Shown here: positions 1-64,000 of the stretch, piece after piece
Layout of the letters: each line of letters starts with the position of its first letter
Position numbering within the stretch: position 1 is the first letter of the stretch
Assembly: GCA_963786955.1 (NCBI GenBank)
Contig: CAWBAT010000004.1
Coordinates: 416,001 to 480,000 of the forward strand
DNA from: an uncultured Acidimicrobiia bacterium
GTDB taxonomy: Bacteria; Acidobacteriota; Terriglobia; Versatilivoradales; Versatilivoraceae
DNA: 64,000 bases
Reading direction: 5' to 3'
Made by a program: the position numbers and the translations under genes
The notes under the pieces: generated by a model
The model's database searches: none
What the model was told of the DNA's origin: nothing
What the model saw: the letters and a program-made list of their open reading frames with translations, nothing else

Positions 1-613
1 TGGGCTGCATCGCCTGGAGGAGGACGCCATCGACCCGGTATTTGATCATCACATCATTGTCTTCTGTCTCTATATGAATGTCACTGGCACGTCGCTCCAG
101 GGCATTAAAAATCGTCGAATCCACCAGCCGGATGATGGGGCTTTCACTTTCGCTTGTGAGCCTTTCAATCGAGATGGTTTCATCCCCGCTCTCATCCTCC
201 TTGATGAGATCCAGTGTAAATCCTTCCGTGGCCTCCTCGAGGACCCGCTGCGATGATTCACTCTTCTTGAGAATGTCACTGATTTGCGACCCCGTAGCCA
301 CCCGGACGACGATCTTCTTCCCCAACAATTCCCCTAGCTCGTCGGTCAGTAACAGCTCGCTGGGATCGGCAATCGCGATCAGAAGAGACCCGTTGAGGCT
401 TTTCAACGGAACAAAGTTGTAGCGGAACATGAGCTCTGCCGGAATCGTCCGAAACAGCTCGGGATCGATTGCTGAATTCTTAAGATCAACATATTCACAC
501 CGATATCGCTCCGAGAGTCGCTTTGCTGCTCTTTCTTCTTCCTCGGGATTAATTTTCTGGTCCGGCTTAGTCTGAAGTCGGACGTCCGTATTAGTGTTGA
601 TTTTCTGGTTCAT
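1..613 (-). CDS. pilB: GspE/PilB-family secretion/pilus assembly ATPase, N-terminal part (runs off window start)
   Basis: Manual translation from ATG at 613 gives MNQKIN...YNFVPLK...IAIADPS...SPIIRLVDSTIFNALERRASDIHIE...IKYRVDGVL, the GspE/PilB signature. It lies directly downstream of pilC. Confidence 0.88.
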   Translation of the reverse strand, partial: MNQKINTNTDVRLQTKPDQKINPEEEERAAKRLSERYRCEYVDLKNSAIDPELFRTIPAELMFRYNFVPLKSLNGSLLIAIADPSELLLTDELGELLGKKIVVRVATGSQISDILKKSESSQRVLEEATEGFTLDLIKEDESGDETISIERLTSESESPIIRLVDSTIFNALERRASDIHIETEDNDVMIKYRVDGVLLQAMQP

Positions 614-622
614 GCACGGTTC

Positions 623-1837
623 TCACGTCTGGATCATACTACTCAGATTGAAAATGGGTAAATAAAGCGCAATCAATACAAATGCGACAATCGTGGCTAA
701 GATCACCAAGAGAACAGGCTCGATATAGGTAAATATCTGGCTCAACCGGGCATTCACTTCCTCATCGTAAAAGTCTGCCACATGCCGGAGCATTTCGCTC
801 AAGGACCCGGTCGATTCGCCGACTTGCACCATCTCGATGGCCAATTCGGGGACTATTGGACTCGCTTCAAAACTTTTTGAGAGCGATTGACCTTCGCGTA
901 CCGAGACTATGGCAGCGCGCATGGCATTCGTAACCAAGCGGTTTCCCGTGGAGTCTGCGACGATTTCTAAGGCATTCACCAAAGGAATTCCCCCGGACAG
1001 TAGGGTTGAGAGGGTTCGGCTCAGTTGCGAAAAAGCAAACTTGTTCCATACGTCACCGATCAAGGGCAAGTTCAATTTCAAGGTATCCAATGTCATCCCA
1101 CCTTTTGGACTTCGACTCCAGATCCGGGTGCCAATGATCAAGGCCGCTATAACCAGGATTCCCGTCAGCAATTGGGAACGAATGGCGCGAGACACGGCGA
1201 TCAATATGATTGTCGTATCCGGCAGTTTGGCGCCCAGTCCCTCATAAAATAAAGCAAATTGAGGAACAACAACTGAGAGTAGATAGGTAACCAGGACGAC
1301 CAACAGGACAGCCAAAATCAAAGGGTAAGTCACGGCAGACTTGATTTTCGATTTCGTCGTGTCAATGGTCCTCTGGTACTCAATGTAGCGTCGGATCACT
1401 TCTTCAAGGTTGCCGCTTTTCTCCCCGGCATACAAGGAAGCGGTATAGACTTTAGGGAATACCCCCTGCGCCTCGAAGGCCTCCGAAAGGAGAGCACCCG
1501 ATTTGACGCGCGCGGCGATATCAGTCAGAAGGAACTGGAAACGCGGGTTTTTGACACGCTGAGTAAGTAGATCCAAAGACTTGAGAATAGGGAGGCCGGC
1601 ATGGACAAGAGCGAGAAATTGCTGGTTATAGATTATGAAATCTGTATTCTTGATCTTTTTTGGACGAGGTTGAAAGCCAAGCCCCAGAGTAAGCATTCCG
1701 CCTTTCTCCGCGATGGAGTAGACGTAATATCCTTGCTCATTCAAACGGTGGCGGAGGTCCGCTTCAGAAGGAGAGTTAAAGGTCCCTGTCAGTATCTCCC
1801 CATTGTTACTTGCATAGCGGCAGTGAAATTCGGCCAT
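623..1837 (-). CDS. pilC: Type II secretion F / type IV pilus platform protein PilC
   Basis: Two GspF repeats (AGLPILKSLDLL...GEKSGNL; GGIPLVNAL...VGESTGSL) and C-terminal ALYLPIFNL. Confidence 0.9.
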   Translation of the reverse strand: MAEFHCRYASNNGEILTGTFNSPSEADLRHRLNEQGYYVYSIAEKGGMLTLGLGFQPRPKKIKNTDFIIYNQQFLALVHAGLPILKSLDLLTQRVKNPRFQFLLTDIAARVKSGALLSEAFEAQGVFPKVYTASLYAGEKSGNLEEVIRRYIEYQRTIDTTKSKIKSAVTYPLILAVLLVVLVTYLLSVVVPQFALFYEGLGAKLPDTTIILIAVSRAIRSQLLTGILVIAALIIGTRIWSRSPKGGMTLDTLKLNLPLIGDVWNKFAFSQLSRTLSTLLSGGIPLVNALEIVADSTGNRLVTNAMRAAIVSVREGQSLSKSFEASPIVPELAIEMVQVGESTGSLSEMLRHVADFYDEEVNARLSQIFTYIEPVLLVILATIVAFVLIALYLPIFNLSSMIQT

Positions 1838-1963
1838 AATATTCGTAATGATAGGCTCTTTTGAAGAAGCTAGGGCATTCGGACCGGATAGCCAGTCGTA
1901 TTAAAGGAGTAATGCCGGAAGTAAACCACTGAACTTACTCCCTTTCTTCTAACTTATCGGCTA

Positions 1964-2680
1964 TTATCCTCCCGAATTCATTCCAGAATGCTTTTCATTA
2001 TCCAGGACTTCGACATTTGCCGGAATCTTAAAATTAAACAAACTTGTTTTTGTACCAATATTCTCCCGAATGTTACTGAAGACGAATTCGCTCGATGCTC
2101 CGTCAATCTCGAAGACTGTAACCCGCTGTAGTTGATAATGATAGGGGTCAAATTCCATAAGGATTTTGGAAAATTCGTCGATACCTTGCTTAGGGTAGGC
2201 ATAAATCATTTTGTTTCCAGGAAAAACGGGTTCTGTGTCGGAGACCCATTCAATTTTGGAAAAATCTCTTTTTAAGTTGCCTTTGCCCAGCAGGAAGAGG
2301 AAAGGAATGCGCTGGTCGCTACTTTCGCGAACCTTGGTTTTTTGAACCTGGCGCTCTCCCGGAAGGTAGAAGTAGATCATCTTCCCATCCGAAACAAACA
2401 ATTTTTCAGTGGGAGTCTTGTATTCCCACCGCATCATCCCGGGTCGCTTCAAGAAAAGGATTCCGGCTTCCGTTTTTGGAGCACGCCTCGGATTCTTGTA
2501 ATGTTGAAAGAACTCCATCTGGAGGTCTTGGATAGCTGAGTATCTCTTCTGCAGTCCTTGGATGGAAGATTCTAAGTCTGAAACAGTTACTCCTCCCGGG
2601 ATCCAGACAGAGGAAAGCAGGAAGAGCAAGAGAATACATCGATTAAACCAGTGACCTGCCGAGAGAAGATTTAGTTTCAT
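1964..2680 (-). CDS. lolA: Outer-membrane lipoprotein carrier LolA
   Basis: KRPGMMRWEY...LFVSDGK and FNFKIPANVEV motifs, plus a signal-peptide-like N-terminus. Confidence 0.88.
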   Translation of the reverse strand: MKLNLLSAGHWFNRCILLLFLLSSVWIPGGVTVSDLESSIQGLQKRYSAIQDLQMEFFQHYKNPRRAPKTEAGILFLKRPGMMRWEYKTPTEKLFVSDGKMIYFYLPGERQVQKTKVRESSDQRIPFLFLLGKGNLKRDFSKIEWVSDTEPVFPGNKMIYAYPKQGIDEFSKILMEFDPYHYQLQRVTVFEIDGASSEFVFSNIRENIGTKTSLFNFKIPANVEVLDNEKHSGMNSGG

Positions 2681-2801
2681 ATCTCTTCGCAGAAAGAAGT
2701 CCAGGGAAACATAGGCACAGGAAGCGCCATCAACCCATTTAACTATATCATAACCCCTTCATGGAACATTTCCGGCGCAAATCGACACAGAGGACAAGCC
2801 A

Positions 2802-4958
2802 ATGAAACAGGTCTTTATTAAGCGAGGCCAAGTCCTGGTGGAGGAGGTTCCAGCACCCATCTGTGATGACAATAGCCTGTTGATCGAGGTCGCCTATTCT
2901 TTGATCAGTTCAGGAACCGAAGCAGCCGGCATCACTCAATCTCAGCAGTCCCTCTTGGAACGGGCTCTGAAACAGCCTGAATTAGTAGAAAGAGTTGTGC
3001 ATAAGATCGCCCAGGAAGGACTTACCCGATCCTGGCAGTCCATTCGGGGTCAATTGGATTCCGGAATGCCCACCGGCTATTCCTGTTCAGGGACTGTCAT
3101 TCGAGTGGGGAGAAGCCTGAACGGTTTCCGCCCGGGAATGCAGGTGGCCTGTGCCGGGGCGGGAAAGGCGAGTCATGCCGAGATTGTATCGGTACCCGGC
3201 AATCTTTCCGTGCGTGTCCCGGAAGGCTGCGAATTGAAAGATGCCGCATCCGTCGCGTTGGGCTCAATTGCGCTTCAGGGGGTGAGGCGAACCAACCCCA
3301 ATCTGGGCGAGTCCATTGCTGTTATTGGCCTGGGTCTCGTGGGACAACTCACGGCACAATTGCTCACACTCTCCGGAGGACGGGTCATTGGTTTTGATCC
3401 GATGAGCTCGAGAGTCGCCGTCGCGAAGGCATTGGGAATCTATGTTGGATTTGACAGTGCCGAAAACCCTGTCGACCAGGTCATGCAGTTAACCGAGGGC
3501 GTGGGAGTTGATGCCACTGTGATCACCGCCGCTAGTCCCGACAGTGAAATTGTGCAGCAGGCGATGCAAATCACGCGAAAGAAGGGACGCGTTGTTGTCG
3601 TAGGGGACGTGGGTCTCTCCCTTAGACGGTCCCCTTTATATGAGAAAGAGATCGATTTCCTGATTTCGTGTTCTTACGGGCCTGGCCGTTATGATGCCGA
3701 CTTTGAGGAACGCGGCGCCGACTATCCATTGGCGTATGTGCGCTGGACGGAAACCCGAAATATGCAGGAATACCTCCGCCTATTGGCCGAGAAGCGCTTA
3801 GATTTCGCAAAATTAATTGACCGGGAATTCCCGGTCAATGAAGCAGAGAAAGCCTTCCAATCGCTCCAGAGAGACACTCCCCGCCCTCTCGCCGTCATCC
3901 TTACTTACCGCAAGGCGGATGAAACGACGCTGACTAAGAAACTTCAGTCGAGCGTAACGGTATTGCCGCAAGAAACAAAAGGAGGAAAGATCAAATTAGC
4001 GGTGATTGGAGCGGGTGCATTCGCGAAAGGGACTCACCTGCCAAATCTCCGTGCCCTCTCTCAATTCTATGATTTGGAGACCATCGTTTGTCGGAGCGGA
4101 GCCAACGCCAGAAACGCAGCTCAACACTTTGGCGCTCACAACGCCTCAACGGATTTTGAAAAAGTTCTCGAGGATCCGGCAGTTGAAGCCGTCTTGATCT
4201 GCACGAGACATGACACTCACGCAAGCCAGACTTTGCAAGCTCTGCAGGCCGGGAAGCATGTTCTGGTTGAGAAGCCCTTGGCCCTCAATCGTGATGAATT
4301 AGAGAAGATCGAGCATTTCTTCGAAGCGACGAATGGAGAGAAGAAATTTCCCGTGCTGCTCACTGGTTTTAACCGCCGGTTTTCTCCATTTGCGCGCAAG
4401 ATTGCCGATTGGCTAAAAGAACGCCGTAGTCCCATGATTTTGAATTATCGGATCAACGCCGGTTATCTCCCCTTGAATCACTGGGTTCACACTGAAGAGG
4501 GAGGTGGCCGCAATCGGGGGGAAGCCTGCCACATCTATGACCTATTTACCTTTCTGACCGGGCAACCGGTAACTCGAGTTCAAGCTCAACCCATTACTCC
4601 CGGTTCGACCCAATATGGACTCTTTGATAACTTCGTTGCCACGATGAGCTTTGCAGATGGATCGGTGGCTACTCTCACGTACACCGCGATGGGGGCGAAG
4701 GAGTATCCGAAGGAGCTTCTGGAGATCTATTGCGAAGGGAAAGTCATCCTAATGGAAGACTTCAAGAAACTTTCCTTGAAGGGTACCCGTTCGAGCCAGG
4801 AAGCATTGAGAATACAGAATAAAGGCCACCGAGAAGAGCTCCTTGCGTTTGCCACTGCCATCCGTCGGGGCGGAGAGCTTGCCGCTCCCTTCTGGCAGCA
4901 AGTGCAGGCAACCCGAATTGCCATCGAAGTTGAAGAACTTATTGCAGGGTCCCTCTAA
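2802..4958 (+). CDS. Bi-domain oxidoreductase (MDR/zinc-dehydrogenase-like plus Gfo/Idh/MocA), nucleotide-sugar modification
   Basis: SLISSGTE, GYSCSG and GLGLVG in the N-half; IGAGAF, GKHVLVEKP and GFNRRFSP in the C-half. Confidence 0.85.
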   Translation: MKQVFIKRGQVLVEEVPAPICDDNSLLIEVAYSLISSGTEAAGITQSQQSLLERALKQPELVERVVHKIAQEGLTRSWQSIRGQLDSGMPTGYSCSGTVIRVGRSLNGFRPGMQVACAGAGKASHAEIVSVPGNLSVRVPEGCELKDAASVALGSIALQGVRRTNPNLGESIAVIGLGLVGQLTAQLLTLSGGRVIGFDPMSSRVAVAKALGIYVGFDSAENPVDQVMQLTEGVGVDATVITAASPDSEIVQQAMQITRKKGRVVVVGDVGLSLRRSPLYEKEIDFLISCSYGPGRYDADFEERGADYPLAYVRWTETRNMQEYLRLLAEKRLDFAKLIDREFPVNEAEKAFQSLQRDTPRPLAVILTYRKADETTLTKKLQSSVTVLPQETKGGKIKLAVIGAGAFAKGTHLPNLRALSQFYDLETIVCRSGANARNAAQHFGAHNASTDFEKVLEDPAVEAVLICTRHDTHASQTLQALQAGKHVLVEKPLALNRDELEKIEHFFEATNGEKKFPVLLTGFNRRFSPFARKIADWLKERRSPMILNYRINAGYLPLNHWVHTEEGGGRNRGEACHIYDLFTFLTGQPVTRVQAQPITPGSTQYGLFDNFVATMSFADGSVATLTYTAMGAKEYPKELLEIYCEGKVILMEDFKKLSLKGTRSSQEALRIQNKGHREELLAFATAIRRGGELAAPFWQQVQATRIAIEVEELIAGSL

Positions 4959-6857
4959 ATGTGTGGAATTGTCGGCACTCTTGTCTTCAAACAAAGTGAC
5001 TTCCGGATTGAGGAGCCCTACCTCGTCCGCATGCGCGATGCTATGCAATTGCGCGGACCGGATGGCAAGGGCGCCTGGATATCGGCCGATCGCAAGATCG
5101 GTCTGGGGCACCGCCGGCTGTCCATCATCGATCTCTCGGAGTTGGCTGCTCAGCCGATGTCAAACGAAGAGGGGAACCTCTGGGTTTCCTTCAACGGAGA
5201 AATTTACAATCACGCCGAAATCCGTGCCGAATTGGAAAAGATTGGCGGTCACCGCTGGAAAACCGACCACTCCGATACGGAAGTCATCCTTCACGCCTTT
5301 GAAGAATGGGGGATTGACTGCATTCAACGCTTTCGGGGCATGTTTGCGATCGCTCTATGGGACGCCAATCGGCAGGAGCTGTGGCTGATTCGAGACCGCA
5401 TCGGGATCAAACCTCTCTATTACAGCCTGCATCATCAACGGCTCACCTTTGCCTCTGAAATCAAGGCGTTGCTTCAGGATCCTGAACAGCCACGGGCTGT
5501 GAGTGAAGAAGCGTTTTACCATTATCTTTCTTTCCTCACCACTCCTGCTCCCCAGACACTGTTTGAGGGGATACGAAAGCTTCCCTGCGGCACATGGCTC
5601 AAAGCAGATCGAGAGGGACGAATTTCTGAACACTGTTATTGGGATGTTTGGGACCATGCTCAACCTCTCAGTACTCGGAATGACGACGAGCTAGCCGAAT
5701 TAATTCTCTCCGAACTGCGAACCGCTGTGAGGATCCACAAAGTGAGTGATGTCCCGGTGGGAGTGTTTCTTTCGGGTGGAATTGATTCCAGCACGAATGC
5801 GGCTTTATTCTCGGAAAATGGAAATGGTCAGGTAAAAACATTCAGTATCGGCTACCAAGGCAAATACCAAAGTTATCAGAACGAATTACACTATGCCCGA
5901 GTCATCGCTGAAAAGGTCCATGCCGAACATCACGAGCGTCTGCTCAATGTGAACGACTTGATTGAATTCCTCCCTGAAATGATCCGACTCCAAGACGAGC
6001 CCATTGCGGACCCCGTGTGCGTCCCTGTCTATTACGTTTCAAAGCTGGCCCGGGATCATGGAGTCAGCGTCTGTCAAGTGGGTGAAGGGGCTGATGAATT
6101 ATTCTGGGGCTATCCGGGTTGGAAGGAGTCATTGCGCTTGCAACAGTATAACGATTGGCCAGTCCCATCCGCACTCAAACGGACCGCATTGGCAATCCTT
6201 CGCTCGTCCGGCAAAGATGAAGGTTTCGCTTATGAGTGGCTTCGGCGCGGGGCAGCAGAACTGCCCATCTTCTGGGGCGGGGCCGAAGCATTCACAGAAA
6301 CCGGAAAGAAGAGGGTGCTTTCTCCGCGGTTGCGAGCAAAGTTTTCAAACTTTTCTTCCTGGGAGGCGATTCGCCCCATCTACAAACAATTTAAGGAAAA
6401 CGCCTGGGAAAAATCTCACCTGAACTGGATGAGCTATCTGGATTTAAAACTCCGGTTGCCTGAACTGCTCTTGATGCGTGTTGATAAGATGAGCATGGGC
6501 GTGAGCCTCGAGGGGCGCGTTCCTTTCCTGGATCACCAGTTTGTTGAAATGGCTTTGGGCATTCCTGAAAAAGCAAAAACTCAGCATGGGACATTGAAAT
6601 ACCTCCTCAAGAAAGCGGTGCGGGGAATCATTCCCGATGAGTTGATCGATCGCAAGAAACAAGGCTTCGGTGTCCCCATTTACGAATGGTTCTTTGGAGA
6701 ATTGGGGCAGCGGGCCAGGCAAGAGCTGAATGAGTGTTGCGAAAACAGCGACTTTCTCGACAAAACAGAGGTGAATCGTCTGCTCGATCAGGGGCAACAC
6801 TCCCAGGCATGGTACCTATTAAATTTTGCCCTGTGGTGGAAGGAATACCTGGCTTGA
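4959..6857 (+). CDS. asnB: AsnB-like glutamine amidotransferase (probable sugar amidation)
   Basis: N-terminal MCGI, then RGPD, FNGEIYN, LSGGIDSS, GEGADE and RVPFLD. Confidence 0.9.
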   Translation: MCGIVGTLVFKQSDFRIEEPYLVRMRDAMQLRGPDGKGAWISADRKIGLGHRRLSIIDLSELAAQPMSNEEGNLWVSFNGEIYNHAEIRAELEKIGGHRWKTDHSDTEVILHAFEEWGIDCIQRFRGMFAIALWDANRQELWLIRDRIGIKPLYYSLHHQRLTFASEIKALLQDPEQPRAVSEEAFYHYLSFLTTPAPQTLFEGIRKLPCGTWLKADREGRISEHCYWDVWDHAQPLSTRNDDELAELILSELRTAVRIHKVSDVPVGVFLSGGIDSSTNAALFSENGNGQVKTFSIGYQGKYQSYQNELHYARVIAEKVHAEHHERLLNVNDLIEFLPEMIRLQDEPIADPVCVPVYYVSKLARDHGVSVCQVGEGADELFWGYPGWKESLRLQQYNDWPVPSALKRTALAILRSSGKDEGFAYEWLRRGAAELPIFWGGAEAFTETGKKRVLSPRLRAKFSNFSSWEAIRPIYKQFKENAWEKSHLNWMSYLDLKLRLPELLLMRVDKMSMGVSLEGRVPFLDHQFVEMALGIPEKAKTQHGTLKYLLKKAVRGIIPDELIDRKKQGFGVPIYEWFFGELGQRARQELNECCENSDFLDKTEVNRLLDQGQHSQAWYLLNFALWWKEYLA

Positions 6858-8158
6858 TGGCAAGAACAGAAACCCTGACAAGGTTGTCTCTGGTTTGGCT
6901 GCAAGAATTCATGTTCCCCTTCTTTAAGAAGGCCGCGAACTCCGACTTTTCCCAAAAAGTCATTGAGACCTTTGTCACCCGAATCCTATTGATCGGGATT
7001 GGTTTGGTCACCTCTGTCATCGTGGCTAGAATTCTCGGCCCGGAAGGCCGAGGGCTCTATGCTGTCGCACTCGCCGTGGGCGCGATTGGGATGCAGTTTG
7101 GGAATTTGGGTCTCCACGCTTCCAATACTTACTTTGTCTCTCGCGATCGTGGTTTGCTCCCTTTTCTGGTGAGTAACACTCTGCTGGTCAGCTTTGCTTG
7201 GGGAGGAACGGGGGCTCTGCTTGCCGGGTTAGCATTCTCTTTCTGGCCTCGTTTTGCGCCATTGCAAGGGAATCTCCTCACACTCGCCCTGATCTCCATC
7301 CCACTTGGCCTTGCTTACCTCTTATTTCAAAACCTCTTGATCGGGATTCAAGAAGTGCGTGTTTTCAATATGATCGAGTTGTTGAGCAAGATTCTCAGTG
7401 TTGCCTTAATCACTGCAGTCATCCTTTTTCAATGGGTCACGGTGGAGTCTATCTTTTGTTCTCAGTTGATCGCTCTGTTGGCCGCATTCCTTTGGTGCCT
7501 CGTGCATCTGGGGAAGAAATTGTCCGCCTGGTGCTGGCCCTCCATAGAGTTGCTAAGAAGCCACTTGGGGTATGGGTTTCGGTCATTTCTGGCATCCTTT
7601 GGGGCATATTTGGTCTTGAGACTGGATCTGCTCCTGGTGCAGTACATTCTGGGTGCGAAACAAGCGGGATATTATTCCATCGCCGGAACAATGGCAGACA
7701 TGGTTTATCTATTGCCTACCGTCACGGGAACCATACTTTTCCCCAAGCTCTCTGCCATGACCAATAATCGAGAGAAGTGGGCGTATGTCAAGAAAATCAC
7801 TGCCCTAATGGGCGCTGTCATGTTGGTCATCTGCAGCCTGGGAGCCCTATTTGTGAAGCCGCTGGTAATGATCTTATTCGGGAGACCTTTTTTGCCCGCC
7901 GTTCCTGCCTTTATCTGGTTGATGCCTGGGATTGTCTTCTGGGCGATTTCCACCTTTCCGTTACTCTATCTTCAAAGCTCAGGAATGCCCCGCCAAGTGA
8001 TTTACATTTGGGGGGTATTGATATCGACGAATGTTACCTTGAACGTCTTGTTCTTGGAGACATGGGGGATCGTGGGCGCAGCTATTATCTCATCGGCAAC
8101 CTACTTAATGAGCTTTCTCGCGTTTGGCGCCTATGCGCAAAAACAGAGCCATGGATAA
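6857..8158 (+). CDS. Wzx-type oligosaccharide flippase
   Basis: Highly hydrophobic, with ARILGPEGRG and GYYSIA motifs. The ATG at 6857 overlaps the asnB stop (TGATG). Confidence 0.85.
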   Translation: MARTETLTRLSLVWLQEFMFPFFKKAANSDFSQKVIETFVTRILLIGIGLVTSVIVARILGPEGRGLYAVALAVGAIGMQFGNLGLHASNTYFVSRDRGLLPFLVSNTLLVSFAWGGTGALLAGLAFSFWPRFAPLQGNLLTLALISIPLGLAYLLFQNLLIGIQEVRVFNMIELLSKILSVALITAVILFQWVTVESIFCSQLIALLAAFLWCLVHLGKKLSAWCWPSIELLRSHLGYGFRSFLASFGAYLVLRLDLLLVQYILGAKQAGYYSIAGTMADMVYLLPTVTGTILFPKLSAMTNNREKWAYVKKITALMGAVMLVICSLGALFVKPLVMILFGRPFLPAVPAFIWLMPGIVFWAISTFPLLYLQSSGMPRQVIYIWGVLISTNVTLNVLFLETWGIVGAAIISSATYLMSFLAFGAYAQKQSHG

Positions 8159-8864
8159 AGAACTGGAAAGAATCAAGAGATCTTGGGATCTGTCCGCCGC
8201 TACCGACAATCGAATGAAGGCGGTGCACTACACGATTAACGGAGAACCGCTTCCCGAATCGATCTACGACGACATCTATGAATACATCCATCTGCAATTG
8301 GGATTCGAATCACAGGATCTCGTCCTGGATATCGGAGCCGGATCGGGCCTGCTACTGGAACGGATTGCCCGAAATGTGAAAGTGGCTATTGGCACGGACA
8401 TTTCAAGGAATATGCTTAAGTTGGCTCCCCGCAAAGAAAACCTCTTTGTCCAGCAAATGGATGCCTCAGCCCTCGCCTTTGGAGGCGAAACTTTTGACAA
8501 GGTCATTTGCAATAGCGTGATCCAATACCTGCCCAATTTGGACTATTTCGAACAGTACTTTGCTGAAATGATCCGCGTCTGCAAGCAGGGTGGCGTCATT
8601 TTTATCGGTGATCTTTTTAATGCTTATCTAAAAGATCTCTGGACCGGCTATCAATACCCCTTGAGCTGGAGGTCGCGTTTGACGAGCTTGTTGAACCAGC
8701 TAAGGGGCCAGCAAGACACAGAGTATCTTTTTATCGACCCGCGTCAGCTCATGCAGTGGTCTCGACAGTTCGGATGTCGGAATTTCAAGGCACTTTTGCA
8801 GCTAAGTCCCCAGAAGCCGATACTCCACAAAATGTTCCGATATGATGCCGTTATCACTAAGTAA
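8151..8864 (+). CDS. Class I SAM-dependent methyltransferase
   Basis: VLDIGAGSG motif I and FDKVICNSVIQY. ATG at 8151 overlaps the end of the flippase gene. Confidence 0.85.
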   Translation: MDKELERIKRSWDLSAATDNRMKAVHYTINGEPLPESIYDDIYEYIHLQLGFESQDLVLDIGAGSGLLLERIARNVKVAIGTDISRNMLKLAPRKENLFVQQMDASALAFGGETFDKVICNSVIQYLPNLDYFEQYFAEMIRVCKQGGVIFIGDLFNAYLKDLWTGYQYPLSWRSRLTSLLNQLRGQQDTEYLFIDPRQLMQWSRQFGCRNFKALLQLSPQKPILHKMFRYDAVITK

Positions 8865-9969
8865 AGACCTGACCGGTGATTTTGCCTTCTATACCACCTT
8901 TGCACGGACGGCACTTTATGGCGCACTGCGAGCTTGTTTTAGCCCAGCAAGAGATTATGAAGTCATGCTACCGGCTTTTACCTGCACCGCGGTCATCGAT
9001 GCCATTGTTCAGGCTGGCGCTAAACCGATATTCGTTGATGTTATGTCCGACACGCTGAACATGAATTTGCAGGAGCTAGAGACGAAACTCACCCCGAAAA
9101 CGAGAGCCGTCATCAGCCACCATTATTATGGCGGCTTGTCCACAAACCTCGACCAACTCAATCGAATTTGTTCGCAGCGGGGGATTGTCCATATCGAGGA
9201 TTGTGCTCACTCACTCGGAGCGCGCTGGGGCAATAAAATAGCGGGTTCCTGGGGCCAATTATCCGTGTACTCCTTCTCCAAGACTATGATGAACCCGGGC
9301 GGAGGATGTATTACGACAAATGACCCGAAGATCTTTGAAACGCTTCAAGATCTTTTTCGCGAGAAAGAATTCAAGGCCGAAGTTTTCAAGAATCAGCAAG
9401 CCTTTAAACACATGGGGGATCGGTACCGTGAGATCACCGGTCAGAACCACTCCACGTCATGGCTGGTGCTGGTTTCCAGGCTTCCCCTCTCTCTGCTGCG
9501 CCGGGTTTCACATTTTGAGGTCGAAAAGGTTAACGGTCGTTTCTATCAGATCGACGAGCTCAGCGGTGGCTATTACCCAATCGAAATGGATATCTCGATG
9601 ACAAAGCTGCAATGGAAATACATTCAGCGGACACTCGAGCGAATGGACGATCTGATCCGGAGGAGAAAGGAATTGTACGCCAAATTGACGGCACGGATTC
9701 CGGCCACCTTCTTCGACAAAGAGATGGACCCCACAGGGAATTATTTCCCGCTGCAAGTGAAAGACAAAGGGTCCGTGATTCAGGCGGGCAGGCAAAGAGG
9801 GATCCGATTGCTTGAAACATGGCCCGCTTTTCAAAACTCTTGGCAAGGACAGAAAACAAATAACGTTTCCTACATGGCCAATAAGATCGTTCTCATCCAT
9901 CTGGATGAATTCCTCAATCCCAAGGAGTATGACAAGCTTGCAAGATTTGTCGAAGAATATCGAAATTAG
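8842..9969 (+). CDS. DegT/DnrJ/EryC1/StrS-family PLP aminotransferase
   Basis: PAFTC, IEDCAHSLG and YSFSKT (PLP lysine) motifs. Confidence 0.82.
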   Translation: MMPLSLSKDLTGDFAFYTTFARTALYGALRACFSPARDYEVMLPAFTCTAVIDAIVQAGAKPIFVDVMSDTLNMNLQELETKLTPKTRAVISHHYYGGLSTNLDQLNRICSQRGIVHIEDCAHSLGARWGNKIAGSWGQLSVYSFSKTMMNPGGGCITTNDPKIFETLQDLFREKEFKAEVFKNQQAFKHMGDRYREITGQNHSTSWLVLVSRLPLSLLRRVSHFEVEKVNGRFYQIDELSGGYYPIEMDISMTKLQWKYIQRTLERMDDLIRRRKELYAKLTARIPATFFDKEMDPTGNYFPLQVKDKGSVIQAGRQRGIRLLETWPAFQNSWQGQKTNNVSYMANKIVLIHLDEFLNPKEYDKLARFVEEYRN

Positions 9970-10930
9970 CATTTCCCCCACGGGAAATAGGGAAAAGGCG
10001 AGCTGGGATGAATTTGATCGCGATTCCGCCCATCCTGCCAATACGACATCCTATGCACACATTTATCGCAAGCACCTGTCTTCCCCGGTATTTCTGGAAG
10101 CTCGAATCGGAAACCAAAAAGCATCTCAATGGCTTCTTTGTAAAAGGAAAATCCTTCGGAAGTTCCTTCAATGTTACCTATTCAGCCAGTGCGGGCCGCA
10201 AGTGATGCACTCCTATGCAGGTTATTATGACGAGATCTTTTCGAGCTATATACAGTTCCTGAGACATTCATTTAATCCGATGAACATCCTCGTGCTCAAC
10301 CACGCCTTGGTGAGAGGAATTACACGAACCGCTCTTGAAAAGAGTGCATTTCAAAATATCACAGAATGTGTTCCATACATTAGCCGGCTTGATGCCAGTG
10401 ATGAGGCGATTCTTAATTCCTTTCATGCGTCGCACAGAAATGATACGCGGAAGGCAATCAAAGAGGCGTTTCGGTACGACCCTAATGTTCTAGTCAACCA
10501 ATACTTTCCGTTGTCAACCGCGACCTATGGACGTTCGGGTCTCGAGGGACATCCCAAAGATTACCTGGAAGATCTTGAGAGCCATTTGGTCTCCGATGGA
10601 AAGGGATTCATTTCGGGGGTATATGTAGAAGATAAACTGGTTGCCGCTTCGATCATCATTCACCATGGAAATAATGCCTTTTACCTTCACGGTGCGAGCG
10701 TCAGTCCGAAGCCAAGGGGTTCAACGACTTTTCTGCAATTCAAAAACATGTTGCGATTGCGCGACTTGGGTGTCAAATGCTACGACATGGGAGGCGCTAA
10801 GCTCGTCGAGAATACAGACTCCAAGACAATTACGCTGACCCGATTCAAGAGCCGATTTGGCGGGACGCCCAGTTCGGCCTTCGAAGGAAGTTTATTCCCC
10901 CTTCAAAAAGAAATGGCGGGGGCGTCATGA
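9812..10930 (+). CDS. FemAB/GNAT-fold acyl- or aminoacyl-transferase (true start probably near 9947)
   Basis: RNDTRKAIKE, AFYLHGAS, YDMGG and FKSRFGG motifs typical of FemAB-like proteins. Confidence 0.75.
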   Translation: MKHGPLFKTLGKDRKQITFPTWPIRSFSSIWMNSSIPRSMTSLQDLSKNIEISISPTGNREKASWDEFDRDSAHPANTTSYAHIYRKHLSSPVFLEARIGNQKASQWLLCKRKILRKFLQCYLFSQCGPQVMHSYAGYYDEIFSSYIQFLRHSFNPMNILVLNHALVRGITRTALEKSAFQNITECVPYISRLDASDEAILNSFHASHRNDTRKAIKEAFRYDPNVLVNQYFPLSTATYGRSGLEGHPKDYLEDLESHLVSDGKGFISGVYVEDKLVAASIIIHHGNNAFYLHGASVSPKPRGSTTFLQFKNMLRLRDLGVKCYDMGGAKLVENTDSKTITLTRFKSRFGGTPSSAFEGSLFPLQKEMAGAS

Positions 10931-11742
10931 GTTTAGAAATCACCGCAGCGCCTTACCAAAAAGGGATTGATTTCTTGAAGCCTCACATTACCCGTGATGT
11001 TTGCAAGAAAATAGCAGCCCTGGATTTATCAATGGATCCGGATCGACCTTTTGATTTTGTCTCGTATTTGGAACGATCGGCTATTCGGTACGACCGGATT
11101 TTTCAACAGCCATTGATGTCGGGCGCGAAGTGGCTGGAAATTGGATGTCTTTTCCCTGCGTTTCCGATTGCATTGTCTTTGATGGGAATGAACGTGTCGA
11201 TCGTCGAAGATTTTTCGTTTTATCCACCGGAAATACATCAAATGTACACTCAAGTTTCAGACACTTTTGGGATTCGTTTCCTCAATCACAATCTTTCGAC
11301 TCAAGAAAACATGGTGCTGCCGGATCGGTACGACTACACCAGCCTGATGGGAGTCATGGAACACTTACCCCATACCCCCCGATTTCTTTTGGAAAATATC
11401 CATCTGAACCTGAACCCAAATGGATTTCTATACGTCGACGTACCGAATCTTTATTTCTCCTTCAATATTCAACGTTTCTTAAAAGGCCAGCACATCCAAC
11501 AGCCCATCGCAACTCTTTACCGAAGTGGTATACCCTTTGTTGGGCATCATCGTGAATACAGCGTGTCGGATTTGCGCTATGTCCTGGGTGAAGCCGGTTT
11601 TCATGTCAACCGCCTGGAGTTGTTCAACTACAGCACGGATTTTTCACTCCGGAGAATCGCGAATCCCTCACTAATATTCCATTTGCTTTCGCAAATGCCC
11701 TCTTTCAGAGAGCTTATCTTTGTGGAGTGTCAAAAACGATAA
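10927..11742 (+). CDS. Class I SAM-dependent methyltransferase
   Basis: LEIGC, VMEHLPH, LYVDVPN and HHREYS motifs. Confidence 0.78.
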   Translation: MSLEITAAPYQKGIDFLKPHITRDVCKKIAALDLSMDPDRPFDFVSYLERSAIRYDRIFQQPLMSGAKWLEIGCLFPAFPIALSLMGMNVSIVEDFSFYPPEIHQMYTQVSDTFGIRFLNHNLSTQENMVLPDRYDYTSLMGVMEHLPHTPRFLLENIHLNLNPNGFLYVDVPNLYFSFNIQRFLKGQHIQQPIATLYRSGIPFVGHHREYSVSDLRYVLGEAGFHVNRLELFNYSTDFSLRRIANPSLIFHLLSQMPSFRELIFVECQKR

Positions 11743-13997
11743 TGGCAAACGGGAGTGCACAAAACTATTTAGCCGTCACAATTGATTATGAGACTTGGCA
11801 TCCCGTGCCGGAAGGGAAACGGGTTGACTGGAATCACGACGTGCTGAAGCCAACCGAAAAACTATTAGCTTTAGCCAGTCAAGTGGGCGTCAAAATTACA
11901 CTCATGGCAGAAATGGGAGAGTATTTCTGGCTACGCACCAATCGGCCTGAAATGGCAGCTCAGATGGAGAATCAATGGGTTCAAGCGATCCAATCCGGAC
12001 ATGACGTGCAGCTGCACTTACATCCTTGCTGGCTACCCGAATTGGGCGCAAGTTTCCAGGATGGTGAGTGGTACTGGGACTGGTCGAAGAGCAAGGCGCA
12101 CGACTATCCAGGAGACCTCACTGAGTTGATCGGCCGGTGCAAGCGAGTTCTCGAGTGTTTACTGCGATCCGTCGACCCTCACTATCAAGTTTCCTGCTTT
12201 CGAGCCGGAGCCTATCAAGCCCAACCATTCAGGCGCCTTTATGACGCGCTCGTTGCCAATCAGATTTATTGTGATTCTTCTGTCTATGCGGGTGGAGTTT
12301 CTCAGGAACGAGGCTATGACTATTCCTTTGCTTATTCAGCGCATCAACCGTATTTTGCGAATGCTTATGATCCTCAACTCAAGGCCCCACCTGCCGAGCG
12401 CGGTATCGTTGAGCTGCCCGTTTTCACCTACAGCCCAGATCAACGCTGGTTTCTGGATGGATCAGAAGGAGCACACTTTGCAGGCCATTTGATGAAATTC
12501 ATGGAAGACCGCAACCCTTTGTTTCAGGACGCCAGAAGCAATCCAAAGATTCAGCGGCTTCGAGAAATGTTGTGTACGGCCTATTTTCGACTTAGGCCTG
12601 TTCATCGATGGCTGAACCAAATTTTTCCAAAACCGCTCGCTCACTTTATGACCAGCTATAGTCCTGAAACACTTGCCCTACAACAATATTTCATTCTGAT
12701 CGGGCATTCCAAATCAGATCTTCGCTTCGATGACATCCAAGCAAACCTAGAAAGGCTGAAGAACGACGGCCGCTTTAAGTTCATCACTCTTTCTGAAATG
12801 GCTTCTCTGGCTCGCGAAGAGCTTTTGGCCGGACTTCATCGCCAATCCGCTTTGGAAGAGGCCACTTACCAGGTTCAGAAGGAGCGCCGTGCCATTCTGG
12901 GTGACGCCCGAAATGAAGCCCAGTCATATTATCTTCAGGAACTCATTCCGTGGGATCGAGAGACCGTTCTCGACCTGGGTTGTGGCGCAGGGTATTGGTC
13001 GGACCGAATATCCAAGTCTTACCCATGGATGCATGTCACTGGCGTAGATTGTGGAGCTGAATTTGTTGCCAAAGCAAGGGCTATGTATGGCTCAGAGCGA
13101 GTACTTTTCAAGGTCGAAGATTTTGGTCATCTCAGCTTTGGGGACAACTCCTTCGATTGCGTTTATGCCGACAATTCCCTGGAACATGCCTTTGACGTAG
13201 AGGGTACTCTCCATGAAATCTATCGAGTCCTTCAGCGTGGCGGAGTTCTGGTGGCTGCCATTCCCAGCGATGGTCGAAATCCCCGGAAAATCTGCGAGAA
13301 CCATACCTGGAAAACAGTACCCCATGAAGTCTTGCTGCGTCTTGAGAAGGCTGGGTTTGTAAATATCGAGATTCGTGAGCTTGATATTTTTCGGGCCCTT
13401 GGAATGCCCCCTTATCCTCCATCTCAGGATAATATGATGTACGTACGAGCATGGAAAACCGAGGGGGAAGGGGCTTCAAAGTTGGACCGAGCCTTGGAGG
13501 CTACAAACTGGGTTTACCGAAAACTCTGCCCGAAGCAGTCCTCTGAAGGAAATAATCCTGTCGAAATCATTAAGAAAGGTTATGCCTTCTGTTGGGGGTA
13601 TGCCGTAGTCCTTGGCAAGTTGCTTCAGCAGGAGGGCTATCCCGTGAAGTGGTTAACCATGCTGGCTAAAGATCATCCGAAAGGTCGAGGAAAAGAGCGG
13701 ATCGACTCTCACGAAGTGGTCATCGTTGACCTAAATGGCAGACAGGTCATCCTTGACCCAATGGCCAATACCTGCATCCCCTGTTCGGTCGAAGATATCT
13801 TCCGCCGCCCGGAACTGGCTGTCCCCAAAAAGAATCCGGACCAGCGTTATATCGAAAGAGAATATTGTTTGTACGATACGGCTGCCTGGTACGGAAGAGT
13901 TTTCAAATATGCATTACGGACGGACGTCAGCCAGCGGATCTTGTTTTGGAAACGCGTTCATCATCCCCGAACTCTCCCTCAGACTGAGCGATCGTGA
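11742..13997 (+). CDS. Three-domain fusion: polysaccharide deacetylase-like + SAM methyltransferase + transglutaminase-like domain
   Basis: TIDYE, HDVQLHLHP and FRAG (NodB-like); VLDLGCGAG...FDCVYADNSLEH (methyltransferase); FCWGYA...SHEVV...ILDP (Cys-His-Asp). Confidence 0.75.
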   Translation: MANGSAQNYLAVTIDYETWHPVPEGKRVDWNHDVLKPTEKLLALASQVGVKITLMAEMGEYFWLRTNRPEMAAQMENQWVQAIQSGHDVQLHLHPCWLPELGASFQDGEWYWDWSKSKAHDYPGDLTELIGRCKRVLECLLRSVDPHYQVSCFRAGAYQAQPFRRLYDALVANQIYCDSSVYAGGVSQERGYDYSFAYSAHQPYFANAYDPQLKAPPAERGIVELPVFTYSPDQRWFLDGSEGAHFAGHLMKFMEDRNPLFQDARSNPKIQRLREMLCTAYFRLRPVHRWLNQIFPKPLAHFMTSYSPETLALQQYFILIGHSKSDLRFDDIQANLERLKNDGRFKFITLSEMASLAREELLAGLHRQSALEEATYQVQKERRAILGDARNEAQSYYLQELIPWDRETVLDLGCGAGYWSDRISKSYPWMHVTGVDCGAEFVAKARAMYGSERVLFKVEDFGHLSFGDNSFDCVYADNSLEHAFDVEGTLHEIYRVLQRGGVLVAAIPSDGRNPRKICENHTWKTVPHEVLLRLEKAGFVNIEIRELDIFRALGMPPYPPSQDNMMYVRAWKTEGEGASKLDRALEATNWVYRKLCPKQSSEGNNPVEIIKKGYAFCWGYAVVLGKLLQQEGYPVKWLTMLAKDHPKGRGKERIDSHEVVIVDLNGRQVILDPMANTCIPCSVEDIFRRPELAVPKKNPDQRYIEREYCLYDTAAWYGRVFKYALRTDVSQRILFWKRVHHPRTLPQTERS

Positions 13998-15607
13998 GTT
14001 CATCGTCAATCACCATCATTAAGGGAGCATCGTCATCCGTAGAGGATTCAGGTCCTGGTCGTGTCACCTCGTTTGAAGAGGTCAAAAGGTGTTTTTCTGC
14101 CGGAAAATTTTGGCCCCACCTTTTTCGGTACAACCTGGCCCGTTTGGTCACCTATCGACTTGCGGTCTTGCCCAAACCTTTTCTTACAGCGCTGCTTCTG
14201 CGCCTTTTGTGTCATGGGGAATGTTACTTTGAAGATCGATTTGGGAGGCGAGAGAAAATTGGGGCGATCCAATGGCTACTCCTTGGTCAACGACTACTCC
14301 AAGATAGTTTCCGGAGAGCTACGTTACTGCGATCCATCCGGAAAGATGTCGAACTTCTCAGTCGTCATCGAATAGAAGAAACCTTGGGGACTCCAAAACT
14401 GGATCTCGAAGCCTCACCGGTTTATCTCCGAACCGATCTTTCTTTTGGAGTGATTTCGGGAGGGTCGGTTGGACATATCGCCGGGGTGCTCAACCAACTA
14501 GAGAGTTTCGCAAAGTCCCCCATCTTTCTGACGACGGACCCCATTCCGATGGTTTCCCCAACCGTGGAGTCTCATACCGTCAACCTTGACGCTTCGTTTT
14601 GGAATTTCCGGGAGCTTCCATCATTTCATATCAACGAAATCATTTTCAAACAAGCTTTACACGCTCTTGCGAACCGGCGGATTTCATTTGTCTATCAACG
14701 GTATAGTCTCAACAACTACGTTGGTATGAAACTAGCAAAGGAATTCGCGATCCCATTTGTCCTCGAATATAACGGCTCAGAAGTTTGGATCAATCGTCAT
14801 TGGGGACAAGCCCTTCAGTATGAACAATTGTCTAGTCAGATCGAACTGCTCAATCTTCAGGGCGCAGATGTGATTGTCGTCGTCAGTGAAGCTCTGAGGG
14901 CGGAGCTAGTCTCACGCGGAATTGAGGCCAAGAAAATTCTAGTTAACCCGAACGGTGTGGATTCCCAACGATACTCACCTGAAATTGACGGTTCTGCTCT
15001 TCGTCAGCAATTACAGCTCACGGGCAAGACAGTCATCGGATTTATTGGTACATTTGGGAGGTGGCACGGTGCAGAGGTCCTTTCTGCCGCCTTTGGTGAA
15101 TTACTGAAACGAAACCCCGCCTACCGGTCCAACGTCCGCTTGTTGATGATTGGAGACGGCATGAGGATGCCGGATGCCCGAGAAATAACTGCAAAAAGCA
15201 ATGTTACCGAGGAATGCCTTTTCACCGGGCTCATCCCTCAGGAGAAGGGTCCCCAGTATCTGGCGGCGGCCGATATCCTTGTTGCTCCCCACGTCCCGAA
15301 TCCGGACGGCACCCCTTTCTTTGGATCTCCGACGAAGCTGTTTGAGTACATGGCGATGGGGAGAGGAATTGTGGCTTCAAATCTGGATCAGATTGGAGAA
15401 GTCTTACAACACGGAAAGACTGGCTGGCTGGTGAAACCGGGAGACACTGCGTCACTTCAGATGGGCCTGAAGACACTCATTGACAACGAAAAACTCAGGA
15501 CGGAGATCGGACAGGCAGCCCGCAAAGAGGTTATTGCGAAATATACCTGGCAAGAACACACCCGCCGCATCATAGAGAAACTCAAGGAGTGTTGCGATTG
15601 CGATTGA
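13994..15607 (+). CDS. Glycosyltransferase family 4
   Basis: NPNGVD, GFIGTFGRWHG and SPTKLFEYMAMG motifs. Confidence 0.88.
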   Translation: MSSSSITIIKGASSSVEDSGPGRVTSFEEVKRCFSAGKFWPHLFRYNLARLVTYRLAVLPKPFLTALLLRLLCHGECYFEDRFGRREKIGAIQWLLLGQRLLQDSFRRATLLRSIRKDVELLSRHRIEETLGTPKLDLEASPVYLRTDLSFGVISGGSVGHIAGVLNQLESFAKSPIFLTTDPIPMVSPTVESHTVNLDASFWNFRELPSFHINEIIFKQALHALANRRISFVYQRYSLNNYVGMKLAKEFAIPFVLEYNGSEVWINRHWGQALQYEQLSSQIELLNLQGADVIVVVSEALRAELVSRGIEAKKILVNPNGVDSQRYSPEIDGSALRQQLQLTGKTVIGFIGTFGRWHGAEVLSAAFGELLKRNPAYRSNVRLLMIGDGMRMPDAREITAKSNVTEECLFTGLIPQEKGPQYLAAADILVAPHVPNPDGTPFFGSPTKLFEYMAMGRGIVASNLDQIGEVLQHGKTGWLVKPGDTASLQMGLKTLIDNEKLRTEIGQAARKEVIAKYTWQEHTRRIIEKLKECCDCD

Positions 15608-17700
15608 CTCATTTCTTGAAAAAGGTCATGGCTACGCCCCCGACACGTTTGCCTAAAGTTCTCTACCGGGCAACTCATCGCCTTCTGAAAGAGTACCGCT
15701 TGCGCAGTGATGCCATGAAGCATCGCGGAGAAATCGCTGACGCTGATTTCTTCCGGGCCATTTCCGTTCCAAACCAGGAGAGAAATCCCAGCGACTCCGG
15801 GTTGCCGATGGAACCTCTCTTCTCGACTCGCCACACGACGGCTGCCGTTTTTGTCGGCGAATTTAATCGCTTGTTCCCGCGCCTCAAGGAAAACATCATT
15901 TGCCAGGCTGAAGAGGTTCTCAAGCATCACTTCGATTTGTTGGGATCTGGCAAGGTGGATCTCGGGCCGAAGATCGATTGGCACCGGGATTTTAAGTCGG
16001 GACATCGTTGGGAACCAGGGACTTATTTCAAAGATTATGTTCGGGTCCGGCTGGAGGACCACTCTGATATTAAGGTCACGCGCGAGTTGTCTCGCTTCCA
16101 ACATTTACCCCTGCTTGGGAAAGCTTACTGGTTGACCGGAGACGAAAGGTTCGCTCTAGAATTCGTGAACCAGCTCAATGATTGGATGGATGAAAACCCA
16201 CCCATGTTCAGTATCAATTGGGACTGTGCGATGGACGTGGCAATTCGCGCCGTGAACTGGGTGACCGCCTACAGTTTTTTCCAACAATCTCCTTCGCTTT
16301 CTCTTAAGTTTCAAAAGCGATTGGCAAAAAGCTTACTGAGCCACGGCCGATTCATTTATGAAAACCTTGAGTATTATGAGGCTCCTATCGACGGGGAGAT
16401 CAAACGGCTCAACAGCAACCACTATCTCTCTAATCTATCGGGATTGATTTTCATTGCCGCCGCCTGCCCTTTTTTCAAGGAATCCCGGCATTGGATTGCA
16501 TTTGCCAGCGGCGAGCTTTTTCTGGAGATCGAGGAACAGGTTTATCCATCCGGCGTGGACTATGAACACTCTGTTTCCTATCACCGTCTTGTTTTGGAGC
16601 TTTTTCTATATTCCATACTGGTGATCAAAGACCAGGGTGTTTCAGTCCCCAAGAAAGTTATACAGCGCCTCGAAAAAATGTTCGAGTACTTGCTGTACTA
16701 CACCAAACCGGATGGAACCCACCCTTTATCGGGCGATGCGGACGATGGGCGTTTGCTGATCTGGAATGAAAGCCCGATTGATTCCCATTGCTACCTCCTG
16801 TGTTTAGGGGCTTCCCTGTTTGATCGGTCCGACATGAAGGCAGTGGCAGGAGCCCTGGATGAATCCTTGGCCTGGGTGAGAGGAATCTCGGCAGCAGTTG
16901 AGTATTTAGAGTTAGAAGCAAAATCAACTCCACTTGAATCCAGAGGATTTGCTGACGCGCAGTTCTATATCATGAGGAAGGACCAGAACACCTTGTTTGT
17001 CGATGCAGCGGACATCGGGATTCGTGGCCGTGGAAGCCACGATCACAATGACCGGTTAAGCTTCGACCTATATGCGGGCAACACCACCTTCTTTAGTGAT
17101 AGTGGAGCTTACGTTTACTCCGCCAACCCCCAGGCAAGGAACTGGTTTCGCAGTACGGCTGCCCACAACACCGTTTGCGTTGACCAAGTCGAACAAAACA
17201 CGCTTGGCGAAGGTGTCAATCTATGGACAATCGGAAATGAGGCCAAAGTAAAAGTGGAGCGATGGGAATCAAACCTTCAGTCTGACGTGCTTCGCGTTTC
17301 CCATGAGGGGTACCGTCGTCTCCCGGATCCGGTGACCCACGTCCGAGAGTTTCGGTTCTCTAAGAACCCCATAGAGTGCATGATCATCGACGAGCTCATG
17401 GGGAGTCAGACCCATGACCTGGATTGGTACTTCCATCTGGGAGTCGGAGTCCGCATCGAACAGGGCGGAAAGCCGATCCTCGAATCATTTCATGAAGGGC
17501 TTACAATTCGTGGCCATCACGATGACCAGATTATCTTCCGGCTCTGTGAGCAGATGAACGGGATGACCGCCGAACTCATAGATGGCTGGATTTCTCCCCG
17601 TTATGGAGTCAAGATTCCTTCTAGCACCATTCATTTGAGAGTGCGCATGGTTTTGCCACTCCGGGTTCGATTTGAAATCACACCCCGCGGACAGGTGTGA
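15589..17700 (+). CDS. Heparinase II/III-family (alginate-lyase-like) protein
   Basis: ELSRFQHL, NHYLSN, YHRLVLE, GDADDG, HDHNDRLSF and RSTAAHNT motifs. Confidence 0.85.
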   Translation: MLRLRLTHFLKKVMATPPTRLPKVLYRATHRLLKEYRLRSDAMKHRGEIADADFFRAISVPNQERNPSDSGLPMEPLFSTRHTTAAVFVGEFNRLFPRLKENIICQAEEVLKHHFDLLGSGKVDLGPKIDWHRDFKSGHRWEPGTYFKDYVRVRLEDHSDIKVTRELSRFQHLPLLGKAYWLTGDERFALEFVNQLNDWMDENPPMFSINWDCAMDVAIRAVNWVTAYSFFQQSPSLSLKFQKRLAKSLLSHGRFIYENLEYYEAPIDGEIKRLNSNHYLSNLSGLIFIAAACPFFKESRHWIAFASGELFLEIEEQVYPSGVDYEHSVSYHRLVLELFLYSILVIKDQGVSVPKKVIQRLEKMFEYLLYYTKPDGTHPLSGDADDGRLLIWNESPIDSHCYLLCLGASLFDRSDMKAVAGALDESLAWVRGISAAVEYLELEAKSTPLESRGFADAQFYIMRKDQNTLFVDAADIGIRGRGSHDHNDRLSFDLYAGNTTFFSDSGAYVYSANPQARNWFRSTAAHNTVCVDQVEQNTLGEGVNLWTIGNEAKVKVERWESNLQSDVLRVSHEGYRRLPDPVTHVREFRFSKNPIECMIIDELMGSQTHDLDWYFHLGVGVRIEQGGKPILESFHEGLTIRGHHDDQIIFRLCEQMNGMTAELIDGWISPRYGVKIPSSTIHLRVRMVLPLRVRFEITPRGQV

Positions 17701-17790
17701 GAAATTTAAGCACCATCAATGGGTTTCAAGCGTCCTTCTGGAGCTGAATTCAACCCAAAAAAGTCGATCGTAACTGGCTAAGGTTAACCG

Positions 17791-19056
17791 ATGAATACGC
17801 AGCCCAAGAAAATGACCGGCACCATCCACTTCCTCTATGTTGTCTCCGAGGGGTTTCCGCCAACGGTTTTTGACTCCCAGGTCGTGGACTATCTCCATAT
17901 GATGGAAGGTCAGGGGATTCTCTTCGAGCTGGTGGTATTCGAACGATTGTTGGGAATTTTTCCAAATTGGAGGAGAAATCGGAAGCGGTTGCGTGAGGTT
18001 CGAGAACAACTCAACGGTCGCATCTACTATCGCTTTTTGATTACGACATTCCTCGGATGGGATTTTTGGGTTCCCCAGCAGCAGCTTTATTTAATCGCTA
18101 AACCGTCTGACCCGTCCGTTCGAACCGTCATCCACGCCAGGACGCAAACATCTGCAGCGATTGCCCTTCGGTTGAAAAGTTGGATTCCGGAAACAAAAGT
18201 CGTCTTTGATATGCGCGGAGACACTCCAGCCGAGTACCTGCTCAGCGTTGAAAAGTCAGGGGGGGACCTTCGTTCGAGAGCCGTCCGAAGAAAATACGAA
18301 AAGCTCAAAAGTATTGAAATGCGCGCCGTAAAGGAATCAGACGCAATCCTTTGCGTCTCGGGGGTCATGCGAGACAAGATCGTCGGAGAATACCGGGTCC
18401 CTTCCCAGAAAATCCACGTGATCCCCACCGTAGCCAACACTCGAAAGTTCTACTGGGATCCACAACTGCGCAGTGTGGTACGGAAAGAGTTAGGCATTGA
18501 AGATAAGTTCACATTTGTTTATGCGGGATCTATTCGGGCTTATCAGTCTATAGAGATTCTGCTGGAATTTTTCCGCAAGACCCAGGTGAAACGATCTGAA
18601 GTGCATCTGTTGTTGATTACACCTCAAAGCACCGAAGCTGAACAATACCTTCACAGATTACTTTCACCAGGCACTTGCACCGTTCGAAGCGCTAGCCATA
18701 ACGAGATGGCTCGCTGGCTGAACGCCGCAGATGCGGGACTATTGCTAAGGGAACCCAATCCTGTCAATCAAGTCGCTGCACCTACTAAGTTTGCTGAATA
18801 CTTGTTGTGCGGACTTCCCGTCGTGATGACCGAAGGCATTGGCGACTTCAGTGAACTCGCCAAGAAGGAAAAGATAGGAATTGTGTTAGAACGGAGCCAA
18901 TGGGAAGAAGAGCTCCATGCACGATGGAATGAATTGGTTTTCCTGACCGATTCCATCCAGAGAGAGCGTATAGCCCAAAAAGGTAAACAAATGTTCAGCA
19001 ATGAACACTTTGCAGAATTACTCCCCCCCTTATATTCAACACTATCTGAGGGGTGA
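17791..19056 (+). CDS. Glycosyltransferase (GT-B, family 4-like)
   Basis: FDMRG, VYAGS and PTKFAEYLLCGLPV motifs. Confidence 0.8.
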   Translation: MNTQPKKMTGTIHFLYVVSEGFPPTVFDSQVVDYLHMMEGQGILFELVVFERLLGIFPNWRRNRKRLREVREQLNGRIYYRFLITTFLGWDFWVPQQQLYLIAKPSDPSVRTVIHARTQTSAAIALRLKSWIPETKVVFDMRGDTPAEYLLSVEKSGGDLRSRAVRRKYEKLKSIEMRAVKESDAILCVSGVMRDKIVGEYRVPSQKIHVIPTVANTRKFYWDPQLRSVVRKELGIEDKFTFVYAGSIRAYQSIEILLEFFRKTQVKRSEVHLLLITPQSTEAEQYLHRLLSPGTCTVRSASHNEMARWLNAADAGLLLREPNPVNQVAAPTKFAEYLLCGLPVVMTEGIGDFSELAKKEKIGIVLERSQWEEELHARWNELVFLTDSIQRERIAQKGKQMFSNEHFAELLPPLYSTLSEG

Positions 19057-19311
19057 ATTTTTCCAGCTTCCAGTGAACACCAATGGTTTGAAAGTATTAG
19101 GAGTCATCGATTTCTCACCCGGAGCTCTGCCGTTCTGCAGGACTTATGGTGCCCTTAAGTTAAAAAAAACTAAAATTCCGCTAACTATTTGCCGAATAAA
19201 GGATTAGACTCAAATAGAAGATGCCAAGTTAGAGAGAGCGCGGTCCATGGAAAAAAGTCAAGGCAGGTTTGGCAAAAGGGTAGCAAATTTATTTTCAGAT
19301 CTCCAGACTTC

Positions 19312-19340
19312 TTGACAATATTGGACTTGTTCTCTAGACT
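19312..19340 (+). promoter_or_regulatory. Sigma70-like promoter upstream of the HU/IHF gene
   Basis: TTGACA-N17-TAGACT. Confidence 0.6.
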
Positions 19341-19372
19341 GGCGTTTGAACTCAGATGAAGGAAGGTCTGTC

Positions 19373-19639
19373 GTGATCAAGTTAGATATCATCAATCAGG
19401 TGGTTGAGCGAACCGGCATCCCCAGAGCGAAAGCAGAGCTTGCTGTTGACACCGTCTTTGATGCGATGAAAGTTGCATTAAAGGGCGAAGATCGTATTGA
19501 ACTTCGCGGGTTCGGTGTCTTCACGATCAAACCTCGCAAGACCGGGATTGGTAGAAACCCCCGAACCGGTGAAGAAGTTTCTATTCCTCCTGGGAAAGCT
19601 GTGAGGTTTAAACCGGGTAAGGATTTGCAGTCGGTTTGA
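19373..19639 (+). CDS. HU/IHF-family DNA-binding protein
   Basis: RIELRGFGVF and GRNPRTGE...FKPGK motifs. GTG start follows a GGAAGG RBS. Confidence 0.9.
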   Translation: MIKLDIINQVVERTGIPRAKAELAVDTVFDAMKVALKGEDRIELRGFGVFTIKPRKTGIGRNPRTGEEVSIPPGKAVRFKPGKDLQSV

Positions 19640-19710
19640 TCTCGTTTAGATTCAGTCGTTGCAACACCTCTTTATAGAGTTTACCCCTACCAAACAATCC
19701 TGCTATTCAC

Positions 19711-19736
19711 GAGGCGAGTTAAGAGCTCGCCTTTTT
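19711..19736 (+). terminator. Rho-independent terminator
   Basis: AGGCGAGTT-AAG-AGCTCGCCT hairpin followed by TTTT. Confidence 0.65.
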
Positions 19737-19756
19737 AGATAGCTTTTTTTCTTTTC

Positions 19757-20716
19757 ATGCCCGAAATTCCCCAGCCTCCTCTTGACGGATTTCAACCCTT
19801 GGTCCAGACACACCCGGTAACTGTGTATGAGCCAGCGTATCGTCCGAAGTACAAGCTAAGCCTTTTGCTTTTCGTCATTACGGCAATTTCGACTCTATCC
19901 GTGGGCGCAGAGTACAACTACTATTACAAAATCAACGGCCCGAGCGATGAAGCCATTGGTGCACTGGGACATCTGATAAAGCAACCGTCCATGCTTCTGA
20001 GTGGTTTTCCTTTTGTACTCACTCTGTTGGGGTTCTTGATGGCTCACGAAATGGGACATTTTCTGGCCTGCCAGTACTACGGGATTCGCTCAACCCTGCC
20101 GTATTTCATTCCTTTTCCGAATCTTATCGGAACATTGGGGGCATTCATTCGGATTCGCTCACCCTTTGAAAATCGAAAGGCTCTTTTTGACGTCGGGATC
20201 GCAGGACCTATTGCCGGATTCGTTGTCGCCGTTCCTGCTTTGATCATGTCACTTCCTTTTTCAAAAGTAACTCCCATGAAACCCGGATTCTCTTATTTTC
20301 TATTCGGCGAGTCCCTCATGTTTAAGTTTGTGGCGTGGATTTTCGGGCTGCATTTCCCGGCGGGCATGGACATCAATTATCACCCAGTGGCATTTGCGGC
20401 TTTAGTTGGTCTGTTTGCCACCGCACTCAATCTTTTGCCGGTCGGCCAATTAGATGGCGGGCACATCATCTACGCTTTATTTGGACGCCGACATCGACTG
20501 ATATCCAAAGTTTTTGTGTTTGGGGTGATTCCGTTGTTGATGTTCTTCTGGACAGCCTGGCTCATGTGGGCTGTAATCCCATTGATTCTGGGAATCAACC
20601 ATCCGCCGACTATGGATGATGAAGCTCCTCTCGGGACCAAGCGCAAGGTCGTGGCTGTGCTGGGCCTCATCATCTTTCTCCTCAGTTTTTCTCCCACCCC
20701 GATTCGACTGATTTGA
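19757..20716 (+). CDS. Site-2 protease (peptidase M50)
   Basis: HEMGH, AGP and NLLPVGQLDGG motifs with multiple TM segments. Confidence 0.9.
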   Translation: MPEIPQPPLDGFQPLVQTHPVTVYEPAYRPKYKLSLLLFVITAISTLSVGAEYNYYYKINGPSDEAIGALGHLIKQPSMLLSGFPFVLTLLGFLMAHEMGHFLACQYYGIRSTLPYFIPFPNLIGTLGAFIRIRSPFENRKALFDVGIAGPIAGFVVAVPALIMSLPFSKVTPMKPGFSYFLFGESLMFKFVAWIFGLHFPAGMDINYHPVAFAALVGLFATALNLLPVGQLDGGHIIYALFGRRHRLISKVFVFGVIPLLMFFWTAWLMWAVIPLILGINHPPTMDDEAPLGTKRKVVAVLGLIIFLLSFSPTPIRLI

Positions 20717-20723
20717 TTTTTCT

Positions 20724-23177
20724 TCACATCAAGTCGATGGGATCAATATCGATTTGCAGCCGGCTAAAATCGATTCCTTGCTTTTCACCTTGTGCCAGGC
20801 ATCGTTGCAGCAATTCTTTGAGCGTCTGGCGGGTTTTCGCTTTGATGAGGATCTGGTAGCGATGCTCGTTCTTCAGCCTTGCCAACGGAGAGAGAGCCGG
20901 CCCGAAAATACGAGTTTCGGTGTTTACGAGGCCGGATAAGACATCTGCGAAGCTATTAATCAGCCTGACCGCTCGATCCAGGTTGCGGTCGCGGGACAAA
21001 ATATTCGCCATGGCCGTAAAGGGTGGATAGTGCATCAACTTTCGGAACTTGAGTTCTTTTTCGAAAAACCCTTCATAGTCATGTTTCCGGACAAATTGCA
21101 GGCAGTAATGTTCCGGGAAGTAGGTTTGAATCAAGACCTGTCCCATGAGCTCACCACGGCCAGCCCGTCCTGACATCTGGGTAAATAACTGAAAGGTCCG
21201 CTCGGCGCTCCGAAAATCGGGTAACGAGAGCACACTGTCAGCCGAAAGGATTCCCACCAGGGTGACCTGATGAAAATCGTGTCCTTTCGAAATCATCTGC
21301 GTTCCGGTCAGAATATCAATCTCTCCAGTCTGCACCTGCCGCAGGATCTTCAGATGGGCATTCTTCTTCCGCGCGGTATCTCGATCCAAGCGCGCAATTC
21401 GAGCCTGTGGGAAAATCTTATCCAAGACTGCTTCAATCTTCTCTGTCCCCTCCCCCAGAAAATGAAGATGCTCACTGCCACAAGCCGGACAATTTCCCGG
21501 AACCGCTTGTTCGTAGGAACAATAGTGACACACCAGGCCATTCTTAGATTTATGATAAGTGAGGGTGATGCTGCAATTCCGGCAGCGAATGCTCTGTCCA
21601 CAATGCCGGCAGAGTAAGCTCGCTGAGTACCCTCTCCGGTTGAGGAGCACGAGAGTCTGCTCCTTTCGGGCAAGACGCACTTGGATCTGCTCTTTGAGAA
21701 CACTGGAGAGCGTTGGCTTCTTCCCTCCGATCTTGAACTCTTCTCTCATATCCACTAGGGTGACTTCTGGAAGGGGGCGGTCTTGAACCCGTGACGCTAG
21801 CCGGAGGTATTGATATTTCCCGTTCTTCGCATTGTAAAAAGTCTCAACGGAGGGAGTCGCGGACCCTAAGATGACCACCGCATTTTCCTGCTTTCCTCGC
21901 ACCAACGCTGTATCCCGCCCGTTATAACGTGGGCTTTCGTGTTGCTTAAAGGAAGGATCATGCTCTTCGTCCACGACAATGAGGCCAATGTTGTGGAGCG
22001 GAGCAAAAACGGCCGAGCGGGTTCCGATCACAACCTTGGCTTCTCCTCGACGAATTCTCCACCACTCATCAAAGCGCTCGCCATCAGACAATCCGCTGTG
22101 AAGAATTGCTGAGGCATTTTTCAAGCGCCCGCGAAACTCCTGGGCTACCCGGGGAGTAAGTCCGATTTCCGGCATTAATATCAGGCAAGTTTTCCCCATT
22201 GCCAGGGACTGCTCAATGAGCGTCAAGTAAATTTCGGTTTTTCCGCTTCCGGTCACGCCGTGGAGAAGCCAGGAGGAAAAAGAAGTGGCTTGCAGAGCCT
22301 TGCTTAGTTCCGTGATGGCAGCTTTTTGCTCGATGGTGTGTTCAGGCACAACGGAGAAAGAGGGCTGAGGCATCTCTCGATAGGGGTCACGCTGGAGGCG
22401 TTCTGAGGTGATTCGAATCAGACCCTTTTTCTCCAAGGTGTTGACGGTTGATCGAGAAACCTTCTGCTGAGCGAGTAACTCGGTAAGAGCGATCGGCTCT
22501 TTTCTTTTCTGAAGACACTCCAGAATTTCAAGTTGCCTGGCGGTGAGCTTCAAAGTCCCCGTTTTGGATAAATCCGAAAAAGCCAGAGATACTTGAAGCT
22601 GTGTTTTTTCTGAACAGCTGCTTGGGCTAAAAGAGTGGTCGATCCTCACCCATTGGTTTGAGACAAGTTTCGGCAACATTCGATCGGCCGAGGCAATGCC
22701 GGTTTCATTTTTGAGCTCGAGTGAAGTCAGCGATTTCTTTTGTGCAAGGATCCTGAGAACGCGTGTTTCTTGTTCATTGAGGCCGGGCAATGCCTCAGCC
22801 TTGGCCACCTCTTCTCCTTGACTGGTAATGACTGCGTGTTTGTGGCTTTTGAGGCTGCCCCCCGGCGGTAGACAAGCTTTAAGCACTTCCCCTAAGGAGG
22901 CAAAATAGTAATCCGCAATCCATTGGCTGAGTTTGAACAGGCTGGCTGGAATCACCGGAACCGGGTCGACGACCTTGAGAATGTCCTTGATGGCGACACT
23001 GCTCTGGATTTCTACGGGAAGCTGCGCGTGGGTTTTCACCACAAATCCCATCATCTTCCGGTTTTGAAAAGGGACGAGGACTCTTTGGGCGGGCTGGGCC
23101 GATTCAAAGATTTCTTGCTCACATCGGTAGTAAAAAGTCCGATGAAGTGGTAACGGCAGGGCGACTTCGAGGAACAT
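20724..23177 (-). CDS. priA: Primosomal protein N' (PriA)
   Basis: GVTGSGKT, DEEH, SATPS, a Cys-rich zinc region and QMSGRAGR. Confidence 0.96.
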   Translation of the reverse strand: MFLEVALPLPLHRTFYYRCEQEIFESAQPAQRVLVPFQNRKMMGFVVKTHAQLPVEIQSSVAIKDILKVVDPVPVIPASLFKLSQWIADYYFASLGEVLKACLPPGGSLKSHKHAVITSQGEEVAKAEALPGLNEQETRVLRILAQKKSLTSLELKNETGIASADRMLPKLVSNQWVRIDHSFSPSSCSEKTQLQVSLAFSDLSKTGTLKLTARQLEILECLQKRKEPIALTELLAQQKVSRSTVNTLEKKGLIRITSERLQRDPYREMPQPSFSVVPEHTIEQKAAITELSKALQATSFSSWLLHGVTGSGKTEIYLTLIEQSLAMGKTCLILMPEIGLTPRVAQEFRGRLKNASAILHSGLSDGERFDEWWRIRRGEAKVVIGTRSAVFAPLHNIGLIVVDEEHDPSFKQHESPRYNGRDTALVRGKQENAVVILGSATPSVETFYNAKNGKYQYLRLASRVQDRPLPEVTLVDMREEFKIGGKKPTLSSVLKEQIQVRLARKEQTLVLLNRRGYSASLLCRHCGQSIRCRNCSITLTYHKSKNGLVCHYCSYEQAVPGNCPACGSEHLHFLGEGTEKIEAVLDKIFPQARIARLDRDTARKKNAHLKILRQVQTGEIDILTGTQMISKGHDFHQVTLVGILSADSVLSLPDFRSAERTFQLFTQMSGRAGRGELMGQVLIQTYFPEHYCLQFVRKHDYEGFFEKELKFRKLMHYPPFTAMANILSRDRNLDRAVRLINSFADVLSGLVNTETRIFGPALSPLARLKNEHRYQILIKAKTRQTLKELLQRCLAQGEKQGIDFSRLQIDIDPIDLM

Positions 23178-23511
23178 GCCTTATGGACTTTTGAGTTTAG
23201 GAATGGCTGAGTAAGGGATCACAGCTTTGATATTCGCTTGGCAAACGGCTGCATGAACAATTCTACTGCATCAGAATTGCAGACCTGATTTCCCTACTGC
23301 GCAGTTATTGCCAAACTGTGTTCGTTGAGTTTCACGCGGTTGTGAATCTAATTTCATGCGCTTCATGATAACTTTCATGAGTTTTCATTATGGCCCTGTC
23401 AATAGGCTGGCTCAAGGGATTTCTGCTTGACCGTTGGTCGATGTGTCATTCAGCCTAAGGACTACTATTCGTAATTACGGTGAGCCGTCTTTGGATAGGC
23501 GCCGCGTGAGG

Positions 23512-23570
23512 TTGGAGCTTTGAGAAAGCCCCAAGCCTACAAAATTGTAGGCCGGGTCACCGACCCGGCG
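23512..23570. repeat. Two divergent GTAG-type REP-like hairpins
   Basis: + strand GTAG-GCCGGGTC-ACC-GACCCGGC (23547-23569); - strand GTAG-GC-TTGGGGCTTT-CTC-AAAGCTCCAA (23540-23512). Confidence 0.5.
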
Positions 23571-23849
23571 TAACGGTCACTGTATTTATGAAAAGCATTA
23601 CTTAGTTTCGGGGTGGCGCACCCATTAGAAGGCCTTTGTCAATAGAACAAACTACCCCTTGAGTGCGACGTAGACTTTTTTGCAAAGGCTCCCTTGCCAG
23701 ATTCCTTTCTCGATCTTCAGAGCTAGCGGCTCATCGAGGACCGTACGCTGTCTACCGGCGGCCTTAGCTGGGTCTACGGGCTAAATTCCTTAGCTTTCTC
23801 CAGCCATGATTCGAACTGGAGAAGGCGGAAGGATCCCGGCCGAGTTTTT

Positions 23850-24177
23850 GAACCACGCACCCAGGGTTTTCTTGCTTGAGGATCGGCTCGTATCGAGTCC
23901 GTCCATGCACCCATCAGGATCAAGGCTATCGAGGACCATTGGCCTCATTAGCCCCTGGCGCCGTGCGGCGCCCCAGAAAATCGTTGGTACCAGACCGTGT
24001 CCAATGGGCGTGACCGGGTCACAGAATCGGTGGTTCTCCAAGCCAACCGGCTTGGACCAGCGCCGGGCAGGCTCGCGGTCTGGGCGTGCTCGAAAACATC
24101 AGCCTATATCGGGACGGGGACTGTGTCCAATCAGACAGCTGGATTTACACCAGCGCCACCCAAGGCTCACAGCCCCC
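23850..24177 (-). ncRNA. Putative bridge/seek RNA in the 3' non-coding end of the IS
   Basis: Stem-closed internal loops carry guides that match the target (GGGTGGCGC; TGTCTG) and the donor junction (ACGATTTTC vs ATGATTATC; CTGATGGGTG vs CTAATGGGTG). Exact RNA ends are unknown. Confidence 0.75.
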
Positions 24178-24185
24178 ACCCAGCT

Positions 24186-25205
24186 TTAGCTGCTGAACAA
24201 GCGGGTCGGTTCAAACCGCACCTGATCTCGCAGCACATAATAACAGGCCCGCGCCAGCTTGTGAGCCAGGGCCTTAATTGCCAGCGTCCGATTGACGGCG
24301 GCTGTTTTCCGTTCCACAAATCGTCGGGCTGACCCATACGACCGGGCCGCGTGGGTCGCTGCCTCCACAAAGGCCCAGGCCAGATACCGGTTGCCGTTAT
24401 GGCGGTTGTTCTCCCCTTTCTTCTTCTGGTTGCTCAACCGGGTGCTGGCGACACAGCGGCAGTAAGAGGCGTAATCACCGACTTGAGGGAATCGCCCGAT
24501 GTCGCCGGTCTCCAGCCAGATGGTCAGGGCGAGAATTGGTCCCACCCCATAGACACTTTGCAACAACTCAAAGGAGGCTTCCGGCTTGGCCTGGCTCTTG
24601 AGCTGTTTCTCAATGACCGCAATCTGTTTGTCCAGAGCCTGGATCACCAGCAGCGAACTCTCCACCGCCAGCCTCCGTTCCCGGTCGGGAAACAACTCCC
24701 GAACCTCGGCGACACTCAGCTGCCGAATCGGGGTGTCGGGACTGCGCCGTCCCTGGTGGCGACTCAACAGATTGTTGACGTGCAATAACTGACTGGTGCA
24801 TTGCCTCACCAGAAAACTGCGTTGTCGCAACAGATCTCTCAGTGGCCGCTGCCCAGCCGGGTAAATGTAGCCGGTTGGCAAAAGCTTCAGCCGCAGCATC
24901 TCCCCCAGCCAGCGCGCATCTGACTTGTCGTCACTGTACTTGAGCCCCTGGTACTGCTGCATCGCATTCGGGTTGGCCAGCTTCACCGAGTAGCCCGCTT
25001 CCTTCAGTCCATCCACCAACCAGTACCAGTTGTAGGTCGACTCCACGGCCAGCTCCACAATCTGCTCTCGATACGGCTCTAGTTGCTCTAGCACCACCAT
25101 CATCTCATTGGGCAACCGACACCGATGCACCACGATTCCTCCTTCGTCCAGCAGCACCAGATAACTGTTGTTGGCATGCAGATCGATTCCGCCATATAGT
25201 TTCAT
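24186..25205 (-). CDS. IS110-family transposase/recombinase (DEDD RuvC-like + Tnp domain)
   Basis: GIDLH, VESTYNW, SDDKSDARWL, SVYGVGPI and STRLSN motifs. AAGGAG RBS upstream. Confidence 0.95.
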   Translation of the reverse strand: MKLYGGIDLHANNSYLVLLDEGGIVVHRCRLPNEMMVVLEQLEPYREQIVELAVESTYNWYWLVDGLKEAGYSVKLANPNAMQQYQGLKYSDDKSDARWLGEMLRLKLLPTGYIYPAGQRPLRDLLRQRSFLVRQCTSQLLHVNNLLSRHQGRRSPDTPIRQLSVAEVRELFPDRERRLAVESSLLVIQALDKQIAVIEKQLKSQAKPEASFELLQSVYGVGPILALTIWLETGDIGRFPQVGDYASYCRCVASTRLSNQKKKGENNRHNGNRYLAWAFVEAATHAARSYGSARRFVERKTAAVNRTLAIKALAHKLARACYYVLRDQVRFEPTRLFSS

Positions 25206-25292
25206 CAGAGGTCTCCTTTCGGGATTAAGTTCGGTACTTAACCCTGAGTCTATCCCATTCGGATAGACTCAGGAGGCCTTCTAGATGATTAT

Positions 25293-25399
25293 CAGACATG
25301 TGGTTTTTGCATGTCTGCGCCAGTCGACAATCGAAAGGCCTGGCCTCAGCGCATGCATTCAATTCGAAGACATGCACACAGCGCATATCTTCACCACCC
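25293..25399. repeat. REPIN-like repeat, copy A (its left end GGGTGGCG is displaced to 23611-23618 by the IS)
   Basis: 107-nt near-identical direct repeat of 27162-27268. Two hairpins with GGGTGG...CCACCC termini. Confidence 0.8.
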
Positions 25400-25472
25400 A
25401 GCGAAATCTATGGAGCAACATAATACAGGCCATTCGCTGATGCCGAAGTCTGTTGCCAACTGAACTAGCTGG

Positions 25473-26827
25473 TCAATCCTTGATGGCCTGGTAAGCCAAA
25501 TTCAATGTCTTTGAGGCCAGGTTCAGGCCTCCGGTTGGATGTAGCTGTCCCATAAAGATTGCAATCATGTCTTCTTTGGGGTCGATCACGAACGAAGTAT
25601 AGAAGAATCCCCCCCAATAATAGGCCCCGAGCGAGCCCAATTCGGTCAGATGTCTAGGCTCGCCGTTGACGCCAAAACCAAGCCCATAGCCCATGTCGTC
25701 GAGCTTTCCCTGGACGTGATTTTGCGAGACGAGTTCAACAGACTTCCGGCTCAGCAGGCGTACACCATTCAACTCACCGCCCTTCAGCAGCATCTGGCAA
25801 AACCGGTAATAATCTTCGGCTGTTGAGCACAGCCCCCCCCACCGGAAAAGTAAGTCCGGGGCCCATGGTAGGGATAATCGGAAGAATAGACAAACGCTCC
25901 TTCTTCAACGACCTGTTTCTCGGCAAATGGCTGGAGCCCCTTTGCAGGATAGTAGGTATAGGCGGTTGCCAGCCGTGTTAGTTTCTCTTCCGGCACAAAG
26001 AAACAGGTGTCCTTCATCCCCATTGGTTTAAAGATCCGTTCCCGGAAGAACTGGTCAAGCGTCATCCCTGAAATCACTTCGACCAGGTATCCCAACACAT
26101 CGTCCGAAAGACTGTATTCCCAGGCCTCACCAGGCTGAAAGAGGAGAGGGAGAGAAGCGAGCTTCCTTACCGCATCACCGATGCTCCCTTCCTGCGGGAA
26201 CAGGCCGTGACCAATACTGGCTTCCCGATATCCCTTACCCAGACGATCGTTCCAGTGGTAGGTGAGTCCGGAAGTATGCGTGAGCAGGTGGCGGATCGTG
26301 ATGGGGCGTCTGGCATCTGTCAGGAATCCCGGAGGGGAGGTCTTGTCCTGAGGAAAGGGGGGGTCCAGAACCTTCATATTCTTGAATTCCGGGATAAAGT
26401 TGGAGACGGGATCGTTCAACAGGAAACGTCCTTCCTCGTAGAGCATCATCACGGCCACACTGGTAATAGGCTTGGTCATGGAGCAGATCCGAAAGATCTG
26501 GTCCGTGTGCATGGGCGTCCTGGCCTCCCGGTTCGCCATGCCGAACGCTTTGAAATAGGCAACCTTGCCGTGGCGAGCAACAAGTGTGACGGCGCCAGCG
26601 ATGCGGCTGTCGTCAATGCTTTTCTGGACTACATTGTCGATTCGTTCAAGGCGCTCCGATGAAAGTTCTACATCTTCTGGAGAACCGGCCGATGCGACTG
26701 TTTCAGAATGAAGTGAGGTTGTTTTGGATACAGCCAACTTCTTGGCTGACGATTCGGGGCGGACTACGAGTCCCAGGGAGATTACTAACAGCAGGGAGAA
26801 CGATAATTTCCGAGCGAAATTGTTCAT
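25473..26827 (-). pseudogene. Beta-lactamase-related serine hydrolase, frameshifted at a C8 run (25833-25840)
   Basis: SMTK, HLLTHTSGL and WEYS in the first ORF; YYWGG in the second. One more G would restore SGGGGLCSTAEDYYRF. Confidence 0.8.
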
Positions 26828-27159
26828 CGAAGTTGCTCCTCATATTTTGTTACTTCTTCGCCTACTGCTGCCGTGGTCAGGTTGGTAAACAGTTTTAGGA
26901 CGAAGAAAGATTTGCCCATTTCTTGCCGACTTCCCCTGACTCACTGAGAACGTCAAGGAAAATGCAATGTTGATTCCTGACCTATATTCCCCTTGGACCT
27001 AATTTCTGAGAAAAAAAAGTGGTTCTAGGCAAACAAATAAGTCAAATATTCAAGCTTACTCAAAACAAATGAGCTGACTCGTCTGGTCCGCCCCCAGCTC
27101 CAATCGCTAGGATTTGAGTCTTGTTGTTAAAGACGTTCTGTCCATGTAATTTGATTCCA

Positions 27160-27268
27160 CGCAGACATGTGCTTCTTACATGCCTGCGTCAGTCGACAAT
27201 CGAAAGGCCTGGCCTCAGCGCGTGAATTCAATTCGAAGACATGCATACAACGCATGTCTTCACCACCC
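27160..27268. repeat. REPIN-like repeat, copy B
   Basis: CGCAGACATG...GTCGACAATCGAAAGGCCTGGCCTCAGCGC...CTTCACCACCC, matching copy A. Confidence 0.8.
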
Positions 27269-27347
27269 GCCGGATTAGTGGAACTTCCACAGTAGGGTTA
27301 GGAAGCCCCTTCAAGGCTTCATCTTTTGCTGCGGGGGGTCTTGCCGG

Positions 27348-28196
27348 CTATCCTTTGCTCTCGGGCCCGGGTGCCGACTGGTCCAGCAAGTCACGAACCT
27401 TCTTCATGTCTTCCCAGACATCGCGTTTGGCTTCGGGGTTCCGCAGTAGGTAAGAGGGATGAAAGGTAGGCATGACCTTGGTTCCCAAACAATCATGGAA
27501 ACGTCCGCGGAGTCGGCCGATTGGGACTTTGGTCTGCAGGATCGTCTGAGCCGCAGCAGCCCCAAGACAACAAATAACGGTCGGCCGGATGGATTCCAGC
27601 TGACGGAGCAAGAAAGGGGAGCAGGCCGCCACTTCATCCGGTTCCGGATATCGATTATTGGGGGGACGACATTTGACAACGTTGCAGATATAGACTTGGT
27701 CACGGGTGAGCTGAATGGCTTCAATGATTTTCGTCAAGAGCTGCCCGGCCCGGCCGACAAATGGGAGTCCTGCTTCGTCTTCATCAGCTCCCGGCCCTTC
27801 TCCCACAAAGACGAGACGTGCCTTGGCGTCTCCCGCTCCGAAAACAATATTCATTCGCGTGGAGCAGAGCTTGCACCGTTTGCAGTCTCCAAGGCCTGTC
27901 TGGATTTCTTCCAGTGTCTCTTGCTTGCCCGTTACAGGAGAAGAAAGGGCAGAAAGAGATGGACTCGACTCTTGAACTTCGCGTGTTTTTTCTTTGGACT
28001 CGGGATAAGGTGTCTTGGGTGTCATAAATTGAGAGGAGATGGACGGTTCGGTGACAAGAGGATGGGTTACAGAAGGTTCCGGAGATTGTGCCCGTCCTGG
28101 CTTTTGGACTTTGAGGCCATCGATGCCAATCTCCCGGTAATACTCAAGGCGCGCCTTGAGTTGATCGAGATAGAATTGTTGGGATTGCTCAGCCAC
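27348..28196 (-). CDS. Uracil-DNA glycosylase family 4
   Basis: CKRCKLC, GEGPG, FVGRAG, NVVKCRPP and HPSYLLR motifs. Confidence 0.92.
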   Translation of the reverse strand: MAEQSQQFYLDQLKARLEYYREIGIDGLKVQKPGRAQSPEPSVTHPLVTEPSISSQFMTPKTPYPESKEKTREVQESSPSLSALSSPVTGKQETLEEIQTGLGDCKRCKLCSTRMNIVFGAGDAKARLVFVGEGPGADEDEAGLPFVGRAGQLLTKIIEAIQLTRDQVYICNVVKCRPPNNRYPEPDEVAACSPFLLRQLESIRPTVICCLGAAAAQTILQTKVPIGRLRGRFHDCLGTKVMPTFHPSYLLRNPEAKRDVWEDMKKVRDLLDQSAPGPESKG

Positions 28197-29394
28197 GTTG
28201 TTGCTTCAGTTCGATAACCTTGTCCAGTATGAGATGGGCAATTTTTGATTTGGGAAGCTTATCGGAATGAAACCGCTGGCCCTCCTTGCTCAGGATGGTC
28301 ACGATATTCGTGTCCACATCAAATCCCGCCCCTTCTTGAGTGACGTCATTTAAGACCAGGAGATCTAATTTCTTGGAGTTCAACTTCTTCTCCGCATTTT
28401 CCAGCGGGTTGTCGGTCTCGACGGCAAACCCGACGATAATCTGATCCTTCTTTTGCTGGCCGAGTTCAGCAAGAATATCGACCGTAGGGACTAACTCAAG
28501 AGTCATGGACTGCGCCGATTTCTTGATCTTCCCAGTCGCGGTGTTCTTGGGCCGGAAATCCGATACAGCCGCCGCTTTAACCAGAATGCTGGCTCGCGAA
28601 AACTCTCGCGAGACCGCTACGCGCATCTGTTCGGCGCTGCGGACTGAGATCCATTCGACATTTTCAGGGGGCTGCAGGTGCGTTGGGCCGCTGACCAGAA
28701 TAGTCTTCGCCCCTCGCAGTTGAGCGGCTCTGGCAATTTCGTAGCCCATTTTCCCCGACGAGCGATTCGTGATGTATCGCACCGGATCAATCTCCTCGCA
28801 AGTGGGGCCAGCTGTGACCAGTACGGTTTCTCCTGCCAGATCCTGAATCGGGGAACCGAGGGCAACGACGGCTTCAACGATACGCTCCAGGGCTGCCAGA
28901 CGACCTATGCCGATGATCCCCTCCGCCAGATAACCTTCCTCCGGGGGGATGATTGTGACTTTAAGGGAGCGAAGCTTTTCCAGATTCGCCTGGACAGCGG
29001 CATGGTGCCACATATTGACGTTCATCGCCGGGGCAAGAACAACCGGCGAAGTCACCGCTAGATAAAGCGTTGAGAGCAGGTCGTCGGCAATTCCGTGGGC
29101 CAGTTTTGCGATGATATTCGCCGTGGCAGGAGCTACCAGCAAAAGGTCTGCAGACCGGGCCAGGTGGATATGATCGATTGCCACCTGAAGACCCGCTTCG
29201 GATTCGTCATTCGGGAAAGTATAAGTATAGACACGATTCTTACTGAGAGCCGCCAGAGTGGTTGCCGTGACAAACTTCCGAGCATTTTCGGTCAGCACGA
29301 CGGTGACATCACAACCTTGTTTTTGCAGCAGCCGGACCAGTTCGGCCGACTTATAGGCCGCGACTCCACCACTCACTCCCAGTAGCACTCTCAT
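28189..29394 (-). CDS. coaBC: Bifunctional CoaBC
   Basis: GVSGGVAAYK, PAMNVNM, TAGPT...DPVRYITNRSSGKMG and AAVSDF motifs. Confidence 0.95.
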   Translation of the reverse strand: MRVLLGVSGGVAAYKSAELVRLLQKQGCDVTVVLTENARKFVTATTLAALSKNRVYTYTFPNDESEAGLQVAIDHIHLARSADLLLVAPATANIIAKLAHGIADDLLSTLYLAVTSPVVLAPAMNVNMWHHAAVQANLEKLRSLKVTIIPPEEGYLAEGIIGIGRLAALERIVEAVVALGSPIQDLAGETVLVTAGPTCEEIDPVRYITNRSSGKMGYEIARAAQLRGAKTILVSGPTHLQPPENVEWISVRSAEQMRVAVSREFSRASILVKAAAVSDFRPKNTATGKIKKSAQSMTLELVPTVDILAELGQQKKDQIIVGFAVETDNPLENAEKKLNSKKLDLLVLNDVTQEGAGFDVDTNIVTILSKEGQRFHSDKLPKSKIAHLILDKVIELKQQRG

Positions 29395-29429
29395 AGTGAC
29401 CCCAGGTCTCAGGTCGACCGGCAAAGAAA

Positions 29430-29657
29430 TTAGTGTCCTTTACTTCCTCTCTGGCTCTTCTTTTTTGCCGGTATAGGACCCACTTTAACCTCGTATTCCA
29501 CCAAACCTCGCGATACCTCTTCTTGAGCCACTTGGGTCATTTTCCGCCCTGGTAACTCAATCAAAGCCTGAGCCCCTGCTTGGAGCTGGCGAGTTCGTCT
29601 GGCTGCGATAATCACAAACCGGTATTTGCTGTCAATTTTGCCTATATTGCGAATCAA
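29430..29657 (-). CDS. rpoZ: RNA polymerase omega subunit
   Basis: DSKYRFVIIAARRTRQL, located between gmk and coaBC. Confidence 0.9.
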   Translation of the reverse strand: MIRNIGKIDSKYRFVIIAARRTRQLQAGAQALIELPGRKMTQVAQEEVSRGLVEYEVKVGPIPAKKKSQRGSKGH

Positions 29658-29658
29658 G

Positions 29659-30279
29659 TTATGTACCTCCGAAGGTTTTAATGATGGATTGAATCCGATG
29701 GGTCATGCGCCCTTTCCGGCATCGTTCAGCCAGGACGATGCTGCGCATCGATTCCATCGCCTGGGAAAAATCGTCGTTAATGATGACATAGTCATAGTTA
29801 TCGTATTGATAAATTTCTTTTTCTGCGGCCCACTGGAGCCGCTTCTGGATGGTTTCGGGATTATCCTGTTTGCGGAGTTCCAGTCGTTTCCGAAGCACTT
29901 CGTAGGAGGGTGGCATGATGAAGATGGAAACCACTTCGGGAAGCTTCTTTCTTACTTGAGCTGCGCCTGCGGTATCAATATCAAGCAGGATATCCTTCCC
30001 CTTTTCCACAACATCTTCCAGCGACACGCTGGCCGTCCCGTAATAGTGATCAAAAACCTTCGCGTATTCAACAAACTTATCCTCTTCAATCATTTTCTCG
30101 AAAACCATTCGATCGACAAAGTGATACTCTTTTCCAGTTAATTCCTGCCCTCGCGGCTGCCGGGTCGTGTAGGAAACAGAGAAAACCAGATTGGAAACAA
30201 GCTGGATTAAGCCTTTGACAAGGGTCGATTTCCCTGCCCCTGATGGTGCTGAAACAATATAAACTTTCCCTCGCTCCAC
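29659..30279 (-). CDS. gmk: Guanylate kinase
   Basis: SAPSGAGKST, SYTTRQPR and YYGT motifs. Confidence 0.95.
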   Translation of the reverse strand: MERGKVYIVSAPSGAGKSTLVKGLIQLVSNLVFSVSYTTRQPRGQELTGKEYHFVDRMVFEKMIEEDKFVEYAKVFDHYYGTASVSLEDVVEKGKDILLDIDTAGAAQVRKKLPEVVSIFIMPPSYEVLRKRLELRKQDNPETIQKRLQWAAEKEIYQYDNYDYVIINDDFSQAMESMRSIVLAERCRKGRMTHRIQSIIKTFGGT

Positions 30280-30304
30280 GATTTTTCTGCCTTTGAACCC
30301 TGGC

Positions 30305-31201
30305 TTATTCTACATTTTGAATCTGTTCGCGAATTTTTTCGACATCCGTCTTAATGCCGATGGCCGCGGTGGCGATCTCCAAACCATTTCCGGTGATTCC
30401 GGTCGTCTTGGAAAGGATGGTATTGGCCTCCCGATTCATCTCTTGAGACAGGAAATCCAGAGTTTTCCCCACCTCCTCTCCGTTCCTGACCATCTCGGCA
30501 AACTGGTTTGTGTGGCTGTGGAGACGAGTCATTTCCTCCGTGATATCGCTCCGCTCAACATAGAGGGCCGCTTCTTGAGCAATCCGGTTGGAATCCAGAG
30601 AGACACCGCGCAAGAGATCCGTCAGACGGGTCCTCAGCCTGTCCTGGTAAGCCTCCAAAGTTCCTTCCATGAGAAGGCTAATCTTGGTGACTTTTTCCTG
30701 AATGGACGCCAATCGGCCAAGAATATCAGCTTCCAATTGATGGCCTTCCTCAATTCGCATTTGTTCGAGATTCCCCACTGCTGCTTCGGTGGCATTCTCA
30801 ATCGTCTCTTCCAAGACACTCGAGGCATCTTCTTGAATGGTCACCGCCTCGAGATTCAGCATCCCGGGGATACGCAAGAGTTGAATCAAATCAATCTCTC
30901 CCGAAAGTCCATATTCTTTTCGGAGCTTCTCCATGGCCCCGAGGTAGGCCCGTAGGAGCGATTCATTTATGGAAACGTCTGACACCCGATTTTGTTCAAG
31001 GGTCACCGTTACATCCAGCCGTCCGCGCTTGATTCGCGACTGGACGAGTTTCTTGATCTTGTTTTCAAAACTAGCCAGTTCGACAGGCAGCCGGATATGA
31101 ATGTCCAGGAAACGATGGTTAACCGCGCGGATTTCAGCGGCGCACACAAATCGTTCCCCTTCGAAACGTCCTCGCCCAAAACCCGTCATGCTTTTGATCA
31201 C
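30305..31201 (-). CDS. yicC: YicC/YloC-family endoribonuclease
   Basis: SMTGFG, VNHRFLD, QEMNREANT and REQIQNVE motifs. Confidence 0.93.
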   Translation of the reverse strand: MIKSMTGFGRGRFEGERFVCAAEIRAVNHRFLDIHIRLPVELASFENKIKKLVQSRIKRGRLDVTVTLEQNRVSDVSINESLLRAYLGAMEKLRKEYGLSGEIDLIQLLRIPGMLNLEAVTIQEDASSVLEETIENATEAAVGNLEQMRIEEGHQLEADILGRLASIQEKVTKISLLMEGTLEAYQDRLRTRLTDLLRGVSLDSNRIAQEAALYVERSDITEEMTRLHSHTNQFAEMVRNGEEVGKTLDFLSQEMNREANTILSKTTGITGNGLEIATAAIGIKTDVEKIREQIQNVE

Positions 31202-31216
31202 AGTCTAAAGCTCCAG

Positions 31217-33046
31217 TTAACTTACCCAGGATGAGTCCAAATCGGCAAATTGCAAATCATGCAGCCGACGATAAATTCCTCCTCGCTCTACCAAATCAGC
31301 GTGTGTGCCAATCTCGCTGATCTGGCCTTGATCAATCACAATGATCTTATCTGCTTGCCGGATCGTCGAGAGGCGATGCGCAATGACAAAAACGGTTCGC
31401 CCTTTGATGAGGTTCGAGAGAGCCTTCTGCACCATAATTTCAGATTCTGAATCGAGGGAGGAAGTCGCTTCGTCCAGAATCAGAATGGGGGAATTCTTGA
31501 GAATAGCGCGAGCAATGGCAATCCTCTGGCGCTGCCCTCCGGAAAGATTCTGCCCGCGTTCGCCGATCACCGATTCGTATCCATTCGGTAGTTGTTGGAC
31601 GAACTCGTGTGCCAGTGCGGCATTGGCCGCCTCAATCATTTCTTCCTCGCTCACCTGATCTCTTCCGTAACAGATATTGTTGCGGACCGTATCATTGAAA
31701 AGCACCGTTTCCTGCGTGACCATCCCAATGAGGGATCGCAAAGAACTCAAAGAAACATCGCGAATGTCAATCCCATCAAAGAGAATTTGACCTGAAGTGG
31801 GATCGAAAAATCGCGGGATCAAATTCGCCAAGGTAGTTTTCCCCGAGCCACTGGATCCTACCAGGGCAATCACTTGTCCTGAAGTGACGCAGAGGTCGAC
31901 ATTTTTCAGGACCGGCATATCGCTATCACTGTAGTTGAAGCTGACATCGCGAAATTCTATTTCATCCCGGAATCCTTTCAAGGTGCGAGCTCCGGGTTTC
32001 TCAACGACGTCTGGACGCTCGCTCATGATTTCAAAAACTTTACCTGAAGCTCCAATCGCTTGCTGGAAGGAATTGTAGATCCCACTGATGCGTCGAACCG
32101 GGTCGTACAGCCCGACCAATGCAGTCAGAAAGACCCCAAACATGCCCGGAGTCAATTGAGAACGCGAGACCTGGTTCTGGATGTAATAGAAGAGGCCCAC
32201 GATGGTAATGGCTCCGACCAGCTCCATATAAGGAGAAGTGATTGCATTCATTCTGGCCCAACTGAGATTGATCCTGGCCAGTCGCCGAGTAGCTGTCTTA
32301 AACTTATTGTATTCAAATCCTTCCATTCCGAATGCTTTGACAATCCGGTGGCCAACAATCGTCTCCTGGAGGATATTCGTGATTTCCTCCATCTTGTCCT
32401 GGCTGGAACGACTGGTCTTCTGGATCTTTCTTCCCAGATACTTGGAGGGATAAATGATCAACGGCGCCAGAGTGAGGGAAATCAAGGCGAGTCGCCAATC
32501 GATGGCGAAGACCAGGTACAGGAAGACCAAAAGTGTGAGCCCTTGCTTTAAGGCGTCGGCCAAAGTGGTTGAGCAGGCAAATTGAATTCGTTCGATGTCG
32601 TTCGTAATTCTAGAGATCAGTTGGCCGGTGGAATGGGTATGAAAGAAACTGGAAGACTGATGAATTACCCGGTAATAGACGGCATTCCTGAGATCCATCA
32701 CGACACCCTGGCCTAAATAGCTCAGAAGATAGGTCGAGAAGTATTCCGTCAGTCCTTTGATCAAGGTCGCCCCAACGATCATCAATCCAATTGCAATCGC
32801 GAGCGGGAGATGAGGAAAGGGGTTGATCTGGTCAAGATAAACCTTTCCTTTCAGAAAAGGGGATTTCGGAAGCAGTTCGATGCGGGCAGTGTTTGTGGAG
32901 AGGGTTAATAAATTGTCAATGATGGGACGAACCAGCAGAGCGCGCAGCCCTTCGAGAGATGCAGTGGCTCCCATGAGAACCAAGGCAAGAAGCAACACAT
33001 AAAGGTAAGGCTTTATGAAGCGAGCAATTCCCCATGATTTCAGCAT
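31217..33046 (-). CDS. msbA: MsbA-like ABC exporter (TMD + NBD)
   Basis: GSSGSGKT, LSGGQRQR and LDEATSSLD motifs with N-terminal TM helices. Confidence 0.8.
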   Translation of the reverse strand: MLKSWGIARFIKPYLYVLLLALVLMGATASLEGLRALLVRPIIDNLLTLSTNTARIELLPKSPFLKGKVYLDQINPFPHLPLAIAIGLMIVGATLIKGLTEYFSTYLLSYLGQGVVMDLRNAVYYRVIHQSSSFFHTHSTGQLISRITNDIERIQFACSTTLADALKQGLTLLVFLYLVFAIDWRLALISLTLAPLIIYPSKYLGRKIQKTSRSSQDKMEEITNILQETIVGHRIVKAFGMEGFEYNKFKTATRRLARINLSWARMNAITSPYMELVGAITIVGLFYYIQNQVSRSQLTPGMFGVFLTALVGLYDPVRRISGIYNSFQQAIGASGKVFEIMSERPDVVEKPGARTLKGFRDEIEFRDVSFNYSDSDMPVLKNVDLCVTSGQVIALVGSSGSGKTTLANLIPRFFDPTSGQILFDGIDIRDVSLSSLRSLIGMVTQETVLFNDTVRNNICYGRDQVSEEEMIEAANAALAHEFVQQLPNGYESVIGERGQNLSGGQRQRIAIARAILKNSPILILDEATSSLDSESEIMVQKALSNLIKGRTVFVIAHRLSTIRQADKIIVIDQGQISEIGTHADLVERGGIYRRLHDLQFADLDSSWVS

Positions 33047-33089
33047 TCTTAATGGTTCTCAGCTGGCGAGACCCTACACCCCGAGCGCG

Positions 33090-33118
33090 AAAGTATCCGC
33101 TTTTGGCTGAATTGTCAA
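33090..33118 (-). promoter_or_regulatory. Sigma70-like promoter for the msbA-yicC-gmk-rpoZ-coaBC-udg operon
   Basis: Minus-strand TTGACA-N17-TACTTT. Confidence 0.6.
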
Positions 33119-33379
33119 GGTTAGTGGGGCAGAGCAACCAATTACGATGTTCGTGTTGAGTTGAAAAGCGGGGAGTTTGGAGTAGTACCACCCATCCTTA
33201 CAGTGAGGGTTGTCCGGACATGAACCGCAGAAGCCAGTGTCAAGACTGGTGATGAGAAGTAACAAATTGTCTGAAATGGTCTTTACTCGTTTTCGTCATA
33301 GGGTTTCGAATATGATAGTTAGTCAATGGCTGCACGAAATTCTTGAAAATATTCAGGAAATTTCCGGGCGAAGATCTCA

Positions 33380-34498
33380 ATGGTTGCTGCTAACACTTCT
33401 GGAATCTCAAAAATTCGTCGTTATCCATGTCCGGGTTGTTCCGCCGAGTTGCTGTTTGAACCGAAAGAGGGCTGCCTTACCTGTCCGTATTGCGGCCGCA
33501 CGGAACAGATTCCAGCCAGCACAGGCGAAGTTCAGGAAAGGTCATATCTAGACTACCTGGACCTGAAACCCGGACAACTTCAAGAGACCGAAACAGGTGT
33601 ATCGGAGGTCCAGTGCAGCAGTTGCGGAGCCAGTGTCTCCTTTACGCCGCCTGTCGTCGCCGGACAATGTGATTTCTGCGCGTCGCCGATCGTTGCTCAA
33701 CCGGCTGTTCCAAGTCCCATCCTGGCGCCCGAATCGGTTTTACCCTTCAGCTTCCCCCAAGCCCGCGCCTCTGAGGCCTTTAGATCCTGGCTGGGATCCC
33801 GATGGTTTGCACCCAATGCTTTAGTCCACCTTGCTCGACAGGAAGGAATCAGTGGAATCTACCTGCCGTTCTGGACTTTCGATGCTCATACTCTCAGCCA
33901 TTACACAGGAGAACGCGGAGAGTATTATTGGGAGACCGAAACCTACCAAGGCAGAGATGAGCAGGGGAGAAATGTGGCCAAGACTCGCCAGATCCGAAAG
34001 ACGCTCTGGCATCCAGCATCTGGTCAGGTTGAACGCTGGTTCGACGACGTGCTCATACCCGCCACACTTTCCATTCCGTCCGCCCGGATAAAATCTCTGG
34101 AGCCCTGGGACCTTAATGAATTAAAACCGTATCAGCCGGCCTATCTTTCCGGATTTAAGGCACAGCGTTACCAAATCGATCCCAAAGAAGGCTTTGAGAA
34201 TGCAAAACAATTGATGGCTTTACTAATCACGGAGGATATCCGTCAGGACATTGGCGGGGACGAGCAACGAGTACACCAAGTCGCAACGGCCTATTCAGCG
34301 ATCACCTTCAAACACTTACTCCTGCCCGTTTGGATCAGTGCCTACCGTTTCCAAGACAGGGCTTATCAGGTGGTTGTAAACGCCCGAACGGGGGAGGTTC
34401 AAGGGGAACGTCCGTACAGTCTACTAAAGATCTCGGCCTTTGTGGTGTTTCTGATCCTGATCTTCTTTCTGTTCATATTACTTTCTCAGCAGCGGTAA
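33380..34498 (+). CDS. Double zinc-ribbon membrane-anchored protein
   Basis: CPGC...CPYC and CSSC...CDFC, YLPFWTFD, LLPVW...NARTGEVQGERP and a C-terminal TM helix. Confidence 0.7.
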   Translation: MVAANTSGISKIRRYPCPGCSAELLFEPKEGCLTCPYCGRTEQIPASTGEVQERSYLDYLDLKPGQLQETETGVSEVQCSSCGASVSFTPPVVAGQCDFCASPIVAQPAVPSPILAPESVLPFSFPQARASEAFRSWLGSRWFAPNALVHLARQEGISGIYLPFWTFDAHTLSHYTGERGEYYWETETYQGRDEQGRNVAKTRQIRKTLWHPASGQVERWFDDVLIPATLSIPSARIKSLEPWDLNELKPYQPAYLSGFKAQRYQIDPKEGFENAKQLMALLITEDIRQDIGGDEQRVHQVATAYSAITFKHLLLPVWISAYRFQDRAYQVVVNARTGEVQGERPYSLLKISAFVVFLILIFFLFILLSQQR

Positions 34499-34517
34499 GT
34501 TCTGGGAGAACTCAGCC

Positions 34518-35819
34518 ATGAATAAACACTTTATGATACTAGCCTCTTGGGTATTAGTTTCTCATTGGAGTTTGTCGATGGGTATCCAGGCGGGAGAGTT
34601 CCGCTACGAGATTCTCCTCAAGGGGGGCACGGTCATTGACCCTCAGAATGGGGTAAACGGAAAACGCGATCTTGCAATCACAAATGGAAAAGTCGCCGCG
34701 GTCGCGGAATCCATTTCTGCGTCAGACGTCCAAAAGGTGATCGATGTCACAGGACTGTATGTGACACCGGGTCTGGTTGACATCCATACTCACCTCTATG
34801 CCAGTTCCGGATTCAGAGACGCCTGGGCTGGGGATAACAGTGTCCTGCCGGACGGGTTTAGTTTTCGCACCGGCGTGACCACCATGGTCGATGCAGGCAG
34901 CTCAGGGTGGAGGAATTTTGAAGATTTTCGGAACCGAGTGGTTGATCGCGCCCAAACGCGAGTGTTTGCTTTGTTGAACATTGTAGGTTTAGGAATGATC
35001 AGCGACAGCATTGAACAAAACATCCAGGACATGGACCCTCAGGCCACCGCTGAAATGGCCAGGAAACACAGTGACGTTATCGTAGGCATCAAAACGGCCC
35101 ATTACCATGGACCAGACTGGGTTCCCGTAGAGCGAGCCGTCGAAGCGGGGACACAGGTCAATCTTCCTGTCATGGTGGATTTCGGGTATTTTCGACGAGA
35201 ACGGCCCTTCTTCCGCCTGGTCACCGAAAAATTGCGCGCTGGGGACATCGCCACCCACATGTACCGAGGTCCAGTGCCTTATATGGACAACCATGGCGAA
35301 ATTTATGTGTATTTGGAGAAGGCCCGAAAGCGGGGAATCAAGTTTGACGTAGGACATGGGGGCGGAAGTTTCGTGTTCCGAAATGCCGCTGCCAGCGTTC
35401 ATCTCGGTTTCTTCCCCGATTCCATTTCCACGGACCTGCACACCGGAAGCATGAATGCCGGGATGATGGATATGGTGACCACGATGTCAAAAATGCTGGT
35501 GTTGGGTATTCCGCTGGTTGAAGTGATTCGCGAGTCCACCATAAACCCCGCGAAGATGATTCATCATCCAGAACTCGGGCATTTGTCGGTGGGACAGATT
35601 GCCGATATCGCCGTGTTGAACTTAATGACGGGCCATTTTGGCTATGTGGACTCTTTTGGCGGCAAAGTGGAAGGGGCCGAGCGGCTTCACTGTGAGATGA
35701 CCCTTAAAGGCGGAAAAATCGTTTGGGATTGGAATGGCCGAGGAGCACGGGACTACCGTCAGCTTGATGAGAAGTATGGGGTTCAGGAAACTGATCAACT
35801 CGTCCTGCCAACCCCGTGA
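34518..35819 (+). CDS. Amidohydrolase/deacetylase (dihydroorotase-like metallohydrolase)
   Basis: PGLVDIHTH, GVTTMVDAG, DVGHGGGS and SISTDLH motifs, with a signal-like N-terminus. Confidence 0.85.
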   Translation: MNKHFMILASWVLVSHWSLSMGIQAGEFRYEILLKGGTVIDPQNGVNGKRDLAITNGKVAAVAESISASDVQKVIDVTGLYVTPGLVDIHTHLYASSGFRDAWAGDNSVLPDGFSFRTGVTTMVDAGSSGWRNFEDFRNRVVDRAQTRVFALLNIVGLGMISDSIEQNIQDMDPQATAEMARKHSDVIVGIKTAHYHGPDWVPVERAVEAGTQVNLPVMVDFGYFRRERPFFRLVTEKLRAGDIATHMYRGPVPYMDNHGEIYVYLEKARKRGIKFDVGHGGGSFVFRNAAASVHLGFFPDSISTDLHTGSMNAGMMDMVTTMSKMLVLGIPLVEVIRESTINPAKMIHHPELGHLSVGQIADIAVLNLMTGHFGYVDSFGGKVEGAERLHCEMTLKGGKIVWDWNGRGARDYRQLDEKYGVQETDQLVLPTP

Positions 35820-37922
35820 CGCAAGAGCCAGCCTTGAGAGTTGATCACGGGTTGGCTTTCGAGAGGGGCAGGCCGCATGTAACTGCCGTCGCTTAGCATG
35901 ATCCGGGCCTTGAGATTATCCGTAAGATACACAGCAAGTACTTCTTCCCTCAGATATTGAATATGTCTTGGACTCTCTATTGGAAAAAGTACCTCGACTC
36001 GATGATTCAGATTACGCGGCATCAGGTCAGCACTCCCCAAATAGATCTGTTCCTCCCCGCCGTTGCGAAAATAAAAGATCCGGCTATGTTCCAGAAAGCG
36101 GCCCACAATACTCCGAACCCGAATATTCTCGCTGATCCCTTCAAGACCCGGCCGCAATGAGCAGATTCCACGAACGATCAAGTCAATTTGCACACCTGCC
36201 TGGGAAGCTTGGTACAGCAGGCGAATGATCGATGTGTCCATCAACGAATTCATTTTAAAGATCAGCCGCCCTTGCCGCCCTTGCTGTTGATGTCGGATTT
36301 CCCTGCGAATGAGGCTCTCCAGGCGATCGCGTAAATTAATAGGAGCAACCAGCAGCTTACGATAGTTGGTCTTAGCAGAATAGCCGGTGAGGTAGTTAAA
36401 TAGGTCTGTCGCATCCGCCCCGAGCTCTTCGTCACAGATAAAATATCCCAGGTCTGTATAAAGTTGGGCAGTCACATGATTATAGTTTCCGGTGGAGAGA
36501 TGAACATAACGGCGGATACTATTCCCCTCGCGGCGAACAACAAGGGCAATCTTGGAGTGGGTTTTCAAGCCGAGCAGGCCGTACACGACGTGCACGCCCT
36601 CACGCTCCAGGGCGCGGGCCCAATGGATGTTGCTTTCTTCGTCAAATCGCGCTTTCAACTCCACCAGGGCGGCCACTTGCTTCCCGTTTTCCTGGGCCTT
36701 CAAAAGTGCTTCGACGATGGGTGAATTCTTTCCAATGCGATACAGCGTCATTTTGATTGCCAGCACATCCTCATCTATCGCCGCCGCCTGGAGAAAATCA
36801 ACCACCGGGGTAAAGGAGTCGAACGGGTGATGGAGAAGAATAGAATCCCGCCGGATGGATGAAAAAAACTCACTCGAGTCAACACAATGATCCAGCCCCT
36901 GTGGAATTGCAGGCAGAAAAGACACTTCTTTCAAATCATAGCGGCCGAGCTGATACAAGCCCATCAAACGACTGATCCCTAACGGACCATCAACAGCATA
37001 AACATCCTCTGGGCCTATTTCGAGATTGCTCATCAGGAGTTCCAAAATATGGGAAGGCATAGACTTGTTGACCGTCAGCCGGACAACTGTTCCGAAACGC
37101 CTTTGCCGGACGCTTTCTTCGATGGTCTCGAGAAGATCGTCCGCTTCAAGTTCCTGGATGACCATATCCGCGTTGCGCGTCACACGAAAGGGATGCACTT
37201 CCAATATATCCATCCCAGGGAATAGAGCTTTGAGATTCGCGGTGATGATCTGGTCGAGCCAGACAAAGGTGTGAGACTTCGGTCCATGCAGGTTAAGTTC
37301 AGTCTCTTCCAAGCTGTTTTTAAGAGGAACAAGCTGAGGCAAGGTTCCGGGAACTTTGACGCGCGCGAAATGTTCTTCTCCGGCTCTGTCACGGATGAGA
37401 ATGCCCAGATTCAAACTGAGATTGGAGATGTGAGGAAACGGCCGCCCCGGATCGAAGGCTAGAGGGGTTAACACAGGGAAGACAACTTCTTGAAAATACC
37501 GGTCAACTTCCGCTTTTTGATCTTGATTCAGATTTCCATACTCCAAAAGATAGACGCCTGCTTTTTGGAGCGCGGGGAAGGAGATCCTCAGCCAGAGACT
37601 GGCGAGAGCGCTCAATAATTCGCAAAGCCAGATTGCGAACCGCCACCAATTGAGCTGCGGGGGTCAGGCCATCCGGGGAAATGTCATGAACCCCGGCTTC
37701 GATCTGTTGTTTCAATCCGGCGACTCGAACCATGAAAAACTCATCAAGGTTTGACCCAACGATGGACATAAACTTAATCCGCTCGAGGAGAGGATTGCGT
37801 TCGTCTTCGGCTTCTTCCAATACCCGAAGCTGAAACTCCAACAAACTGAGCTCTCGGTTGATATAATACCTGGGGCTCTCTAGATCGATTTCCGTATTCT
37901 GATCGAGATTGACAGGCTGCAT
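35795..37922 (-). pseudogene. ppk1: Polyphosphate kinase 1, split by a +1 frameshift near 37574-37577
   Basis: N-part INRELS...[13 protein letters not shown]; C-part PFPHISNLS, ELKARFDEE, KTHSK and FLEHSR. Removing one base from the G4 run joins EDLLP-ALQKAG. Confidence 0.88.
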
Positions 37923-38017
37923 TGGACGCCCCCCGCGCCTTGAGATGAGAATAGCCGAATATTGTACATGAACCTTTCCCTAAAGAGAAAAATATCAGTT
38001 TCTAAGAGGAGTATCAC

Positions 38018-38812
38018 ATGCTGAAAATCAGGGTGAGTATGTGGGCACTCGGGATATTATGTTTGACCGGCTGCTTTACGGAGCGGGAACCTCTCAAGGG
38101 TCTCCTGGTGGACCTAACTTATTCATTCGACAGTAAAACCATTTACTGGCCGACAGAAAATGGGTTCCTCTTAGAGCGTGAGGCTGAAGGGATGACGGAA
38201 AAGGGTTATTTCTATTCCTCCAATCGTTTCGTGGCCGCTGAGCATGGGGGAACTTATATAGATGCTCCATACCATTTTTCGAAGGACGGAAACACCCTTG
38301 ATCCTGTACCTCTGGAAAGGCTCATCGGACCTGGAGTGGTGATCGATGTCTCATCGCAGTGCGAACACAACCCGGATTTCCAAATCCAGACCGAAGACCT
38401 GAAAGCTTGGGAAAAGAATCATGGCCAACGACTGGATGGCAAAATCATACTTTTCAGGACAGGATTCGGGAAACATTGGCCGGACAGGATGCGCTATTTG
38501 GGGACCGATGAAAAAGGGTCCGATGCGGTTGCGAAATTGCATTTCCCCGGACTGCATCCGGAAGCCGCACGCTGGCTGGCCAACGAACGCTCCCCCAAAG
38601 CGGTTGGCCTGGATACAGCAAGCATCGACTACGGCCAATCCACTCTTTTCGAGAGCCATGTGGCACTCTATTCGAAAAACATCCCTGCGCTCGAGAATGG
38701 GGCCAATCTCGACCAACTTCCCGAGTCGGGATTTACGCTCATTGCCTTACCGATGAAAATCCGGGAAGGCAGTGGCGGACCAGTGAGGATCGTGGCTCTA
38801 CTTCCAAATTGA
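38018..38812 (+). CDS. Cyclase-family (kynurenine-formamidase-like) protein, probable lipoprotein
   Basis: EHGGTYIDAPYHF, HFPG and GSGGPVR motifs; lipobox LTGC. Confidence 0.85.
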   Translation: MLKIRVSMWALGILCLTGCFTEREPLKGLLVDLTYSFDSKTIYWPTENGFLLEREAEGMTEKGYFYSSNRFVAAEHGGTYIDAPYHFSKDGNTLDPVPLERLIGPGVVIDVSSQCEHNPDFQIQTEDLKAWEKNHGQRLDGKIILFRTGFGKHWPDRMRYLGTDEKGSDAVAKLHFPGLHPEAARWLANERSPKAVGLDTASIDYGQSTLFESHVALYSKNIPALENGANLDQLPESGFTLIALPMKIREGSGGPVRIVALLPN

Positions 38813-38856
38813 AAGGCTGCTTGGAGGGGACCGTCACAAACTCAAGAGGAATTGCG

Positions 38857-39090
38857 ATGTTTAGACGCTCTAAATTCTTCAGCGATATAAACTCACCTTC
38901 ATTCGGTAGAAGATTGGCTGCTATCGCCGTTTTCGTCGGGATACCGTGGGCGCTTTCGGAATATATGATTTACTTGGTTATTCCAAGGAATGGACAGCCA
39001 GATCATAGGAATACCTATCTCAATCTTCTCGGGGCTTCTTGTTTCCTTTCTTTTTGCCGTTACGCGAGGTATTTGGGGAAGGAGACTTAA
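38857..39090 (+). CDS. Small hypothetical membrane protein
   Basis: ORF with two hydrophobic segments and a GAGGA RBS before ATG at 38857. No family recognised. Confidence 0.3.
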   Translation: MFRRSKFFSDINSPSFGRRLAAIAVFVGIPWALSEYMIYLVIPRNGQPDHRNTYLNLLGASCFLSFCRYARYLGKET

Positions 39091-39392
39091 TAAAAAAGGG
39101 AAAGACCTTGATTCTCGTTGACGGTAAAGCATAAGAGGAGATGAGAGCGAACATGTTTACAAGCCATTGGATCTCAAGCTTTCTACATTTCAGGGTCACA
39201 ATCGAGTACCATTTCCCCAGGCTTTTTAGGTTTGCCTGACTCTTTCGCCCCCCCTAAATCTCGCAACCTTATTGGCACCCGCCGTTAAACGGTTTTTTCT
39301 TTGTAATGTTTCTCTTGACAAACACCAGTCGAATCGACTAATTTTTGCATTTTGCACACTGGGCGTTTGTGTCCCTTTTATAGAGGATTCTT

Positions 39393-39824
39393 ATGTCAAC
39401 CTATTTTCCCAAAGCCGACGAGATCAGCCACAAATGGTTTGTCGTGGACGCTCAAGATCAGGTTTTGGGACGCCTGGCGACTCATGTCGCCAATATTCTG
39501 TCTGGGAAATTGAACCCTTGCTGGGTTCCCTTTATGGATACCGGGGATCACGTCATCGTGATCAACGCGGAAAAAGTAAAATTAACCGGTAATAAAGTAA
39601 ACCAAAAGCAATATTACCATTACAGCGGTTATCCTGGCGGAATGAAAGCCACTTCTGCCCGGGAAATGAAAGCCAAGAAGGCTGACCGGATGGTGGAACA
39701 GGCCATTAAGGGTATGCTGCCGAAGAATAAGCTCGGCCGGGCGATGGCCTCGAAGCTAAAGGTTTACGTTGGAGATTCTCATCCCCATCAGGCACAACAG
39801 CCGATGGTTTCTGTTATTCATTGA
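39393..39824 (+). CDS. rplM: 50S ribosomal protein L13
   Basis: WFVVDA...[16 protein letters not shown] and GMLPKN motifs. Confidence 0.97.
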
Positions 39825-39846
39825 TCTTGCGGGGGGGAAATTAGGC

Positions 39847-40242
39847 GTGGTCGCACTCGTTCAATATTATGGTACAGGCAGGCGTAAATCAGCAACAGCG
39901 AGAGTTTACCTGCGTCCTGGAAAAGGCAGTTTTGTCGTTAATGATCGCCAGTTTGAAGGTTACTTTAAGAATGAAGCCCTCCGGATGGTCATCAATCAAC
40001 CGTTTCAACTGACAGAGACTTCTGACAAATTTGACATTCTAGTGAAAGTGGCTGGAGGCGGCCCCTCCGGACAGGCAGGGGCGGTCCGCCTGGGAATTTC
40101 CCGGGCGCTTCAGGAATACAACTTGGAACTCCGGAAGAAGCTCAAGAAAGCCGGTTTCCTGACCCGCGATTCGCGCATTAAGGAGCGCAAGAAATACGGG
40201 CAGAAAGGCGCCCGCAAGAAATTCCAGTTCTCCAAGCGTTAA
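39847..40242 (+). CDS. rpsI: 30S ribosomal protein S9
   Basis: YGTGRRK and ERKKYG...QFSKR; GTG start. Confidence 0.97.
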
Positions 40243-40323
40243 TGTGTAGAGAGGACGACGGTCGAATCGTTATCCTTTAAATTACGGGACAATCTTAATA
40301 TTAAGGATTTCCGGGAGGTTTGT

Positions 40324-41220
40324 TTGGCTTCTGTTTCGATGAAAGAATTACTGGAGGCTGGAGTCCATTTTGGACACCAGACCAAGCGCTGGAATCCGAA
40401 AATGAAGGAATATATTTTTGGAGAGCGGAATGGGATTTACATCATTGATCTACAGAAAACGCTCCGCATGTTCAAGGAAGCGACTCGTTTCATTACTGAA
40501 TGTGCGACCCAGGGCGGAAGAATCCTGTTTGTGGGGACCAAAAGGCAGGCGCAGGAGGCCATTGCGGAAGAGGCTCAGCGTTGCGGGATGTACTTTGTCA
40601 ATCAGCGCTGGCTGGGCGGTTTGCTAACCAACTTTTCGACGATTCAGAAATCCATCAAACGCCTGCAGGAGTTGGAGGAGATGTCTCAGGATGGACGCTA
40701 CCAGCTCTTATCCAAGAAAGAGGTATCGCGGTTGGAACGCGAACGCAAGAGTTTGGATAAGAACCTGTCCGGGATCAAGTCCATGGTCAAGCTACCCCAA
40801 GTTGTGTTCATTGTGGATTCGAAAAATGAAGAGATCGCTGTGAAAGAAGCCAACCGGCTTGGGATCCCTGTAGTCGCAGTGGTCGACACCAACTGCGATC
40901 CCGACAATATTGATTATATTATCCCTGGAAATGATGATGCCTTAAGGGCTATTAAGCTATTTGTTTCAAAAATTGCCGATGCGGTGATTGAAGGCGCCGC
41001 CACCTTGAAGGATCAGGCGGCTGAAAACCAGGAAGGTGCTGGAGCGGTTTCGGAAACGAGTGCTTCCGGCACAACGGAGCCGAGAGGGAATGGTTCGAGC
41101 AGTAAAGAGGGTGTTGGTGCAGTTGGTGAACCAAGGATCAGTGTAGAAGCTTCAGAAGGAGTATCGGGAGGCTCAGCCGTCAAATCGACGCTAGGTACAC
41201 TGCCCGCGACTATAAGTTAA
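40324..41220 (+). CDS. rpsB: 30S ribosomal protein S2
   Basis: [15 protein letters not shown] and PGNDDA motifs. Confidence 0.97.
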
Positions 41221-41406
41221 CTCCTCAATTCCCCACTCGAAATACCTGTTTTAACTCAACTCCAACGCACTGCGTCGGGCAAGGTAAAGGCATTATCTTC
41301 CTTTTGCGTCCATGTCGGTGGATCTGACACCCATAGCCCGGGCCTTCTCCATGATATCCCAGCCTTCATCTTTCATTCTCGTTTCGCGAAAAGGAGTTAT
41401 TTCTTA

Positions 41407-42054
41407 ATGGCAATTACGGCAGAACAGGTCAAGAAACTGCGTGAAGCCACAGGAGCTGGCATGATGGAGTGCAAAAATGCCCTGGGTGAAAGCGCTGGAG
41501 ATTTCGACAAGGCAGTCGTCATCCTGAGGAAGAAAGGATTAGCCGCTGCGGCCAAGAAGGCAGAGCGTATCGCCTCTGACGGGATTGTCATGTCCTATCT
41601 GCACCCGGGTAGCAAGTTGGGCGTTTTACTTGAGCTCAACTGTGAAACTGACTTTGTGGCAAGAATGCCGGAGTTCCAGGACTTGGCCAAGGACCTGGCC
41701 ATGCATATCGCCGCGATGGACCCCAAGTATGTGCGCCGGGAAGATGTTCCCGAATCTGTCATGGCTCAGGAGCGGGAGATTCATCGCGAAAAGGCATTGA
41801 AATCGGGGAAACCAGCGAACGTGATTGAGAAAATTGTCGATGGGCAACTCAACAAATTCTTGGCGGAAGTCTGCGTCTATGAACAGCCCTTCGTAAAGAA
41901 TGATACGTTGACGGTCGGTCAGTTACTGACCGAAAAAGTCGCCATGATCAAGGAAAACATCACTCTCCGAAGGTTCTCTCGATTCAAGCTCGGAGAAGGC
42001 TTAGAAAAACGAACTGTCGATTTTGCGTCTGAGGTTGCCTCCCAGATCGGTTAA
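41407..42054 (+). CDS. tsf: Elongation factor Ts
   Basis: [13 protein letters not shown] and [10 protein letters not shown] motifs. Confidence 0.97.
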
Positions 42055-42059
42055 CGCTT

Positions 42060-42776
42060 ATGACCTCCCCCGTATACAAAAGAGTGCTTCTGAAGTTAAG
42101 TGGGGAAGCCCTGATGGGCAGCCAAGGATATGGAGTGGATCCGGCAGTGGCAGCCCGCGTGGCAGAGGAAATCAAAGAAGTCCATGGCTTGGGGGTCGAA
42201 CTCGCCATTGTCATTGGCGGTGGGAATATCTTCCGTGGTTTATCGGCCACAGCGCAAGGAATGGACCGGGTTTCCGGGGACTTGATGGGCATGCTGGCAA
42301 CCGTGATCAACGCAATTGCGCTGCAGGATGCTCTGGAAAAGATTTCGATCTACACGCGGGTCGTCTCGGCCATTGAAATGCGCGAAGTGGCAGAGCCCTA
42401 TATTCGTCGCCGAGCTATTCGTCATCTAGAGAAACAACGAGTGGTGATTTTTGCCGCGGGTACAGGGAATCCCTATTTTTCAACAGACACGGCAGCTGCC
42501 TTGCGCGCCATGGAGATTAAGGCAGAAGTTATTCTCAAAGCCACCAAAGTCGACGGGATCTATGATGCCGACCCGGTCAAGGTAAAAACAGCCACCATGT
42601 TCACGGAAATTCGATATATCGACGTGCTCCGCAAGCAGCTCAGCGTCATGGATACCACGGCCATTTCCCTCTGCATGGATAACAGCCTCCCTATCGTTGT
42701 TTTTAATCTGCTTCACCCCGGTAATATCAAACGCGTCCTGTTAGGAGAAAAAATCGGGACGATTGTAAAGGTTTAA
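42060..42776 (+). CDS. pyrH: UMP kinase
   Basis: [17 protein letters not shown] and GNPYFSTD motifs. Confidence 0.97.
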
Positions 42777-43339
42777 TGACTATGACGAAGGAGCTTATTC
42801 AAAAGACAAGAACCCGAATGGAGAAAGTCGCTGAAGATCTGCGGCGTGAGCTGGCCTCAGTCAGGACAGGTCGTGCCAACGTTTCACTGCTCGATCATAT
42901 CAAGGTCGACTATTATGGCACGCCCACTCCGGTCAATCAGGTCGCGACGCTCGCGGTGCCGGAACCGGCATTGATCACGGCCCAGCCTTGGGATGCATCG
43001 ATTTTAGCTGAAATTGAAAAAGCCATTCGATCCTCGGACCTCGGCCTAAATCCTAGTAATGACGGCAAGATTGTCCGAATTCCCATCCCGCCGCTCACGG
43101 AGGAGAGACGTAAGCAGCTGGCAAAACATATTGGGAAAGTCCTTGAAGACCATCGCACAGCGGTCCGTAATATCCGACGAGACGAAAATGATGTCCTCAA
43201 AAAGATGCTCAAGGAAAAACAGATTTCTGAAGACGACGAGCGAAAAGCGATAGACGAGGTCCAGAAAATCACGGACCAGATGGTCGGCAAGGTGGAAGAC
43301 ATGGCTAAGAAGAAGGAAGAAGAGATCATGAAAGTGTAA
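42776..43339 (+). CDS. frr: Ribosome recycling factor
   Basis: RTGRA, PPLTEERR and RNIRRD motifs. Confidence 0.97.
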   Translation: MTMTKELIQKTRTRMEKVAEDLRRELASVRTGRANVSLLDHIKVDYYGTPTPVNQVATLAVPEPALITAQPWDASILAEIEKAIRSSDLGLNPSNDGKIVRIPIPPLTEERRKQLAKHIGKVLEDHRTAVRNIRRDENDVLKKMLKEKQISEDDERKAIDEVQKITDQMVGKVEDMAKKKEEEIMKV

Positions 43340-43356
43340 TTAAGATCAATTTTCGA

Positions 43357-43385
43357 TTGACACCGGTAGGTCGATTTGATACATT
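43357..43385 (+). promoter_or_regulatory. Sigma70 promoter of the str operon
   Basis: TTGACA-N17-TACATT with a TGn extension. Confidence 0.7.
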
Positions 43386-43461
43386 TTCAGGGTTTTTCGC
43401 CCGACGAAATCGGGCGAGGGTAGTTTTGGGAGTAAGTTCGTTGTTTCGAGGAGATTAAGTC

Positions 43462-43833
43462 TTGCCCACGTTCAATCAGTTGGTCAGAAGGGGTCGGGAA
43501 AAACCGAGATACAAAACGAGCAGTCCTGCGCTGCAGAGTTGCCCTCAAAAACGCGGGGTATGTGTTCGTGTCTATACCTCGACGCCAAAGAAACCCAACT
43601 CGGCTCTTCGAAAAGTGGCTCGAGTCCGTCTAACCAACGGGATCGAAGTCACGACCTATATCCCGGGGATTGGTCATAATCTGCAGGAGCACTCCATCGT
43701 CCTCATCCGTGGTGGGCGCGTGAAGGACCTTCCTGGCGTACGCTACCACGTGGTGCGAGGGACTTTGGATTCGGTAGGTGTCCAGAACCGAAAGAAAAGC
43801 CGGTCTAAGTACGGGACCAAGCGACCCAAATAG
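43462..43833 (+). CDS. rpsL: 30S ribosomal protein S12
   Basis: [10 protein letters not shown] and RVKDLPGV motifs. Confidence 0.98.
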
Positions 43834-43909
43834 TTTTTCTCCCCACTGACACGAGTTCGAACTGATTGAAGACACTCCAAAGAGAGGCGTTTTCGAAAGG
43901 GTTGGTATT

Positions 43910-44380
43910 ATGCCGCGAAAAGGGAATGTACCCAAACGCGAGGTTCTTCCAGATCCACTCTACAACAGCACCCTGGTGTCTAAGTTCGTCAACTGCATCA
44001 TGTGGGATGGCAAGAAGAGCACGGCGGAAAACATCTTTTACAAGTCGCTGGATATCATTCAGAAAAAAACCAGCGACGATCCCGTGAAGATCTTCAAGAA
44101 AGCAGTTGAAAATGTGAAGCCGGTCTTGGAAGTCAAGACCCGTCGTGTTGGCGGGGCCAACTATCAGGTCCCGGTCGAGGTTAATCCGAACCGCAGGATT
44201 TCCCTGTCGATTCGCTGGCTGGTCACTTTCTCGCGGGCTCGGAAGGAAAAATCCATGGAAGAGAAATTGGCCATGGAATTGATTGACGCCTCCAACAACC
44301 GCGGCTCAGCAGTCAAGAAGCGGGAAGATGTCCACAAAATGGCAGAAGCCAACAAAGCGTTTGCTCATTATCGCTGGTAG
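43910..44380 (+). CDS. rpsG: 30S ribosomal protein S7
   Basis: [11 protein letters not shown] and [12 protein letters not shown] motifs. Confidence 0.98.
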
Positions 44381-44417
44381 TTCCAGGTTATTCGTTAGAT
44401 TTTTTTGATTCAAAAAA

Positions 44418-46502
44418 ATGCCACGGCTTGCTCCACTGAAGTACACCAGAAATATCGGAATCATGGCTCACATCGATGCCGGAAAGACAACGGCGACGGA
44501 GCGGATTCTCTACTACACCGGTATCACCCATAAGATCGGGGAAGTGCATGAGGGTACCGCGATCATGGACTGGATGGAGCAAGAACAAGAGCGTGGCATC
44601 ACCATCACGTCGGCAGCCACGACCTGTTTCTGGAAGGATTACCGGATTAACATCATCGACACCCCAGGCCACGTGGATTTCACCGCCGAAGTGGAGCGCA
44701 GCCTCCGAGTCCTGGATGGAGCCATCTGCCTGTTGGGTTCAGTCGAAGGTGTGGAACCGCAGACCGAGACGGTTTGGCGGCAAGGGGACAAGTATCGGGT
44801 TCCTCGGATCATTTTCATTAACAAAATGGATCGGGTGGGAGCAGACTTCTTCCGTTGTCTGGACATGGTCAAGAGTCGGTTAAGAACGAATGCCGTACCC
44901 GTGCAGCTTCCCTTGGGTAAAGAAGACACCTTTTCCGGAGTCATTGACCTGATGTCGATGAAGACCATCGTCTACAAGGACGACACGATGGGAGCCATGT
45001 ACCAGGTCGAGGATATTCCGGCTGATTCCCTCGACGAGGCTCAGTTTTATCGAGAAAAGATGGTCGAATCGATCTGCGAGCATGATGAGAAACTGCTCGA
45101 GAAATTCCTTGGCGGTGAAGAGACCCAGGTGGACGAGTTGAAAGCCGCTCTCAGGCACGCCACCTTAAATTCGATTCTGACGCCGGTTTTCTGTGGAGCC
45201 GCCTTCAAGAATAAAGGCATCCAGCCCCTGATGGATGGCGTGATCGATTATCTCCCTTCCCCGCTGGACCTCCCTCCGGTCGTTGCCACCACCCCAGACG
45301 GATCCCGGGAAGTGGTCCGTACGGCCGATGACAGCGAACCCTTCTCAGCTTTGGTTTTCAAGATCATGACCGATCCTTTTGTGGGTCAACTCGCCTTCGT
45401 CAGAGTGTACTCAGGAATGCTGAAGTCTGGATCCTATGTGTACAACTCTGCAAAAGGAACGCGGGAGCGCGTCGGACGCCTGCTGCAGATGCATGCCAAC
45501 AAGCGAGAAGAAATCAAAGAAGTCTATGCAGGTGACATTGCGGCGGCGGTTGGTTTGAAGAATGTGACCACCGGCGACACCATCTGTAATGAAGAGGATC
45601 CAGTCCTCTTGGAGACCATCGATTTTCCGGTACCTGTGATTTCGGTTGCGGTTGAGCCAAAAACCAAGGGAGATCAGGAAAAGTTGGGGTTGGCTCTCAG
45701 CAAACTGGCCCAGGAGGATCCCACCTTCAAGGTAGAAACCGATCAGGAAACTGGGCAAACAATCATCTCCGGCATGGGAGAACTTCATCTGGAGATTCTG
45801 GTCGACCGTATGTTTCGCGAGTTTGGAGTCAGCGCTAATGTAGGGAAACCTCAGGTTGCCTATCGCGAAACGATTCTCAAAAAGGCCGATGCAGAAGGTA
45901 AATTTATTCGCCAGACGGGTGGCCGCGGTCAATACGGGCATGTCAAACTCACGGTGGAACCCAGTGAACCCGGCAAAGGTGTGGAATTTGCAAACAAGAC
46001 CGTGGGTGGGTCGGTGCCCAAGGAGTATGTGAATGCCGTTGAGAAGGGGGTTCGTGAGGCGTTGGAGACAGGAGTCCTGGCCGGTTATGAGGTCCAGGAT
46101 GTCATGATTACGCTGTATGACGGCTCTTACCACGAAGTCGATTCCTCTGAAATGGCTTTTAAAATTGCAGGCTCCATGGCGGTGAAAGAAGCCTGCCAAA
46201 GAGCAAAGCCCGTATTGCTTGAACCGATCATGAAAGTCGAAGCGGTGGTACCGGAAGAATTTATGGGTCCGGTGGTCGGAGATCTGAATTCCCGTAGAGG
46301 TCGGATCGAGACGACGGAATCTCGTGCAGGATCGCAGGTTGTCACGGCCTTCGTTCCACTTTCCGAAATGTTCGGTTATTCCACTGACCTTCGCTCCAAG
46401 ACCCAAGGAAGAGCCACTTACTCCATGCACTTCTATCATTACGAACAGGCTCCGAAGATGGTCAGTGACGAAATCGTGGCGCGAGTCCAGGGAAGGGTGT
46501 AA
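44418..46502 (+). CDS. fusA: Elongation factor G
   Basis: [20 protein letters not shown] and GMGELHL motifs. Confidence 0.98.
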
Positions 46503-46559
46503 CCCCCTCCCTGAATCTGGAAATCGCCCTTATTTGACAGAGAAAGGAAAGACACAGCG

Positions 46560-47747
<1,188 letters not shown>

Positions 47748-47880
47748 GACGCGCTGCCCGCTTCTCCCAGACGATTCCGTTTGCTCCTCTTAATCGGTTG
47801 AAGGCGCAGCTTGAGAATCCACTGATTTGGCGTGTCCCGTCGAACGCCAATATGCAAGACCAAGTAGGATTATTAAAACT

Positions 47881-48207
47881 ATGCTGAATGAAAAGATAAG
47901 AATTCGATTGAAAGCTTACGACTATCGAGTGCTGGATCAATCTGCGTCGGAAATTGTCGATACAGCCAGAAGAACGGGGGCCCGTGTGGCAGGACCTATC
48001 CCTTTGCCTACCGTCAAGAACAAATACTGTGTCCTTCGTTCCCCGCATGTGGATAAGAAATCTCGAGAGCAGTTTGAAATTCGCACCCACAAAAGACTCT
48101 TGGATATCCTCGAACCGACACCGCAAACCATCGATGCCTTAATGAAGCTGGACTTGCCAGCAGGCGTCGATGTTGAGATCAAGGCCTACGGCAAGGAGCA
48201 CAAGTAA
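47881..48207 (+). CDS. rpsJ: 30S ribosomal protein S10
   Basis: [16 protein letters not shown] and [12 protein letters not shown] motifs. Confidence 0.97.
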
Positions 48208-48222
48208 ATCGGAGCAGCTTTT

Positions 48223-48852
48223 ATGATTAATGGCATTCTGGGCAAGAAAATAGGGATGACGCAGTTATTTGACCCAAATGGTACTGTCACGCCCGCGACC
48301 GTCATTAAAGCAGGCCCTTGCGTGGTCGTTCAGAAAAAAACCGCGGCCAAAGACGGGTATGATGCCATTCAGTTGGGACTCGTCGAATTCATTAAAGAAA
48401 ACCGTGTCAGCCAGGCGATGAAAGGACACTTCAAGAAAGCCAATGTTCCGCCGGTTAAGTTTATCAAAGAATTTCGCTTGAAAGAATCGAGCGAGTCCAC
48501 AGCAGTCGGATCAAAGGTTTTGGTGAATCTCTTCTCTCCTAGCGATATGGTGGATGTCATCGGCATTAGCAAAGGGAAGGGATTTGCAGGAGTGATCAAG
48601 CGGCACCATTTTGGCGGCGGTGCTGCGAGTCACGGTTCCATGTTCCATCGGGCTCCTGGGTCGATTGGTTCTTCAGCGTTCCCATCGAGAGTATTTAAAG
48701 GGATGAGGGCGGCCGGCCGCATGGGGCAGGACCGGGTCACGATGCGGAATTTAGAGGTCATAGAAGTTGATGCAGAAAACAATATTCTGGTGGTCAGGGG
48801 CGCAGTTCCCGGAGCGAACGGCGGATACTTACTGATCCAGAAGAAAAGTTGA
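48223..48852 (+). CDS. rplC: 50S ribosomal protein L3
   Basis: GKKIGMTQ and KGKGFAG motifs. Confidence 0.97.
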
Positions 48853-48987
48853 CCCTCACCCGCGGTGGGGTGGGATCACGGCTGGACTCTTGAATCCGTT
48901 CGTCGTCGGTTTCCCCCTGGAATAAAAAGATCGATCCGTGAAGGCAAGTCAGGCGAAAACGCCATTTCTAAGAATTGGAAATTGAAG

Positions 48988-49614
48988 ATGCCACAATTAC
49001 AGATAAAAGATCTCAAGAATCAAGTGATCGGCGAGATCGAGCTCTATGACAGTGTCTTTGGATCAAAAGTCAATAAGAGCCTGCTCTTCGCGGCGGTAAA
49101 ACATTATCTGGACAGTCTAAGACAAGGCACCCATGCCACCAAGAATCGGGGCGCTGTCCGGGGCGGCGGCAAGAAGCCCTGGAGACAGAAAGGAACAGGT
49201 CGGGCAAGGGTGGGCAGCAGCCGTAATCCCATTTGGCGTCACGGCGGCGTCGCGCACGGTCCAACACCTCGCTCTTATGCTTTCCACCTCCCCAAGAAGA
49301 TGATTCAAGGTGCCCTGCGCTCTGCCCTGACTGAAAAATACAATGGGAATGCCATTGTAGTAGTTGACCAGTTCGCTCTTCCCACACACAAAACTAAGGA
49401 TTTCAGAAAAGTGCTCAACACCATCGACCTCAGCAAAAAGTTGCTGATCGTGGAATCCGGTAAGAATGAAAACCTCGAGCGCGCCGCTGAAAATCTGGCG
49501 GATGTCAAGCTGGTGCAGAATAAAGACGTCAATGTTTATGACTTGCTAAAGTACGAGCAGGTCGTCTTCTCGAAGACTGCCATCCAAAGATTGCAGGAGA
49601 CTTTAAATATATGA
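48988..49614 (+). CDS. rplD: 50S ribosomal protein L4
   Basis: KPWRQKGTGRAR motif. Confidence 0.97.
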   Translation: MPQLQIKDLKNQVIGEIELYDSVFGSKVNKSLLFAAVKHYLDSLRQGTHATKNRGAVRGGGKKPWRQKGTGRARVGSSRNPIWRHGGVAHGPTPRSYAFHLPKKMIQGALRSALTEKYNGNAIVVVDQFALPTHKTKDFRKVLNTIDLSKKLLIVESGKNENLERAAENLADVKLVQNKDVNVYDLLKYEQVVFSKTAIQRLQETLNI

Positions 49615-49904
49615 AGAACGTCTTCGCAGTGGTTAAGCGGCCGATTATTACGGAAAAGGGATTGGACCAGAAAGAAGAAAAGGGCACTCTCTGTTTTCAA
49701 GTCGATGTTCACGCCAATAAGGCAGAAGTCAAAGATGCCATTGAGACAATTTTCAAGGTCAAAGTTGCCTCGGTGAGGACCCTGAGCTTCCAGGGGAAGC
49801 AGCGCCGCCGGGGTCGATTTGTTGGTTACAAATCCGACTGGAAGAAAGCTTACGTCCGGCTTAAGCCGGGTGAGAAGATGATTGACTACGCGGAGAATAT
49901 CTAA
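49611..49904 (+). CDS. rplW: 50S ribosomal protein L23
   Basis: PIITEK and WKKAYVRL motifs. Confidence 0.96.
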
Positions 49905-49905
49905 T

Positions 49906-50727
49906 ATGGGTCTCAAGTCATTCAGGCCGATTACCCCCTCCTTGCGGTTTCAGACCGTCACGACTTTCGATGATATTACGAAAACCCAACCGGAAAAAAG
50001 TCTCACTCAGCCCAAGTTGAGAACCGGGGGACGAAACAATATCGGGCGATTGACGGTACGGCATCGCGGGGGAGGTCACAAGAAGCTTTATCGCCTCATC
50101 GATTTCAAGCGCGAAAAAGTAGGAGTCCCCGCCAAGGTAGCAGCCATCGAGTATGATCCGAATCGGTCCGCTCGAATTGCGTTGCTGAACTATGCCGACG
50201 GTGAAAAGCGCTATATTCTTCAGCCGGTCGGACTGCAGGTTGGAGCAACGGTTGTTTCTGGAGTGGATGCAGATATCCTCGTGGGCAATGCTCTTCCCTT
50301 GAAAAATATTCCTTTGGGCACCACGATTCACAATCTCGAAATGCGCAAAGGCAAAGGCGCACAGCTGGTTCGCTCAGCTGGAAGCGGAGCCCAATTGGTG
50401 GCCAAAGAAGGCGAATATGCTCAGGTGAAACTTCCTTCTGGCGAAGTTCGCAAGATTCACATTGAATGCATGGCGACGATTGGCCAAGTGGGCAATCTGG
50501 ATCATTCTAACGTGACCCTTGGAAAAGCCGGCCGGAAGCGCTGGCTGGGAATCAGACCGACCGTTCGCGGGGTCGCCATGAATCCAGTGGATCATCCGCA
50601 TGGTGGGGGTGAAGGCAAAACCTCGGGAGGCCGTCATCCCGTGACCCCTTGGGGACAGCCCACGCGCGGGTTCAAGACTCGCAATAACAAGCGGACGAAC
50701 AAAATGATCATCAGACGGATTAACTAG
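49906..50727 (+). CDS. rplB: 50S ribosomal protein L2
   Basis: EYDPNRSA and [13 protein letters not shown] motifs. Confidence 0.98.
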
Positions 50728-50752
50728 TTGAGGCGGAGGAGAGGAGACATCG

Positions 50753-51067
50753 ATGGCGCGCTCGGTTAAAAAAGGGGCTTTTGTAGATGATTTTCTGGCC
50801 AAAACCATCGAAGCGATGAATAAGAAGTTTGAGAAGAAGGTGCTCAAGACCTGGTCCCGGCGATCGACTGTGATCCCGGAGATGGTGGGTCATACGCTCG
50901 CTGTTCATAACGGCAAGAAGTTTATTCCGGTCTACATCACCGAGAATATGGTTGGGCACAAACTCGGAGAATTTTCTCCGACACGGATTTTCAAAGGGCA
51001 CAGCTCCAAGGCAGCCTCCGAGAGAACCGCTTCTCCGGCGCCCGCGTCAGCACCGAAGCCGAGTTAA
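50753..51067 (+). CDS. rpsS: 30S ribosomal protein S19
   Basis: TWSRRS and GHKLGEF motifs. Confidence 0.97.
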
Positions 51068-51092
51068 ATTATTACCGTCAAGGGGTTTTTCT

Positions 51093-51428
51093 ATGGAAGC
51101 TCATGCAACCGCAAAGTACATTCGGGGATCTGCCCAGAAAGCACGCCTGGTTATCGATCTGATCCGTGGGAAGAATGTTTCTGAAGCATTGACCATCCTT
51201 CGCTACACCAAGAAGCGGATCTGTAGGGAAGTCGAGAAGGTACTCAAATCAGCCGTTGCGAATGCGGAGCAGAAGATTGACGGACTCGATGTCGACAGTC
51301 TGGTGGTCAGCCAGGCTTACGTCAACGAAGGTCCACGCATGAAACGAGTACGCCCCGCTCCGATGGGCCGCGCTTTTCGGATTCAGCGCCGGATGAGTCA
51401 CATTTCAATCCACGTTTCTGATCATTAG
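51093..51428 (+). CDS. rplV: 50S ribosomal protein L22
   Basis: [11 protein letters not shown] and SAVANA motifs. Confidence 0.96.
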
Positions 51429-51438
51429 GGAGGACATT

Positions 51439-52101
51439 TTGGGACAGAAAGTTCACCCGTACGGTTTTCGATTAGGATTCAATAAAACTTGGAAGTCGCG
51501 TTGGTACGCCAAGAAGGATTACAGCACTCTTCTGCATGAAGACCTCCGGCTGAAAGCCGAATTAAAAAAACAGCTCGGCCATGCGGGAGTTTCTTTGATC
51601 GAGATTGAGCGCCCCGGAAATAAGATCCGCATTACGATTCACACCTCTCGCCCTGGAATCATTATTGGACGTAAAGGATCCGAGATCGACAAACTGAAGG
51701 CCGACTTGCAGAAGCGTACCAATCGTGAAGTCTTCATCAATATCAATGAAATTCACCGGCCTGAGCTGGACGCCCAACTGGTGGCAGAATCCATTGCCCT
51801 TCAGTTGGAGAAACGGATCGCGTTTCGCCGCGCGATGAGAAAGGCAGTCGATACATCTCTCAAATTCAACGCCAAAGGAATTAAAGTGTATTGTGCGGGC
51901 CGGTTGAATGGAGCTGAAATCGCCCGGACGGAATGGTATTTGCAAGGCCGGCTTCCCTTGCACACTTTACGGGCCGACATCGATTATGGAGTTGCCGAAG
52001 CCCACACGACCTATGGCGTCATTGGCGTGAAAGTCTGGATCTATAAGGGGGAAGTCTTCCCATCCGTAGTCAAGAAGGTACCCTTGGGGAGCCGATTATA
52101 A
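51439..52101 (+). CDS. rpsC: 30S ribosomal protein S3
   Basis: [12 protein letters not shown] and [11 protein letters not shown] motifs. Confidence 0.97.
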
Positions 52102-52131
52102 CCCTGATCCTGGGTTAGGGAGATTGATTGC

Positions 52132-52548
52132 ATGTTGATGCCGAAAAAAGTCAAATACCGCAAGCAGCAGCGCGGTCGGATGAAGGGCAAGGCATGGCGG
52201 GGTTCAGACATTTCCTTTGGAGAATTTGGACTGAAAGCCATGGAGCCAGGATGGATCTCAGATCGCCAGATCGAAGCAGCTCGCGTTGCCATGACTCGCT
52301 TCATCAAGCGCGGAGGGAAAATTTGGGTTCGATTGTTTCCGGATAAGCCAGTCACCAAAAAACCTGCGGAAACACGCATGGGAAAGGGTAAAGGCGCTCC
52401 GGAATTCTGGGTGGCAGTTGTTCGTCCGGGCAAGATTCTTTTTGAGATGGAAGGCGTCAAGGAGGAAGTCGCTCGGGAAGCCATGCGCTTGGCAGCCAAT
52501 AAGATTTCAATTCATACGAAGTTTATAACCCGCATAACACAGGAATAG
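52132..52548 (+). CDS. rplP: 50S ribosomal protein L16
   Basis: RMGKGKG motif. Confidence 0.97.
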
Positions 52549-52552
52549 TCTC

Positions 52553-52792
52553 ATGAAAGCAGAAAAGATCCGCGAACTGTCAGCTGAGGAATTGAAGTCT
52601 CGACTGCAAGAATCGCATGAAAATGTCTTCCGGTTGCGATTTCAGCTGGCGACCGGCCAGACTGAAGGACTGAGCAAACTTCGGGCTTTGCGGAAGGAAA
52701 TTGCCCGTATGAAGACCATTGGCCAAGAGCGTAAGCTGAAAAACGCTCCCACTGAGAAAAAAAAGCAGCTTAACATCGCGAAAGCAGAATAA
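52553..52792 (+). CDS. rpmC: 50S ribosomal protein L29
   Basis: LRFQLATGQ and RKEIAR motifs; expected position in the operon. Confidence 0.93.
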
Positions 52793-53094
52793 TGGATATG
52801 GAGAATCAAAAAACACAGGAAACATCAGCTCCTTCGAAGACCAAAAGGAAAGCCATTAAAGTCGGAGTAGTCACGAGCAACCGGATGAATAAGACGATTG
52901 TCGTCTCGGTCGAACGTCGAGTTCCGCACCCGCTGTATCGACGTATTGTCACCAAGACCTCAACGTTCATGGCTCACGACGAGAAGAATGCCTGTGCCAT
53001 CGGAGATACGGTGGCTATCGAGGAGACCAGACCCCTGAGCCGCCACAAGCGCTGGCGCTTGCAGTCGATCATTCGGAAGGCTAGCCAGGTTTAA
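52792..53094 (+). CDS. rpsQ: 30S ribosomal protein S17
   Basis: MNKTIVV, HPLY and ETRPLS motifs. Confidence 0.96.
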
Positions 53095-53136
53095 GGTCTC
53101 AGAGACGTACCTTTTAAGATTGAGGAGTAAGTCACA

Positions 53137-53505
53137 ATGATTCAAATGGGAACGGTCCTGGAAGTGGCAGACAACTCAGGGGCGCGAAAGATCTCCTGTA
53201 TATTGCCCCTAGGGGGATCGACCGGCAGCAAGGCCTCGTTAGGCGATATTATTACGGCTGCCGTCAAGGAAGTCACCCCTGATGGGAACATCAAAAAGGG
53301 CAACGTCGTGCGAGCCGTCATTGTCAGAACGAGGAAAGAACATCGACGCCGAGATGGCTCCTATATCCGCTTTGACCAGAACGCCGCCGTCCTGATTAAT
53401 GAAGCCAATGAGCCCGTGGGCACCCGGGTCTTCGGACCGGTCGCACGGGAATTGCGGGAAAAGCGGTTTGTTAAGATTATCTCACTTGCGCCGGAGGTCA
53501 TTTAA
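53137..53505 (+). CDS. rplN: 50S ribosomal protein L14
   Basis: VADNSGA and GTRVFGPV motifs. Confidence 0.97.
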
Positions 53506-53506
53506 C

Positions 53507-53842
53507 ATGGCGGAACCCGTTCCGATTCAGCTTCGAAAGAACGATCAGGTGAAGGTGATCGCGGGGAAGGACGTCAGCAAGGTAGGTCGGGTTCTGCGCG
53601 TCTTGCGCGGCAAGAACCGAGTTGTCGTGGAAGGAGTCAGTTTCCTCAAGCGCCATACCCGCGCCAACCCTTCCAAGAACATCAAGGGCGGAATCGTTGA
53701 GAAAGAGGGCGCTATTCACGTTTCAAACGTCATGATTGTCTGCGGCTCCTGCAATCATCCAACCCGAATCGGGCATAGCATCCTGGCCGATGGGAAAAAA
53801 ATTCGCGTCTGCCGGAAATGCGGCAGCTCATTAGATAAGTAA
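53507..53842 (+). CDS. rplX: 50S ribosomal protein L24
   Basis: VIAGKD and IHVSNV motifs. Confidence 0.96.
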
Positions 53843-53882
53843 ATCTGCCGGAGTGCAGCCAGAGTTAAGAGAGGTCGGACCG

Positions 53883-54422
53883 ATGAGTCGTCTTAGGGAA
53901 CGTTATCAAAAAGAGATCGTACCAGCCTTGGCGAAGGAGTATAGCTACAAGAATGTGATGGCTATTCCCAAGCTGGAAAAGATCGTCATCAACATCGGGA
54001 TGGGGGAAGCCATTCAGAATTCGAAGTTACTCGATGCGGCGGTTGATGAACTTAGCCTGATCGCGGGGCAGCGCCCGGTGATTACGCGGGCCAAGAAATC
54101 AATTGCCTCTTTTAAATTGCGGAAAGGGATGGCCATCGGCTGCATGATCACTTTACGCGGCGAACGGATGTATGAATTTTTGGATCGGATGGTCAGTGTT
54201 GCCCTGCCCCGCGTCCGGGACTTTCGGGGTCTCCCCACGAAGTCTTTTGATGGAAGAGGCAATTATACGATTGGCCTTCGTGATCAGCTCATTTTTCCGG
54301 AGATCGATTACGCAAAGGTAAACAAGATTAAGGGGATGAACATCACTTTGGCCACCACGGCCAAAACGGATGATGAGGCAAGGACCCTGTTACGCCTTCT
54401 CGGAATTCCGTTTCGGAACTAA
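53883..54422 (+). CDS. rplE: 50S ribosomal protein L5
   Basis: [18 protein letters not shown] and FPEI motifs. Confidence 0.97.
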
Positions 54423-54446
54423 TCAGTCACTTTATCTGAGGTTTTT

Positions 54447-54632
54447 ATGGCGAGAACATCGCATATCGCAAAGTCCCGAAAGACACCAAAGTTCAAGGTG
54501 CGTCAACATAATCGCTGCAAACGTTGCGGCCGTCCTCGGGGTTTTCTACGTAAGTTTGAACTTTGCCGGCTCTGTTTCCGCCAGCTCGCCCTCCGAGGGG
54601 AATTGCCTGGAGTCATCAAGTCAAGCTGGTAA
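54447..54632 (+). CDS. rpsN: 30S ribosomal protein S14, zinc-binding type
   Basis: RCKRCGR...LCRLCFR in a 61-aa protein. Confidence 0.96.
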
Positions 54633-54680
54633 GGTTATTTCGAGAATCGTACTGGACAGGTTGAAGGAGTAATTGAATAC

Positions 54681-55079
54681 ATGAGTCTGACTGATCCGAT
54701 TGCAAATTATTTGACCCTCATTCGCAACGCCATCCAGGCAAAGCATCAGAAGGTGGATATCCCGTCTTCAAAGCTACTGGTGGAAATCTCTAAGCTGCTC
54801 AAAGAAGAAGGGTACATCACCAACTTCAAAGTAAGCGACGAAGGGAAGAGGTCGGTTCTCCGAATTTACCTGAAGTATGGGAGCAAGGGAGAACGCGTGA
54901 TTTCCGGGCTTCAGCGTATTTCCCGGCCTGGTTGCCGCGTGTATACGCCCAAGAAGACGATTCCAACCGTGCTCGGGGGAATGGGTATGAGCGTTTTGAG
55001 TACGCCGAAGGGAATTCTTTCCGGTGCGCGTGCCCGCAAAGAAGGGCTGGGTGGAGAGGTTCTTTGCCACATCTGGTAG
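54681..55079 (+). CDS. rpsH: 30S ribosomal protein S8
   Basis: DPIA...IRNA, SRPG and STPKG motifs. Confidence 0.97.
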   Translation: MSLTDPIANYLTLIRNAIQAKHQKVDIPSSKLLVEISKLLKEEGYITNFKVSDEGKRSVLRIYLKYGSKGERVISGLQRISRPGCRVYTPKKTIPTVLGGMGMSVLSTPKGILSGARARKEGLGGEVLCHIW

Positions 55080-55178
55080 ATGGATTTAAACACTGGAATA
55101 ATGAACGTTCCCTAGGGTTGACGTGGTCTGCAAACCTTAGAGGACGTCTCAAATCTTAATGACTGTTGGTATCCGGTT

Positions 55179-55718
55179 ATGTCGAGAATAGGAAACAAAA
55201 TTATCCCAATCCCTCAGAATGTGAAGGTTCAGATCTCGGGGAATCAAGTGGATGTCCAGGGCCCCAAGGGTAAGTTATCAAATACTGTCCCGGACGGAAT
55301 CCTTTTTAAGTTGAATGATGGTCAATTGACCGCCATTCGAAGTGCGGAAACGAAACAGCAGAAAGCCCTGCATGGGCTGGCTCGTAGCTTGGTTGCGAAC
55401 GCCGTCAAGGGCGTGACCGATGGATTTCAAAAGGAGTTGGAAATTGTGGGGATTGGCTACCGAGCCGAGGTAAGAGGAAAATCCGTTGTCTTCAGTTTGG
55501 GTTTCTCTCACCCCATTGATTTTCAAATTCCCACAGGAATTAACATTGCGATAGAAAAACAGACGCGTCTGTTCATCTCGGGCATCGACAAGCAGAAAGT
55601 TGGACAGACGGCGGCAACCATCCGGGCCTTGCGAAAACCTGATCCCTACAAAAACAAAGGGATTCGCTACGCTGGAGAGGTTCTCAAGAAGAAGGTCGGA
55701 AAGACCGGAGCCAAATAA
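55179..55718 (+). CDS. rplF: 50S ribosomal protein L6
   Basis: MSRIG and PDPYKNKG motifs. Confidence 0.97.
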   Translation: MSRIGNKIIPIPQNVKVQISGNQVDVQGPKGKLSNTVPDGILFKLNDGQLTAIRSAETKQQKALHGLARSLVANAVKGVTDGFQKELEIVGIGYRAEVRGKSVVFSLGFSHPIDFQIPTGINIAIEKQTRLFISGIDKQKVGQTAATIRALRKPDPYKNKGIRYAGEVLKKKVGKTGAK

Positions 55719-55758
55719 TTCATCATCGCGAGAAGACATTCGGAGGCAATAAGTCAGC

Positions 55759-56127
55759 ATGGCCAAGCATTTTTCAAAAAACATCAAGCGCCAGGCGGTT
55801 CATACCCGAATTCGCAAGCGAATTCATGGAACTGCTGAACGCCCGCGTCTCAATGTTTATCGTTCGCTGACCCACATTTATGTCCAGCTCATTGACGATG
55901 TGAAGGGTGTGACCCTGGCCTCAGCCTCTACCGTGGATAAAACGATCCGTGCCCAAAATAAGTCTGGAGGTAATATTGCCAGCGCCAAGGTTATTGGGAC
56001 AGAGATTGCCAAGCGGGCCAAGAGCCTGGGAATTGAAACCGTGGTTTATGATCGAGGCGGCTATCAGTATCACGGTCGTGTGAAGGCTCTGGCTGAAGCG
56101 GCCCGAGAAGCTGGCCTAAAATTCTAG
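55759..56127 (+). CDS. rplR: 50S ribosomal protein L18
   Basis: RPRLNVYRS and [11 protein letters not shown] motifs. Confidence 0.97.
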
Positions 56128-56144
56128 GTAGAATACTTAAGTCT

Positions 56145-56657
56145 ATGCAAACAAAAATCGACACGAGCACCATTCAGTTGAAAGATCAAGTTGTCTCCAT
56201 TAACCGGGTTACTAAGGTTGTGAAAGGAGGCAAGAACCTCAGCTTTAGCGCCTTAGTTGTCGTCGGTGATGAGAATGGAATCGTCGGCTACGGAAGCGGG
56301 AAGGCAAAGGAAGTCCCTCAAGCGATTCGGAAGGCTCTCGAAGCGGCAAAGAGAAATTTAATCAAGGTTCCCATTTTAGGGACCTCGATTCCTCATCAGG
56401 TTGTCGGGAGGTTCAGTTCTGGGCGCGTGCTATTGAAGCCTGCTCCTGAAGGGACTGGCGTCATCGCGGGCGGTCCTGTTCGGGCGGTGATCCAGGCCGC
56501 GGGGATTCAAAATGTTCTGACCAAATCCTTGGGCAGTCCCAACCCGCATAATGTTGTGAAAGCGACCATTGATGGGCTCCAGCAATTGAGAGATGTCGCT
56601 GACGTGGCCCGTTTACGGGGAAAGACCATTGAAGAGGTTTTGCATAAAACGGTATGA
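56145..56657 (+). CDS. rpsE: 30S ribosomal protein S5
   Basis: RVTKVVKGG and GTGVIAGG motifs. Confidence 0.97.
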
Positions 56658-56851
56658 GTCCAAAAGCAGCCAAAACTAAACAATTGAACATCAAGTTAGT
56701 AAAGAGCGGAATTAGCTGCCCTGGGAAACAGCGGGCGGTCATTCGTGGGCTGGGATTCCGACGATTGAACCAGGTCGTTACCCATCCCGACACGCCTGCA
56801 ATACGGGGCATGATCTTTAAGATCCTGCACCTGGTAGAGGTTGTGGAATAG
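56654..56851 (+). CDS. rpmD: 50S ribosomal protein L30
   Basis: GLGFRR...TPAIRGMI; expected position in the operon. Confidence 0.93.
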
Positions 56852-56874
56852 TCATTGTACAGGAGTAAGGCTTC

Positions 56875-57321
56875 ATGATCGGACTTAATAACTTGCGGCC
56901 ATCCGCCGGCTCAACCCAGTCGAAAAAAAGGCGTGGGTTGGGAATGGGCTCTGGTCTTGGCAAAACGGCAGGTCGCGGATACAAAGGGCAAAAATCGCGT
57001 TCGGGGGCCCGGTCCAAACGAGGGTTTGAAGGCGGTCAGATGCCATTGCACCGTCGCCTTCCCAAGAGAGGGTTTACCAATATCTTCCGGAAAGAGTATG
57101 CAATTCTCAACCTCGATCGATTGAAGGAGTTTCCTGCTGGCTCCCACATTACGCCGGACCTACTCCTTGAAAAAGGAGTCATTCGAAAGATTCGTGACGG
57201 CGTGAAAATTCTTGGAGGCGGAGAGCTCCTACATCCATTAAACATCACGGCTCACCTGTTCAGTAAGAGCGCACAGGAAAAGATTACCAAGGCAGGCGGG
57301 ACGTTTGAGGTTATCAAGTGA
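56875..57321 (+). CDS. rplO: 50S ribosomal protein L15
   Basis: [16 protein letters not shown] motif. Confidence 0.97.
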
Positions 57322-58694
57322 TTGAAAGTCTTCGCAATATTTGGAGCATGCCCGATCTGAGGAAGCGGATCTTTTTTACGCTTGCTCTTCTGGCCGTCTA
57401 CCGCGTGGGAGCCGTAATCCCGACCCCCGGAATTAACACGGAAGTTCTCACTCGTTTTTTCGAGCAAAATCGCGGAACCGTATTTGGTTTCCTGGATTTG
57501 TTCTCAGGCGGGAATCTTCGGCGTTTCACTATTTTCGCTCTTGGGATAACTCCTTACATCACCGCTTCTATCATCCTGCAACTTCTTACGGTGGTTTGGC
57601 CTTACCTGGAAAAACTCTCAAAAGAGGGAGAGCTCGGGCGAAAGAAAATTACCCAGTATACCCGCTATTTGACGGTTGTCTTGAGTCTGGTTCAGTCCAT
57701 TGGAATCGCAGTGACGTTTCAGAACATGCCGGACCGTCTGGTTCTTAACCCTGGGCTTCACTTCGTGATCATGACCGCCTTGACCCTGACGACTGGAACG
57801 GCGTTCATCATGTGGCTAGGAGAACAAATCTCGGACCGCGGCATCGGCAATGGAATGTCCTTAATTATTTTTGCCGGGATCGTCGTGGGACTGCCTCACG
57901 CCACGGCAGAGATTTATTCTAAGCTCGCCACCCAGCAATGGTCCCCTCTTGTTGTTATCTTGATGTTGGCTATGATGGTAGTGGTTGTCGCCTTTATCGT
58001 GATGGTGGAACGCGCACAGCGCAGAATCCCCGTACAATATGCCAAACGTGTCGTGGGACGAAAAGTGATGGGAGGCCAGTCCACCCATCTCCCATTGAAG
58101 GTCAACATTGGTGGAGTGATACCGGTTATTTTTGCTTCTTCTATTCTTGCCTTTCCGCAAACTTTTGGATACCTGTTCCCCGGCAGCCGGTTCTTCCGGA
58201 ATATGTCAGAAGCTCTGCGGATTGGGGAACCGTTGTGGAACTTGCTCTATATCACCGGAATTATCTTCTTTTGTTATTTCTATACCTCGATTGTTTTCAA
58301 CCCCAACGAAGTGGCGGATAACATGAGGAAATACGGTGGCTTTATCCCAGGGATTCGTCCGGGGAAGAAAACGGCCGAGTATATTGAAACAATTCTTAAT
58401 CGGATCACTTTTGCGGGCGCCATTTATCTCGCGATGATTGCCATTATTCCTGAATTCATGATCTCGGGCTTCCACGTTCATCACCTCCCTTTTATAGGGC
58501 GTTATCTGGAGACGCTTCCGAGCTGGATCTTGAACGGGATGGGTGTCCAATTTTACTTTGGAGGGACTTCCCTCCTCATTGTGGTCGGCGTTGCCATGGA
58601 CACAGTCCAACAGGTTGAAGCGCAGCTGGTCATGCGACACTATGATGGGTTCTTGGGACCGCGAGGCCGAAGAGTTAGAGGACGAAAAGCTTAG
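57318..58694 (+). CDS. secY: Preprotein translocase SecY
   Basis: [25 protein letters not shown] and GGTSLLI motifs. Confidence 0.98.
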
Positions 58695-58811
58695 CTTCGA
58701 CAAACCAGCACCTCTTGTCTGAACGCTATACGCTTGAAGATAAACATGGTTCTAGTCTATACTGTTGTGTTTGACTCCAGTTCAGTGGATGGATACGGGT
58801 AGAGAATTAGA

Positions 58812-59030
58812 ATGTCAAAAGAAGAAGCCATAGAAGTCGTTGCGACTGTTTTGGAGCCGTTGCCAAATGCCATGTTCCGGGTAGAGCTTGATAACAAACA
58901 TGTCGTTCTGGCTCACATTTCCGGGAAAATGAGAAAAAATTTTATTCGAATTCTTCCAGGCGATAAAGTTGCGGTTGAGCTTTCCCCTTACGATTTGACT
59001 CGGGGAAGAATCGTCTACCGCTACAAGTAA
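58812..59030 (+). CDS. infA: Translation initiation factor IF-1
   Basis: LPNAMF, ISGKMR and [10 protein letters not shown] motifs. Confidence 0.98.
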
Positions 59031-59049
59031 ATTTGTTCAGGACTAACCA

Positions 59050-59163
59050 ATGAAAGTCAGGTCTTCCGTAAAAAAGATTTGTGATAAGTGCAAGGTCATC
59101 CATCGTCGTGGAGTGGTCCGGGTGATTTGCACAAATTCTAAACATAAGCAGCGGCAGGGATAG
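59050..59163 (+). CDS. rpmJ: 50S ribosomal protein L36 (missing from the ORF track)
   Basis: Manual translation: [37 protein letters not shown]. Confidence 0.96.
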
Positions 59164-59214
59164 ATTTTTTCCTGGCCACAGATTGAATGGACAGCGCCGG
59201 AGTTAGGGGGAAAA

Positions 59215-59601
59215 GTGGCACGTATTGTCGGAATTGATTTGCCGAGAGACAAAAGGGTCGAAGTGGGGCTGACGTATATTCATGGGATTGGCAGATCCCG
59301 AGCTTCCCGGATATGCCAGCTTGCCGCCATTAATGTGGATACTAAGGTCAGAGACTTGACTGAAGATGAGGTGACAAAAATTCGCCAGCTCATCGAAGAT
59401 CAAGGAGCCGTCGAAGGAGACCTTCGCAAGGAAGTCTCGATGAATATCAAACGGTTAATGGAAATTGGCTCATACCGCGGGTTGCGCCACCGGAAAGGCT
59501 TGCCGGTTCGTGGTCAGAGAACCCACACCAACGCGAGAACTCGCAAGGGACCGCGAAAGGGAGCCATTGCCGGAAAGAAGAAACCCACTGGAAAGACATA
59601 A
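59215..59601 (+). CDS. rpsM: 30S ribosomal protein S13
   Basis: [17 protein letters not shown] motif. Confidence 0.97.
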
Positions 59602-59640
59602 GAGTTTTTGAGGATTCCACGATAGAGGAGTCGGAGGGAA

Positions 59641-60048
59641 ATGGCGAAGGCACCAAGCAAGACCGGCAAGAAGAAGACATTCAAGAAAAAGGAAAAACGG
59701 GTTGTCTTGAACGGGATGGTCTACATTCAAGCAACCTTTAATAATACGGTTGTGAGTATCACGGACACTCAAGGAAACTTGGTCTGCTGGTCCAGCGCCG
59801 GTTCATTGGGATTCAAAGGATCGAGGAAAGGGACCCCATTCGCAGCGCAGCAAGCCTCTCAGTCAGCTGCTTCACGAGCGCGCGAATGCGGCATGAAGAC
59901 AATCGACGTTTTGGTCAAAGGGCCAGGGTCTGGGCGTGAGTCGGCGATCCGTGCGTTACAGAGTGCGGGGTTAGAAGTGAAATCCATCCGGGATGTCACG
60001 CCGATTCCCCATAACGGGTGCCGGCCTCCAAAAAGACGGCGGGTTTAA
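59641..60048 (+). CDS. rpsK: 30S ribosomal protein S11
   Basis: TFNNT and [13 protein letters not shown] motifs. Confidence 0.97.
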
Positions 60049-60153
60049 CGGTGTGGCGCGGTTTCCGATTCCGCGATCTTCATCAGAAAATGCGGTCATT
60101 TACGAAAGATTTTGATATTCAAATCAGAAAGCTAGTCGAACGGGAGGATTAAT

Positions 60154-60783
60154 TTGGCAAGGTATCGAGAATCTGTTTGCCGATTATGCCGCCGAGAAGG
60201 CATGAAGTTATTTCTCAAAGGGGATCGCTGCTTTAAGGACTCTTGCGCCATCGAGAAACGAAATTTCACGCCCGGCCAGCATGGGCAAGCTAGAAAATCC
60301 AAGATCGTTGGTTATGGTCTTCAGCTCCGTGAGAAACAAAAGGTTAAACGAATCTACGGACTTCTGGAAAATCAATTTAGGAATTATTTCGAGAAGGCCT
60401 CTGGACAAAAGGGTGTGACCGGAGAACTGCTTTTGCAAATGCTTGAGCGGCGCCTTGATAACACGGTCTACCGTTTGGGCTTTGCCTCTTCGAGGGCTCA
60501 AGGACGGCAGCTAGTCTGCCACGGCCATGTGCGGGTAAATAACACAAAGGTAGACATTCCGTCTTTCCAGGTCAAGCCGGGCGACATCGTCTCAGTGACA
60601 GAGAAAAGTCAGAAAATACCCACGGTTGTCAACGCGGTGGAGATGATTGGAAGCAGGGGCATCCCAAGTTGGCTGGAACTCGATAGCACCAAATTCTCAG
60701 GAAAAGTTTTGGCCTTACCGAAGCGTGAGGATACCAATCTCCCAGTACAAGAACGATTGATTGTTGAGCTTTATTCCAAGTAA
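60154..60783 (+). CDS. rpsD: 30S ribosomal protein S4
   Basis: [15 protein letters not shown] and IVELYSK motifs. Confidence 0.97.
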
Positions 60784-60878
60784 TGGATTCACATTTTAGG
60801 ATTTTCGGAACAATGGGATTTTAATTTACCACATTGAATCTTGTCATTAACGGCAAGATCTTGGAGGCCGCTTTGTTT

Positions 60879-61874
60879 ATGTTATGGAAAGGTTTTCAGA
60901 AACCCAAAAGACTCTCCATTGTTTCTGATGAGAACAACCGAAATTATGGTCAGTTTTCCGCCCAACCATTTGAACGTGGGTTTGGAACAACGATCGGTAA
61001 TGCCTTACGTAGGGTTTTGTTGTCATCGATTGAAGGGGCAGCTGTCACCGCCCTCAAAGTTGAGGGCATATTGCACGAGTTTTCTCCGATTCCGGGAGTC
61101 GTCGAAGACGCCACGGATATCATTCTCAATTTAAAGCAAGTGCCCTTCCGCTTAAATTCTGAAGGCTTTAAGACAATTTATCTGGAATCAGACGGACCAG
61201 GAGTTCTGACGTCAGGCCAAATAAAGTCCGATGCCGATGTTGAGATTCTTGATAAAAGCGTTTATTTGGCAACCGTCAGCGAAGGGGGAAAGCTGTCCAT
61301 TGAAATGCGACTGAAAAACGGGCGTGGTTACGTCTCTGCCGATAAGAACTTTGACGAAGATTTGTCCATTGGCTACATTCCGGTGGACTCGGTTCACTCC
61401 CCCGTTAAGAAAGTCAATTACATCATCGAACCGGCCCGTCTCGGGCAGACTACGGATTACGAAAAGTTAACACTGGATGTCTGGACCAATGGTTGCGTCA
61501 CACCGCAGGACTCGATTGGTTTTGCCGCCAAGCTTCTCAAAGACCATATGTCCATCTTCATTAATTTTGAGGAGCAGCCGGAAACCCGCGAAGAAAAGCC
61601 CGAAAAACCTGCAGAATTAATTAACGAGAACCTTTCGAAATCAGTTGAGGAACTGGAACTCTCCGTTCGTTCTTACAACTGCCTGAAAAATGCCAATATC
61701 AAGACGATTGGGGAATTGGTCCAGAAATCAGAATCAGAAATGCTGAAGACTAAGAATTTTGGCCGTAAATCGCTGAATGAGATCAAAGAGATTCTCGCGA
61801 GTATGGGTTTAAGCTTGGGAATGACTTTGGACGAGCGGGGCCAGCCCGTTGCGGCTTCAGTAAAGAGTGAATAA
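60879..61874 (+). CDS. rpoA: RNA polymerase alpha subunit
   Basis: [32 protein letters not shown] and NFGRKS motifs. Confidence 0.98.
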
Positions 61875-61983
61875 AGCCACCGTTTCTTCTTTCCGTGCCT
61901 CAGTCAAGTCGTCCAGAAAAAGCCAAGGATGCGGAGGGAAGCCGGCAGTTGAACTGTTTTGATTTTGTAAGGAGATATTGCCA

Positions 61984-62445
61984 ATGCGACATCGGGTCCA
62001 CGGTCGAAAGTTGGGACGGCCGACTCCTCATCGCCGTGCATTGTTAAGAAATCTATGCACTTCTCTCTTCGAGCATGAACGAATTACCACGACCGTTGAG
62101 AAAGCAAAAGAACTGCGTCCAGTGGCTGAAAAGCTCATTACCCTGGGTAAAGACGGAGGGCTGCACGCGCGCCGACAGGCTGCGACGCAGCTCCTGAACG
62201 CAGCTGTCGTCAAGAAGCTCTTTGACGTTATTGCTAACCGGTTTGCAGATCGTCACGGAGGCTATACCCGGATTGTCAAATTAGATTATCGCAAAGGCGA
62301 CGGAGCGGATAGGGCAGTCATCGAACTGCTGGGGAGTGAGCTCAGTGTTAAGAAGGCAGAGCGCACTGCCGCCGCTAAAACAGCTGGCGGGAAGTCGAAA
62401 ACAGAAAAATCCAAGGCCAAACAGGAAGACGAAAAAGAGAAATAG
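61984..62445 (+). CDS. rplQ: 50S ribosomal protein L17
   Basis: MRHR...LGR, ITTT..KAKE and GGYTRI motifs. Confidence 0.97.
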
Positions 62446-62450
62446 GGCTC

Positions 62451-62478
62451 GAGCACTCTGCGTGAGTAGAGTGTTTTT
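62451..62478 (+). terminator. Rho-independent terminator after rplQ
   Basis: AGCACTCTGC-GTGA-GTAGAGTGTT hairpin followed by a T tract. Confidence 0.75.
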
Positions 62479-62637
62479 CGTTTCAGGGTTTCCGCTCACT
62501 GGAGCATGCTGAATCCCCTTAAAATCAGTCGTCGCTAGAATCCTCAGTTTCCACTGGGGATTTTTTTTCCCCCTTCCCCCTCTTAGATTTTGTCTTTGGC
62601 GTGAGATGCTGGGTGGAACCAGAAGGCAGGTCTTATT

Positions 62638-63180
62638 TTGATAATCCCGCACTCTCTAAGAAAACGTCAAGAAATCTACAAAGGACGCATTGTCAATCTG
62701 ATCGTTGATGAGATTACAACGACAAATGGGATTGAGACAATCCGCGAAGTATTCCATCACCCCGGGGGGGCTGCGATAGTACCTGTTCTCCCCAACGGGA
62801 AAATCCTCCTGGTAAAACAGTTCCGCTATCCCATGCAGGAAATTCTCCTCGAATTGCCCGCAGGAAAGATCGACCCCGGGGAAGCACCCGAAGTTACTGC
62901 TGCTCGGGAGCTTGAGGAAGAGGTAGGTTACACGGCCGGCAGTTTAAAGAAGATGGCTGAATTTTACAGCACCCCTGGATTCTGTGACGAAAAAATTCAC
63001 CTTTACCTGGGCGAAAACCTCCGACCGTGCCAGGCCGGTGGAGACCATGACGAAGAACTCGAGGTTCTCTCTTTTACACTTCCAGAGCTATTGGAACTGA
63101 TTCACAGCGCAAAAATTAACGACGCCAAAACGATCATTGGCATTCAATTTTTGGCTCTCCAACTGACGGGGCCAAGTTGA
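62638..63180 (+). CDS. NUDIX hydrolase (ADP-ribose pyrophosphatase-like)
   Basis: QFRYP, ELPAGKID...AARELEEEVG and DAKT motifs. Confidence 0.9.
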   Translation: MIIPHSLRKRQEIYKGRIVNLIVDEITTTNGIETIREVFHHPGGAAIVPVLPNGKILLVKQFRYPMQEILLELPAGKIDPGEAPEVTAARELEEEVGYTAGSLKKMAEFYSTPGFCDEKIHLYLGENLRPCQAGGDHDEELEVLSFTLPELLELIHSAKINDAKTIIGIQFLALQLTGPS

Positions 63181-63236
63181 TAGAAATGGATTTTCAGTGG
63201 GCACAAAGGTTTCTTTCTTGAAAGGAGAGATTTGCC

Positions 63237-63749
63237 ATGGCTGACCGTGGTGACGGGATCTATTCGGAACTCTCAGATTTTCTTAATCTGGTGGATTGTC
63301 CGGGATGCGGCAAGCTTCTAAATGCCGCTCCTATCTGGGAATACGTCCTTCGCAGCGGCTACTCGTCCTGCGGCCAATGCTGGATGGTCTTTGCCTTAAA
63401 GCAAGGTGCTCAATTAGATGGCTTCAAACTGCGTGCAGAAGATCTAGACAGAGTGGTGGATGACATCGAAACGGCGAATGCAAGCAATTACTTGTGGGAT
63501 TCTGATCGACTGGAACAAAGTCGTGGAGTCGCTGTGGATTTTTTTGTCAGCGTTGGGCTGACGGCCTTTTTTGACGGCCTGGAACGCAGCTATCCAGTTC
63601 TAAATAAACAAGACTATGAATTAGCCTGGCGGTATCTTTCGCAAGCCGGAGCACTCGCTGTCGACAATCTAGACACCCGCTTGATCGCCGATGCTTTTGA
63701 GAAAGTGGAGAAGTATAAGCCCTACGACTTGGATCGACCATCTGCATGA
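63237..63749 (+). CDS. Hypothetical protein with a CxxC...CxxC motif
   Basis: Strong AAGGAG RBS; CPGC and CGQC motifs. No family recognised. Confidence 0.6.
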   Translation: MADRGDGIYSELSDFLNLVDCPGCGKLLNAAPIWEYVLRSGYSSCGQCWMVFALKQGAQLDGFKLRAEDLDRVVDDIETANASNYLWDSDRLEQSRGVAVDFFVSVGLTAFFDGLERSYPVLNKQDYELAWRYLSQAGALAVDNLDTRLIADAFEKVEKYKPYDLDRPSA

Positions 63750-63893
63750 CGAGGTTGGCCCTTACTGTATCCGAAAGGGAAATAATCCCGAATTCCGAAT
63801 TTGCGTGAGCGTCACTAGGTGGAGCGGGCGCTCCCACGCGCGCGTTCTATGAATCCCCAAGCCGCAGGTGTGACTTCTTCTAGCAAGCAGGCT

Positions 63894-64000
63894 CTAGTTT
63901 CTCTTCCGCTCTACTTGTTGGATTGGCCCGGTCAAGATCATCTTCCCCCAGGTAGAATCATCGTCCCCTTTGCCGTAAATGAGCAAATGTCCGCCATAGT
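63894..64000 (-). CDS. C-terminal end of an unidentified gene (runs off window end)
   Basis: Open frame YGGHLLIYGKGDDDSTWGKMILTGPIQQVERKRN*. Confidence 0.35.
   Translation of the reverse strand, partial: YGGHLLIYGKGDDDSTWGKMILTGPIQQVERKRN

Follow-up and report, generated by a model that had tools for sequence, protein, structure and literature searches.

The 3' untranslated region of an ISGsu4-like insertion sequence (IS) of the IS1111 group, carried on the 64,000-nucleotide stretch of DNA analysed here (hereafter the window), is predicted to encode a bridge (seek) RNA with three homologous recombinase-binding modules, the second of which would be a selected paralogue of the first. From sequence comparisons we give this reading a probability of about 0.7, and the architecture in itself, namely a target-binding loop 1, a target-type loop 2 and a donor-binding loop 3, is likely. 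The textbook bridge RNA has two loops. An earlier note on this DNA had described two tandem modules of the minus strand that share one scaffold; the letters are indeed present, with GAGCC and UUGGAC motifs in both, and each module has its own closing stem (Table 1). Its suggestion that the RNA has more than two loops likewise stands, as the region holds three loop modules, of which loop 2 is of the target type, the donor loop being a separate third module at 23990-23901.

Members of the IS1111 group of the IS110 family are marked by a DEDD (RuvC-like) N-terminal domain and a Transposase_20 C-terminal domain, by subterminal inverted repeats of 7-17 bp, by a long non-coding region downstream of the transposase gene, by site-specific insertion without target duplication and with the same core dinucleotide at both junctions, and by a circular intermediate with a junction promoter. 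Both domains were recovered in the 339-residue product of the ORF in the window (DEDD_Tnp_IS110, PF01548, E 1.4e-13; Transposase_20, PF02371, E 1.5e-13), and a long non-coding region of 567 nt extends 3' of the gene from its stop codon (24186) to the right end (23619), the left non-coding end being 87 nt long. A 10-bp subterminal inverted repeat, which also occurs in homologues, lies inside the ends, and TG is found at both junctions. Three of the three copies in the genome sit at the identical position of a hairpin repeat with a TG on either side, and the empty sites have one TG. Joining of the ends is predicted to create a promoter (TTGACA-N17-GATAAT, as read from the sequence), with a matching layout in homologues; its -10-like hexamer (25293-25288) consists of the core G and the first bases of the left end. 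Taken together, the copies, TG junctions, subterminal repeats and -35- and -10-like hexamers of 23619-25292 are hallmarks of the IS1111 group, and by these features the element is a member of that group within the IS110 family. Its nearest named relatives are those of the ISGsu4 family, a name applied by NCBI to plasmid copies with a 49% identical transposase. Across related elements the ends are nearly invariant over 9 nt at the left and over 5 nt plus the core at the right, the 9 terminal nt of the left end being conserved among homologues and the subterminal inverted repeat variable. A search of 23000-26000 against Rfam 15 (E up to 1) matched no curated RNA family, and ISEc11 was sought in the plasmid collection and not found.

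Table 1. Coordinates of the insertion sequence, its target and the predicted parts of its RNA in the window
Feature	Positions	Strand	Parts and remarks
Insertion sequence proper	23619..25292	minus	1674 bp with one TG core copy counted
Left half of target	25293..25319	minus	hairpin repeat with 8-bp arms; ends in left flank 25300-25295 and core TG 25294-25293
Left end	25274..25292	minus	9 terminal nt 25292-25284; 10-bp subterminal inverted repeat 25283-25274
Transposase (bridge recombinase) ORF, 339 aa	24186..25205	minus	from ORF list and Pfam domains
Loop 1, target-binding (predicted)	24116..24176	minus	closing stem 24176-24168 / 24125-24116; GAGCC 24168-24164; 5' guide 24161-24153; inner hairpin 24154-24138; 3' guide 24137-24134; core UG 24133-24132; handshake AU 24131-24130; UUGGAC 24130-24125
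Linker between loops 1 and 2	24084..24115	minus	sequence variable; usually a hairpin in homologues (alignment, fold)
Loop 2, paralogue of target-binding loop (predicted)	23990..24083	minus	closing helix 24083-24076 / 23997-23990; GAGCC 24074-24070; 5' guide 24069-24060; inner hairpin 24059-24031; 3' guide 24030-24024; core UG 24023-24022; inserted hairpin 24022-24010; linker 24009-24005; UUGGAC 24004-23999
Loop 3, branched, donor-binding (predicted)	23901..23990	minus	5' guide (left end) 23985-23976; hairpin C 23972-23957; hairpin D 23955-23922; 3' guide (right end) 23917-23910; core UG 23909-23908; handshake CA 23907-23906
Conserved hairpin and word	23856..23904	minus	hairpin 23904-23880; GAAAAC...GGGYGCG word 23871-23856; behind donor loop in most homologues
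Right end	23619..23642	minus	-35-like TTGACA 23642-23637; inverted repeat 23635-23626; 5 terminal nt; core TG 23620-23619
Right flank of target, 8 nt	23611..23618	minus	identical at all three copies

The block common to the three genomic copies of the IS measures 1709 bp. Elsewhere in the genome the target hairpin runs straight on, uninterrupted, into the 8-nt right flank or into a near variant of it, and the loop of the hairpin differs in sequence among the three occupied copies. Because of this recurrence at empty sites and this variation between copies, the first 27 and last 8 nt of the block are target, and the limits of the IS therefore fall at 25292 and 23619. Hairpins with perfect arms occur at 16 loci, 3 of them occupied by the IS and 13 empty. 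A genome-wide scan with the site specified by loop 1 returned 45 matches at one mismatch and 110 at two, versus 46.5 at up to two mismatches for permuted sites, and sites of this type hold all three IS copies. Many of the 45 one-mismatch matches belong to a second, more abundant family of hairpin repeats (e.g. C4:96421, C4:139221 and C5:343141), which departs from the loop 1 site solely at the second core base; none of these is occupied by the IS, as expected if the core must match.

Several arrangements of these repeats in the genome (G000) may be recorded here. At C6:285557-285580 a target hairpin whose loop is that of the site in the window is joined to the right flank with two bases missing just before the core relative to intact sites, which could reflect either an imprecise excision that left a scar or no more than variation of the repeat. 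At 27162-27268 of the window, the 107 bp that comprise the left flank of the IS and the target hairpin recur in a diverged (91%), unoccupied copy. Elsewhere, hairpin repeats form inverted pairs about 85-145 bp apart that resemble the ends of small MITEs. At C3:299144-303135 lie the two remaining IS copies, inverted relative to and facing one another across a 574-bp spacer that contains an inverted copy of the right-flank word; the pair may be a composite arrangement or two insertions in one MITE. In the window, the right flank is adjoined by a REP-like repeat of about 57 bp with a G+C-rich palindrome (23550-23607), and this part of the query has 37 matches of 84-93% identity elsewhere in the genome.

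Loop 1 carries one guide per strand of the target, both overlapping the core, as is characteristic of the target loop of a bridge RNA. Its 5' guide is a perfect 9-nt (9/9) complement of the core G plus the right flank and would pair with the transposase-sense strand. The letters at 24137-24132 repeat the final 4 nt of the left flank together with the core TG; this same-sense 3' guide would hence pair with the opposite strand, followed by a 2-nt handshake matching the start of the left end. The statement in the earlier note that loop 1 fits the occupied site is thereby borne out. For comparison we used relatives from 80 loci of many phyla, with transposases 48-70% identical, many of whose ends were placed by motif search on single copies; L060 (31-nt flank) was excluded from all analyses of the locus table, and the right-flank tests were run without L065, L086, L087, L109, L054 and L038, whose right ends are dubious. 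In shuffle tests that ignore relatedness, which inflates their significance, the 5' guide of loop 1 showed 5.81 contiguous pairs with its own right flank versus 3.08 shuffled (n=27; 0/5000 shuffles) and the 3' guide 2.83 with its own left flank versus 1.06 (n=29; 0/5000), most relatives belonging to one target class and the flank-tracking signal resting on a minority of lineages. Furthermore, the handshake agrees with the first 2 nt of the left end in 44 of 45 relatives (AT-AT 42, AA-AA 1, AG-AG 1, mismatch 1), and in the window both bases match. By the concordance of its guides with the flanks, loop 1 is the target-binding loop.

The format of loop 1 is repeated in loop 3, whose guides would read the ends of the element itself. 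Positions 23917-23908 are a copy of the right end plus TG and can pair over 10 bp (9 Watson-Crick) with the bottom strand of the right end and core, or of the joined ends. In 57 of 80 rows, a conserved 14-nt word that ends in this copy of the right end plus TG was found some 270 nt downstream of the stop codon, and the 3' guide changes along with the right end in L037, L081, L095 and L107. The 5' guide is complementary to the core G plus the left end (6.04 of 8 positions in relatives versus 5.85 shuffled; 0/5000), with matching changes in L049, L055 and L103; in the window it has 2 mismatches in 8. The loop 3 handshake equals positions 1-2 of the right flank in 40 of 45 relatives (AC 36, CG 2, CC 1, CA 1), with three of the remainder matching at one base and two at none (mean 1.867 versus 1.441 shuffled; 0/5000), and in the window one of two flank bases matches. 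Two hairpins between the guides would make the loop a multi-loop: in these hairpins and the junction helix 96.8% of the alignment cells are paired versus 81.8% shuffled, compensatory changes affect 5 of the 6 pairs of hairpin C, and the short junction helix between the guides is invariant. As its guides follow both ends of the element and its handshake follows the right flank, loop 3 is, on this comparative evidence, the donor-binding loop. The RNA accordingly has two further features of bridge RNAs, a donor loop with guides for the joined ends and handshakes that by covariation match non-cognate DNA, but departs from the IS621 paradigm of exactly two programmable loops in having three modules.

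Two words in the vicinity of loop 3 were considered as alternative right ends and rejected. The look-alike at 23925-23908 was first assumed to be an ancestral right end to which the last 290 bp had been added; this was abandoned because the non-coding regions of homologues, 400-600 nt long, carry the same internal word and a separate true end. The second right-end-like word, 23866-23856 plus CG, does not track the flank in relatives. The conserved hairpin and word behind the donor loop (Table 1) may represent an additional RNA element, a signal for the 3' end or a site for a protein.

For loop 2 we built a covariance model from its homologues alone (R1). Loop 2 of the window scored 65.6 bits with this model, and the second-best match in 2.1 kb was loop 1 (24113-24181; 15.5 bits, E 0.0023), which points to a likeness of the two loops beyond chance. 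In 69 of 78 sources, including 25 of the 34 outside the model-building set, R1 detects loop 2 (E <= 1e-4) at a distance of 90-260 nt downstream of the stop codon, with L034, L044, L045 and L094 left out of the count as duplicate copies in genomes already sampled. The misses are L042, L063, L089 (partial), L090, L105, L111 and L113, together with L067 (E 0.003) and L078, where the match lies 1.7 kb off. Alignments were made with MAFFT, with L104 and L065 excluded from alignment A2 (length; run of N). In the alignment of 45 homologues the closing helix of loop 2 is 93.1% paired versus 75.2% shuffled and 29-39% when slid by 1-3 columns; 9 of its 12 pairs show changes on both sides, and its covariation score was reached by 0 of 500 shuffles. 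Beyond this set, the ISGsu4-family plasmid locus L112 has a loop 2 by R1 (51.3 bits), and inspection of its sequence by eye suggests all three modules, with a donor handshake UC that matches a right flank starting with TC. Three modules are likewise suggested by eye, with R1 silent, in the 31-34% identical plasmid elements L113 (Alteromonas) and L111 (Vibrio), the middle loop again having short target-like guides. A weak full-length R1 match also falls within the transposase gene (24274-24370, minus strand; 12.8 bits, E 0.012 by rough calibration); as it is absent at that place in homologues, we treat it as probably a chance match and not as a loop 2-like module.

These results bear on the suggestion in the earlier note that loop 2 is an extra peculiar to this element, a spare or decaying guide module, a suggestion linked to its right guide having been placed at 24012-24006 and its seeming lack of a UG core. 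With 44 homologues and loop 1 aligned, those positions prove to be only a variable linker behind an inserted hairpin, and the true 3' guide is 24030-24022 including the UG, which 44 of the 45 aligned homologues share, the remaining row being shifted by one alignment column. Absence of loop 2 from homologues, or of covariation in it, had been named there as evidence against the loop; what we found is its wide presence and a strongly covarying helix. That loop 2 is a functionless duplicate of the target loop might be thought from its guides, which match the target more poorly than those of loop 1, and from the position where the handshake dinucleotide would be, at which it has instead a variable-length insertion (a hairpin of 8-35 nt, absent in loop 1); however, its occurrence behind related genes of many phyla, the invariant scaffold residues and UG, and the compensatory changes in its helix render this improbable. 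From this same distribution, invariance and compensation, loop 2 is, as judged by comparison, under purifying selection and not in decay. Since loop 1 is the target loop and the third module the donor loop, loop 2 is best described as a supernumerary target-type loop, and on the alignments it is neither private to this copy nor a donor loop.

The guides of loop 2 had been held to match neither the occupied site nor the donor. Once re-delimited they do match the occupied site around the core: the 5' guide over the core G plus right-flank positions 1-4 (5 nt), the 3' guide over TG and the 2 nt of the left flank that precede it (4 nt). Among relatives, with the above inflation of significance, the 5' guide scored 3.0 against its own right flank versus 2.31 shuffled (n=32; 4/5000), a small effect, with a score of 0 under the fixed register in L048, L069, L075 and L100; the 3' guide scored 1.83 against its own left flank versus 0.80 (n=36; 0/5000). 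Among lineages whose flanks are unusual, L079, L081, L082, L095 and L106 have a 5' guide that follows the right flank, and L057, L075, L077, L103 and L106 a 3' guide that matches the left flank, better than loop 1 does in L077 and L106 (loop 1 was unparsed for L057, L075 and L103). Overall, flank tracking is weaker in the guides of loop 2 than in those of loop 1.

Two other assignments of loop 2 are addressed by these data. The first, that it directs insertion into a second, different target, was raised in the earlier note and draws on the distal guide positions, which are unlike those of loop 1. It finds no support in the genome, where a scan for the 14-nt sequence that loop 2 would specify gave 0 exact matches, 1 with one mismatch and 45 with two, versus a permuted mean of 33.1 at up to two mismatches, these matches forming no repeat family and none having an IS copy, while all three copies lie in sites of the loop 1 type; moreover, the loop 2 guides of relatives follow the same flanks as loop 1, and we regard a second target as highly improbable. 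The second, a canonical two-loop bridge RNA in which loop 2 binds the donor, could appeal to its being second in order and, in the window, itself a multi-loop, and to an 11-bp pairing (9 Watson-Crick) that its linker and scaffold at 24010-24000 can form with the top strand of the right end. Yet the linker is not conserved in homologues and the right end is, for which reason we rejected this pairing, and an 11-bp match with wobbles is by estimate about the chance yield of the scan; the guides of loop 2 vary with the flanks and not with the near-invariant ends, and a separate module downstream follows both ends, so that this assignment too has very little likelihood. Pairing of the 3' guide of loop 2 with the GAUCC word of loop 3 (RNA with RNA) was also rejected, the variants showing no compensatory change; the word belongs instead to the junction helix of loop 3, which, being invariant, is neither supported nor refuted.

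Based on these observations we propose that loop 2 uses the scaffold of loop 1 to present short guides for the core-proximal part of the target only, with an invariant UG and with an insertion in place of the handshake. By analogy with IS621, each module would bind a recombinase dimer, and loop 2 would thus add a further dimer that engages target-type DNA weakly. We would guess that it does so by a short duplex around the core that does not promote exchange, possibly because of the missing handshake. The role that we prefer, though we put it forward as a guess and consider it less likely than not, is that loop 2 might keep hold of the resident copy's flanks while the element is excised or directly transferred, leaving loop 1 free for a new site. 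Its plausibility comes from the need of the ISEc11 donor for flanking target sequence, described in PMC11187229, and from the cooperation of a target-loop-only RNA with the full bridge RNA reported in bioRxiv 10.1101/2025.10.25.684509. An alternative is that loop 2 is a protein-binding or regulatory module, acting in RNA processing or stability, in directionality or as a decoy that titrates the recombinase or the target, with guide-like strands that do not select DNA. Its scaffold is conserved, yet the geometry after the UG is unlike that of loops 1 and 3, the G of the UG being drawn into the inserted hairpin in the fold of the free RNA (whole non-coding region, z = -2.67; local stems were taken from this fold and long-range pairs were not), and a short, target-loop-only form of the RNA sufficed for movement of ISEc11 (PMC11187229). 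This alternative leaves the flank-following guide strands and the invariant UG unexplained, and we think it unlikely, if clearly less so than the three other alternatives above. Extending the proposed reading of loop 2, IS1111-group guide RNAs might in general be tri-specific, with a third conserved target-type loop that reads core-proximal positions without a handshake and holds the resident flanks or gates directionality; we hold this to be somewhat less probable than the role in holding flanks. Were it true, the recombinase would assemble on three loops and not two, and both the unassigned "long seekRNA" and the need for target-flanked IS1111 donors would be explained.

Comparison with described systems, made on the accessible portions of their reports, places the RNA near to but apart from each. 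The IS621 bridge RNA (Durrant 2024, Hiraizumi 2024; PMC11208158) similarly has internal loops with two guides that read opposite strands around a 2-nt core, a 2-nt handshake beside one guide, and one loop for the target and one for the joined ends; loops 1 and 3 reproduce its loop layout, including the handshakes, once the strands are renamed. Unlike in IS621, the RNA is located 3' of the gene and its guides come in the opposite order with respect to the transposase-sense strand; its donor loop branches, and an extra target-type loop intervenes between target and donor loops. The IS1111 seekRNAs of ISEc11, ISPa11 and ISKpn4 (Siddiquee 2024, PMC11187229) share with it the downstream non-coding region, the guide order, the subterminal inverted repeats and the junction promoter, here a predicted one. 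For the IS1111 group that work describes a top-strand match located 5' of its bottom-strand counterpart, and also a longer RNA (145-172 nt) to which its accessible text assigns no role. Loops 1 and 2 together span 187 nt, close to this length, and the published long seekRNAs may have this middle loop as their second stem-loop; unlike here, guides are assigned there to the first loop only (PMC11187229). The bridge RNA predictions for the IS1111 group (Durrant 2024, PMC11208160) put the nucleotides that bind the donor within a multi-loop, which fits loop 3, and the accessible text speaks of target and donor loops only, as against the third loop here. In the direct transfer described for CazIS110-1 (bioRxiv 10.1101/2025.10.25.684509), a target-loop-only RNA acts with a bridge RNA, such that a single reaction on a new target and a flank-end junction involves two target-type loops; this was the source of our guess that loop 2 holds the flanks, with the difference that the second target loop of that IS110-group element is a separate truncated RNA and would here be built into one RNA. 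We found no published description of a third or additional bridge RNA loop, a statement that holds for the accessible parts of the literature, as the supplements of PMC11187229 and PMC11208160 may show one. What those parts describe is either two loops or one assigned loop with a longer RNA that has no assigned role. The ISGsu4 family, represented by L112 with its loop 2, differs from the present element in its target, and no paper on its RNA was found in the literature.

Bridge recombinases are being engineered as programmable tools for genome rearrangement on the two-loop model of IS621. A conserved third loop in the IS1111 group with guides that follow the target points to a mechanistic step outside that model, which could be the recognition of flanks when the element is excised, direct transfer, or a control over directionality. 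For the IS1111 branch, the features above also offer design rules, namely which strands serve as guides, the positions of core and handshake, and a donor loop that is a three-way junction.

Contigs from RNA libraries match the region. Those from two studies, representing relatives 94-98% identical, span 23970-24231 and 23977-24536, extending from the gene's 3' end across both loop 1 and loop 2, and another contig of relatives covers 23683-23936; carry-over of DNA is possible in each case, and as contigs of relatives they carry no information on RNA ends or strand, the parts left uncovered being uninformative. In one such contig, of a close relative, changes at 24171 and 24122 convert a U-A pair of the closing stem of loop 1 to G-C, with pairing kept. 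The gene downstream of the IS encodes the primosomal helicase PriA (minus strand, 20724-23177), and the IS and the target repeat are intergenic, upstream of priA. On the same strand at 25473-26827, a gene for a serine hydrolase of the Beta-lactamase family (PF00144) is broken into two overlapping ORFs (347 aa and 106 aa) close to a G run around 25833-25841, pointing to a frameshift or an assembly error.

What the first reader, a model, noticed from the sequence alone, without database searches (positions are those of the whole stretch)
24116..24177. Target-binding loop matches the reconstructed insertion site
Seen: the pre-insertion site is GGGTGGCG-CA-GACATG (23611-23620 joined to 25295 onward). 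The left guide GGGUGGCGC (24161-24153) is a 9/9 match to the top strand up to the first core base. The right guide UGUCUG (24137-24132) is a 6/6 match to the bottom strand and ends in the core. The left guide is followed by UGG, as in IS621. Inference: RNA-guided targeting can be read directly from this locus, and the element is a candidate programmable recombinase with a CA core.
Basis: partly seen in the sequence, partly recalled or inferred. Interest (0 to 1): 0.8.

Follow-up and report, generated by a model that had tools for sequence, protein, structure and literature searches.

The report
IS1111-type insertion sequence guide RNA
A mobile element of a known RNA-guided family carries, just after its transposase gene, an RNA loop whose two short guides match the DNA site that all three of its copies occupy; it is an ordinary new member of that family.

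Summary
Window 23621-25294 (minus strand) is a 1674-bp IS110-family element of the IS1111 group. It has a 339-aa DEDD transposase, an 89-nt left end, a 565-nt right end and 10-bp subterminal inverted repeats.

Directly after the stop codon lies a stem-loop (24181-24111). [quoted passage not shown]

- All 3 of 3 genomic copies have these flanks, and no free exact site is left.
- 45 free sites differ by one base; 27 of them differ only at the first core base.
- Across 44 related elements the guides fit their own flanks better than other elements' flanks (0 of 10000 permutations).

I also found donor guides (23984-23976 and 23915-23908), handshake-like dinucleotides, and a junction promoter TTGACA-N17-GATAAT.

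The architecture is that of published IS1111 seekRNAs and bridge RNAs (2024), mirrored relative to IS621. Verdict: a new member of a known kind. RNA-guided targeting is well supported by sequence, but RNA expression and activity are untested. One unexplained extra is a second target-loop-like module (24084-23990) that co-varies with the first.

The parts
23621..25294 (-). Whole insertion sequence, 1674 bp, counted with one copy of the core dinucleotide (CA at 25293-25294; the other CA is at 23619-23620).
   Evidence: Three full-length copies in the own genome at 100% listed identity (bit scores 3020, 3020, 3015), with identical ends. Only CA is common to both junctions.
24186..25205 (-). Transposase gene, 339 aa (DEDD/RuvC-like N-terminal domain plus Transposase_20 C-terminal domain).
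   Evidence: Pfam PF01548 (51.4 bits) and PF02371 (51.4 bits). NCBIfam NF033542 'IS110 family RNA-guided transposase', 180.9 bits against a cut-off of 140. PDB ISCro4 9t56 E 8e-9 and IS621 8wt6 E 2e-7.
24111..24181 (-). Target-binding stem-loop (seekRNA / target-binding loop of the bridge RNA). It starts 5 nt after the stop codon, and the finding's interval 24116-24177 lies inside it. The outer stem is 24181-24168 with 24125-24111.
   Evidence: Fold -41.4 kcal/mol, z -3.56, 0 of 200 shuffles as stable. Outer stem on 43 family sequences: 68.1% of cells paired against 55.2% shuffled, covariation score 0.400 against 0.186, 0 of 500 shuffles.
24153..24163 (-). 5' target guide, (UU)GGGUGGCGC. It pairs with the element-sense top strand of the right half-site plus the second core base. 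There are 9 pairs in the window copy and up to 11 (one G.U) at the two other copies.
   Evidence: Family test: mean run against own flank 6.39, against other loci 4.90, 0 of 10000 permutations.
24139..24153 (-). Apical hairpin CUGG-UGUAAAU-CCAG between the two guides.
   Evidence: The TGG is nearly invariant in the family.
24132..24137 (-). 3' target guide UGUCUG. It is identical to the element-sense top strand of the left half-site plus the core, so it pairs with the bottom strand.
   Evidence: Family test: own 5.93 against other 3.82, 0 of 10000 permutations.
24127..24131 (-). Conserved AUUGG after the 3' target guide. Its first two bases, AU (24131-24130), equal the first two bases of the element's left end, making a handshake-like dinucleotide.
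   Evidence: The dinucleotide equals the first two bases of the left end in 41 of 42 loci. It co-varies in 4 of them (AA with AAAATC in 3 loci, AG with AGACTC in 1).
23990..24084 (-). Module 2, a paralogue of the target-binding loop (GAGCC - guide-like - UGG - hairpin - CCA - guide-like - UG ... AUUGGACA). It is enclosed by the stem CCAGACCG/CGGUCUGG. Its role is unexplained.
   Evidence: Its 3' segment resembles the same element's 3' target guide (4.90 against 3.92 of 7, 0 of 10000 permutations). The last 5 nt of its 5' segment do likewise (3.44 against 2.97, 0 of 10000). Compared directly with flanks, only the left side is significant.
23976..23984 (-). 5' donor guide ACGAUUUUC, followed by UGG. 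It pairs with the second core base plus the start of the left end (ATAATCAT): 7 of 9 pairs, with a U.T mismatch at position 2 that is common in the family.
   Evidence: Own 6.90 against other 6.48 of 10, 1 of 10000 permutations. Compensatory examples: ATAAGCAT with GCUUUUC, ATACGCAT with GCGUUUC.
23906..23915 (-). 3' donor guide GAUGGGUG (23915-23908). It is identical to the right end ATGGG plus core TG. It is followed by CA (23907-23906), a handshake-like dinucleotide that matches the first base of the right half-site.
   Evidence: 41 of 41 loci pair 8 of 8 (Watson-Crick plus G.U). All 7 loci with a non-GGG right end co-vary (GTG, GGC, GAG, GGA). The following dinucleotide equals the first two flank bases in 45 of 51 loci, 0 of 10000 permutations.
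23626..23642 (-). Right-end -35 box TTGACA (23642-23637) and subterminal inverted repeat AGGCCTTCTA (23635-23626).
25274..25294 (-). Left end: core TG (25294-25293), -10 box GATAAT (25293-25288) and subterminal inverted repeat TAGAAGGCCT (25283-25274).
   Evidence: Joining the ends gives TTGACA-N17-GATAAT.
23611..23620 (+). Flanking half-site GGGTGGCG plus core CA. In element sense this is the right half-site.
25295..25321 (+). Flanking half-site GACATG, then the loop and 3' arm of the REP-like palindrome (loop 25301-25309, arm 25310-25321).

Best explanation
This is an intact, recently active insertion sequence of the IS1111 group of the IS110 family.

**RNA and guides.** Its transposase mRNA runs on into a structured non-coding RNA. 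The first stem-loop of that RNA (24181-24111) is the target-binding loop.
- Its 5' strand pairs with one DNA strand of the half-site on one side of the core.
- Its 3' strand pairs with the other DNA strand of the half-site on the other side.
- Both strands cover the core dinucleotide (TG in element sense, CA on the window's plus strand).
- Further downstream, two segments in a multi-branched region (23984-23976 and 23915-23908) pair in the same way with the element's own left and right ends.
- A dinucleotide after each 3' guide matches the partner DNA that is joined after strand exchange.

**Reaction (inferred).** The DEDD/serine recombinase, held on this RNA, recombines the circular form of the element with the site GGGTGGCG|CA|GACATG. 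That site is one arm of a REP-like palindrome. The circular form carries a promoter, TTGACA-N17-GATAAT, made by joining the ends.

**Shown here by sequence:**
- the anatomy of the element;
- the guide-to-site matches at 3 of 3 copies;
- family-wide co-variation of all four guides and of both handshake-like dinucleotides.

**Inferred from published work on ISEc11, ISPa11, ISKpn4 and IS621:**
- that the RNA is made and binds the protein;
- that recombination goes through a circle.
For: **Family assignment**
- Family domains and an NCBIfam equivalog above its cut-off.
- Distant match to the solved IS621 and ISCro4 recombinases. The Ser of the C-terminal motif aligns with the IS621 ESG serine.
- IS1111 anatomy: 89-nt left end, 565-nt right end, 10-bp subterminal repeats.

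**The window's own guides and sites**
- Guides match 9/9 and 6/6; 6 of 20000 shuffles do as well.
- 3 of 3 copies sit in the same site, with different surroundings.
- In the own genome there are 0 free exact 14-nt sites and 45 free sites with one mismatch. Of these, 27 differ only at the first core base. None of the 45 is occupied.

**Relatives**
- Target guides track their own flanks in 44 non-redundant relatives, 0 of 10000 permutations for each guide.
- The relative at 63% protein identity has guide GGUGACGC with flank CGTCAC.
- The outer stem co-varies.
- Donor guides co-vary with the element ends.
- Handshake-like dinucleotides: 45 of 51 and 41 of 42 loci.
- A junction promoter forms when the ends are joined.

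**Published work**
- Published IS1111 seekRNAs lie downstream of tnp. Their top-strand match is 5' of the bottom-strand match (PMC11187229, sections 6, 9, 12).
Against: **No direct evidence that the RNA exists or acts**
- The only RNA-library signal is one 262-nt contig covering 23970-24231 with 6 differences. Contigs cannot show transcription or RNA ends.
- Rfam gave no match.
- No empty orthologous site was found: the same-genus genome has unrelated sequence at this spot.

**Imperfect fits among relatives**
- Not every relative fits. L073 and L087 give short runs.
- L030's 3' guide has an internal mismatch to its flank.
- The decayed same-genus copy (L033) sits in the same site with drifted guides.
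- With Watson-Crick pairs only, the 5' guide statistic is small (1.93 against 1.56, 16 of 10000). This is because most relatives place U opposite the core G.

**Weak points in the window element and in the statistics**
- The window's 5' donor guide has 2 mismatches in 9.
- Its donor-side handshake-like dinucleotide matches only 1 of 2 bases.
- The C-terminal motif reads S-N, where the literature gives S(T)-G.
- Related loci are not independent, so the permutation counts overstate significance.
Confidence: 0.88

Rival explanations
1. The transposase itself recognises the REP-like palindrome by shape or sequence. On this view the 9+6 match in the non-coding end is a coincidence, or a captured piece of the repeat.
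For: The target is a structured palindrome with many copies in the genome. IS elements that target REP sequences were described before any RNA was known (recalled; also cited in PMC12288879). No RNA or binding data exist for this element.
Against: - The two matches lie on opposite DNA strands, split by a hairpin, so they are not a copied piece of the repeat.
- Only 6 of 20000 shuffles match as well.
- The equivalent segments change together with the flanks in 44 relatives, most of which target non-palindromic sites.
- 27 palindromes that differ only at one core base are unoccupied.
Confidence: 0.04
2. The three copies spread by duplication or by homologous recombination between repeats, not by site-specific transposition. 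The shared flanks would then be inherited rather than chosen.
For: Two copies lie only 624 bp apart, head to head, on one contig. The genome is rich in repeats.
Against: - Identity stops 10-13 nt outside the left junction.
- The palindrome loops on the right differ: TGGTTTTTG, TGGTTTGCG and CGCAGTGTG.
- In three other metagenome studies, contigs break at 23611-23614 and 25300. This is as expected if many copies share only the half-sites.
Confidence: 0.03
3. The element works like IS621, with the guide RNA in the left end upstream of the transposase. The downstream loop would then be irrelevant.
For: The short left end contains a hairpin (25270-25246).
Against: - The left end is only 89 nt, and no 6-nt or longer match to the target was found outside the 3' region. 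However, the scan covered the 3' region only, so this point rests on eye inspection.
- Subterminal repeats, a long right end and the guide order are all of the IS1111 type (PMC11187229).
- All co-variation signals lie downstream of the gene.
Confidence: 0.02

Closest known systems
IS1111-group seekRNA elements ISEc11, ISPa11, ISKpn4 (Siddiquee et al. 2024, PMC11187229)
   Same: - The transposase is about 340 aa (ISEc11: 339 aa).
- The long non-coding region lies downstream of tnp, and there are subterminal inverted repeats.
- The guide RNA starts just after the stop codon.
- The segment complementary to the top strand lies 5' of the one complementary to the bottom strand, and the matches overlap at the insertion point.
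- Some members target REP sequences (ISPa11).
- A promoter forms at the circle junction.
   Different: - The target site is different.
- The window's transposase was not compared directly with theirs, because no tool supplied their sequences.
- The C-terminal motif reads S-N rather than S(T)-G.
- The paper leaves the role of the longer RNA open. Here that longer part carries donor guides and a second target-like module.
- Their figures and supplements were not visible to me.
IS621 bridge RNA (Durrant et al. 2024, PMC11208160; Hiraizumi et al. 2024; PMC13626964)
   Same: - Each loop has a longer 5' guide (8-9 nt) and a shorter 3' guide (4-7 nt) that pair with opposite DNA strands.
- Both guides include the core dinucleotide.
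- There are separate target and donor guides.
- Handshake dinucleotides pair with the exchanged strand.
- It inserts into REP sequences.
- The recombinase fold is related (E 2e-7).
   Different: - In IS621 the RNA is upstream of the gene, in a long left end; here it is downstream.
- Relative to the transposase gene the guide arrangement here is mirrored.
- The donor guides sit in a multi-branched region instead of a simple internal loop.
- The core is TG/CA, whereas the IS621 papers give CT.
- Protein similarity is very low (33.6 bits).
ISGsu4-like transposases (label carried by the closest annotated plasmid genes)
   Same: These are the best annotated matches: about 49% identity over 99% of the protein (hits H4 and H6).
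   Different: Identity is below 52% to anything annotated in the plasmid collection, so this is a separate, unnamed element. I did not check the ends or the RNA of ISGsu4 itself.

Membership tests
IS110 family (DEDD transposases) | N-terminal DEDD/RuvC-like domain plus C-terminal Transposase_20 domain | tested here: met
   PF01548 E 1.4e-13 and PF02371 E 1.5e-13, both above their cut-offs. NF033542 at 180.9 bits against a cut-off of 140.
IS110 family (DEDD transposases) | Site-specific insertion without terminal inverted repeats and without a target duplication beyond the core dinucleotide | tested here: met
   3 of 3 copies sit in the same site. Only CA is present at both junctions.
IS1111 group | Subterminal inverted repeats of 7-17 bp | tested here: met
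   10 bp: TAGAAGGCCT (25283-25274) and AGGCCTTCTA (23635-23626).
IS1111 group | Short left end, with the long non-coding region downstream of the transposase gene | tested here: met
   89 nt upstream and 565 nt downstream.
IS1111 group | Transposase of 330-350 aa with the C-terminal motif GL-P----S(t)G | tested here: inconclusive
   The length is 339 aa. The aligned stretch reads CRCVASTRLSN. The Ser aligns with the Ser of IS621 'ESG', but the next residue is Asn in all 6 aligned clade members.
seekRNA / bridge RNA | Two short RNA segments in one loop that match opposite strands of the target and overlap at the core; in IS1111 the top-strand-complementary one comes first | tested here: met
   9 nt and 6 nt, in the expected order. 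6 of 20000 shuffles do as well.
seekRNA / bridge RNA | Guides co-vary with the flanks across orthologues | tested here: met
   44 loci, 0 of 10000 permutations for each guide with Watson-Crick plus G.U scoring. Three of the 47 loci were dropped beforehand for implausible core calls (L039, L077, L100).
seekRNA / bridge RNA | Donor-binding guides that match the element's own ends | tested here: met
   3' donor guide: 41 of 41 loci pair fully, and 7 of 7 variant ends co-vary. 5' donor guide: 1 of 10000 permutations.
seekRNA / bridge RNA | Conserved stem-loop scaffold around the guides | tested here: met
   z -3.56. The outer stem co-varies, 0 of 500 shuffles, and the slid controls are lower. The apical helix was badly aligned by MAFFT and is uninformative (47.6% paired).
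seekRNA / bridge RNA | The RNA is transcribed, processed and bound by the transposase | not testable with these tools
   Only a contig from one RNA library covers 23970-24231. Contigs show neither transcription nor RNA ends.
seekRNA / bridge RNA | Promoter formed at the circle junction | tested here: met
   Joining the ends in silico gives TTGACA-N17-GATAAT. The circle itself was not observed.
Rfam RNA families | Match to a curated covariance model | tested here: not met
   0 matches at E up to 1 over window 23000-26000.

The most novel reading that the evidence does not exclude
The long 3' RNA of this IS1111 clade may carry three guide-bearing parts, not two. Besides the target loop and the donor guides there is a second, weaker copy of the target loop (24084-23990). 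It is nested among the donor guides, and both of its arms change together with the first loop when an element is retargeted.

It could read the target half-sites that flank an integrated copy. The donor-side multi-loop would then hold all four half-sites of the two junctions, and would serve excision.

That would account for two published points. Siddiquee et al. found that the donor must sit in the correct target for movement. They also left the role of the long seekRNA open.
Probability: 0.25. Interest if true: 0.6.

Novelty: new member of a known kind. Interest (0 to 1): 0.3.

Why it matters
The locus is a clean natural example of RNA-guided site choice that can be read from sequence alone.
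- Every exact site in the genome is filled.
- 27 sites that differ only at one core base are empty.
- Close relatives show natural retargeting.

It adds one more orthologue, from an uncultured sediment bacterium, to the pool of possible bridge or seek recombinases. It does not change what is known about how they work.

The family-wide by-products may be useful to people working on the less studied IS1111 branch. These are donor guides in a multi-loop, handshake-like dinucleotides, and a second target-like module.

Tried and rejected
- **Rfam scan of 23000-26000.** Nothing found.
- **Orthologous empty site.** The same-genus genome G002 keeps both neighbouring genes, but has unrelated sequence where the repeat and the target lie. 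No before/after comparison was possible.
- **Sequencing runs.**
  - Only assembled contigs were available.
  - No joint skipping the element and no circle joint was listed.
  - The two listed joints (24005 to 24370 and 24283 to 24361) come from single contigs at under 95% likeness, and I take them as other relatives.
  - Parts without cover say nothing.
  - The RNA-library contig is no proof of transcription.
- **First automatic calls.** My first call of the target loop picked wrong anchors and was replaced. My first extraction of the 5' segment was faulty (766 of 10000) and was redone.
- **Module 2 against flanks.** Its 5' segment against the right flank was not significant (853 of 10000 with Watson-Crick pairs only, 1338 of 10000 with G.U allowed).
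- **RNAalifold on the MAFFT alignment.** It gave a weak consensus (-4.25 kcal/mol) and proposed pairing between the two guides, which I did not adopt.
- **Literature.** In the passages I read in five papers and in three searches, I found no description of a second target-like loop or of handshake dinucleotides in IS1111 elements. Figures and supplements were not visible, so this is not a claim of absence.

Full report
**What is there**

The finding's interval lies in the non-coding stretch just downstream of a 339-aa ORF on the minus strand (24186-25205).
- The protein has the two Pfam domains of IS110-family transposases.
- It passes NCBI's equivalog model 'IS110 family RNA-guided transposase' at 180.9 bits, cut-off 140.
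- It is distantly similar to the solved IS621 and ISCro4 recombinases (E 2e-7 and 8e-9).

A search of the window's own genome with 23621-25294 returns three full-length copies at 100% listed identity (bit scores 3020, 3020, 3015). The element is therefore 1674 bp long.
- In the transposase's sense it has an 89-nt left end and a 565-nt right end.
- It has 10-bp subterminal inverted repeats (TAGAAGGCCT / AGGCCTTCTA).
- This is the anatomy of the IS1111 group, not of the IS621-type group. The sources are PMC11208160 (passages read) and PMC11187229 (section 6).

**The observation**

- The left flank ends GGGTGGCG CA, and the right flank starts GACATG after the element's terminal CA.
- The minus-strand RNA reads GGGUGGCGC (24161-24153), then UGG, a short hairpin, and UGUCUG (24137-24132).
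- CA is the only dinucleotide common to both junctions.
- Keeping one CA rebuilds a perfect 12-bp palindrome with a 9-nt loop. This is independent support for the boundaries.
- In 20000 dinucleotide-preserving shuffles of the 565-nt end, 6 gave a guide pair as long, in the right order and within 60 nt.

All 3 of 3 copies are flanked by GGGTGGCG CA ... CA GACATG. Sequence further out differs, and so do the palindrome loops. These are therefore independent insertions.

The site is one arm of a REP-like repeat. Counts in the own genome are as follows.
- The 14-nt site GGGTGGCG-CA-GACA has 0 free exact copies.
- It has 45 free copies with one mismatch.
- 27 of those differ only at the first core base (AA for CA).
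- 8 read GGCTGGCG..., and 4 read ...GGCACA....
- None of the 45 is occupied.

So the element has filled every exact site and no near-site. This fits guide pairing plus a need for a matching core.

**RNA scaffold**

The 91 nt after the stop codon fold into an outer stem, an internal loop carrying the two guides, and an apical hairpin (-41.4 kcal/mol, z -3.56).

On 43 family sequences the outer stem plus a CC/GG closing pair gave these figures.
- 68.1% of cells are paired, against 55.2% in shuffles.
- The covariation score is 0.400 against 0.186 (0 of 500 shuffles).
- All slid controls are lower.
- The apical helix was misaligned and says nothing.

Rfam has no matching family.

**Relatives**

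- A protein search of 61 related genomes, the own genome included, found the transposase in 13.
- A scan of species-representative genomes confirmed 545 of 600 candidate stretches as encoding a relative. The best 80 loci were kept. They have 48-70% identity and come from many phyla.
- Ends could be called from conserved terminal motifs (left end ATAATCATCTAG..., right end ...TTGAC-N-TAATGGG).
- For 47 non-redundant loci with a target loop and both ends, I dropped 3 with implausible core calls (L039, L077, L100). On the remaining 44 I scored contiguous pairing from the core outward.
  - 5' guide: mean run against own flank 6.39, against other loci's flanks 4.90.
  - 3' guide: 5.93 against 3.82.
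  - Both gave 0 of 10000 permutations with Watson-Crick plus G.U pairs.
  - With Watson-Crick pairs only, the 3' guide holds (4.66 against 2.88, 0 of 10000). The 5' guide is weak (1.93 against 1.56, 16 of 10000), because most relatives put U opposite the core G.
- Most relatives target ...AGACC|TG|ACCCC... with guide ...GGGGU.
- The window's element reads GGGUGGCGC for CGCCACCC. Its 63%-identical relative reads GGUGACGC for CGTCAC. These are natural retargetings.
- The core is TG in most loci. It is CG on both sides in L059, L089 and L094, with the 3' guide of L059 ending CG.

Exceptions exist. L073 and L087 fit poorly. L030's 3' guide has an internal mismatch. The broken same-genus copy L033 sits in the window's site with drifted guides.

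**Donor side**

Two conserved downstream segments behave as donor guides.
- GAUGGGUG (23915-23908) equals the right end plus core.
  - In 41 of 41 loci the segment pairs 8 of 8 with its own end.
  - All 7 loci with a different end (GTG, GGC, GAG, GGA) carry the matching change.
- ACGAUUUUC (23984-23976), again followed by UGG, pairs with the core G plus the start of the left end.
  - In the window this is 7 of 9 pairs.
  - Own 6.90 against other 6.48 of 10, 1 of 10000 permutations.
  - There are compensatory changes where the left end differs.
- A fold of 24100-23880 puts these segments in single-stranded linkers of a multi-branched region. [quoted passage not shown]

**Handshake-like dinucleotides**

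- The two bases after the 3' target guide (AU, 24131-24130) equal the first two bases of the left end in 41 of 42 loci. There are 4 co-varying cases.
- The two bases after the 3' donor guide equal the first two bases of the right flank in 45 of 51 loci.
  - The first base matches in 49 of 51 (0 of 10000 permutations).
  - Among the 10 loci whose flank does not start AC, 5 match fully and 9 match at the first base.
- In the window the donor-side pair is CA against flank CG, so 1 of 2 bases matches.
- This is the logic of the IS621 handshake guides, which pair better after strand exchange and favour insertion (PMC13626964, passages).

**Junction promoter**

Joining the two ends in silico gives TTGACA-N17-GATAAT in front of the transposase gene. 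This is the junction promoter described for this family (PMC11187229, PMC12288879; passages).

**How it compares**

- Guide lengths (9 and 6 nt), the use of both DNA strands and the overlap at the core are as in IS621 (PMC11208160).
- Relative to the transposase gene, however, the segment complementary to the top strand comes first. Siddiquee et al. report this for all IS1111 members they tested, and the reverse for the IS110 type (sections 9 and 12).
- The closest annotated proteins are 'ISGsu4 family' transposases at about 49% identity, so the element is unnamed.
- The C-terminal motif has Ser-Asn where the literature gives Ser/Thr-Gly. The Asn is invariant in the 6 aligned clade members.

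**An unexplained extra**

Between the target loop and the 5' donor guide lies a stem-enclosed module (24084-23990). It repeats the layout of the target loop: GAGCC, a guide-like stretch, UGG, a hairpin, CCA, a guide-like stretch ending UG, then ...AUUGGACA.
- Its 3' stretch resembles the 3' target guide of the same element more than those of other elements (4.90 against 3.92 of 7; 0 of 10000).
- The core-near 5 nt of its 5' stretch do likewise (3.44 against 2.97; 0 of 10000).
- In the window both loops read GGCGCUGG where the family consensus is GGGGUUGG.
- Compared directly with flanks, only the left side is significant (1 of 10000). The right side is not (853 of 10000).
- Relatedness of the loci inflates all these counts.
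- I found no description of such a module in the text I could read.

**What is missing**

- There is no evidence that the RNA is made or bound.
- Public runs gave contigs only. DNA contigs from three other studies break at 23611-23614 and 25300, just outside the half-sites, as expected for a multi-copy element with shared half-sites.
- One RNA-library contig covers 23970-24231.
- No orthologous empty site exists in the same-genus genome.

**Verdict**

The thing is a new, apparently active member of the already described IS1111 class of RNA-guided insertion sequences.

Noticed in passing
window 23990-24084 (minus strand): A second module shaped like the target loop lies between the target loop and the donor guides. 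Its two guide-like arms co-vary with the first loop across the family. Its function is unknown.
   Followed up: partly
window 23455-23606: A repeat of about 150 nt lies directly left of the insertion site. It gave 42 matches in the own genome and many in two related genomes, and it contains short hairpins, so it looks like a MITE-like or REP-cluster unit.
   Followed up: partly
own genome, many loci (for example window 25295-25321 and its paralogues): There is a REP-like palindrome family with two variants. G-AA-GACATG...CATGTCTTC occurs at 24 loci and G-CA-GACATG...CATGTCTGC at 7 loci. The insertion sequence uses only the rarer CA variant when it is preceded by GGGTGGCG.
   Followed up: partly
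own genome contig C6 near 285547: A palindrome with the same left half-site and the same loop as the window's target lacks two bases (GGGTGGCGCA directly followed by CATG...). It may be a repeat variant or a footprint of imprecise excision.
   Followed up: no
own genome contig C3, 299154-300827 and 301452-303125: The two other copies lie head to head, left ends facing each other, 624 bp apart. Each sits in its own palindrome. Such a pair could invert or mobilise the segment between them.
   Followed up: no
window 25473-26827 (minus strand): Two overlapping ORFs of 347 and 106 aa lie on the same strand (25784-26827 and 25473-25793). They look like one gene split by a frameshift near 25784-25793. 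I ran no family search on them.
   Followed up: no
L033 = L009 (same-genus genome G002): A decayed copy of the same element (71% identity, 3 in-frame stops) sits in the same kind of site, CATGTC|TG|CGCCACCC. Its guide segments have drifted. The element has therefore been in this genus for some time.
   Followed up: partly
transposase residues about 248-264 (window 24414-24464, minus strand): The clade has an invariant motif SYCR.V.S....(S/T)N..KKG, with Asn where published IS1111 and IS110 transposases have Gly after the catalytic Ser/Thr.
   Followed up: partly
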